Part shown: piece after piece, positions 1 through 64,000 of the stretch
Layout of the letters: each line of letters begins with the position of its first letter
How positions within the stretch are numbered: the stretch's first letter is position 1
Assembly: GCA_002269645.1 (NCBI GenBank)
Contig: NIVC01000104.1
Coordinates: 248,001-312,000 of the forward strand
Direction of reading: 5' to 3'
Source of the DNA: Macrostomum lignano
Taxonomy: Eukaryota
Length of the DNA: 64,000 nt
The notes under the pieces: model-generated
What the model saw: only the letters and a program-made list of their open reading frames with translations
What the model was told of the DNA's origin: nothing
Databases searched by the model: none
Made by a program: the position numbers and the translations under genes

Positions 1-482
1 GTCGCCGGGCAGCAGGGCCCCAATGGCACGGACTCCACCGCCGCCGCCGTGGCTGTGGGCATCGGCGGTGCCAACGGAAATCCCGGCTCCAACAGGCCGC
101 AGAAAACCTTCCGGTTGGTTAATCACGGTGGCTGCGGCGCCGGCTGGCTGGGCAAGCCGGTCAACGCTCGGCGCAGCGCCAATGACGGAGACGGCGGCGG
201 CAGCTCTGCCGAAGGCTGGGTCGGCGGCCTCGCTGGCCTGGGAAACACCGGCTTGGGCGGCTTCGGCGGAGGCGGCGGCGCCGGCGGCAGCGGTGAGGGC
301 CTGATTGGCGCGGGCGGCGCGGGCGGCGGCTTTAGCGGAGGTGGCGCAGGTACCGGCCAGAACCACGCAGGAGGGGCGGCGGCTCCTTCTGCGACGGCTT
401 CGACTGCAGCGGCGTCACTGGCGGCAACAGCGGCAGCCAGCAGGGCCGGGTGGTGGTGCAGCTGGTGCCGGGGCTGTGCTGA
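1..482 (+). CDS. Last exon (5'-truncated by the window edge) of secreted PAN + ALK/LTK-type glycine-rich protein, paralogue A; 1-nt frameshift near 373-376
   Basis: Frame 1 reads GGCGAGWLG...GGFGGGGGAGG...GGGFSGGGAG. After a one-base shift it reads GGGGGSFCDGFDCSGVTGGNSGSQQGRVVVQLVPGLC* (TGA 480-482), nearly identical to exon 4 of the 3613-7024 gene. The G-run is G4 here versus G5 at 6914-6918. Confidence 0.8.
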
Positions 483-496
483 GGCAGGCAGTTCAT

Positions 497-755
497 GACA
501 CTGACATGCCACCTCCTGACACTGACATGCCACCTCCTGACACTGACATGCCACCTCCTGACACTGACATGCCACCTGACACTGACATGCCACCTCCTGA
601 CACTGACATGCCACCTCCTGACACTGAGCATGAGCCCATCTCCTGACACTGACATGCCACCTCCTGACACTGAGCATGAGGCATGAGCCCACCTCCTGAC
701 ACTGAGCATGAGCCCACCTCCTGACACTGAGCATGAGCCCACCTCCTGACACTGA
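497..755. repeat. About 21-bp minisatellite (CTGACACTGACATGCCACCTC)
   Basis: Direct tandem copies immediately after the paralogue A stop; source of the DTDMPPP and VSVRRWH ORFs. Confidence 0.95.
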
Positions 756-1199
756 GAATTTACTCAGGTTGGTATGATTGAACTGAGAAGTTGCTCGAAG
801 GTACGCTTTTCTCAGGAGAATCCGCTCAAGTTATAGAGCCAATATTCTGAAACTGAGTGTGGATACTCCAGTCAATACGACTGAAACTCTTGGCACACAT
901 ATAAATTGGATAACTGTTAAGTCTATGAAATCATTTTTATAGGCTATGGTAGAGTTTCTGGTTCATTTGCAGCTCGTCAGTTGAGAGAAGTATATTTAGG
1001 GTCGTGTTTCAACATTTCTCTGCGTTGTTTATCCGACGCAAATTGCCATGCCTTTGCTCGACATGAACTGCATACTTTGGTGGTGATATCAGCAGGTTTG
1101 CATCGCGAAGAGATGGGCTTTCTATCTTTCTTTGCTGGCAACTCAGACTAGTGTTACCGATGGACTGGATTACCGGCTCCTGGCGTTGGATGCAGCTAT

Positions 1200-1894
1200 C
1201 AAGGACGACTTAAGTAGAAGGACGGGAAACCTCGTTTCTTAGAAAATTTTTGAAGGCACTTTTTCCCGAAAAAATACACTGCGGAGATAGGAAATTTTCA
1301 TTTTTTCAGCACAAAAATTGCTATAACTTTTGATAGGAGGCAGATCCAGTGTTGATCTTTTGATATGTTGTGCCTTTTTTATTGCTCTATCGATATTTAT
1401 AAAGCTTTCCGTTCAGAAAATTAGGATTCTATGTTAATTTTTTATTCTACGTATATTTTCATGTGTCTTGTGCTTGAAATACATTAGAATGCCACGGCTT
1501 GGCTCTTTGATTTTATGAGTCTATTTTATCCTTCTTACCTGACTGTATAGCAAATAGTCGTAACATAGATGATAAAATAGATTCATAAAACCAAATATTA
1601 GAGCTGTGTCATGCATTTTTGTGATTTTTAGATACAGGAAATATACGTAGAATAAAAAATTAACATAGAATCCTAATTTTCTGAACGGAAAGCTTTATAA
1701 ATATCGATAGAGCAATAAAAAAGGCACAACATATCAAAAGATCAACATTGGATCTGCCTCCTATCAAAAGTTATAGCAATTTTTGTGCTGAAAAAATGAA
1801 AATTTCCTATCTCCGCAGTGTATTTTTTCGGGAAAGAGTGCCTTCAAAAATTTTCTAAGAAACGAGGTTTCCCGTCCTACTTAAGTCGTCCTTG
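1200..1894. mobile_element. Foldback MITE with long TIRs (about 260 bp), CA...TG ends and 8-bp TSD (P or hAT superfamily)
   Basis: CAAGGACGACTTAAGTAG... at 1200 and its reverse complement ending ...GTCGTCCTTG at 1894. GCAGCTAT is duplicated at 1192-1199 and 1895-1902. A second internal inverted repeat (TTTATGAGTCTATTTTATC / GATAAAATAGATTCATAAA) lies inside. Confidence 0.9.
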
Positions 1895-3612
1895 GCAGCT
1901 ATACGCATTGAATCCAGAATTGGAAAATTTGCTTGAAGATCTTGCGGATCTCGGAGTAACTGTCTCTTCCACCAATTGATCGCGTTAATCCTGTCAGAAG
2001 CCACAACAGGAGCCGTGACAGGCCAGCCTCATCAGCTGGTCGGGATCGTTAACAACTGCAGCTTCAACTTCTAGTCATAAGTATAGTTGGCTGATGAGGT
2101 CACGTGATAACGGAGTTGCAGACGTCTTCTTTATAACACGAATCGAGCATGATGTAGCCGCCATAATGTCCGCAAAAAGAAGCACTTAGTCAAGTTCCAA
2201 GCTTTATTTTTCGCAGTTTTAGTCTATGGCTTTTAGATGATGTCGAATCCCGAATTTGGGCTTCAATGGAAATCTTCATCTCAGCATCTAATAAGTCCGT
2301 GATTACTTTGAAGTTCAGCCGTTCTAAAAATAAACTCTTTGTTTATGATCCAATTTGCTGTCGCTTTTGACAATCAAATGGAAATTTGGACATTCAAAAC
2401 AGGACGCCATAGACATTCAAGCCAGGCCACAGATCACACCCTAGTCATGGACTTAAGCAGTTTAGCAAAGTCAAGGAGTTCTATAATGAGCATCCTAATT
2501 CCTAATTATAGAACTCCTTGAGCAAAGTCTACTTAGGGAGGCTTGGCCATAGACTAAAACTTTAGAAATTCAATATGGAAAGAAGCGATTTAAAACGGGA
2601 ATCGGACTGAGATTTTACAGCCCTCTGTAATTTACAGCCCAATTCAATTGGTTGAGAAACTCGATGAAAATCCTTTCCAAACGCTCAAGGAGTTCTGAAT
2701 TACTTTTGTTTTGCTTCCGGTACACTTTGTTCAATTCTAAATATTCCAGTGGCCCTGAGATATAAAAATACATTAAATTGGGCGAATGGATTTTTCCCAT
2801 TTTGATTGTTCATTCCACATTCTGGTTGTGTATTCCCAAGCGGCCCGAGTCTGTGGCGTGGCTTTAATGTCTATGGCGTCCCGTTTTGATTGTCCAAATT
2901 CCCATTTCGATAGTCAAAAGCGATACTAATGAAGACTGAAGATTTCTGTGACATTTCTGCCCCGTAAATCTGGTGGGAATATACCAATGCCGTATACCAA
3001 TACCATAGACCTTGTGAGAGCAGAAAGAATCCCGAGGGTCGCGAAGCCTCGAGTAAGAGAAGCAGAAGCCCAAGAAGATTCAGGAACAGTTATTGAAGTT
3101 GAAGTTGAAGTTATTGAAGTGTAATCTCCATCGTCTGCTTTGGAGAATAGAGCACCCCTCCGGTCTTCGTTGATTGCTGGAGAAGATGCTATGTTAGGGA
3201 AGACACGCGTGTTCCTCATAAAATCGGTGGAGCTGCGCTAATTAATACGTTTCATGTTGGAAAGAGCGCTTCTTATTTACACAAAACTGAGAAAAATGCT
3301 TTATCCAAAGAGAGAAAATACTGCACATTCAGAACTGCAACAATGTGCGAAGCATGGGAACAGATTTGTGAATGTAGGCTCCAATTCTGAGGCCTCCTTG
3401 CGTCTCAGCAGTCATTTCCTTAGACTGTTTGCTATAAAAAAGTACCCCGGACTGAATTTAACAACTGCCAGAAATATTTCGTCCAATGAATCCGGCATCC
3501 AATGATGGAACGATTAGGAAATTGCGATATGCCTGCTATAACTATTCCCAGTTGCTGACAGAAAAGTTTAAGCAGAAGCTCAAACTGTAAATAGCAACTA
3601 AGCAGGTGCAGA

Positions 3613-6600
3613 ATGCGAGCCCTACCAGTAATTATAATCATTGCCTGCGGGATCTTGACTGGTGAGCTCTGAACTGATATGATATAGTTCGCATTGAATT
3701 TTTTTTCTTGCAGACTGAGTCAATCAGAAGAATCTAATTAATGAAAATTTAAAGTTATGTATTAGTCAGTACCAGACTCCCTCACGCAGCCGCTCATCCC
3801 AACCCCCCCCCACGCCAGTCTCAGCTTCCCTCACGCAGCCGCTGATCCCAAACCCGCCCCACCAGTCCCAGCCTCCCTCACGCAGCCACTCATCCCAAAC
3901 CCGCCCCGCCAGTCCCAGCCTCCCTCACGCATCCACTCATCCCAAACCCGCCCCGCCAGTCCCAGCCTCCCTCACGCAGCCGCTCATCCCAAACCCCCCC
4001 CCCACGCCAGTCCCAGCCTCCCTCACGCAGCCGCTCATCCCAAACCCGCCCCGCCAGTCCCAGCCTCCCTCACGCAGCCGCTCATCCCAAACCCGCCCCG
4101 CCAGTCCCAGCCTCCCTCACGCAGCCGCTCATCCTAAACCCCCCCCCCCACGCCAGTCCCAGCCTCCCTCACGCAGCCGCTCATCCTAAACCCGCCCCGC
4201 CAGTCCCAGCCTCCCTCACACAGGCGCTCGCCAGCTGCAGCCGCTTCATCAACTCCTCCGGCCCAGTCCTGCTCGATCCGACCGTCAGCAGCCTCATCAT
4301 CAGCGAGCCCAGCTCAGCCTCCATCCAAGACTGCCTGCTCAGCTGCTGGTCGAGGCGCTGTGCGGCAGTCAGCCTGCTGCGGGCCAGCCGCGTCTGCCAG
4401 CTGCTCTTCGTCGAGGACGCCTCGCGGACTGCCGGACCGCCGGGCAGACACGCGTGGAGGTCGCTGGGATCCGAGGCCGGCGCCGAGGTGTGGAAGGCGG
4501 TCGACATCGACAGCGTCGTCGAGTCGAGGAGGCTCAACATCACGCACGAGTTCTCAAGTGAGACCAGTCCCAAGTTCTCATTCTCATGCCAGCTCACTCT
4601 CATGCCAGCTCACTCTCATGCCAGCTCATTCTCATGCCATCTCATTCTCATGCCAGCTCATTCTCATGCCAGCTCATTCTCATGCCAGCTCATTCTCATG
4701 CCAGCTCATTCTCATGCCAGCTCATTCTCATGCCAGCTCATTCTCAGCTCAGCAACTCAGCTGACCCCGCTGACCCCCACTGACTCCCAGACTCGAGCTC
4801 GGGCCGCAGCGGCTCCATCCAGCAGCTGACAGTCGAGCTGACCGGCTGCTACCGAATCGAGGCCCGGGGCGCTGCAGGCGGCTCCAACAGCTTCGCAGAC
4901 ACAGCTGGCGGCAGCGGAGCCTCGATGTCGGGCCGCTTCAACCTGACTGCCGGCGTCCGGCTGTCGGTTTTGGTCGGTCAGGCCGGCGGACCAGCCGTCG
5001 ACGGCAACTGCGGCGGAGGCGGCGGCGGCGGCAGCTTCGTGTTCGTCGGCGGCGTCGGCGGTCGCCTTCTGGTCGCCGCGGGAGGCGGCGGCGGGGCGTC
5101 CCTTAGTCGAAATGGCAAGTGAAATTGCTTTGAACTGGCCTCCCAATGTGGAATGTGTTACACTTCTCCTTCTCGGGTTCTTGAAGGTGTTCCTAGAAAA
5201 TAGAACCCGCTGCTCCTAAAGAAGCTAGATAGCACCGCAGTACTACCTATCGATTTGCCTGAAAATGAACCTAAAACGTTAGCCGTGACTTGGTAGGGTT
5301 GCTGCCACCTTGGTGTGCGGACTCGACGCGTCGGCAGAGTTGTCTATCCGTCACCTGAAATAAAATTAACAAAAACGCTCGGAGCAAGGGCAAATCTGAA
5401 AATGTCTCGACAGTCGATCGTCTCAGTAGAATGCTGCTCGAACCTGAAAACATGAAAAACCTGAAATGAGAGACTAGAGCTCGGAGGAGGCTTTCCGAGT
5501 CAGCCACGATGCTCCGCGAGACGACGCAGTCTGGAGAAAAATGGCTCGCAGATGCTCCGTATTTATAGCCGAGCGGACCCCCAAAAGTCACGTGAGTTTC
5601 ATGCGGTAAGCGCGTGAAACTTCCTTATTTGGTCACTAAAATCATGCGAGCGACGCGTGATTCAAGTCCAACTTCCAAATAAGGCAAGCCTGTCACGCAG
5701 CAGTGGCGTGACTCAAGGTCAGTGGCCACGCACCGCGTGCGTGCACAGTCACGTGCTTATTCTGTGCTAAAAATAGAACTTGGGCGGATGAGTCATCCTG
5801 TTTACTCCCTCTAGGCAGCCCTTACACTCCGCGCGGATGAGTCATCCTGCTACGCCTCCTCAGCGCGTGTGGGAAGACATTGAGTGTGGCTGCCCGCGCC
5901 TGCTCAGGCGATGAGTCATCGGGCAGTAAACACTTAGGCCCAGCACAGGGTATATCTCTCATTTGATCAGGTGGACTGAGCTACTGTGCAGCAGCAGCCA
6001 GTCACTACAAATGCATGAGCAGCTCCAGGTGCACTTTAGTCAAGACACAAACCAAAGAAAACGGCTTTGAATTATCGCTTGCCGGTACTTTTTGACCTCT
6101 ACTCCACAGCCAGACGCACTGAATGAACTTAGGAAAAATACTAAAACTCTTTATGAAATGTAAGATAGATCTATGAAAATTTGCTGTGCCAGTGACATGA
6201 ACGCTCTTACTCCACTCAAGCATAATTAAACATACTGAAATAAAGTTTTAAGATATTCCTGCTGCAGGGATCGAGTGTCGGAAGCAGAATGAGAAAGTGA
6301 CCAACCAATAAAAGTAACATCTGCAGCTTGCAGGTGGGCTTTGGACACCCTGGTGCAACGCCTTCGGCGACATCGTCCCACCATCTGTGCATTCCCTTAT
6401 TCCCGAGCACATATTACATATAAGCTCCTACACAAGCTCACACAGACAGCTCACACAGCACTCGAATTTCCCGCGGGGCATTTATAATTAGTTCGAGACG
6501 CTTCTACGGGTTTTCGTTGCCATTGTTTTAATCGACCAGGCACTTCCGGTCAGTCAGGCCCCAACGGAAGCGACTCAACTTCTCTTATTCAATATGCCGG

Positions 6601-7024
6601 CTTTGGCGGCACCAACGGCGGCCCGGGGTTCAACGACCCCAGCAGGACCTCGGGAAACAGCTACCACGGAGGCTGCGGCGCCGGCTGGCTGGGCGGGCCA
6701 ATAAATCAGAGACTGAGCACTGATGACGGAGACGGCGGCGGCGGTCCCGCCGAAGGCTGGACTGGCGGCCTTGCCGGCTCCGGCAACACCGGCGTCGGCG
6801 GCTTTGGAGGAGGCGGTGGCGCCGGCGGCAGCGGCGGTGGCCGTCGAGGCGCCGCTGGCGCGGGCGGCGGCTTCAGCGGAGGCGGCGCGGGTCTCGGCCT
6901 GAATCACGCCGGAGGGGGCGGCGGCTCCGCCTGCGACGGCCTCGACTGCAGCGGCGTCACCGGCGGCAACAGCGGCAGCCAGCAGGGCCGGGTGGTGCTG
7001 CAGCTGGTGCCGGGGCTGTGCTGA
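3613..7024 (+). CDS. Secreted PAN/apple + ALK/LTK-type glycine-rich protein, paralogue B (4 exons, about 401 aa)
   Basis: Exons 3613-3661, 4210-4557, 4791-5114, 6540-7024; all introns phase 1; 1206 nt. Signal peptide MRALPVIIIIACGILTASLTQALA; PAN-like cysteines (QDCLLSCWSRRCAAVS...VCQL); glycine-rich domain GSIQQLTVELTGCYRIEARGAAGG...LVGQAGG...GGGGGSFVF...AAGGGGG. No TM segment or kinase domain. Intron 3 requires a GC donor. Confidence 0.85.
3778..4209. repeat. 47-bp minisatellite (about 9 copies) spanning a duplicated 3' splice site
   Basis: Unit CCTCCCTCACGCAGCCGCTCATCCCAAACCCGCCCCGCCAGTCCCAG ends in CCCAG; its first 20 nt match the start of exon 2 at 18/20. Confidence 0.9.
4575..4750. repeat. 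16-bp minisatellite (TTCTCATGCCAGCTCA) in intron 2 of paralogue B
   Basis: Direct tandem copies. Confidence 0.9.
5156..6009 (-). mobile_element. Probable solo LTR (854 bp, Ty3/Gypsy-like 4-bp TSD) in intron 3 of paralogue B
   Basis: TG...CA termini (TGTTACAC at 5156; CACTACA ending 6009) flanked by an AATG direct repeat (5152-5155, 6010-6013). Internal TATA box and enhancer motifs are oriented on the minus strand. No gag/pol remnant is adjacent. Confidence 0.7.
5560..5918 (-). promoter_or_regulatory. Immediate-early-type promoter/enhancer: TATA, 2 CArG + Ets, 4 AP-1, MEF2, 2 GTCACGTG
   Basis: TATAAATA (5567-5560, minus); CCTTATTTGG 5623-5632 and CCAAATAAGG 5675-5684, each overlapped by ACTTCC; TGACTCA 5709-5715; TGAGTCA 5789, 5838, 5912; CTAAAAATAG 5767-5776; GTCACGTG 5587 and 5748. 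Confidence 0.75.
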
Positions 7025-7025
7025 G

Positions 7026-7034
7026 CTGCCTGCC

Positions 7035-7075
<41 letters not shown>

Positions 7076-7138
7076 TAGTGTCTGTCTGTTTGTCTGTCTG
7101 CCTGTCCGTCTGTCTTAGTGTCTTAGTGTCTGTCTGTT

Positions 7139-7225
<87 letters not shown>

Positions 7226-7226
7226 A

Positions 7227-7287
<61 letters not shown>

Positions 7288-7386
7288 GTCTGTCTGTCTG
7301 TCTCTATGTCTCTCTGTCAGTCTGTCTGTCTGTCTGTCTGTCTCTATGTCTCTCTGTCAGTCTGTCTGTCTGTCTGTCTGTCTGTG

Positions 7387-7427
<41 letters not shown>

Positions 7428-7449
7428 GCCTGTCGGCCTGTCTGTCTGT
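7026..7449. repeat. (TGTC)n microsatellite with TTAGTG interruptions
   Basis: Starts immediately after the paralogue B stop codon. Confidence 0.97.
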
Positions 7450-7866
7450 AATTGTGTTCTCTGTGTCAGACAAAATTCCAATTCCAACATATGACAGGAC
7501 TGAAATAGAAGACTTATGAGAAATACAAATCCGACAAGATGAGCTGGTTCAAGAGCAAATAATGTTTGCTGAAAATGACTGAAACTTCAATGATTGGCAT
7601 TGAGAACATTAATCAGCAATATCCAATACAAAAGAATGCCAATTGAAAATTTTGATTGGATATAATTTTAAAGTACAAATTTTTCCCAGTGAAAGCACCT
7701 CTCAATTGCCCTCCAAAACTCATTCAGAAGGGTATTTTAAAATCTACGAGTAATATTGGAAATTCCTTCACGGGTTGCAGCCTAGGGATTAGAGCGTCGG
7801 GCTCACGAATTGAATTTGGATTTCCGACGGTGTACATTGCGGTGTACAAGGACACTGAAACGATTC

Positions 7867-8063
7867 GTGTCCTTGAGCAAGACACTTAAATCTGCATTGC
7901 TTCAGTTCACCCAGCTGTAAGTAATTGAGGGTGTGTGGCGACCCCCCAGTCCTTGGACTGAACAGCCGTACGCAGCCTTCAGATGCGCCGAGCAATAGCT
8001 GCGGCTGAGCTGTCGGTTGCACATCTGGCCCAATTGGGACAGGTGTAATCAGTTATTATTATT
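7867..8063 (+). mobile_element. 5'-truncated SINE (CORE-like domain, ATT tail)
   Basis: About 195 bp highly similar to 56277-56505 (GTCCTTGAGCAAGACA...CACCCAGCTGTAA...CAGGTGTAATC), ending TTATTATTATT. Confidence 0.85.
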
Positions 8064-8129
8064 TGTGTCCCCGAAGCTTGCCCAGAAAGTTTTGGCCGTA
8101 GATTTTCTTGCAAATTCTGAATACTTATT

Positions 8130-8680
8130 GAGGGGCGCCAGCTACAGAGGAATGCGCCAGCTACAGAGGGGGCACCAGCTACAGAGGGGGCGCCAGAAGC
8201 TACAGAGGGGGTGCCAGCTACAGAGGATGGCGCCAGCTACAGAGGATGGCGCCAGCTACAGATGATGGCGCCAGCTACAGATGATGGCGCCAGCTACAGA
8301 TGATGGCGCCAACTAGAAAGGATGGCGCCAACTAAAAAGGATGGCGCCAGCTACAGAGGATGGCGCCAACTAGAAAGGATGGCGCCAGCTACAGAGGATG
8401 GCGCCAACTAGAAAGGATGGCACCAGCTACAGAGGATGGCGCCAGCTACAGATGATGGCGCCAGCTACAGATGATGGCGCCAGCTACAGAGGATGGCGCC
8501 AACTAGAAAGGATGGCACCAGCTACAGAGGATGGCGCCAGCTACAGATGATGGCGCCAGCTACAGATGATGGCGCCAGCTACAGAGGATGGCGCCAGCTA
8601 CAGAGGATGGCGCCAGCTACAGAGGATGGCGCCAACTAGAAAGGATGGCGCCAGCTACAGAAGGGGGCTCCAGCTACGCC
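8130..8680. repeat. 19-bp minisatellite (GGATGGCGCCAGCTACAGA)
   Basis: Direct tandem copies. Confidence 0.95.
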
Positions 8681-9330
8681 AGATATGAATGTAGAAAAAT
8701 TGTTAATTTAAACAGCAAATATTCACAAAAATTAGTACTGTAAGTAGCTAGCTGAAAAAATCGCTAATTCCATACGTTTTTGGTAGACTTGGTTGATCGA
8801 AGCCTTTTTGTTGGTAAAATGATGAAGAAACGAGTTTTATTTGAAAGTTTTAAACATAGCCGGATTTGCAATGATTATATTTGCATTTTCACACATATTA
8901 TAATTGAAGACAATCTTTCAATTAGTCTATCTGTAGTGAATTGATGACAACATTAAACAATTGGTAGAGCAATCTGAATACATTTACACATACATTATAC
9001 ATCAGACTATTTATGCATTGCAAAGGATTTCTTGTCGAGTTAAAAGCATCTCAAATATAACAAAGGAATAATTACATTTCAATTTGCTTATGTTTCTAAG
9101 CTCCTAAGCATCAGTTAACCTGCAGACTAGTAGGACTGCCGCCCCAAGGTCAGGCAAGAAACAAAACACATCCACCGATTACAGTTGCCGAACTTGTGGA
9201 TTAAAGCAGCATAGAAGCAAAACCAATCAATCATCATGCATAAATATAAAACAGCTGTCAGAGATCTTCAGAGTCAGGTTGACAACATTTTCATTGGAAG
9301 GGGGTGGGGGGGCTTCCAGGATTCCAGTAT

Positions 9331-10314
9331 TCAAAGCTGCAGCTTCTTGGGCTGCACAGCCGGGGCACCCGTGGAAGCCGCGACAGCCGCAACCGCCACC
9401 AGATGAGGCGACGGCAGCGCCGGGGCGACTTCTAGCGCGGATTTGGCCTTCTCGTACAGCACGAACATGAGGATGTTCCAGCCGGCGATGCGGGCGAAGC
9501 TCGGCCCGAAGCCTTTGTAGAAGCCGCGCAGGCCGCTCTGCTGGTAGAGGCCGCGCGTGACGCTGACGACTCCGGCGCGCTCCTCCGGCCTGGCGCTCAT
9601 CAGGCGGGTCTTCACCACGTCCACCGGGGAGGCGACCAGGGTAGCGATGAAGCCGCTGCACAGGCCGGCCAGGAAGTGCGTGCCGACAGCGTTCGGCATG
9701 CCCAGGCGGGCTACCATGTAGGTCTTGATGGTGTCGTAGGACACGACCTCCGCGCAGTTGACGATGGCGTTGCGAGCGACGCTGGGCCCGGTGCCTTTCC
9801 ACAGGCCCGCGAGGCCCTCAGATCGCCAGATTGTTGAATAGGCTGCGGCGCAGCCAGGGTAGCGGCCGGCCGAGCCTTGCATGCGCACCTTGACGACGTC
9901 GGTTGGCTGGGCGCAGCAGACGGCCAAGGCGCCCGTGGTGAGGCCGGCCAGAAGTCGGACGCCCATCAGGGCCGTGGTGGAGGCGTCCTGATGCCGCATA
10001 CCCAGCTGGCCCATGTAGGCCTGCTTTACCGGCTCGTAGAATCCGATTCGAATCGAGGCGAAGGCGAACTGGCGCTGCAGTCCGGCGCCCAAGCCACCGT
10101 ACAGGCCGGCCGGGCCCTCGCTGACGGCTACGTTACGCAGGGTGGCGAGGAAGCCGCTGCCGGCTGGTGCCATCTGCATACGCACCTTCACGGTGTCCAT
10201 GGGAAAAGTCAGGGCGTCGGCGACGCAGGCGCACGTACCAGCTAGGAGCAGCTTGCCTACCGGGCTGGAGACGCCGCTACCGACGCTGCTACTTGACGAC
10301 GTTGACGAAGACAT
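9331..10314 (-). CDS. UCP2: Mitochondrial uncoupling protein, UCP2/UCP3-like (SLC25 carrier), intronless, 327 aa
   Basis: Three carrier signatures (PMDTVKVRMQ, QPTDVVKVRMQ, SPVDVVKTRLM). UCP1-3 clade motifs GLQRQFAFASIRIGFYE, GLWKGTGPSVARNAIVNCAEVVSYD, FYKGFGPSFARI. Confidence 0.92.
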   Translation of the reverse strand: MSSSTSSSSSVGSGVSSPVGKLLLAGTCACVADALTFPMDTVKVRMQMAPAGSGFLATLRNVAVSEGPAGLYGGLGAGLQRQFAFASIRIGFYEPVKQAYMGQLGMRHQDASTTALMGVRLLAGLTTGALAVCCAQPTDVVKVRMQGSAGRYPGCAAAYSTIWRSEGLAGLWKGTGPSVARNAIVNCAEVVSYDTIKTYMVARLGMPNAVGTHFLAGLCSGFIATLVASPVDVVKTRLMSARPEERAGVVSVTRGLYQQSGLRGFYKGFGPSFARIAGWNILMFVLYEKAKSALEVAPALPSPHLVAVAAVAASTGAPAVQPKKLQL

Positions 10315-10516
10315 TTTAGTAGAGAGGAACTGGACTGACTAGAAGAGGAACCTATTAAATCCGGCGGTAATGACTTCTTGTTGGTTTCGTTGTTGGCTTG
10401 AAGCCGCGATAATCTTGTCAACATTCGAAGTTCTAGCCGGCTTAATTGCACAAACTGGTTCCGAGTCAGGCTCAGCTGTTTGTTGAGAGGGCCTTTGAGG
10501 CGCGGAATCGGGCTTG

Positions 10517-10560
10517 CATTTATAGGGGGGTTGCCGGCAGCCGGCCCCACCCCCCCTCCT
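10517..10560 (-). promoter_or_regulatory. TATA box and GC boxes of the UCP gene
   Basis: TATAAATG at 10524-10517 (minus), about 200 nt upstream of the ATG, preceded by G-rich GGGGGGGTGGGGCCGG. Confidence 0.6.
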
Positions 10561-11991
10561 GCCCCGGAATTCCAGCGCTTCACCCACCCTGGCCCTCCTC
10601 TCTCCCCCCTCTAGAAATTCTCAAGGTCGAATGGGCCGACCTTTTTTCGTCAGCGCCTTTCGTTCAAAACCGGTTCTCTTGCATGCCCCCCTCCGGAGCG
10701 ATCTGGTTCTGGCTGGCTCGCTGCGCTTTCTTTGCCTCCTCTCCACCCAGCAAACTCTCTCTCTCTCTCTCTCTCTATCGTTGCCTTGGCTCGGGGTGGT
10801 TCAAAGAAAAATGCCTGTGCAAATTGTACAGAGATATGGGCAAGAAAAGCAAGGCAGAGACGATGGTCGATGAGGATTTTGGGAATAGAACTTGATCCCA
10901 CAGCTGGGATTTTGGACAACGGGCCTAAGGCTAAGCAAGCCTTCTAATCCTTCCCGCTTCTGTACAGCAACTCAACCAGACGGATCACAGGACTCAACCA
11001 ATGTACACCGCAACTCCTGCTTCTCGGGCCTCATCCGGCTATCCAGCATCTGGGGGGGAGAAAACGACCGGCATGGAACTTTCCAGCGTGGAATTTTCCT
11101 AACCCTACACTGACGACAAGTTCTCATAAGGCACAACTCCCCCCCCCACTACTCAAACTCCCCTCCTCTCCGACTCCAGCTGATTGCTACTGTTAGGCCT
11201 TGGTCGAGAAGCCTCCCTCCCCTAGGCAACGTATAATCAAAGGAATATAGCACACAGCCTTCAAGCATAGCTGCTAACGCCCACGCTTTTTATACTTGCA
11301 GCCGGTGCGCGTGACCATGGGAAAAAATCCATCAATTCATAAACATAGCCTATGTTGTTAAGAATTCACGAAAATATTATAATTCATCCCAATGATCCCC
11401 AGCACCCAGTCCTGACCTTGTCTGACCCTTTTTTTTACCCAAATGAAGCGACAAAATGTGTGATTGCATTTTTTCTTGAACCACCCTTGTCCCCGCGATG
11501 GCCCCTCAGGGCAAAGAATTGCACCCGAAAACAGTTCCATAGGGCGAAGTCCAAAACTTTTCTGGAAAGATTCTAGCAAACCAAGTGCACTGTTACCTGT
11601 TTACGCCATCCAATGAGACCCCACCCCCTTAAAACTAAAGCTGACGAAATTATTGTCTCCCTTTTCCTAAGCTAATCTAGACAGAACAACAAGGGCCACA
11701 GGGCGGGCAACAAACAGAGGGCATGATTGTGCAAAGTGGGTGTGACCAATGACGATACAGTCGACCTTGAAATATACGCACGACCATTTCCTAGCCTCCT
11801 AGCCTCCAATTGTTTGCAATTAGCTCAATCTAGATTCTAGATCCCAGACAAACGCGCACACGTACATTTACATTTTCACATTTGTACACTGGAACTGAGA
11901 GCGTACAGAGTTGCAATTGTATAAACATAACCATGGATACGCAAGCACTAGAGAGCTGCATGTGTAGCAAAATATCAAATAAACACGAAGT

Positions 11992-13194
11992 TACCAGCTG
12001 TGAAGGGGGCGCCAAACCAGCTGTGAAGGGGGCGCCAAACCAGCTGTGAAGGGGGCGCCAAACCAGCTGTGAAGGGGGCGCCAAACCAGCTGTGAAGGGG
12101 GCGCCAAACCAGCTGTGAAGGGGGCGCCAAACCAGCTGTGAAGGGGGCGCCAAACCAGCTGTGTGGGGGGGGGGGGCGCCAAATCAGCTGTGAAGGGGAG
12201 GGGCGCCAAACCAGCTGTGAAGGGGGCACCAAACCAGCTGTGAGGGGGCGCCAAATCAGCTGTGAAGGGGAGGGGCGCCAAACCAGCTGTGAAGGGGGCA
12301 CCAAACCAGCTGTGAAGGGGGCGCCAAATCAGCTGTGAAGGGAGGCGCCAAAAGAGCTGTGAAGGGGCGCCAAATCAGCTGTGAAGGGAGGCGCCAAAAG
12401 AGCTGTGAAGGGGGCGCCAAATCAGCTGTGAAGGGGAGGGGCGCCAAACCAGCTGTGAAGGGGGCACCAAACCAGCTGTGAGGGGGCGCCAAATCAGCTG
12501 TGAAGGGGAGGGGCGCCAAACCAGCTGTGAAGGGGGCACCAAACCAGCTGTGAAGGGGGCGCCAAATCAGCTGTGAAGGGAGGCGCCAAAAGAGCTGTGA
12601 AGGGGCGCCAAATCAGCTGTGAAGGGAGGCGCCAAAAGAGCTGTGAAGGGGGCGCCAAATCAGCTGTGAAGGGGGCGCCAAATCAGCTGTGAAGGGAGGC
12701 GCCAAATCAGCTGTGAAGGGGGCGCCAAACCAGCTGTGAAGGGAGGCGCCAAATCAGCTGTGAAGGGGGCGCCAAACCAGCTGTGAAGGGGGCGCCAAAC
12801 CAGCTGTGAAGGGAGGCGCCAAATCAGCTGTGAAGGGGGCGCCAAACCAGCTGTGAGGGGGGCGCCAAACCAGCTGTGTGGGGGGGGGCGCCAAATCAGC
12901 TGTGAAGGGAGGCGCCAAAAGAGCTGTGAAGGGGGCGCCAAATCAGCTGTGAAGGGAGGCGTCAAAAGAGCTGTGAAGGGGGCGCCAAATCAGCTGTGAA
13001 GGGAGGCGTCAAAAGAGCTGTGAAGGGGGCGCCAAATCAGCTGTGAAGGGAGGCGCCAAAAGAGCTGTGAAGGGGGCGCCAAATCAGCTGTGAAGGGGAG
13101 GGCGCCAAATCAGCTGTGAAGGGGAGGGCGCCAAATCAGCTGTGAAGGAAGGCGCCAAATCAGCTGTGAAGGAAGGCGCCAAAAGAGCTGTGAA
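11992..13194. repeat. 21-24-bp minisatellite (CAGCTGTGAAGGGGGCGCCAAAC)
   Basis: About 1.2 kb of tandem copies with variant units. Confidence 0.97.
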
Positions 13195-14504
13195 TTATAT
13201 AAAAAGCAACATGATGAAAGACCAATATGATTGTAATAACGCTAGGCTGAAACGTATGCAGATAATTATGCCAATGGTAATTAAACAAGCACACATTTGA
13301 TCAACTTTGCAATCGAGCTTTCCAATATGAAGACCTCTTGAAGCTTCTTTATCTTCAGTCGTCTGGATCGGATTGGCTTTGATTGAGGTCTCGCGAACCT
13401 TTGGACAAAAGTTACAAATGAACAACAAGGATTCCAGGCCACTGAATGGCCCTGGAGAAGTTAAAGTGGTATAAAGAGCCTCGTGACCCGACACTAGCAG
13501 ATAAGATAAAGGACTGATTCCGTCAGATCAGGTGACAGAAAACGAGCCGGCTCTGGGAATCGAGGATAGTTTTATTCGAAGCAACATTTTTTAGATACTG
13601 ACCATTGTTATTGCAACATTAATATAGGCGTGCATGAGTCATCGTCTGCCCGAACACAAACTTAGTTTGTGCGTCATTTAGCTACTAGCGAATTGTCCTC
13701 GTTTAGGGCGCGCATTTTTTCTGCTCTTCGCTTCAAGTGCTTCTAAAAATAGAAACAAAAATACTGTTGCTAGGGGTGGAACCATCGTCTAGTCATTTGT
13801 AATTCAAACAAACAACTACTTTATGCATGTTGTCTGTAGTAATTATATGCGGCATGATGCGTGAAAAACGTTGTTTTGAGCTAATGTAGGCTGTGGGAGG
13901 TCGACAGTGGCCCAGCAACTGAGGATCTGGGAGGCTGGCACAGCAACTGGCACTCTGGGAGGCTGGCCCAGCAACGTATGATCTGTGGGGCTGGCCCAGT
14001 AACTGATACTCTAGGAGGCTGGCCCAGCAACTGAGGACCTGGGAGGCTGGCCCAGCAAAACTCTTTTGTGTAATATTATTACTTTCGCTTACCAAACAAT
14101 AATCATTATTAGCAAGCGCTTGAACAGACAAAAACTCGCCAACGCACGGTTGGAATCGAGCATTGCAGCATTGTTATTTTTAAATAACAATATTAATAAT
14201 AGTTGGAATTGCAACAACCAGTTAAATATTTATTGACAAAGAATAACTCATTTTCGCATAGCTACACAGAATATCTATGGCAACGACTAGTAAGACCAAG
14301 TAGATGAAGCACAGGGTTTTACTTGTGGAATAATTGGGCGGTAATTCGAGTTGGCAATTTTATTCGGCATTCGCAAGAGCCAATATCTGAATATTTATTT
14401 TAACATTAGCAAAAACAGCACAAAAGCAAATGAAACAGGAATAGCTGGCGCATTGCTTTAATTGCTTTAATTAATTATTGTCATGTCATTAGAATACCCC
14501 TTTC

Positions 14505-15058
14505 TGTCTACTTCTGAAGCCACTCTCTTCCACTCTTTATCTACTTCTCAGTGCCTACTCCTGAAGCTACTCTCTTCTTCCACTCTTTATCTACTTCTCA
14601 GTGCCTACTCCTGAAGCTACTCTCTTCTTCCACTCTTTATCTACTTCTCAGTGCCTACTCCTGAAGCTACTCTCTTCTTCCACTCTTTATCTACTTCTCA
14701 GTGCCTACTCCTGAAGCTACTCTCTCCTTCCATTCTTTATCTACTTCTCAGTCTACTCCTGAAGCTACTCTCTTCTTCCATTCTTTATCTACTTCTCAGT
14801 GCCTACTCCTGAAGCTACTCTCTTCTTCCATTCTTTATCTACTTCTCAGTGCCTACTCCTGAAGCTACTCTCTTCTTCCACTCTTTATCTACTTCTCAGT
14901 GTCTACTCCTGAAGCTACTCTCTCCTTCCATTCTTTATCTACTTCTCAGTCTACTCCTGAAGCTACTCTCTTCTTCCATTCTTTATCTACTTCTCAGTGC
15001 CTACTCCTGAAGCTACTCTCTTCTTCCACTCTTTATCTACTTCTCAGTGCCTACTTCT
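14505..15058. repeat. About 50-bp minisatellite (CTCTTTATCTACTTCTCAGTGCCTACTCCTGAAGCTACTCTCTTCTTCCA)
   Basis: About 11 tandem copies. Confidence 0.95.
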
Positions 15059-15642
15059 TAATGCTCCTGTGTTAATAAAACATATGACCGACTGTAATTA
15101 AGATAACAAGCAGCTATGTACTCGTAAAAGTACAAGTTAAGAGTACAGATCAGACTTAATTTACCCAAAATAAAAATGCAAAATCAACAAAAATTGGCAG
15201 ACTTCAATCCAACGTATTGAATTTACGCTGCGCGCAAGGGGCGGCGCATTGAAATGCCATTTTTGATTTGGTCAAAACTAAGAGAATTAGCTTACTAAAT
15301 AGTAGCGATACCAGTATATCCAGTATACCAAAAATGTATAGAACTATAATTTAACTATAACATCTAGTACGCTATTTTGGCAGTAGTCAAATTAGTCACT
15401 ACCGGTATGAGTTGAAGCTTTAAATACAATAAAATTACAAGTAAATAAGCATGATTAGTTTTTTTTCACGGATAAACTACATTATAATAGCTATATTATT
15501 ATATTCAATGCACAACAAAGAAAGTTAGAAATTATATAAATAAACAGTGCTTGTACTCAATCTCATGGAAGTTAATGTGCATTTGTAATGCCTTTAAATA
15601 AGCATAATATAGTTGATGTCAATACAATCGCACTGCCATTTC

Positions 15643-17255
15643 ATTAGGGCCGATTTTCACAGCTATTAGGGGCGATTTTCACAGCTATTAGGGGCGATTT
15701 TCACAGCTATTAGGGGCGATTTTCACAGCTATTAGGGGCGATTTTCACAGCTATTAGGGGCGATTTTCACAGCTATTAGGGGCGATTTTCACAGCTATTA
15801 GGGGCGATTTTCACAGCTATTAGGGGCGATTCTCGCACAGCTATTAGGGGCGATTCTCGCACAGCTATTAGGGGCGATTCTAGTAGAGCTATTTGGGGCG
15901 ATTCTCACACAGCTATTAGGGGCGATTCTCACACAGCTATTAGGGGCGATTTTCACAGCTATTAGGGGCGATTTTCACAGCTATTAGGGGCGATTCTCAC
16001 ACAGCTATTAGGGGCGATTTTCACAGCTATTAGGGGCGATTTTCACAGCTATTAGGGGCGATTCTCACACAGCTATTAGGGGCGATTCTCACACAGCTAT
16101 TAGGGGCGATTCTCACACAGCTATTAGGGGCGATTCTCACACAGCTATTAGGGGCGATTCTCACACAGCTATTAGGGGCGATTCTCACACAGCTATTAGG
16201 GGCGATTTTCACAGCTATTAGGGGCGATTTTCACAGCTATTAGGGGCGATTCTCACACAGCTATTAGGGGCGATTCTCACACAGCTATTAGGGGCGATTC
16301 TCACACAGCTATTAGGGGCGATTCTCGCAGAGCTATTAGGGGCGATTCTCACACAGCTATTAGGGGCGATTCTCACACAGCTATTAGGGGCGATTTTCAC
16401 AGCTATTAGGGGCGATTCTCACACAGCTATTAGGGGCGATTCTCACACAGCTATTAGGGGCGATTCTCACACAGCTATTAGGGGCGATTCTCACACAGCT
16501 ATTAGGGGCGATTCTCACACAGCTATTAGGGGCGATTCTCACACAGCTATTAGGGGCGATTTTCACAGCTATTAGGGGCGATTTTCACAGCTATTAGGGG
16601 CGATTCTCACACAGCTATTAGGGGCGATTCTCACACAGCTATTAGGGGCGATTCTCACACAGCTATTAGGGGCGATTCTCGCAGAGCTATTAGGGGCGAT
16701 TCTCACACAGCTATTAGGGGCGATTCTCACACAGCTATTAGGGGCGATTCTCGCACAGCTATTAGGGGCGATTCTCACACAGCTATTAGGGGCGATTCTC
16801 ACACAGCTATTAGGGGCGATTCTCACACAGCTATTAGGGGCGATTCTCACACAGCTATTAGGGGCGATTCTCACACAGCTATTAGGGGCGATTCTCACAC
16901 AGCTATTAGGGGCGATTCTCACACATCTATTAGGGGCGATTCTCACACCAGCTATTAGGGGCGATTCTCGCAGAGCTATTAGGGGCGATTCTCGCACAGC
17001 TATTAGGGGCGATTCTAGCAGAGCTATTTGAGGCGATTCTCACACAGCTATTAGGGGCGATTCTCACACAGCTATTAGGGGCGATTCTCGCAGATCCGTT
17101 AGGGGCGATTCTCACAGAGCTATTAGGGGCGATTCTCACAGATCCGTTAGGGGCGATTCTCACACAGCTATTAGGGGCGATTCTCACACAGCTATTAGGG
17201 GCGATTCTCACACAGCTATTAGGGGCGAATCTCACAGAGCTATTAGGAGTGATTC
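15643..17255. repeat. 22/24-bp minisatellite (CAGCTATTAGGGGCGATTCTCACA), 1.6 kb
   Basis: Tandem array with two length variants; source of the IAPNSCVR ORFs. Confidence 0.97.
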
Positions 17256-17306
17256 TCACTCTGAATAAAATTAACTGGAACATAGAATAGATTACAGGAA
17301 CAAAAG

Positions 17307-19019
17307 TCATAACCGATTCAGCTTCCTCATGAAAGCCAAATCCGCCGGCCGATCCCGTTTCACAGCGCCTGCCGTGGCCAACGCGCTAGCCGAGTCCCGG
17401 CATTTATTATAGTGCATATGGAAGCGGTAAGCATCGGGATTGGGCAGCAACAGTTTGCACACCTGGCACTTCAATTTAGCCGGCAGGGGAGCAGTTGGTG
17501 TGCTCACTTTATCCAGCTTTTTCTGACAATCAGCTCTGTGCCTCGCCAGAGCGCCCGAGTTCAGAAACTTGTGCAAACAGACCGGACAGGTGGCAGCCAC
17601 CGAGCACACCGGAGCTCGTCGGCGATGCCTCAGCAACGCATCGGCGCTGGGAAAATCTCGGCCGCACAGGTCGCAGGCGAACGGCAGGCAGAGGCCGCGC
17701 GAGGTCATCCGGCAGTGCTGAGTCTCCAGATGGCGCACCAGAGCGTGTCGGGAGCGCAGCTGGCGAGCGCAGATCAGGCAGGTTACCGGGCTGTTCCTGG
17801 AGTTTTTTAGATGATTATAGTAAAGATTAGTGCCACAGCTAGTCATAGAATTTAGATTTGCTGATTTATCTGAAGCGATAGACCTTCAACTTCCCTGAAG
17901 CGATAGAACTTCAGCTTCTCTGAAGCCATAGAACTTCAGCTTCTCTGAAGCGATAGAACTTCAGCTTCACTAAAGCCATAGAACTTCAGCTTCTCTGAAG
18001 CGATAGAACTTCAGCTTCACTAAAGCCATAGAACTTCAGCTTCACTAAAGCCATAGAACTTCAGCTTCACTGAAGCGATAGAACTTCAGCTTCACTGAAG
18101 CGATAGAACTTCAGCTTCACTGAAGCGATAGAACTTCAGCTTCTCTGAAGCGATAGAACTTCAGCTTCAGTTACCCTGAAGTAATCGAGCTTTAACTCTG
18201 TTACTGCAAATATATAATCACACAAAAGGCTCACATGTGAGCAGTCTCCCGGTGTTCCCGAAGCGCCGACCTTGATTGATACGAACGAAAACACGTGGAA
18301 CAGGCGAATACTTGCTGGGGCTGGGGCGGCGACGGCGACTCCGGCTGAGGGGGATTTGGCGGCGGCGGCGGTGGCGGCGGAGGCGGCGGCGGTGCTGGAG
18401 CCGCCGGTTGCTGCGACCCCTGTCCAATAATGATAGTCGGAGTCGATCCGCTCTCTGGCAAACCTCTGGGCGCCTTCTCGGCAGGTGGAAGCGCCGGTTG
18501 CGGTTCATCGTGACTGACATCCGGCTGATCGAACCAAATCACTTGGTGACCTTTTGTTGTTGGCGGACGCGAAACCGGCGGCTGCTGCAGCGGTGGCGGC
18601 GGCGGAGGCGGAGGAGGGGCAAAACGGTGCAGTTGCAGTTGAACTAAACTTGACGCCTTTTGCGGCATTGGCGGCGGTGGAGGCGTCGGCGGTGGCGGGG
18701 GCGTCGGCGGTGGCGGCGGCGCAGGCGCTGTGGAGTAGCCAGACAGCAACACAGGATCGCCGTCCCCGTCGCCGCCAGCCCCGGCGTGAATGTCGATGCC
18801 GTTGTTAGCGCCGAAAGCGTCAACCGAGGCGGCGAATTTGTTCAACTCGTGCAGGTCGTCCATAGGCAGGTCGAGCAGTCGCTGCAGCTGTTCCAACTCG
18901 CCGTTAACCGATGACGATGAGAAGCCGCCGGACAGACAGGACAGGCCGGACAGGTCCAGCTTGTCCATGTCGGACATTGGCGGCAGATCAAAGGAAGATA
19001 GGAACAGATCGTCATCCAT
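17307..19019 (-). CDS. Pro-rich zinc-finger protein, 5 fingers (C2H2/C2HC), 2 exons, about 424 aa
   Basis: Exons 19019-18235 and 17796-17307 (GTGAGC donor, CTCCAG acceptor, phase 2). Fingers CSTC..HRETAH, CLIC..HLETQH, CDLC..HRRRAPVC, CPVC..HRADC, CQVC..HMHYNKC; acidic N-terminus and poly-Pro tracts. Confidence 0.85.
17870..18175. repeat. 25-bp minisatellite (TGAAGCGATAGAACTTCAGCTTCTC) in the zinc-finger gene intron
   Basis: Direct tandem copies. Confidence 0.93.
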
Positions 19020-19294
19020 GATACTAAGTTATTGGATGGGCGATATTTATATAATTACTTCTAGAGCCAATGTGGGGCGAAGTCACGCTGCACCGACATT
19101 AAAACAATAAAAGTACATTGAGATTGTGTCAGGTTGTAAAGAAGGTACGAGCTACCCATATAATATCAGCCTATGCATTCATTTGACTATTTTTAGAGAA
19201 TATTTAATAAGAGAAGTCTAAACTACTAAGTTGACTGTGGAGATAAGCCGCCTCCTAAAGCCACCGAGACAACCACCCACTAGAACTTTATTAA

Positions 19295-20222
19295 TCCGCC
19301 CACTAGAACCCTAATTTCCCGCCCCCTAGAACCCTAATTTCCCGCCCCCTAGAACCCTAATTTCCCGCCCCCTAGAACCCTAATTTCCCGCCCCCTAGAA
19401 CCCTAATTTCCCGCCCCCTAGAACCCTAATTTCCCGCCCCCTAGAACCCTAATTTCCCGCCCCCTAGAACCCTAATTTTCCGCCCCTAGAAATCTAACCT
19501 TCCGCCCCTAGAAATCTAACCTTCCGCCCTAGAAATCTAACCTTCCGCCCTAGAAATCTAATCTTCCGCCCCTAGAACTCTAATCATCCGCCCCTAGAAC
19601 TCTAATCATCCGCCCTTAGAACTCTAATCATCCGCCCCTAGAACTCTAATCATCCGCCCCTAGAACTCTAATCATCTGCCCCTAGAACTCTAATCATCCG
19701 CCCCTAGAACTCTAATCATTCGCCCCTAGAACCCTAATCTTCCGCCCCCTAGAACCCTGGGGTTATCCACCTATAGAGCTCTGGAGTCATCCGCCTCCCC
19801 CTTAGAATACTGGAGTCATCCGCCCCCTTAGAATACTGGAGTCATCCGCCCCCTTAGAATACTGGAGTCATCCGCCTCCTTAGAATACTGGAGTCATCCG
19901 CCTCCTTAGAATACTGGAGTCATCCGCCCCCTTAGAATACTGGAGTCATCCACCCCCTTAGAATACTGGAGTCATCCGCCCCCTTAGAATACTGGAGTCA
20001 TCCGCCTCCTTAGAATACTGGAGTCATCCGCCCCCCTTAGAATACCGGAGTCATCCACCCCCTTAGAATACCGGACTCATCCGCCCCCTTAGAATACCGG
20101 AGTCGTCCGCCCCCCCTTAGAATACCGGAGTCATCCCCCCCCCCCTTAGAATACCGGACTCATCCGTCCCCTTAGAATACTGGAGTCATCCGCCTCCTTA
20201 GAACCCTGGAGTCATCCGCCCC
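19295..20222. repeat. Compound minisatellite (CCGCCCCTAGAACCCTAATTT-type grading into CCGCCCCCTTAGAATACTGGAGTCAT)
   Basis: Two related sub-arrays sharing a CCGCCCC(T)TAGAA core. Confidence 0.93.
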
Positions 20223-20904
20223 AATATCCATATTTAAGTTAAGAATAAAAATAAATCAGAATCAACAGCACAAATCAATATACACTACTGCTAGTCAGTA
20301 GGCAGTCAGAAACATTTTCCCGGTATGTTTATCTATATATAGGAGCTATATGTAAATACATAACAAAAGAGCTCTGTTGCAATGTTGCAAGTACGGTGAA
20401 ATAAAAAGAGCATTAAAATTCTAAATCTGACCAGCAGAATACGACGTAACGCGCGTGTAATAAAGATGAGCACACAGAACCTGCTACTCCTACTCAAAAT
20501 GCTACTCATAATGTAAAACATACCTGGTACGCTTTAAAATTTGGAATGTCACAGACAGATATAGCAATTGAAATAGTAAATAAACTATATAACAATATAT
20601 TGATTTTGTTTATCGGACGGCAGTGGTTAAAATAGCAAAACACCAACAACCACTAGATGCTACTACTGAGTAGGACAAAGCGAAAATGATGCCTATAATT
20701 TTTGACAGTGAAGGAATAGGCAAGCGTGCTTCAGATATGAGAAAAGGTAAGCTTACAACGGAAAATAACATTACTTAGGCAAGGCCATTATGACAGAAAC
20801 ACAAGCTCCAGTTTATCTTAGTTTTAATACTCGCAGAATTGATTTATTTATTAGTTACCAGTCGGTCATGAGGGTAATAAAGAGGGGGTAGCGAATTGGT
20901 ATAA

Positions 20905-21362
20905 GGGGGCGCCAATACTGGTGAATCGGGGGCACCAGTATTGGTGCATCAGGGGCGCCAATATTGTTGAATAAGGGGCGCCAATATTGGTGCATCCGGG
21001 GGGCCAATACTGGTGAATCAGGGGCACCAGTATTGGTGCATCAGGGGCGCCAATATTGGTGAATCTGGGGCGCCGATATTGGTGAATCAGGGGCGCCGAT
21101 ATTGGTGAATCAGGGGCGCCAATCCTGGTGAATTAGGGGCGTCAATCCTGGTGCATCAGGGGCGCCAATATTGGTGCATCAGGGGCGCCAATATTGGTGA
21201 ATCAGGGGTCTCAAAATTGGTGAATAAGGGACGCCAATATTGGTGAATAAGGGGCGCCGATATTGGTGAATAAGGGGTGCCATTCTTGGTGAACCAGGGG
21301 CGCCAGTATTGGTGAATAAGAGGCGCCAATATTGGTGAATAAGAGGCGCCAATCTTGGTGAA
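20905..21362. repeat. About 21-bp minisatellite (GGGGCGCCAATATTGGTGAATCA)
   Basis: Direct tandem copies just downstream of the CCDC171 stop. Confidence 0.93.
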
Positions 21363-21402
21363 TCGGTGCCAAACAAACGGTGGCCAAAATAACACGCAGC
21401 TG

Positions 21403-24400
21403 TCAGACGCGATGCTTCCGCCGCGAAGCGGCACTTCCAGATTTGGCTGTCCCCGAAGCCGTCGCCGTGGTCGCCGACGAAGAGGCCGCAGTTCTGCGCA
21501 GCTGTATAAGCATTTTCCTATGAGCCAGCAGCGATTCCTGCGCTTCGGCTGTCCGACGCTCCGCACCGGCTAGCAGGGCGCAGACGCCGGCCACGGCTCG
21601 TTGGCAGCGAGCCAAAACATTGCCACCGCCAGCCGAGGCCGGGGGCAGCAGCTGTCGACTCTGCAGCAGATCGGAGGCCGCCTGCGGTCCACCGTCGCCG
21701 GAGCCGCCGACGCCGGTGTCAATGGCGCCGTCGGCAACGAGACGATCGGCCAGCCGGCAGATGGCGTCGGCGTAGGCAGCGACGGCTTCTTGATCGCGAT
21801 TGGCCTCGGCAAGGCGCTGGCCGGAGGCTGCCAGTGCGGACTCCAGGGCGGCGGCCCGTTCGGTCAGCATGCGCTCTCTGCGTTAACGGATCGATAATAT
21901 CGATTACCAATGAATCAACAAATTGCGACGCCAATTATCGATAGATAAATGGATCGATACTGTAATTTATTAATGAATTAACGGATCAATAATGTAAATT
22001 ATCGATGAATTAACAGTTAGATAATCTCAATTATCGATATATAATTGGATTTATGCTGTAAATTATTGATTAATTAACGAGTCCTTAATGTCAACGACTC
22101 GATAATGTCGATGAATAAATTGATAGATAATGCCAACTATCGATTAATTACTGGATCAATAATTCAAATTATCAAAGAATATACGTGTCGATAATATCAG
22201 TTATGGATAAATCAACTAATGGATAATGTAATTATCTATTAATTACAAGATTCATAATGTAAATTATCGATAAATGAATAAATAGATCGATACTATAAAC
22301 TATTGATGAATTATCGGGTCGATAAGGTCAATCGTCGATGAATTAACGGGTCGATTATATTAGTTATCGATAAATTAACGAATTGATAACGATAATGTCT
22401 ATCATCGATTAATTACTGGATCCCACAATGTCAATCATCGATTAATTACCGGATCCACAATGTCAATCATCGATTAATTACCGGATCCACAATGTCAATC
22501 ATCGATTAATTACTGGATCCCACAATGTCAATCATCGATTAATTACCGGATCCCACAATGTCAATTATCGATAAATTAATGAATCGATAATGTTAATCGT
22601 CCATGAATCAACGGATCGATAAAGTCATTTATCGACAAATAAACGAACCGATGTCACACGTCATCAAACATAATAATTATCGATAAATTAACGGATCTAA
22701 AATGCCAATTATCGATTAATTAACGAATTACCTGCCGTCCGTGGCTTCAACTCGATCGCGCGACTCCCGGACAGCCGAGAGCGCTTCGGCCAGTGTCCGG
22801 TCTCGATCGGCGTCCTCGCCAGCCAGCGACTGGACCCGGGCGGTCAGGGCGGCTAATTGGCGGCCTTGGCAACGTTCGCGATCACGCGACGAAGCAAGCT
22901 GGGCGGCCAGGGCGCGGTGCTCCTCCAGGGGAGCGGTCTCGCGGCGAAGGCGCTCCTGCAGGGTGACATCGGAAGAGGATCGGAATTCATAGAGTGACAG
23001 GATAAAAATTGACTGACGGTGAATAGTGACAATAATGACGAGCATACAGAGTGACAAGAAAGAGTTGACAGTATGTAGAATGATAAAAATGACGAGATTA
23101 GAGAGTGACAAGAAATAGGAGTGACGTGATAAAAGTGACGAAGGGTATAGGGTGACTAACATAGAGGGACAAGAAAGAGTGACGGTAGGTAGAGTGACAA
23201 GAGTAACGGGGGTAAAGAGTGACAAGAGTAACGGGGGTAAAGAGTGACAAGAAAAGTAACGAAGGATAGTGACAAAAAATATTGACGGTAGATAGAGTGA
23301 CGAGATTAAGAGTGACGGGATAAAAGTTACGGAAGGTGAAGAGAGTGACAAGAAGAGTGCGTGTGGGGTAGAGAGTGACAAGAAAAGAGAGTGATGAAGA
23401 GTACAGAGTGACAAGAATGACGGATGGTAGAGTGACGCCAGGGTAGAAACGGACAACAGGAAGCAGCGCAACAGAGCCGGTTCCAGAGTGACATGATCAG
23501 ATCGCACAACCCACAACGGGCTCACCGCTTCGGCCTCAGCCTGCGCCAGCTCCGCCACCGCCCGGTCCCTCTCCGACTCGGCCATCGACAGGCGACGACA
23601 GAGCGCCAAGGCGCCGCGGTGCAGCCGCTCAGCGATGCCGCCCCCGCCTACGCCAGTGCCAAGGAATCTCGACGGCTCACCGTCGGACAGCAGAACGGCA
23701 GCGGACGCCGGAGGAAACATGGCGTCTAATTGGTCAATAAGATGACCGGCAGCTTGTCTGGCAGCGACCCGCAAATCCAATCTATGCTGACTTTTCCTAC
23801 TCAGTTCGGCGTGAGCAGCCCTGGCAGCCGAGGCCAGCCGATCGCTGGACAGCCACGCAGTCAGCCGAGCGTTGTTCGACTGTTGTTCGGCGTCGAAATC
23901 CGACGACGTCGTTGTTAGCGCCGATTCGCCCAGCCAAAGCGTCGACGAGATCCGACTGTCGCGACTCTGATGACAGACGCTGATCAATCGACGCAGACGT
24001 CTGGCAGCGATGACGGCGAGTACAGCCGAACGGAATCTGTACAGCCGGCGCCATCGCTGATGAAGCTGCTGCTGACCAGTTTGACTGTCCTGACCATCCA
24101 GAGTGTCGGCCAGCATTCGCAGCTTGGCCGCTCGAGCCTCGCTAACCGCCAGCAGGCTCATCAGGCAGCGTTTCTGTCGCTGCAGAGAACGCCAACGCCG
24201 GCTGAGCGGCACCAGAGCTGACACGGCCAATGCTAGACCCGTCAACAGCTCCGCCGGGGACGTCGCCGACACTGATGATGTCGATGCTTCAGCAGCTCTA
24301 GATCCGTCGGAATTCTGTAGCTCATGCTGCTGCAGCTGTTGCTGCTTCTGCATCTGGTCTCGCTGTTGCTGCAGCATCGCCTCGTAGTGCTCGGCCAGCT

Positions 24401-27400
24401 CCCGTTTCTGACGGCGAAGCTCCTCGGCTGCGGCGGCCCAGCGGGACTTCTCCTCGGCGACAGCATTGTCAACGTCGGCTAGAGCTCGATCGCGCCGGCT
24501 GAGCTCAGTTCGAGAGTCGGCTGAATAATTAATGAGGCGATCTGCTGACAACAGCTGGATGGGACCTTCTGAGACTACTAACTGCTGCCTCTTTACCAGC
24601 AGTAGTCGGTAAAAATCTCTCTTAATCTCCCCCCTACCTGACGCCCTCTCCACCTACAATCTCCCTATCTCCCTCCCTCTTTAACCTACAATCCCTATCT
24701 CACTCCCTCTCCACCTACCATCTCCCTATCTCACTCCCTCTCTAACCTACCATCTCCCTATCTCCCGCCCTCTCCACCTACCATCTCTCTATCTCACTCC
24801 CTCTCCACCTACCATCTCCCTATCTCCCGCCCTCTCCACCTACCATCTCTCTATCTCACTCCCTCTCCACCTACCATCTCCCTATCTCCCGCCCTCTCCA
24901 CCTACCATCTCTCTATCTCACTCCCTCTCCACCTACCATCTCCCTATCTCCCGCCCTCTCCACCTACCATCTCTCTATCTCACTCCCTCTCCACCTACCG
25001 TCTCCCTATCTCACGCCCTCTGCACCTACCATCTCTCTATCTCACTCCCTCTCCACCTACCGTCTCCCTATCTCACGCCCTCTGCACCTACCATTTCTCT
25101 ATCTCACTCCCTCTCCACCTACCGTCTCCCTATCTCCCGCCCTCTCCACCTACCATCTCTCTATCTCACTCCCTCTCCACCTACCATCTCCCTATCTCAC
25201 TCCATCTCCACCTATCTCCATCTCTCTATCTTTCTCCCTACCTCTCCATATCTCACGATCCCTACCTAGCCATATCTCTCTCTCTCCATACATCTCTCTT
25301 TTATCTACCTCTACCCATCTCTTGGCCTATTTTCTTATTAATTTCCCTACCTTTCCCACTGCCTTACTATCTTAATCATTCTGTACTTTTATTGTTAAAA
25401 TAAAACAAAACGATCCAATTACAATCAACACCGCTATTTACCAAGCAGTCCCCGCCAACCCTCGGCCTCCTTGAGCAGAGCGGCCACCGCCTCGGTCAGC
25501 CAGTGCTGCACCTGTCCAGCGGTCAATCGCTTCGAGCATTCGTCTAGCTTGCCACCCAATTGCAAATAGAGCGCTTTGAGAAATGTCAGCCTGTCAGATT
25601 CTTCCTTCCTACGCAGTCGAACAATCCGATCCAGATCCTGTTGCAGAGCTTGTCGCTGCTCCTTCTCGGTCTCTAGCTGACGCTTGGCGTCGGTGTACAG
25701 GCCGCGGACGCTGGCCTGACGGCGCTCCACTTCGGACAGCTTGTCGCGTAGCCGCTTCGCCTCGGCTGCGTTAGCGGTGTCGGATTCGCGAGCGGCCTGG
25801 GATTACCGAATGGGGATTTCTGTTTTTGAAATTTTTGGTATACCGATGTAGATTACCAATTGAACTCGCTAGACCGTTGATAAACCCTCTAGACATACTT
25901 GATAAACTTCCTAGATATTCTTTATGTCCCCTCTAGACATCTTTGATGTCACCTCTAGACATCTTTGATGTCACCTCTAGACATCTTTGATGACACCCCT
26001 AGACATCTTTGATGTCACCTCTAGACATCTTTGATGTCACCTCTAGACATCTTTGATGACACCTCTAGACATCTTTGATGTCACCTCTAGACATCTTTGA
26101 TGTCACCTCTAGACATCTTTGATGACACCCCTAGACATCTTTGATGTCACCTCTAGACATCTTTGATGTCACCTCGAGACATCTTTGATGACACCTCTAG
26201 ACAACTTTGATGTCACCTCTAGACATCTTTGATGACACCTCTAGACATATTTGATGTCACCTCTAAACATCTCTTATGACACCTCTAGACATCTTTGAGG
26301 TCACCTCTAGACATCTTTGATAAAACATCTAGATATCCTTGATGACGCATCTAGATATCCTTGATGACGCCTCTAGATATCATTGATGACGCCTCTAGAT
26401 ATCATTGATGACGCCTCTAGCTATCATTGATGATACCTCTAGACATCTTTGATGTCACCTCTAGACATCTTTGATAAAACCTCTAGATATCCTTGATGAC
26501 ACCTCTAGATATCCTTGATGACGCCTCTAGATATCATTGATGATACCCCTAGATATCCCTGAAAACACTTCTAGATATCTTTGATGTCAACTGTAGACAC
26601 ATTTAACGTCACCTTTAGATATCCTTGATAACGCCTCTAGATATTTTTACAGACACCTCTAGGATAGACATCGTTGATGCAACAAACACACAAATAACAG
26701 AAGCCACACCTGTAAACTCTTATCCTTTTGCCAGGCGGTTTCCCTCAACTGTTTCACAGTGGAATTGTGCTTGCCAGCCTCGGCTCGCAGTCCAGCCAAA
26801 TCCTGCTCCAATTGTTGCTGACGATCGCGCTGCGATTTCAACAGCTTGTTCAGCTGGTCCAGCACCATCTTGGGTGCGCGAAGAGTTGGCCCGGACTTTT
26901 GGCTGGCTTCCTGAAGGGCGAAGAAAGCGGTACGCCTGGGCTGCAAATCATCCGAGCACAGCCACCCCCTTCTCAGATGGCAACCCTCATGAATTAGACA
27001 CCTTCTCCAGTATGTGCAGCCTTCTACCCATGTGTGCAGCCACCCCCTCACTCATAGACAGCCACCCCCTCACTCACAGACAGCCATTCCTCACTCATAG
27101 ACAGCCACCCCCTCACTCACAGACAGCCACCCCCTCACTCATAGACAGCCACCCCCTCACTCACAGACAGCCACCCCCTCACTCACAGACAGCCACCCCC
27201 TCACTCATAGACAGCCACCCCTTCACTCACAGACAGCCACCCCCTCACTCACAGACAGCCACCCCCTCACTCATAGACAGCCACCCCATCACTCACAGAC
27301 AGCCACCCCCTCACTCACAGACAGCCACCCCTTCACTCACAGACAGCCACCCCCTCACTCACAGACAGCCACCCCCCCTCACTCATAGACAGCCACCCCC

Positions 27401-30400
27401 TCACTCATAGACAGCCACCCTTCACTCACAGACAGGCACCCCCTCACTCACAGACAGCCACCCCCTCACCTATAGTCAGCCACCCCCTCACTCACAGACA
27501 GCCACCCCTTCACTCACAGACAGCCACCCCCTCACTCACAGACAGCCACCCCCCCTCACTCATAGACAGCCACCCCCTCACTCATAGACAGCCACCCTTC
27601 ACTCACAGACAGGCACCCCCTCACTCACAGACAGCCACCCCCTCACCTATAGTCAGCCACCCCCTCACTCACAGACAGCCACCCCCTCACTCACAGACAG
27701 CCACCCCCTCACCTATAGTCAGCCACCCCCTCACTCACAGACAGCCACCCCCTCACTCATAGACAGCCACCCCCTCACCTATAGTCAGCCACCCCCTCAC
27801 TCACAGACAGCCACCCCCTCACTCATAGACAGCCACCCCCTCACTCATAGACAGCCACCCCTCACCTATAGTCAGCCACCCCTCACTCACAGACAGCCAC
27901 CCCCTCACTCATAGACAGCCACCCCCTCACCTATAGTTAGCCACCCCTTTCTCCATAGACAGCCACCCCTCCCAATAGACAGCCACCCCTTCCCCATAGA
28001 CAGCCACCCCTTTCCCCATAGACAGCCACCCCCCCCAATAGACAGCCACCCCTTTCTCCATAGACAGCCACCCCTCCCCAATAGACAGCCACCCCTTTCC
28101 CCATAGACAGCCACCCCTTTCCCCATAGACAGCCACCCCTTTCCCCATAGACAGCCACCCCATCCCACATAGTCAGCCACCCATGATAATAGTAAAAGAA
28201 AATTTCGAACAAACGTATAAAGAACTGTTGTATGAATAAAAAATCGTAAACAGCAAATTTTAACAACAAAACTCTAATGGTAATACTCTAAGTAGACTAA
28301 ACAAGAAAGTTAGAAATTTACCAAATGCTTATCGCAGGCGGTCTGCACCTGACGAATAAACGCTTTAAAAGATTTATCTAAATCTTGCAAACGTTCGCTT
28401 TGACTCTCAGCTTCAGTCTGCAATCGGCTGAGGGCCGTTTCCGCTTCGGCCAATTTGCTTTCTAGCCTGGCTCGCTGCTTTTCTCTGGTGCGTACCTGCG
28501 GATAAATGAGCGATTCTAATGTTTTTCTAGTATACAACCTGTCTTTCAATCTCTACTGGTCTACTCCTAGTCTACCTGTCTACTCCCAGTCCCTGCCTAT
28601 CTACTCCCAGTCCCTACCGGTCTACTCCCAGTCCCTACCTGTCTACTCCCAGTCCCTGCCTATCTACTCCCAGTCCCTACCTGTCTACTCCGAGTCCCTA
28701 CCTGTCTACTCCCAGTCCCTGCCTATCTACTCCCAGTCCCTACCTGTCTACTCCGAGTCCCTACCTGTCTACTCCGAGTCCCTGCCTATCTACTCCCAGT
28801 CCCTACCTGTCTACTCCGAGTCCCTACCTGTCTACTCCCAGTCCCTACCTGTCTACTCCCAGTCCCTACCTGTCTACTCCCAATCCCTACCTGTCTACTC
28901 CCAGTCCCTACCTGTCTACTCCCAGTCCCTACCTGTCTACTCCCAATCCCTACCTGTCTACTCCCAGTCCCTACCTGTCTACTCCCAGTTTATACCTGTC
29001 TACTCCCAGTTCATACCTGTCTACTCCCAGTTCATACCTGTCTACTCCCAGTTCATACCTGTCTACTCCCAGTCCCTACCTGTCTACTCCCAGTCCCTAC
29101 CTGTCTACTCCCAGTCCCTACCTGTCTACTCCCAGTCCCTACCTGTCTACTCCCAGTCCCTACCTGTCTACTCCCAGTCCCTACCTGTCTACTCCCAGTC
29201 CCTACCTGTCTACTCCCAGTTCATAGCTGTCTACTCCCACACCTTACATATCACCCAGTCCATATCTGTATTCTACAATAAAATAATTAATAACTAATCC
29301 TCATCACCTCCTCCTCCAGACAAGACCGCTGGCCGCTAGCCTCGGTCTCCAGCCGTTCAAACTGCTCCCTATAGCATCGCGATCCCTGACGCTCCTCTCT
29401 GAGCAGTGACTCCAATTCGGCTAGCCGAGCCTCGGCATCCGCTCGCTCGGCAATGACTGACTCTAATTTAGCTTGGCACTCGTCCAAGCCCAGCTGGCTG
29501 GCTTCAGCTCGCAGCCGGTCAGCTGATCGAGCCTCACGCTCGGCTGCCAGTTCAGCCGTCAGCGATTGAATCCGACGATCGGCCTCGCCGATGGCCAGGG
29601 CGAGTTCTCGACAGCGGTCGGCGAGGCAAAGGCACTCGTTTGCCTGCTCAGTGCCGGTGTGCTCCGCTGATGACAGCGACTGACGGAGCTCGGCTGACTC
29701 AGCCAGCGCTGCTTTGTGCCGGCTGTGTTTGAAGAAGATTTTATTTGCATTCACCAACACATTGCCTGAGATTCACATTCCTCAGAGTTCACATTGCATG
29801 AGATTCACATTCCCCAGAGTTCAAATTACCTGAGATTCACATTCCCCAGAGTTCACATTGTATGAGATTCACATTGCCTGAGATTCACATTCCCCAGAGT
29901 TCACATTGCCTGAGATTCACATTCCCCAGAGTTCACATTGCCTGAGATTCACATTCCCCAGAGTTCACATTGTATGAGATTCACATTGCCTGAGATTCAC
30001 ATTCCTCAGAGTTCACATTGCCTGAGATTCACATTCCCCAGAGTTCACATTGCCTGAGATTCACATTCCCCAGAGTTCACATTGCCTGAGATTCACATTC
30101 CCCAGGGTTTAAATTGCCTGAGATTCACATTTCACAGGGTTCACATTGCATGAGATTCGCATTTCACAGGGTTCACATTGCCTGAGATTCACATTGACGA
30201 AGCATACATTCCCAAAAAGTTTGTTAATGCGGAAGATTTAATGCTGCGTACTTAAAAGTGGCATGACGAACGGAATATGTCATAAATATATCAAAAATTA
30301 AAACAAACACTCACGATTCTAAGTCGCTTTTATCACTGTTGCATTGCTGCATCTCCTGTTTAACAGAATCCAATTCGGCATTGCGCGAGTCCAGAACGTC

Positions 30401-33260
30401 GCCCTGTTGTAGATAACAAAATTCAATAAAACTTCGACAGTACATGTTGCCTAATTATTATTAATAAACTAATATTGTAGTATTAATAGTCGCTAACCAA
30501 ATGTCGAATTTTATCGGCCAGATCTTTCTCTCTAGTTGCCTGTTCGGCAGCTCGCTGTTGTATAGCCGATCTAGCTGTGGCCAGTTCCTCTTGCAGACTG
30601 TCCAGCTGCTCTGGATAGGGATAAAATATGCACATAGATTAGAGTTTCCGTTTGATTGAAATTAATCAAACAGGAAGAAATCCATGACGGAAATAAATAC
30701 AAGCATAACATGAGAACCGGGAGCGCTGCAACCCACACTTCACAACCGGATGTACTGCAACTCACACTTCACAACCGGATGTACTGCAACTCACACTTCG
30801 CAACCAGATGTACTGCAACTCACACTTCACAACCAGATGTACTGCAACTCACACTTCACAACCAGATGTACTGCAACTAACACTTCACAACCAGATGTAC
30901 TGCAACTCACACTTCACAACCAGATGTACTGCAACCCACACTTCACAACCGGATGTACTGCAACTCACACTTCGCAACCAGATGTACTGCAACTCACACT
31001 TCGCAACCAGATGTACTGCAACTCACACTTCACAACCAGATGTATTCGGTTGGGGAGAAAGTTCCCGCGGTTTCTAGAACTTTCTGTCTAAGAACTTTCT
31101 GGAACATTCCAGAGCCCGGCTGTGTGGGTATATATTGAGGGTGGGTGTGTGTGATTCTAACATGCTATTTAAACCAAAGAGATTACTCACTAGTCACCAG
31201 CATTATGGATCTCTCTCGGGCCTATATTCGTGGTCTCCTGCTCTACGACTTCAAATCTGGACTGTCAGCCGCAGAATCCAGCCGTCGCATCAACGCTGCA
31301 TTTGGTGCGGGTACCGTGTCTGAACGCACTACCCAGGACTGGTTTGCGCGGTTTCTCCAGGGAAATTTTAACCTCGAAGATTTGCCCCGGTCAGGTCGTC
31401 CCTCCGAGGTTGATGACGACCGGCTGCGCACACTCGTAGAGGCTGACCCTCGGCAAACCACGCGTGAGTTAGCGCAAGTCCTTGATGTAGACCATAAAAC
31501 GGTCACCAGTCATTTGCATCAGCTGGGCAAGGTGTACAAGCTGGCACAATGGGTACCCCACCAATTGTCAGATTGGGACAAGGAGCGCAGGGCAGAGGTG
31601 GCCACTTCTCTCCTCTCCTACAGGCGCACGCACAACTGGCTGAAGTCCATCGTTACGGGCGATGAAAAGTGGTGCCTGTACGTCAACATCAAACGTCGAC
31701 GATTATGGGTTGATGCTGACGCGACGCCTGAGCTGCAGCCAAAGGCCGGACTCCACCCACGCAAGGTCATGCTGTGCGTGTGGTGGGACTGCAAGGGCGT
31801 CATCTACTACGAACTGCTGCCACCCAACACATCGATTACGGCCGACCTATACTGCCAACAGCTGGACCGATTGGCCGCCGCCATCGCACAGAAGCGTCCG
31901 AACCATGGCCCGGTACGATTCCTCCATGATAACGCTCGTCCACACACTGCTAGGGTGACTCGCCAAAAGCTACTGGACCTTGGCTGGGAATTGGTGCCCC
32001 ATCCACCGTATTCACCAGACTTGGCACCAAGCGACTATCACCTGTTTTTGTCTCTGGCCAACGCCTTGAACAACAAAACCTTCGCTGATGATGAAGAGCT
32101 CGATAACTGGCTGAACAACTTTTTCACTTCAAAGCCAGAGAAATTTTACAGTGACGGTATTATGAGTCTGCCCGAAAAATGGCAGAAGGTGATCGATTGT
32201 GATGGTGATTATTTTATTTCTTAATTGGCTTTTTGTTTAAAAAAACTCAGTTTGACAGAAAGTTCTAGAAACCGCGGGAACTTTCTCCCCAACCGAATAC
32301 TGCAACTCACACTTCACAACCGGAAGTACTGCAACCCATACTTCACAACTGGAAGAGCTGCAACATACACTTCAAATTTACAACCGGGAGCGCTGCAAGC
32401 CACACTTCACAACCGGAAGAACCCACACTTCACAACCGGAAGCGCTGCAACCCACACTTCACAACCGGGAGCGCTGCAACTCACACTTCACAACCTGAAG
32501 AACCCACACTTCACAACCGGAAGCGCTGCAACCCACACTTCACAACCGGAAGCGCTGCAACCCATACTTCACAACCGGAAGCGCTGCAACCCACACTTCA
32601 CAACCGGAAGCGCTGCAACTCACACTTCACAACCGGAAGCGCTGCAACCTACACTTCACAACCGGATGTATATGTACTACAACTGTAACTTTGGAACAAG
32701 AAGCAGAGCAACCTAAACAAAGCATTAAAAGTTAGTATTTAATGTAAAATCTCACTAGAATGCGCAGCCTTAATCTCATTTATCTCCTGCTCCCTCAGCC
32801 GTCTTTCCCTCTCTCGATCGGCTAATTCCGCTCGCAGACGCGCCAATTCGCATTCGGCTCCACTAGCCCCGGCAGCGCTACTCTCGGCATCGGCGCGCAC
32901 TCTAGCTAATTCGGCGCGCAAATCGCATTCGCGCCTATTAGCTTCGCCAGCCTCGTAGACTCGATCTCTCTGACTAGTAGCTAGCTCTTTTCTAGCCGCT
33001 AGCAACTGTTGGCGCAATAGTTCCGCTTCGGCTCGAGTGCTGCGCAAATCCTGCTGCATGTACAACATCCGGTCGGCTGGCTCGTCGCCCTCCTCTTCCT
33101 CCTCCTCTTCAGCCTCGTTGTCAAAGTTGTAATCTGTCGCTACGGACGATTGCGGCGACCCTAAGAATTCCGGATTGGCTCTGCGCTGCTGAGACAACTT
33201 GCCGCCATTGCTATTTAAACAGCTGTTACCGCTGCTGCTATTATTGTTAAAACGCTGCAT
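21403..33260 (-). CDS. CCDC171: Coiled-coil domain-containing protein 171-like, 10 exons, about 1191 aa
   Basis: Exons 33260-32756, 30610-30498, 30403-30315, 29722-29308, 28495-28322, 26940-26710, 25796-25442, 24520-23526, 22955-22732, 21877-21403; all GT-AG, phases consistent, 3576 nt. Motifs RLTFLKALYLQL, LLTGLALAVSALVPLSRR and RFRSAVLAVIAARRL resemble CCDC171 blocks recalled from memory (KLTFLHTLYQHL, LLAACALMAGALYPL, FRKGVIAVLAANRL). Confidence 0.8.
21885..22722. repeat. Degenerate about 33-bp AT-rich repeat built on ATCGAT palindromes (CCDC171 intron 9)
   Basis: About 20 ATCGAT by eye count; clean units at 22400-22560. Confidence 0.85.
24650..25320. repeat. Pyrimidine-rich about 33-bp minisatellite (CTCTCCACCTACCATCTCTCTATCTCACTCC)
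   Basis: CCDC171 intron 7. Confidence 0.93.
25900..26645. repeat. About 22-bp minisatellite (CTCTAGACATCTTTGATGTCAC)
   Basis: CCDC171 intron 6. Confidence 0.93.
27040..28180. repeat. About 23-bp minisatellite (GACAGCCACCCCCTCACTCA[C/T]A)
   Basis: CCDC171 intron 5. Confidence 0.95.
28545..29245. repeat. 21-bp minisatellite (CTACTCCCAGTCCCTACCTGT)
   Basis: CCDC171 intron 4; source of the (SQSLPVY)n ORF. Confidence 0.95.
29760..30195. repeat. About 16/32-bp minisatellite (TGCCTGAGATTCACATTCCCCAGAGTTCACAT)
   Basis: CCDC171 intron 3. Confidence 0.93.
31045..32297 (+). mobile_element. Full-length mariner transposon (1253 bp), 44-bp perfect TIRs, TA TSD
   Basis: TTCGGTTGGGGAGAAAGTTCCCGCGGTTTCTAGAACTTTCTGTC at both ends (inverted); TA at 31043-31044 and 32298-32299. 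Confidence 0.97.
31205..32224 (+). CDS. Intact mariner transposase (339 aa, D,D34D)
   Basis: SGRPSEVDDD HTH linker, WVPHQL, VTGDEKW, FLHDNARPH, HPPYSPDLAPSDYHLF; 34 residues between the 2nd and 3rd Asp; Hsmar1/cecropia-like. Confidence 0.97.
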   Translation: MDLSRAYIRGLLLYDFKSGLSAAESSRRINAAFGAGTVSERTTQDWFARFLQGNFNLEDLPRSGRPSEVDDDRLRTLVEADPRQTTRELAQVLDVDHKTVTSHLHQLGKVYKLAQWVPHQLSDWDKERRAEVATSLLSYRRTHNWLKSIVTGDEKWCLYVNIKRRRLWVDADATPELQPKAGLHPRKVMLCVWWDCKGVIYYELLPPNTSITADLYCQQLDRLAAAIAQKRPNHGPVRFLHDNARPHTARVTRQKLLDLGWELVPHPPYSPDLAPSDYHLFLSLANALNNKTFADDEELDNWLNNFFTSKPEKFYSDGIMSLPEKWQKVIDCDGDYFIS

Positions 33261-34526
33261 CTTCGACTCAATAGCGGCTAGGCGAGTCTCGCAGGGAGAG
33301 AATGAAGAAGAAATTTACTAGCTATGACACGATGAAGCCACGGCGGTCTCCTATGCCATGCAAAGAATAGAGACGGAAGAATAGAAAGGCAAGGTATTAA
33401 GGCATAGCTATGGGTGGAAAATATTCAACTTGGCATGTGCGCTTGAATAGAGAAACTTAATCGCAAACGTCCTGAGCAGCTGGTGTGTTGCCTCGGCTAA
33501 TATCTCTATTCTCTATATAGCCGCCTGCTAAGTGCTGGAGCTTAACTTGTCATCTGCATTTTACCCTTTGCTTTTGCAAAACTGCCTAACAGACGCCCCA
33601 AGTAGCACCCTATTGTGCTAGGGATTAAGCCAAGTGATAATTGCTAATGGTAGAGACAAGGTATGACAAGCAATTTTAATCTCTAAAAGCTTAATTAACC
33701 TGTTACATAGCCAGTTAGTTAGCAACTAGCCCTAACCACTGAGAAAGCACCTAGGCTTACAGCAGTCCAACTTTCTAGTTGTCCTAGCGATTCTGATCAT
33801 GGCAACGTTTTTTAACGGGATGCTCCATCATCATCAACTACTTGCAGAAAATCTGTTCACTGTATCTGTTCACTGAGTGTGGCTAGAAGCCCTGTAGGGT
33901 GTCAGAAGAGAATTAATGAAAAAAACAGGAGTCACTTGAGTCTAAAAAGTTGAGACAATATATATGTATTTTTGAAACTTAAATAGTAATAAAAATAAAG
34001 CGGACAAAAAAGACGGAATTCATTTAAGGCGAGATTCTAAAATCAGTTTATAACAAATTAATTCGTTAATTAACGCAGCAGGAAACTTCTGAGACACGAA
34101 TTTTAGCCGGGAAGACGGGACTGCTGCAGAAACAGAAAATAAGAGCGAGATTCTCGATAGCCTACTGGTGAGTAGAAATAATAAAAAATAACCCCACTTT
34201 TTATCACAAGGACGGCAGTTTATTGAAAAAAATCACAGATATAGTTAAGATGTTAGTGCTCTTAAAAGGGCAATAAAGAGAGATTCTACACAATGTTTTG
34301 ATCTACTAAACTAAAATAAGCGCAACTGTTTTTCAAATACAGAACGAAAATAAAGAAAAAACACTGTAGATTTTGTTTATTAGTAGAAGAATTTTATACG
34401 CCTACTAATAGTAGTAAAAAAAAGTTTAAAGTTCACAATTTCTTGCAATTTCTAAAAAAATCGGAAAATTTTTGTTTTATTTACTTATAGTAGCACAATA
34501 GCGCATGTGTAACAATTTGTTTCTGA

Positions 34527-37500
34527 TTATTCCTCACGTTGGCAAGCCTCCAAGAACACCAGCTGATCAACTAGGAAACAATCAGCTAGCCTAGGATGCA
34601 TCGAAGCCAAACGATCCTGCAGTTCCGCCTCTTTCCAGCCTGCAGTCGAACGAGCTTCGCGTAGAAACTCGGCCAGCCGGTCGAATGTCTCCTTAGGCAG
34701 CCGGGCCAGGGCCTGTCGGCGAAGCATTTCAATTCGAACGGCTCTAGAAGCCGGCGTGAAGCAGACGCTGTCGGCTACGCAGGGCAGCGGGGCCAGATTG
34801 TCGATCTGCTCGACAAGATCGGCGCCCGGATGCGGCAGCAGCGCCGCCGCCGTCTCTTCGTCGTCTTCGTCTCCGTCGTCGCCGTCGACATCAACGTCGG
34901 AGTTGGAGTTGATCTCATCGTCGGCCTGATGATCGGCATGCCCAACCGTGGCGTCGCCATTGGCTACAGCGGAGCCCAGCCCCAAGGTCCCGGGTTCGAC
35001 TCGGCGCGGACCGTCTCTAGGCGTAGCCGCGGTCAGCAGCGGCACCGAGCCGATGTCATAGTGCAGACTGGACTGACCGCGCCGCCACTGCCTATTGTTG
35101 CTTCTGCTACTAGCAGCAGACAGGCCGCGAATGCCGCCAGCGCCGCCGTAGAGGCACCGGCTGATGGCGTCCTGACCGTCGGGCACGTCAGCGTTACCAA
35201 CAAGCCGACTGTCGGAGCGCAGCGGCTCCGGGCCTGTCGGGTGCCGATTGCCGCCGCTGCCAGCCTCCAGCAGGTCGCGCATTCGCCTCTCCCAGTCGGC
35301 CTCGCAGGCCAGCGTCAGCGACACGCCGCCTCTGCCGCTGTACGGCAGCTGAACTCCCGGCTGATTGATCAGCGGACCTCCCGGGCCGTCGCTATCGTCG
35401 CCGTCGAAATCGGCATCTTCGCCGCCGTCACCGCGTCGCCGACCGCCGAGGCCGCCGCGGACTTCGGCTAACAGGCGCTCCTCTTCTAGGCGAGCCGCTT
35501 CAGCGGCGCGTTCCCGAGCCTCGGCAGCACGGGCGGCGGCCTCGCGCCGGGCGAGTACACGGCAGATGTCGGGATCGCTGGCCAGCAGCTGGTTGCGCAG
35601 CGAGTTCAAATGTAGGCCAAAATATTTGCTGCCCAATAGGCTGGCGGAGCGCTCGCGATCTTCGGCCACGGGGCGGAGTAGGGCGTCAATGGCGGACAGC
35701 AGCTCGGGACCGTACTGCCTGGGACCGCTGGGCAGGGGGTTGCTGCGACCGCGTACAACGTTGTACACCTTTGGGTTGATTGGGGGGTCGTCATTTTTTA
35801 TTCCTAGGTCAAATTGACAAAGCTTATACAAATCAAATAGCCATGAAAATCACGATTCTTAGAATCCTGTTCTAAAAATCCCAATACTTCGGTCCCAAAA
35901 ATATCCTAACAGTTGTGGGATCCTACAGTCCCGAAAATTGTTAGGATATCCCAATCAATTTCGGGATCCTAGAGTTCCGAAAAAATCTCAATAATTTCGG
36001 GATACTACAGTCCAGAAAAAATCCCAATCAATTTCGGGATCTTACAGTCCTTAAAATATTCCAATAATTTCTGGATCCTACAGTCCCGAAAATATCCCAT
36101 CAATTTCGGGATCTCACAGTCCTGAAAAATCCCATCAATTTCGGGATCTCACAGTCCCGAAAATATCCCAGCAATTTCGGGATCTCACAGTCCCGAAATC
36201 AAAACTGCCACACTGCACTCACCACGCCCATCATGCTCTGCGAGTCGAACGCATAGCGCAGATGGCACATCTCGAACAGTATGCAGCCCATAGACCACAG
36301 GTCGCACTGTGAAGTGACGCCATCGTGACGCAGCACCTCCGGGCTGGTGTAGTGCGGAGTACCATAGAAAATCGAAGTAGTAGCTTTGTGATGCCCGAGC
36401 ATCAGCAGAGACGGGCAGAGGTCGCCAATTCGAATCCGGCCAGAATCTAAGAACACGTTGCTAGATTTCAAATTGCGGTGAATGATGCCGCGACTGTGCA
36501 GATAGCGAACGGCCAGGCAGAGCTGGACAAACCAGGCTGCGATTTGCGATTCCGGCAGAAAGCGACCGGCCTGTGGGCGGGTGTTGAATACTTTGGGTGT
36601 GTCATAAGTAATGTCACTGATGTGAAAACAGACGAACTTGCAATCGCAGATGAAGAAAACTGTACCACTCAACAGCATAGAGTCCCCCAATATCAATCAC
36701 CCTCTGGCAGTGCTCATACAGCTTGTCCACCTCAGCCTACAGGTGTTTTTCCTCCAACTGCCGTAACCAGTGCAACGCGGCCTGTTTGACCTCTTCATGG
36801 TTTGCAACTCTTCTTGGAAAAGTCAGCCTTCAGCCATTTGAACAGGAATCTCTTGCAAAAGTTGAAGTCTGGGCTGTAGGGACTGTCAGAGCATATTCAC
36901 TTGCCGTGCAGGCAGAAAATTCGAAACAGCCTTCAGGTGTGCAGCCGTGCGGTGTCCATCTGCCACAGAACCTCGTCCAGGTGACATGGATTTGACCGGA
37001 GAGTGCACCAGAGGTCCCCAGTGTGCCGGAAAAAGTCGATAAAATACTGGCCATCGACCTTGGTGTTTGGTGGAGTTGTGCAGATGGAGACTCGTTTGTT
37101 TGGCGTGAAGGCTACCAGCAGCATGGTCTTCTCGTCCGAGATGGACTTCCTAGTCACCATCGGCCTGAAGTCCCCAGCTCCCAACCAGCAGCGATTATCT
37201 GCCTTGCTGCCCTTGCCATCCAGGTGGAGCCAGCTTTCATCCTCAGCAACCAGGCAGTTTAGGATGTCATTCAAGCCCCGGCTGCTAAACACCTTGCGGA
37301 TCTGCTTGGTGCAGGCGTCTTGTCGAGATTCATGATGATTTTTGTTCGCTGCATAGACGATTTTTCATCGCGTTGCACTTGCTAAATCTGCTTGGCGTAT
37401 TCTTGCGATAGCTTGGGACATAAACAACCTATGCACGTCTCAAATGCACTGCTATTGCTTCACTAAGTATACTTTGCAGCTACGCTACCCACAAGTCCAT

Positions 37501-38951
37501 GTGCCTACATATTTTAGACAGAGGCCTGCAGTGACATTACTTATGACACACCCGAAGTATGATAATAATATATTTGGGATTCTACTGACTGAATAGGGAT
37601 CTTAAAGTGCAAAGGATCCCATATATAATTAGGGATCTTAAAGTGCAAAGGATCCCATATATAATCAGGGATCTTAAAGTGCAAAGGATCCCATATATAA
37701 TTAGGGATCTTAAAGTGCAAAGGATCCCATATATAATTAGGGATCTTAAAGTGCAAAGGATCCCATATATAATTAGGGATCTTAAAGTGCAAAGGATCCC
37801 ATATATAATTAGGGATCTTAAAGTGCAAAGGATCCCATATATAATTAGGGATCTTAAAGTGCAAAGGATCCCATATATAATTAGGGATCTTAAAGTGCAA
37901 AGGATCCCATATATAATTAGGGATCTTAAAGTGCAAAGGATCCCATATATAATTAGGGATCTTGAGGTGCAAACGATCCCATATATAATTAGGGATCTTA
38001 AAGTGCAAAGAATTCAATATATGAATAGGGGCCTTAAGTGCAAAGGATCCAATATATGAATAGGGGTCTTAACGTACAAATGAACAGTATATAATTAGGG
38101 ATCTTAAAGTGCAAAGGATCCAATATATTATTAGGGATCTTAAAGTGCAAAGGATTAAATAGATTATTAAGGATCTTAAAGTGCAAAGGATTGAATAAAT
38201 TCATAGGGATCCTAAAGTGTAAAGGATCCAACATATTGATAGGGATCTTAAAGTGCAAAGAATCCCATATATACAAAGGAATCTTAAAGTGCAAAAAAAT
38301 CCAATATATGAACAGGGATCTTAAAGTGCAAATCGTTTAATGAATTTATAGGGAAACTAAAGTAAACAATATCCCATAGATTAATAGTCATCTTGAAGTG
38401 CAACTAGGACTAATAAGGATTTTAAAGTCTGTCCAAAGCATCCCATAAATCTATTGGGATCTCTAGGTAACAAAAAACTCCCGAAAAAAGATTTTATCTG
38501 CCACAAAAGTTTAATTATCCATTTTTGACACAAAATCCCGTGAATTTCAGTTCAGCCAATAAGGATTTGAGGGCTGATTTCTGCTCACCTGTTTGCAGGC
38601 GATTAACACCTGGCCAAGATCGCCCTCTTCCCAATAGTGCGATATCGAGCAATAAAACTCGCCATCCAGAAAGCTTTCCAACGGAGTTGACAACAGCAGA
38701 TGGTTTAATTGGCTCAGCATCTCAGCTTCATCAAGTAGCTGGCGCAGCTGAGAAGGCGACAGCTGGCCAACGTGAATCTCTTTAAGGGTGCGCAGCGGAC
38801 AGCTGTCGGCCTGCAGATCCCGGACCAGATAGGCCACACCATCCAATCCAAGGTTGCCAAGGCGACGGACAACTTCATAGCGATTGGCAACAATACGCGG
38901 CTGGGAAATGCCATCTTCATCTTCGCAGACGCTGCCTCTGCTGGTTGGCAT
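34527..38951 (-). CDS. NEK11: NEK11-like NIMA-family protein, predicted pseudokinase, 3 exons, about 650 aa
   Basis: Exons 38951-38589, 36570-36223, 35768-34527 (phase 0). IVANRYEVVRRLG, LKEIHVGQL, WFVQLCLAVRYLHSRGIIHRNLKSSNVFL, GTPHYTSPE. The C-terminal helical block (FDRLAEFLREAR...DCFLVDQLVFLE) is typical of NEK11. Confidence 0.88.
35870..36197. repeat. About 36-bp degenerate minisatellite (GGGATCTCACAGTCCCGAAAATATCCCA...)
   Basis: NEK11-like intron 2. Confidence 0.85.
36640..37400 (-). mobile_element. Decayed Tc1/mariner transposase fragment
   Basis: Minus-strand DESWLHL...KTMLLVAF...VDGQYFIDF...WQMDTARLHT followed by SPYSPDFNFC, with stops and frameshifts. Confidence 0.75.
37590..38330. 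repeat. 36-bp minisatellite (AGGGATCTTAAAGTGCAAAGGATCCCATATATAATT)
   Basis: NEK11-like intron 1; internal GGGATC/GATCCC inverted pair. Confidence 0.95.
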
Positions 38952-39410
38952 TTTGGCTCAGTGTATTTCAGGCGCAGAAGAATTTAATTGAGAGCGTTTT
39001 TATTACTTGTATTCAATCAAAAAATATGCATGTAGAATAAAAAATCTCTGCTGTTTGAGTTCCCAGCCCAATGGACTTAAAAGTTCTCTTAACAAAAGCT
39101 ATGAAACTGGAAAAAAATATTTCATTTCTACTACCCTACCTAATGCTAATAATATTATTCCTTATGCTTTTGTAAAGTGTATCATTGTTTCTAATGCATT
39201 TCTATATACTTTAATAGTTTATTTATAGAGTTATTATAAAAAATTTTATCTTTAAAGGCATATTAGATGTGAATTCCAATATTTTTTAGAACTGGGATAG
39301 ACCCAATATTGATTTTACAACACATCCAAAAATGTCAACAGAAAACTTTTACGAGTTTATCGACTTTTTCGTAATCATGGGCTGTCTATGGCCAAATGTG
39401 ATGCAGTGAA

Positions 39411-39983
39411 CGAGAGGGGCTGTCTCATAAAACTACGAGACTTGTAAAACTGCTTCTGCTGCGCCTGCAAAGTTTATTGACATTCAATTTTCAATTGTGA
39501 ACTGCAAATGGATGTGCATTCAAAGACTGGGCAGCGACATGCCATCTTTACACTTTGGAGCTCCGGAACCAAATCGGCTGACATCCACAGGCAACTTTGC
39601 ACAGCTCATGGCGACCATGCTGTCAGCAAGATGACAAGTCTGCCAACCGATGAATGATTTTAATGTTGTTCACTTGTGTGATAATTTGCTTGTTATCTGT
39701 TTCACCTGCTTCTGTACTGTACTGTTGTGTTTTTTGTTTTTTCTGGAGTAATTACGCTCGTGATAAAAGTTTTCTGTTGACATTTTTGAGGTTCTGTAGG
39801 TCTGTGACTGACCTTTCTCTACTTAATCGTCCGTATCTCTTGAAGCACAGATTCAAATCTCTTGCAATTGGTGTCATTTAAAGAAGAGACTTGCCGCTTT
39901 CAAATGACACCAAGCATATGCAAGTGTGACTGTCCATACGTCCACACCAAGCAAAAGTAACACTACTTTCTAGACGCCCCTCA
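39411..39983 (+). mobile_element. Internally deleted mariner (irritans-like TIRs) retaining the N-terminal HTH start
   Basis: Left CGAGAGGGGCTGTCTCATAAAACT, right ACTTTCTAGACGCCCCTCA followed by TA. ORF from 39508, MDVHSKTGQRHAIFTLWSSGTKSADIHRQLCTAHGDHAVSK, resembles a mariner HTH. Confidence 0.65.
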
Positions 39984-41234
39984 TAAATTTACTTAGTCTA
40001 TCTATCTATTCATCTTGATAATTTTGCCAATTTATATAGGACAAAAATTAAAAAACTAATCATGACATAAACTTTAAACATATTAGTTAGATACAGCACA
40101 AATTTTGATCTTATTTGACCCTAAATATCTTGCAATATATAGGCCTAGTCTAGACAAGACAAACAAACAATCTCCTAATATGATTTTAAGATTCTATAAA
40201 TTACATATAAAATTATTGCCAAAACCAATTATCCTCAAAAAGATTAGCAAACAATAAATAAAAAATGTATACTATGGTATTAGTAACCCAAATCCTAATC
40301 CTAACTATATTTATTGGCTTTAGTTAGCTAAAACTCATTATAAAAATAAAAGATACAAGGACAAATATTGAGCAGTCCCTGATAAGATAACTATTTATAA
40401 GCTATTTATTTCAGTTATATTATAATATAAATAACATTGGCAATATTTACATGGTGTGCAAATAATGACTGCCCATAATCAAAGTATATATTGAGGTCTA
40501 TATATAACATAATTATGAGTCACAAGTAACTTACTTAGTTGTAGGCCTAGGCCTATATTATAGGATAAAAACATATTAACTGAAAGTCTCACCAAAGCTA
40601 TTTATTTATTGAGTAATTTTTAGCACAATAATTTTATTTTACTAGGGCCTATATAACTTGTTTTGATAAAGTTTTGTTTTTCTATGCTCAATTTCATTGG
40701 TGTAGATATTGATCCAATTAGAAAATTTGACTAATATAAATATAGGATACAAAAGCAAGAGAAGCTTGAATCTGGAGTTTGCCAATTCAACCTTAATACT
40801 TTGAAATGCTTAAAATATCTTTTATACTATCTTAGTTATTAGAAGTATGCTTGCAAAATTGAAGAGTTTAAAGCGTGTTTGTCAAATAAAGCAAGATTAT
40901 AAAATAAAGCCATTTGGTAAAAAAGGGCATTTTGCCAGTTAAACAATGATTATTGAATAAAGTAATTTTGTAAAATAAAAGGGCAGACTGTTAAGTAAAA
41001 AAGGGAAGGAATTTCCAAGAAGTAAAAGCATGATGCTTACTATTGCAAGCAAAGTAACATGATGCAATATTAAGTTGTGATAGACTATAATAAAAGCTAG
41101 AAACCCCTCAATCATTAGTAACACCATTTTGGAATTTATTTTTTACTATTATAGTAATAAGCAATGTCTTGCCACTTGAGCACTGAAGCTTTCAAAGGTA
41201 AATCATGATGATAGCCTATACTTATGCTTGGGTA

Positions 41235-41384
41235 CAACCTAGGGATTCACCCGACTATTTCTATTGGTAACACATACATGTAAGTTGCTATTGGACAGAA
41301 CAGTAGTCACGTGACTACTCTTAGCCAATAGTGACTTACATGTATGTGTTGCCAATAGAAATGGCCAAGTGATTCCCAAGGTTG
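41235..41384. repeat. 150-bp palindrome (MITE-like hairpin) centred on GTAGTCACGTGACTAC
   Basis: Arms CAACCTAGGGATTCAC...TTTCTATTGGTAACACATACATGTAAGT and its reverse complement, about 75 bp each. Confidence 0.85.
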
Positions 41385-44300
41385 CGCATGTATGCCTATA
41401 CTTAGTAAGTAATTTAATAATAAATTTGGGATATTATATAGTAGCCCTATAATAACTTTGTGGCATTTGTAGGATTTATTTTAGAGCAAACCAAAAAAGG
41501 CCTACAACCCATAGTCAATGTGTCCTATACTTAGCAACAGTCAAAAGTTCCACCTTATACAAATCAGGCATAGAGAGAAAATTTCTCATTTAAAATGCAC
41601 AGTAAAAAGTGAATAAAAATATTCTTGCTTGGTGGATGAAACTTTTGACTGTTGTTTGGTATATATACACCAGAATTTTTTGGTGTGCATTAGCCTTGCA
41701 TAGTTCCTTGGCATATATATTTGGCATGTTTAAATCTTAAAAAGTTGTATTTGGTATACAAAGTGGTTTGAAAAGCAATTTGAAAATAAAAACAAGTATT
41801 TCTAGTTTCTATAACAAAAGGTGGAACATTTCTAAGAAAAAGATAAGTGGTTTTAAGAGATAATGGGATTGTAAACCAAAACTAATAAATACATTAACTA
41901 AATATAATAGTGTTGTTTTAAAGAATTTAGATACTAGAACTTGAGTAATTGCAAGTTTTTTATAAAGGAATAATAGACATGACATTTGTCTTGTTATAAA
42001 GTAAATGTAAATATTAAATGTAAAAGTGGAAAAAATTTCCTTTATTATTATAGCAGAAAATGAGATTATATAATTCTAAAATTTTGGTATATATAACAAA
42101 GTTATAGGCTATTTTCTATTTTTGGTATACTTGGCATGTACCTAAAATTTTGCCTAGAAAATTCTGGCATACATTAGACACCTGCTTGACAGTGGCCTAT
42201 ACTATAGCATATAATTAATAGGGCCTATTTATATCATAATATATCCTATATCAATCCAAGGTGAAAATTATCTTAAAAATAATGCATTTTACACAGAAAG
42301 TAAAAAATTAAATGCACATGTAGGCAAAACTTTATTCATTTTTGTTTTTCTGCTTTGAACTGAAAGAGCTTTAGTTTAGGCCTAGTAAATTATTATTGGC
42401 TTGGCATTGGCACTAGAGTACACTATTGCTACATTTAAATCTAACAATATACCTATGCCCTATACACATTTTTCTAACAAAAAAAACTACTTTTTGTGCC
42501 TTTCTTGGTCAATTTTTTGAGCACTTGATGTTTGAAGTACACCCTGGTCCCTAGCCTAGATATCAAGCATTAGGCACTAGGGGTAGGCCTAAGGCTAACA
42601 CTGGCTAAGGCTAATATGGGATAGGCCTAATTGTTTTTCAATAGGCCTAGGCCTACTACAACTTCTTTAGGGTAGAGCCGAAATTGTCATATTCAAAATT
42701 GTCATATGATGATGACAACTTGAACAAATTTCAGACTTAAACATTTAAATATGACGACTTTGACCAAAGGCAAGGGTGTATTAATTTAGGATTTTCCTAC
42801 CTTTGGGCAAAAATCCCTTGCATATGCACCTGTAACTTTTATATTAACTGTGTCAATTAATGCTACTGATTCATGGCCCCTGATTGCTGCATTAGCAATC
42901 AGGGTCGGCGTTGCGTTTGTGCGAATTAATCTGAAGAAATTGCGCAGACGAATCACAACAAAATTTTCTTTCTCCTGCTTACTCCAACAGCCAGGTTCTC
43001 AAGTCTACATTCTCACATTCAAATATCAATTAAGTGGCGCCCGACTGCCACACATGACTACTGAGAATACACTGTAAATTGTTTTAATTTGTTGGCAAAC
43101 AAGAACACGCTGCCACCATGAGCTAAGATCCTTGCGCAGCCAATGCAACATAATATTTATGACGATTTAGTGAATGCAGCATTGTCCAATACTGAGATGA
43201 TGACGATTTAGATAATTTAGTTGTTTTTCTCGTAAGCCGCAAATGACGATCTCGAATATGACGACTTCGGCCGGAACCCTTCTTTACAAGGTTAGGATTA
43301 GGGCAAGAAACCATGTGCAGATAATGCATAGGCCAAGTTGTCCTCTAAAATGTTTTTTTAGTTTAGAGACAATCTATAACATCATAAGTAGGCCTAGCCT
43401 AGCACCTTGAGTCCTTGACTATATGTATTTGCCAAAAAGGATAGCCTCTTACCCTTGGGGCCTTGGCCTTATTTGTGCTACTGTATTATAGGTGTAGTGT
43501 AGGATAAATAACAAATGTGAAGGTAGTGGGTAGTGGGTACATAAGGCGATAAGGAAAACAGCACCATTTGATGATTTGATGACTTAAGAACTACCAACTA
43601 GTAGTATAGAAATATAGGCCTAACTTGTGAACTAGGGAAATAACATAAAAAAGATTCTTTCAAAAGAGAACCATAAAATTAGTCTGCTGATAAAAACAAA
43701 GGGTCCTTATGACAGTTCTTCCCAGTTCACGAATCTCAAAAACACAAATTTACATTATTCATAGTTGCAATGTAACAATCTTAAACTTAAAAAATGAAAT
43801 GCTAATGTGTGGCACACGCTTCGATAGACTTGGACTAGCATAACTTTGTACCAACATAATGTATGTTTTTCATTTCTATTTCTTACTTTCTTTATTATTT
43901 AACGGCGTACATAGGCGTAAAACTAAGGTAATAATTTAGGGAAACGGTGAAACTTAATAACATTTTACGACACGCCATGCATGCTGCACTCGGTTAATTA
44001 TAAAATGAGGTCATTGCTAGGAAATCAAATTAAAATTGCTTGTCAGCCAATATCTAAAACAAAACATGCAGCTTCCTAATAATCGGTATTTTATCATGAC
44101 TTCAAAAATTGTTTCAATAGTTGAAAACAAAAAGTAGTCCACTGTTTTTGTTAACTATTTTTCTTTACAGAATAAGGTTCTAAATTATAACGTTATATTT
44201 ATTCATTTTTATTTCGAATTGTATAAAAGTATAATAACTGTAAGGCCAGGGCTGTTGCCCCTCAGTAGCATGGCGTAGTGATCTTATCTGCGCACTATAT

Positions 44301-44639
44301 GTCTGTTTGGCAGGCATTTTTTCAGCCAGCGATTCTCACACCTTGCCTCGATCTTTTGACGTGATGATTAGCTCAAAAAGTCTTTGTCTCCTACAGCCTT
44401 ACTTACAGAACGCACTTCGAAGACAATTCATCACGTGGGTGTTGAGGCAGGCCTCCTAAGTCTTGCGCAGAGGATTCTTGGCACCAAGGTCCTTGTTTGA
44501 CCATGAACTGATCACCTTCTTAGTATTTTCTGTTACACATTTAATTTTTACCAGTCAGCTAAGAATGATAAAACCATGAATGGTTCTTCGAGTTGTGTTA
44601 TTTTTTAGGCACAGAATATGCACGATTGTAGGTAGGATG

Positions 44640-44914
44640 TAAAATTAACATAGAATCCTAATTTTCTACACAAAAAACTTTATTAATATCAACAGAGCTA
44701 CATGTGAGAGAAATGAAAAACAGAAAAAAACTATGAAACTTCGGTTTGTCTCCTATCAAAAGCAATAACAGTTTTGTTTTAACAGCCTGCCTGCACTGAA
44801 GTTAAAAAACTCCATAATGCATTTTTCTATTGTAAAATCTGCATGCTGCCTCCTAAAATTTTTCCGAAAAAACGTATAGTCTTCCGTCCTTCTATATGCT
44901 TGAGAGTGTCCTTG
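44640..44914. mobile_element. Right end of a diverged CAAGGAC-family element
   Basis: AAAATTAACATAGAATCCTAATTTTCT and CTCCTATCAAAAG are shared with 1657-1760; ends CCGTCCTTCTA...GTCCTTG at 44914. Left end not found. Confidence 0.7.
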
Positions 44915-44939
44915 TTAAGAAGAAGTCTGATCGCAAACG

Positions 44940-46887
<1,948 letters not shown>

Positions 46888-47348
46888 CGGCCACTATTGG
46901 TGAAGGTTCGGATTTAGCATTCATTGTCAGCATCGGAACAAGCAAAGCAGCTGGAAAACCAACACCGCTTAAGCAGCAGTAAAAAGCTGAGGCTGCAACT
47001 TTAGTTTACGACTATACTGAGCAATTTTCTCGAATCAAATCGACTTCACAATTTGTATGGCAGGCGGCAACTAAAAATTTAAACAAAAATTTACAACTGC
47101 AAAATTGTGAGTAAAGCTTCTGCCTGAGATTGTGCAATTTGTGCAGCTCTCTCGCAGCTCATCGATCAGAGCCACCATAGAAATCGGGAGCTCTGAATTG
47201 CCCACTTCCTGCGGTGGGCATTCAATCATTAGCATCAGCCAGCGGTTTCCAGCACAATAAATAGGAGGTCCGCCCAGCCTTCGCGGTACTGGCCAAGTGA
47301 TTTTACAGAATTGCGCTATAATTGCTGCCGACACAGCGACACAGCGAC

Positions 47349-48111
47349 ATGTGCAATCTCGGAGGTCGACTTCTGTTTCTGACTGCAGTGGCTTCAGCAG
47401 CCTGCCTGATCGGCTTGGCTAGTGCGGTGAGGTTGATCTTTTTTTAATTCTTTAAATAGTTTTCAATCTTGTTTTTGGGAAAATATGTACAGCATGTTTA
47501 CTCTTCTTAGGGCGTAATTATTTGATAAATTAAAGTAACTATTTTACTAAACAATGGACGGCGAGGAGTTTTAAATGTACCTTACTCATGAGCAACGTGC
47601 GCGAACAATTAGCCGATGGGTTGTTTTGTCGTGTACATGCCTATCGATTAGACGGTCAGGGCCGCACTCAGCGAAGTTTAGTGACTTTTTTGGTTCCAAT
47701 AATCTAATTTACATATTTTTATCCAAGGTTTGAATTAACCTACTACTCGTATGAGTAGCAATGCAGAAAAAATGCTTCAATTATCAGCAACAAAACGTCG
47801 AAATATTCCTACAGGACCCGCGCAGCGCAATGGAGTACCAGTTGGAGAGGTACATCAAGCCCTGTGCTCTGCACGGTCGCCGCTGCCCTCCGGACGACAG
47901 CATCGGTAACCTGGACAAGATGGAGCGCGAAATTCCCGATCTACTGAGCGAGTTTCGAGCTCGCGATTTGAACCAGCCAATGCCGGGAGACTGCAACTGC
48001 AGCAGGGAGTCCTGCGTACGGGCGTGCTGGTACGAACTGACCAAGGCCATCATTCTGAGCGACTACCAGGGCTTTCTGTCTGAAAGGCGTCGCCGATCGC
48101 ATAGGAAGTGA
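47349..48111 (+). CDS. Small secreted six-cysteine protein of unknown family (2 exons, 124 aa)
   Basis: Exon 1 47349-47426 encodes signal peptide MCNLGGRLLFLTAVASAACLIGLASA (GTGAGG donor). Exon 2 47815-48111 follows a TCCTACAG acceptor with matching phase 0. AATAAA at about 48128. Confidence 0.75.
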
Positions 48112-60574: not shown

Positions 60575-61110
60575 GACATTGAGAGTGAAACTGAGAGTGA
60601 CATTGAGAGTGACATTAAGAGTAAAATTAAAATTGACATTTAGAGTGAGATTCAGAATGAGGGTGAGCGTGACATTGCGACTGACTTTGTAAGTGAATTG
60701 AGAGTGACATTGCGAGGGACATTAAAAGTGACATTGAGAGTGACATTGAGAGTGACATTGAGAGTGAAATTGAGAGTGACATTGAGAGTGACATTGAGAG
60801 TGACATTAAGAGTGACATTAAGAGTGACATTGAGAGTGTCATTAAAAGTGACATTGAGAGCGAAATTGATAGTGACATTGAGAGTGTCATTAAAAGTGAC
60901 ATTGAGAGTGTCATTAAAAGTGACATTGAGATTGAAATTGAGAGTGAAATTGAGATTGAAATTGAGAGTGACATTGAGAGTGACATTGAGAGTGACATTG
61001 AGAGTGAAATTAGGATTGAAATTGAGAGTGTCATTGAGACTGACATTAAGAGTGTCATTGAGAGTGTCATTGAGAGTGAAATTTAGTGACACTGAGAGAG
61101 ACATTGAGAG
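60575..61110. repeat. 12-bp minisatellite (GTGACATTGAGA)
   Basis: Tandem copies; stop-free in several frames (RVTL, NVTL, MSLS ORFs). Confidence 0.93.
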
Positions 61111-61624
61111 TGGCATCGAGAAAACTGAGAGAGGGGAGTAGAACGACAGACAGATGCAAATACTCATTGCCTTTTCGTTTTTCTAAATCGCAGCATCTTG
61201 AGCTTGAGTGCGAGTTCAGCTGTCAATCATGGACTACTCAAACACCATGTTTTGCCTAGTTTCACGTCCCGGTGTTTGAGTGGTAGTCCCTGCTGTCAAT
61301 CCAAACACTGGACATTAATATATGCAATTTTTGTAGGATTTTCTAAAGTTGTCATGGAAACTGAAAAAAATTTAAACTACTTCAGATGCAACCAAAATTA
61401 AACAAAATGTTGCTTTTTGCGTTCATTTTTAACAGCTGAACACGGTGTGCTTGTAAAGCATTTTAAATAAAATATATTTTTTAATCTAATCATTACTTTA
61501 CACCATATAAATATTTAGTAGTCATGAACTAGTGCGCAGAAGCTTTTGTTTAAATTCATTTTTGATGCCATGCAAGTACGAACTATATTACGTATTGGCT
61601 ATGATAACAAGCATTGTGCTGAGG

Positions 61625-62776
61625 TGAGGGGAGAGAAGGGGAGAGGAGAGGAGGGAGAAAAGAGGAGAGGAGGGAGGAGACAGAAGGGAGAAGAGAGGAG
61701 AGGGAGAAGAGAGGAGAGGGAGAAGAGAGGAGAGGAGGGAGAAGAGAGGAGAGGGAGAAGAGAGGAGAGGGAGAAGAGAGGAGAGGGAGAAGAGAGGAGA
61801 GGAGGGAGAAGAGAGGAGAGGGAGAAGAGAGGAGAGGGAGAAGAGAGGAGAGGGAGAAGAGAGGAGAGGGAGAAGAGAGGAGAGGGAGAGAAGAGGAGAG
61901 GGAGAAGAGAGGAGAGGGAGAAGAGAGGAGAGGGAGAGAAGAGAGGAGAGGGAGAGAAGAGGAGAGGGAGAAGAGAGGAGAGGAGGGAGAAAAGAGGAGA
62001 GGAGGGAGGAGACAGGAGGGAGAAGAGAGGAGAGGAGGGAGGAGACAGGAGAGGGAGAGAAGAGAGGAGAGGGAGAAGAGAGGAGAGGGAGAAGAGAGGA
62101 GAGGAGGGAGAAGAGAGGAGAGGGAGAAGAGAGGAGAGGGAGAAGAGAGGAGAGGGAGAAGAGAGGAGAGGGAGAAGAGAGGAGAGGGAGAAGAGAGGAG
62201 AGGGAGAAGAGAGGAGAGGAGGGAGAAGAGAGGAGAGGAGGGAGAAGAGAGGAGAGGGAGAAGAGAGGAGAGGGAGAAGAGAGGAGAGGGAGAAGAGAGG
62301 AGAGGGATAAGAGAGGAGAGGGAGAAGAGAGGAGAGGGAGAAGAGAGGAGAGGGAGAAGAGAGGAGAGGAGGGAGAAGAGAGGAGAGGGAGAAGAGAGGA
62401 GAGGGAGAAGAGAGGAGAGGGAGAAGAGAGGAGAGGGAGAAGAGAGGAGAGGGAGAAGAGAGGAGAGGGATAAGAGAGGAGAGGGAGAAGAGAGGAGAGG
62501 GAGAAGAGAGGAGAGGGAGAAGAGAGGAGAGGGAGAAGAGAGGAGAGGGAGAAGAGAGGAGAGGGAGAAGAGAGGAGAGGGAGAAGAGAGGAGAGGGAGA
62601 AGAGAGGAGAGGGAGAAGAGAGGAGAGGGAGAAGAGAGGAGAGGGAGAAGAGAGGAGAGGGAGAAGAGAGGAGAGGGAGAAGAGAGGAGAGGGAGAAGAG
62701 AGGAGAGGGAGAAGAGAGGAGAGGAGGGAGAAGAGAGGAGAGGAGGGAGAAGAGAGGAGAGGGAGAAGAGAGGAGC
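61625..62776. repeat. Polypurine 16-bp array (GAGAGGAGAGGGAGAA)
   Basis: About 1.15 kb almost exclusively G/A on the plus strand. Confidence 0.97.
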
Positions 62777-64000
62777 TGCATGACAGACACAGGAGCCGGT
62801 GCAGACGTGCGAAAGATGCTAGCTGACGCTCAGAGCGCAAAACAGTCTCAAGGAGTCTCGGCGAAGATCGTTTCTTGTCACGGGCTCTCGCCGCTTTCAG
62901 CCTCATCAAACGGGGAAATTTGGTTCCGTGTGGAAATCTGGAATGAAGGGGCGAAGTGATGGTTGCTTCATACATTGAACACTTTTCTCTATAGCCCGAA
63001 CTCATTTTATACAATTTTTTTAATAAACAAGAAAACGGCAGTGCTTCAAGGTTCAACTGGAAATTCCAGTCGCTTTGTCTGTTCAAAGTAAATCAATTGA
63101 AAAATCACTTTATACTACTTACAGGATTAGTAGAAAACTGAGGAAATGCTGAGTTAATTCAGAGTTGGCGTACCTTTTAACTGTCCAACACGATACTAGA
63201 AATTTGTATTTTAAAGCATTTGCAAAGCAGTTAGCCGAGTTATTAAGAATTGAAGCAATAAACAACATTTTGCTCTGATAGATGGTTAATCAAATCAATA
63301 CTGCCAACAGACAGAAGGGAAATGTTATACAGACTACTGCTGAGTAGAAATGTAAGCTAGAAAATTCCAGATAATTTGTTAAAATAAAAAATCAAATTGT
63401 AGACAACATTGTGATGGACCAATATTTTTACCCATAAGTAATGAGTAAAATGTTACGGCAGATATTCGTGCTCAAAGACACAACAACTACTGCTGCTAAT
63501 AGTTTGTTAGTAGTACATTTTGAATTTGTTGTTATTTTGTGCTCCATTTCTGCATGCATACAATTATGCAAAAAATTACTTTTAATTAATCGCTTGCTGC
63601 GTACGCTTGCTGCGGAGCCTTTGAGAACAAATGAACCTGAAACGCGGGGGCATATAAAAACGCATTGACAATGTCCGGTAAATACTACTCACTTCATAGA
63701 TTTGACGCTAAACAACTGAGCTGAGGCAGCGGTTACAGTTAAAAATTTTTTGTATTGAATGATAATAAATTTCAATCAATTATAAAATGCTCCTTCATCC
63801 AATAATAACTACGAGCGTAATTCTATAACTTATATGCAAAAGCTTATACCAAACTTATCAATAGCATTCTATCATATATTTGGGTCAAGATAAGTTCATA
63901 AAGTAAGGTTAAAAAGGTTAAATATTTTAGGAAAAACTAAGGACCTCTCACCTGGTATTGCAGATCCTTCTCGTCCATGAGCTTCTTCCGTCTTAAAGCC

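Follow-up and report, generated by a model that had tools for sequence, protein, structure and literature searches.

Stress-wired long terminal repeats (LTRs), including those of ONSEN and of the flatworm Macrostomum lignano, are already known, and in this flatworm they belong to heat-activated Ty3/Mdg4 LTR families bearing heat-shock elements (HSEs) (parts of PMC12801592). In mouse, AP-1 and Elk/Ets sites in the U3 of VL30, together with MEK activity, are needed for its transcription (excerpts of PMC5923290), and the LTRs of the deltaretroviruses HTLV-1 and BLV recruit Elk-1, Ets and AP-1 (sections of PMC7601775). Transcription of transposable elements (TEs) after injury is known in several regenerating animals, with passive chromatin opening and hard-wiring debated as its basis; in Hydra regeneration gypsy and other TEs are expressed, shared regulatory sequence being one possible cause (sections of PMC13465017). 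Here we describe a solo LTR in a stretch of 64,000 nucleotides of M. lignano DNA (contig NIVC01000104.1, positions 248,001 to 312,000; hereafter the window), whose U3 carries a dense cluster of motifs of the immediate-early type.

The vertebrate c-fos, Egr1 and c-jun promoters assemble CArG, AP-1, MEF2 and TATA elements within a few hundred bases. The flatworm U3 has the same composition and compactness; in contrast to these promoters, where the Ets site flanks the CArG, its Ets cores and CArG boxes share 2 bp, and it is a transposon promoter whose rapid induction is a prediction. With the HSE-bearing LTRs of M. lignano it shares host, superfamily and the principle of an LTR with the cis-code of a host stress pathway, serving the element's own transcription (parts of PMC12801592), whereas its code consists of AP-1, SRF, MEF2, E-box and Forkhead sites and its induction is likewise predicted. 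Identity with the heat-shock families was considered and rejected: a canonical three-unit HSE occurs in 0 of 74 copies, and three strings of the family were not found in five supplementary files of PMC12801592. The family is probably among the non-HSE families catalogued in that paper, and an earlier M. lignano LTR classification cited there may describe it. VL30 class I U3 regions have the AP-1/Ets vocabulary in common with the flatworm LTR; they also carry Elk sites, and their transcription depends on MEK/MAPK (excerpts of PMC5923290). VL30, however, is a mammalian retrovirus-like element, while the flatworm LTR comes from an invertebrate Ty3/gypsy element, known from sequence alone, and has CArG, MEF2, Forkhead and E-box sites in addition. 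Deltaretroviral LTRs likewise read factors of the immediate-early pathway (sections of PMC7601775), but these viruses are exogenous and built on Tax-responsive CRE repeats, and the flatworm family has no known transactivator of this sort. The Hydra elements are transcribed after injury, and the sections on Hydra in PMC13465017 give no cis-element mechanism, for which the flatworm family is a concrete candidate. Literature searches, partly weak ('carg' also matched 'cargo'), returned no paper on AP-1, SRF or MEF2 sites in flatworm LTRs. LTRs tied to host stress or MAPK pathways being known, it is plausible that the novelty lies, at the family level, in an immediate-early-type LTR in a flatworm.

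The features of the locus are as follows.

3613..7024, plus strand: host gene, exons 3613-3661, 4210-4557, 4791-5114 and 6540-7024; 401 aa
5152..5155, no strand: target-site duplication AATG, left copy; a single AATG in empty paralogues
5156..6009, minus strand: 854-bp solo LTR, Ty3/gypsy; a private deletion of 51-52 bp falls between 5993 and 5992
5156..5530, minus strand: predicted R/U5, with five TTTCAG words; a 20-nt block is conserved near 5293-5312; boundaries putative
6010..6013, no strand: target-site duplication AATG, right copy

By every feature tested (ends, target-site duplication, empty site, primer-binding site, purine tract and gag-pol) the element is a Ty3/gypsy solo LTR. TG opens the 854 bp at 5156 and CA closes them at 6009, the latter position being the 5' end of the element; the primer-binding site of proviral copies comes after the end equivalent to 5156 and pol runs in the same sense, which gives the minus-strand reading. 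An 854-bp element with these ends and an AATG duplication had been proposed by an earlier, sequence-only reading of the window, and the proposal is confirmed. Each of the five loci matching over the full 376 bp of the left flank has a single AATG without an LTR, and three further, more distant paralogues are likewise empty. The insertion is therefore young and confined to a single locus within a redundant gene family, being absent from five of five close paralogues, the nearest two of which have flanks 95-97% identical to the window (3-5% diverged). The window copy is 4.9% divergent from its closest relative and carries 8 private positions. It is shorter than the typical family LTR (about 905-910 bp); its deletion near the 5' tip occurs in 1 of 74 copies and removes none of the listed motifs. 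It probably arose via LTR-LTR recombination and is likely near-neutral; the insertion itself is real and ordinary.

The host gene has an intact reading frame over its four exons, a hydrophobic N-terminus and an ALK/LTK-type Gly-rich domain. The LTR lies antisense within intron 3 (5115-6539, GC-AG), 41 bp downstream of the GC donor. This gene had been described as a PAN-Gly gene with the LTR pointing across exon 3: the exon number and the Gly-rich domain stand (Pfam ALK/LTK Gly-rich match in exon 3, E 2.8e-6), while the PAN assignment is unsupported, exon 2 giving no Pfam match for this domain. The exon joint 4557-4791 is bridged by contigs from two of four runs, with mismatches that point to paralogues. 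The donor of intron 3 is GC in the window and in paralogues L038, L040 and L042, and GT in L039. More Gly-rich paralogues lie in the window itself (1-480, about 18300-18700, 21700 and 55200-56900), and the ALK/LTK-Gly-rich family is expanded, with at least 40 genome-wide matches. Upstream of the host gene there are two MITE-like inverted-repeat elements, 1216-1881 and 2376-2907, with arms of 243 bp at 99% and 58 bp at 91% identity.

No AATAAA or ATTAAA was found on the element strand in the predicted R/U5 (5156..5530) of the window LTR, so antisense read-through at the locus is possible. On the strand of the host gene, the LTR contains an AATAAA at 5359-5364 (plus strand), a word carried by 46 of 74 copies, which may truncate the host transcript in intron 3. 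The 20-nt block 5293-5312 (minus strand) is nearly invariant family-wide, and two elements whose reverse transcriptase (RT) is 67% identical share it at 95% identity; it has 9 letters identical to the primer-binding site and is perhaps a second tRNA contact. Five acceptor-like TTTCAG words lie downstream of the predicted start (5259-5466, minus strand), a number reached by 0 of 2000 shuffles. The idea that they are selected splice or trans-splice acceptors found no support, and they are not significantly conserved: shared variants occupy 9 of their 30 columns against 139 of 362 others (p 0.44). Contigs of all four runs, presumed to be RNA, cover family LTR sequence with letters of other copies; among the contig pieces listed none crosses the LTR-host junction and 4988-5111 is uncovered, though such contigs cannot show strand, start or absence.

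The LTR belongs to a sizeable family. An exact 15-mer from its 5' tip occurs 166 times in the genome, against 0 for the reversed control, giving at least 166 LTRs, and the 40 scored candidates of 255 from a genome search with the LTR were all 90-100% identical. The 40 listed DNA matches together with the first 100 of the 166 LTR starts gave 120 loci, from which 14 partial copies, 2 without a start and 30 flank duplicates (among them six of the seven middle LTRs of tandem proviruses) were removed. The remaining 74 distinct near-full LTRs comprise 45 solo copies, each with a 4-bp duplication of its own, as well as 21 proviral and 8 unclassified copies, so that the predicted multi-copy gag-pol family with varied 4-bp duplications was sought and found. 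The family is young, as 13 RT matches are at least 94% identical and the paired LTRs of all nine elements tested are 97.5-100% identical. The primer-binding site matches tRNA-Leu genes in six of six loci scanned, and a purine tract precedes the 3' LTRs. Along the element, gag is followed by protease, RT, RNase H, integrase and an unannotated third ORF; Pfam matches for gag, RT, RNase H and integrase are above cut-off and that for protease is below it (E 0.005). The top protein matches are unnamed or M. lignano hypothetical proteins, and the two best among the named ones come from M. lignano. The 4-bp duplication, the long LTR and the third ORF allow no more than a guess at an affinity to the Gmr1/Osvaldo cluster. 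Gmr1 proper, in which integrase lies upstream of RT, was rejected, since integrase here follows RNase H.

Several other observations concern the proviral copies. Tandem proviruses with a common middle LTR, preceded by a purine tract and followed by a primer site, were seen at 7 of 120 loci (L007 on G000:C3790, L075 on G000:C100 and others). The first provirus candidate, on C1129, turned out to be a pair of solo copies that have the same flanks and enclose no gag-pol frame. The third ORF (L218:7774-8904) encodes about 375 aa, is proline-rich with a hydrophobic C-terminus and is open in the three proviruses inspected; it gave no Pfam match at E 0.05 and no usable Atlas match, and a J-domain was not detected in it. 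An opposite-strand RNase H fragment (L031:3687-4502) between pol and the third ORF of the C3790 provirus was not seen in the C100 copy and is probably a nested insertion.

The U3 motifs, named here after consensus sequences, are arranged as follows.

5560..5567 (reads 5567-5560), minus strand: TATA box TATAAATA, in 71 of 74 copies; shared variants in 0 of 8 columns
5587..5594, no strand: proximal E-box GTCACGTG
5619..5632, minus strand: proximal CArG 5623-5632 with overlapping GGAAGT 5624-5619
5671..5684, minus strand: distal CArG 5675-5684 (inverted) with overlapping GGAAGT 5676-5671
5709..5721, no strand: AP-1 5709-5715 overlapping a TCAAGGTCA site of putative ERR/NR5A type, 5713-5721, the latter in 70 of 74 copies
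5748..5755, no strand: distal E-box GTCACGTG
5767..5776, no strand: MEF2 site CTAAAAATAG; at least one MEF2 site in 69 of 74 copies
5789..5805, no strand: AP-1 5789-5795 with neighbouring Forkhead 5799-5805
5838..5844, no strand: AP-1 site
5912..5932, no strand: AP-1 5912-5918 with neighbouring Forkhead 5926-5932

All motifs listed in the sequence-only reading were recovered in place, over a total span of 359 bp, and three of the four AP-1 sites (5709, 5789, 5838 and 5912) stand in GATGAGTCATC context. To that list we add the two Forkhead sites (in 69 of 74 copies) and the one ERR/NR5A-type site, both picked after the conservation profile was seen. The GTCACGTG boxes are presumably E-boxes of the USF/TFE type, and the usual TATA spacing predicts a transcription start near 5535-5530. 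Among 2000 dinucleotide shuffles, the fraction reaching the observed count was 0 for AP-1, 0.001 for CArG, 0.002 for GTCACGTG, 0.017 for MEF2 and 0.057 for TATA. The Ets core alone is not enriched (its count is reached by a fraction of 0.23), and the additional columns of the overlapping GGAAGT carry shared variants in 0 of 8 cases. A ternary complex of the c-fos type is uncertain, since each Ets core lies across the edge of its CArG box, with 2 bp in common, rather than beside it; the arrangement may instead mean competition. Across the 74 copies, at least two CArG boxes occur in 63, at least four AP-1 sites in 61 and at least two CACGTG in 58.

The central evidence comes from the distribution of variants within the family. 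Variants carried by at least three distinct insertions (shared) arose in source elements that kept replicating, while those of one copy only (private) are mostly of post-insertion origin. Shared variants occupy 1 of 86 motif columns of the U3 against 100 of 347 others, and 0 of 432 shifted masks are as low; with the window copy excluded (73 others) and only those columns retained where it has the commonest letter, the contrast is 1 of 86 against 86 of 330. Private variants are at background rate, 0.535 per column in motifs and 0.509 outside. The p-values are nominal because the copies are related, yet the contrast is large. Since shared variants avoid the motif columns and private ones do not, the motifs were selected during replication of the element, which supports the view that the U3 cluster behaves as a selected and, judging from this pattern, functional promoter module. 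A cluster without function, produced by chance and local duplication, could draw on the fact that one CArG box is the exact reverse complement of the other and that the AP-1 sites 5789 and 5838 share a 15-bp context; the latter are probably local duplicates, and the AP-1 shuffle value is accordingly overstated. Shared variants, however, keep clear of the motif columns whatever the class, and the vocabulary is found again in sister LTRs that cannot be aligned, so that the chance origin is largely refuted by the selection test and strikes us as exceedingly improbable.

This recurrence was seen among nine related elements, whose LTRs cannot be aligned with the family LTR beyond 20 bp. Three of them (RT identity 78%, 78% and 68%) have 4, 12 and 4 sites drawn from the family vocabulary, and in each case 0 of 1000 shuffles reach the count; the other six carry one site each, with a motif set that was fixed after viewing. 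The MEF2 motif is the most widely shared site, present in the LTRs of eight of the nine. In the U3 of one sister family (L204:2429-3412, G000:C251) a CRE-MEF2 unit is duplicated and accompanied by three AP-1 and three Forkhead sites, and CArG boxes are absent; the 821 candidates from the genome search suggest that this family is the larger one. The selection test on it gives the same direction, though weakly: with 19 of 30 loci kept and 11 removed as 3' LTRs or duplicates, shared variants occupy 2 of 101 motif columns against 38 of 431 others (p 0.02, and 0.06 at a stricter threshold).

The host encodes SRF-like, Elk/SAP-1-like ETS, Jun-like and Fos/ATF-like proteins, as well as MADS genes that we take, from sequence features, to be of MEF2 type. 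The match of the Elk-like gene covered the ETS domain only, the SRF-binding B-box not being identified, and a search of the host with the Pfam Jun family gave no match while one with bZIP_1 did. Upstream of the Fos/ATF-like gene the order is MEF2-MEF2-AP-1-TATA. Only two of five host bZIP upstream regions clearly beat shuffles; as none of the five has a CArG and three or more sites are also found in 6 of 77 ordinary tiles of the window, this comparison is a weak, post hoc hint. The genome-wide excess of CArG+GGAAGT (985 matches against 228 for the control) was considered as a host promoter code and rejected: of 16 non-family loci inspected, none has the family layout and 6 fall in two other repeat groups, and the excess is thus not evidence.

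Given the LTR identity, the family structure, the empty paralogous sites, the conservation of motifs against shared but not private variants and the matching host factor genes, all observed directly, we favour, with moderate confidence, the reading that this recent solo LTR carries selected U3 motifs forming a MAPK- and calcium-responsive promoter of the immediate-early type, which would fire the element after injury or similar stimuli. Upstream of the TATA box sits a compact selected enhancer-promoter, which AP-1, SRF, MEF2, bHLH-ZIP and Forkhead factors would bind; so occupied, the U3 would respond to MAPK and calcium signals as vertebrate immediate-early genes and mouse VL30 do. Binding and inducibility are here predictions, and so is the payoff, a burst of transcription while stem cells proliferate and rebuild tissues including gonads, which in the regenerating gonads would open to new insertions a route into the germline. 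Such a route of insertions via injury and regeneration has been proposed for M. lignano, whose gonads regrow from somatic stem cells (parts of PMC12801592). On this analysis, wound wiring of the family is plausible.

Delineating an acute response from a cell type or state is more challenging. CArG, MEF2, E-box and Forkhead sites together also fit muscle, neuronal or differentiation enhancers, and the motifs, while selected for the element, could mark muscle, neurons, differentiating progeny or the embryo rather than the wound. Planarian gypsy elements show tissue-specific activation (sections of PMC8532177). The selection test is equally compatible with inducible and tissue-specific use, MEF2 is the site most widely shared among the related elements, and the contigs of all four runs cover family LTR sequence. 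Nevertheless, the four AP-1 sites, the CRE sites of the sister family and boxes of the CACGTG kind point to stimulus-response factors, unlike muscle-type E-boxes, and the MEF2 and AP-1 words recur beside a TATA box upstream of the Fos/ATF-like gene. We therefore regard specification of a cell type or state as unlikely, if still a serious contender to the immediate-early reading.

The consequences for the locus itself appear modest. The sequence-only reading had gone further, proposing that the family may seed wound-inducible promoters and that the window copy drives an antisense RNA across exon 3 of the Gly-rich gene. The number of LTRs, mostly solo, would be in keeping with co-option by the host. 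So would the window copy, which keeps the commonest letter at every motif, lacks a canonical poly(A) hexamer on the element strand and faces exon 3, the predicted start being about 420 bp away from the end of that exon. Solo copies, however, gain private motif mutations at a neutral rate (36 of 165 in motifs, expected share 0.199, p 0.56), so that no sign of constraint after insertion is seen among them as a class, in a class-wide test that a few co-opted copies would escape; and the insertion is missing from the close paralogues described above, which leaves both the seeding of wound-inducible promoters and antisense control of the gene unsupported. Use of the family solo LTRs as wound-inducible host promoters, with regulation of the Gly-rich gene by the window copy, is in our judgement highly improbable. 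At most, the window copy would fire incidental antisense transcripts toward exon 3.

If the immediate-early reading is extended from this family to its relatives, a flatworm branch of gypsy may have repeatedly rebuilt an immediate-early code (AP-1, MEF2, SRF, CRE and Forkhead) in unalignable LTRs so as to be transcribed upon wounding, during the expansion of the pluripotent stem cells that regenerate the gonads, making regeneration a door to the germline. We put this forward tentatively, as a possibility about which some doubt is in order; were it true, the LTR could serve a transgenic regeneration model directly as a wound sensor.

The variation within these copies identifies an LTR family selected to keep a dense stimulus-response code. 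LTR reporters work in M. lignano (parts of PMC12801592), and because the selected code occurs in such an animal, the hard-wired model of TE activation becomes directly testable. The family also offers a compact read-out of the motifs that matter to flatworm AP-1, SRF and MEF2.
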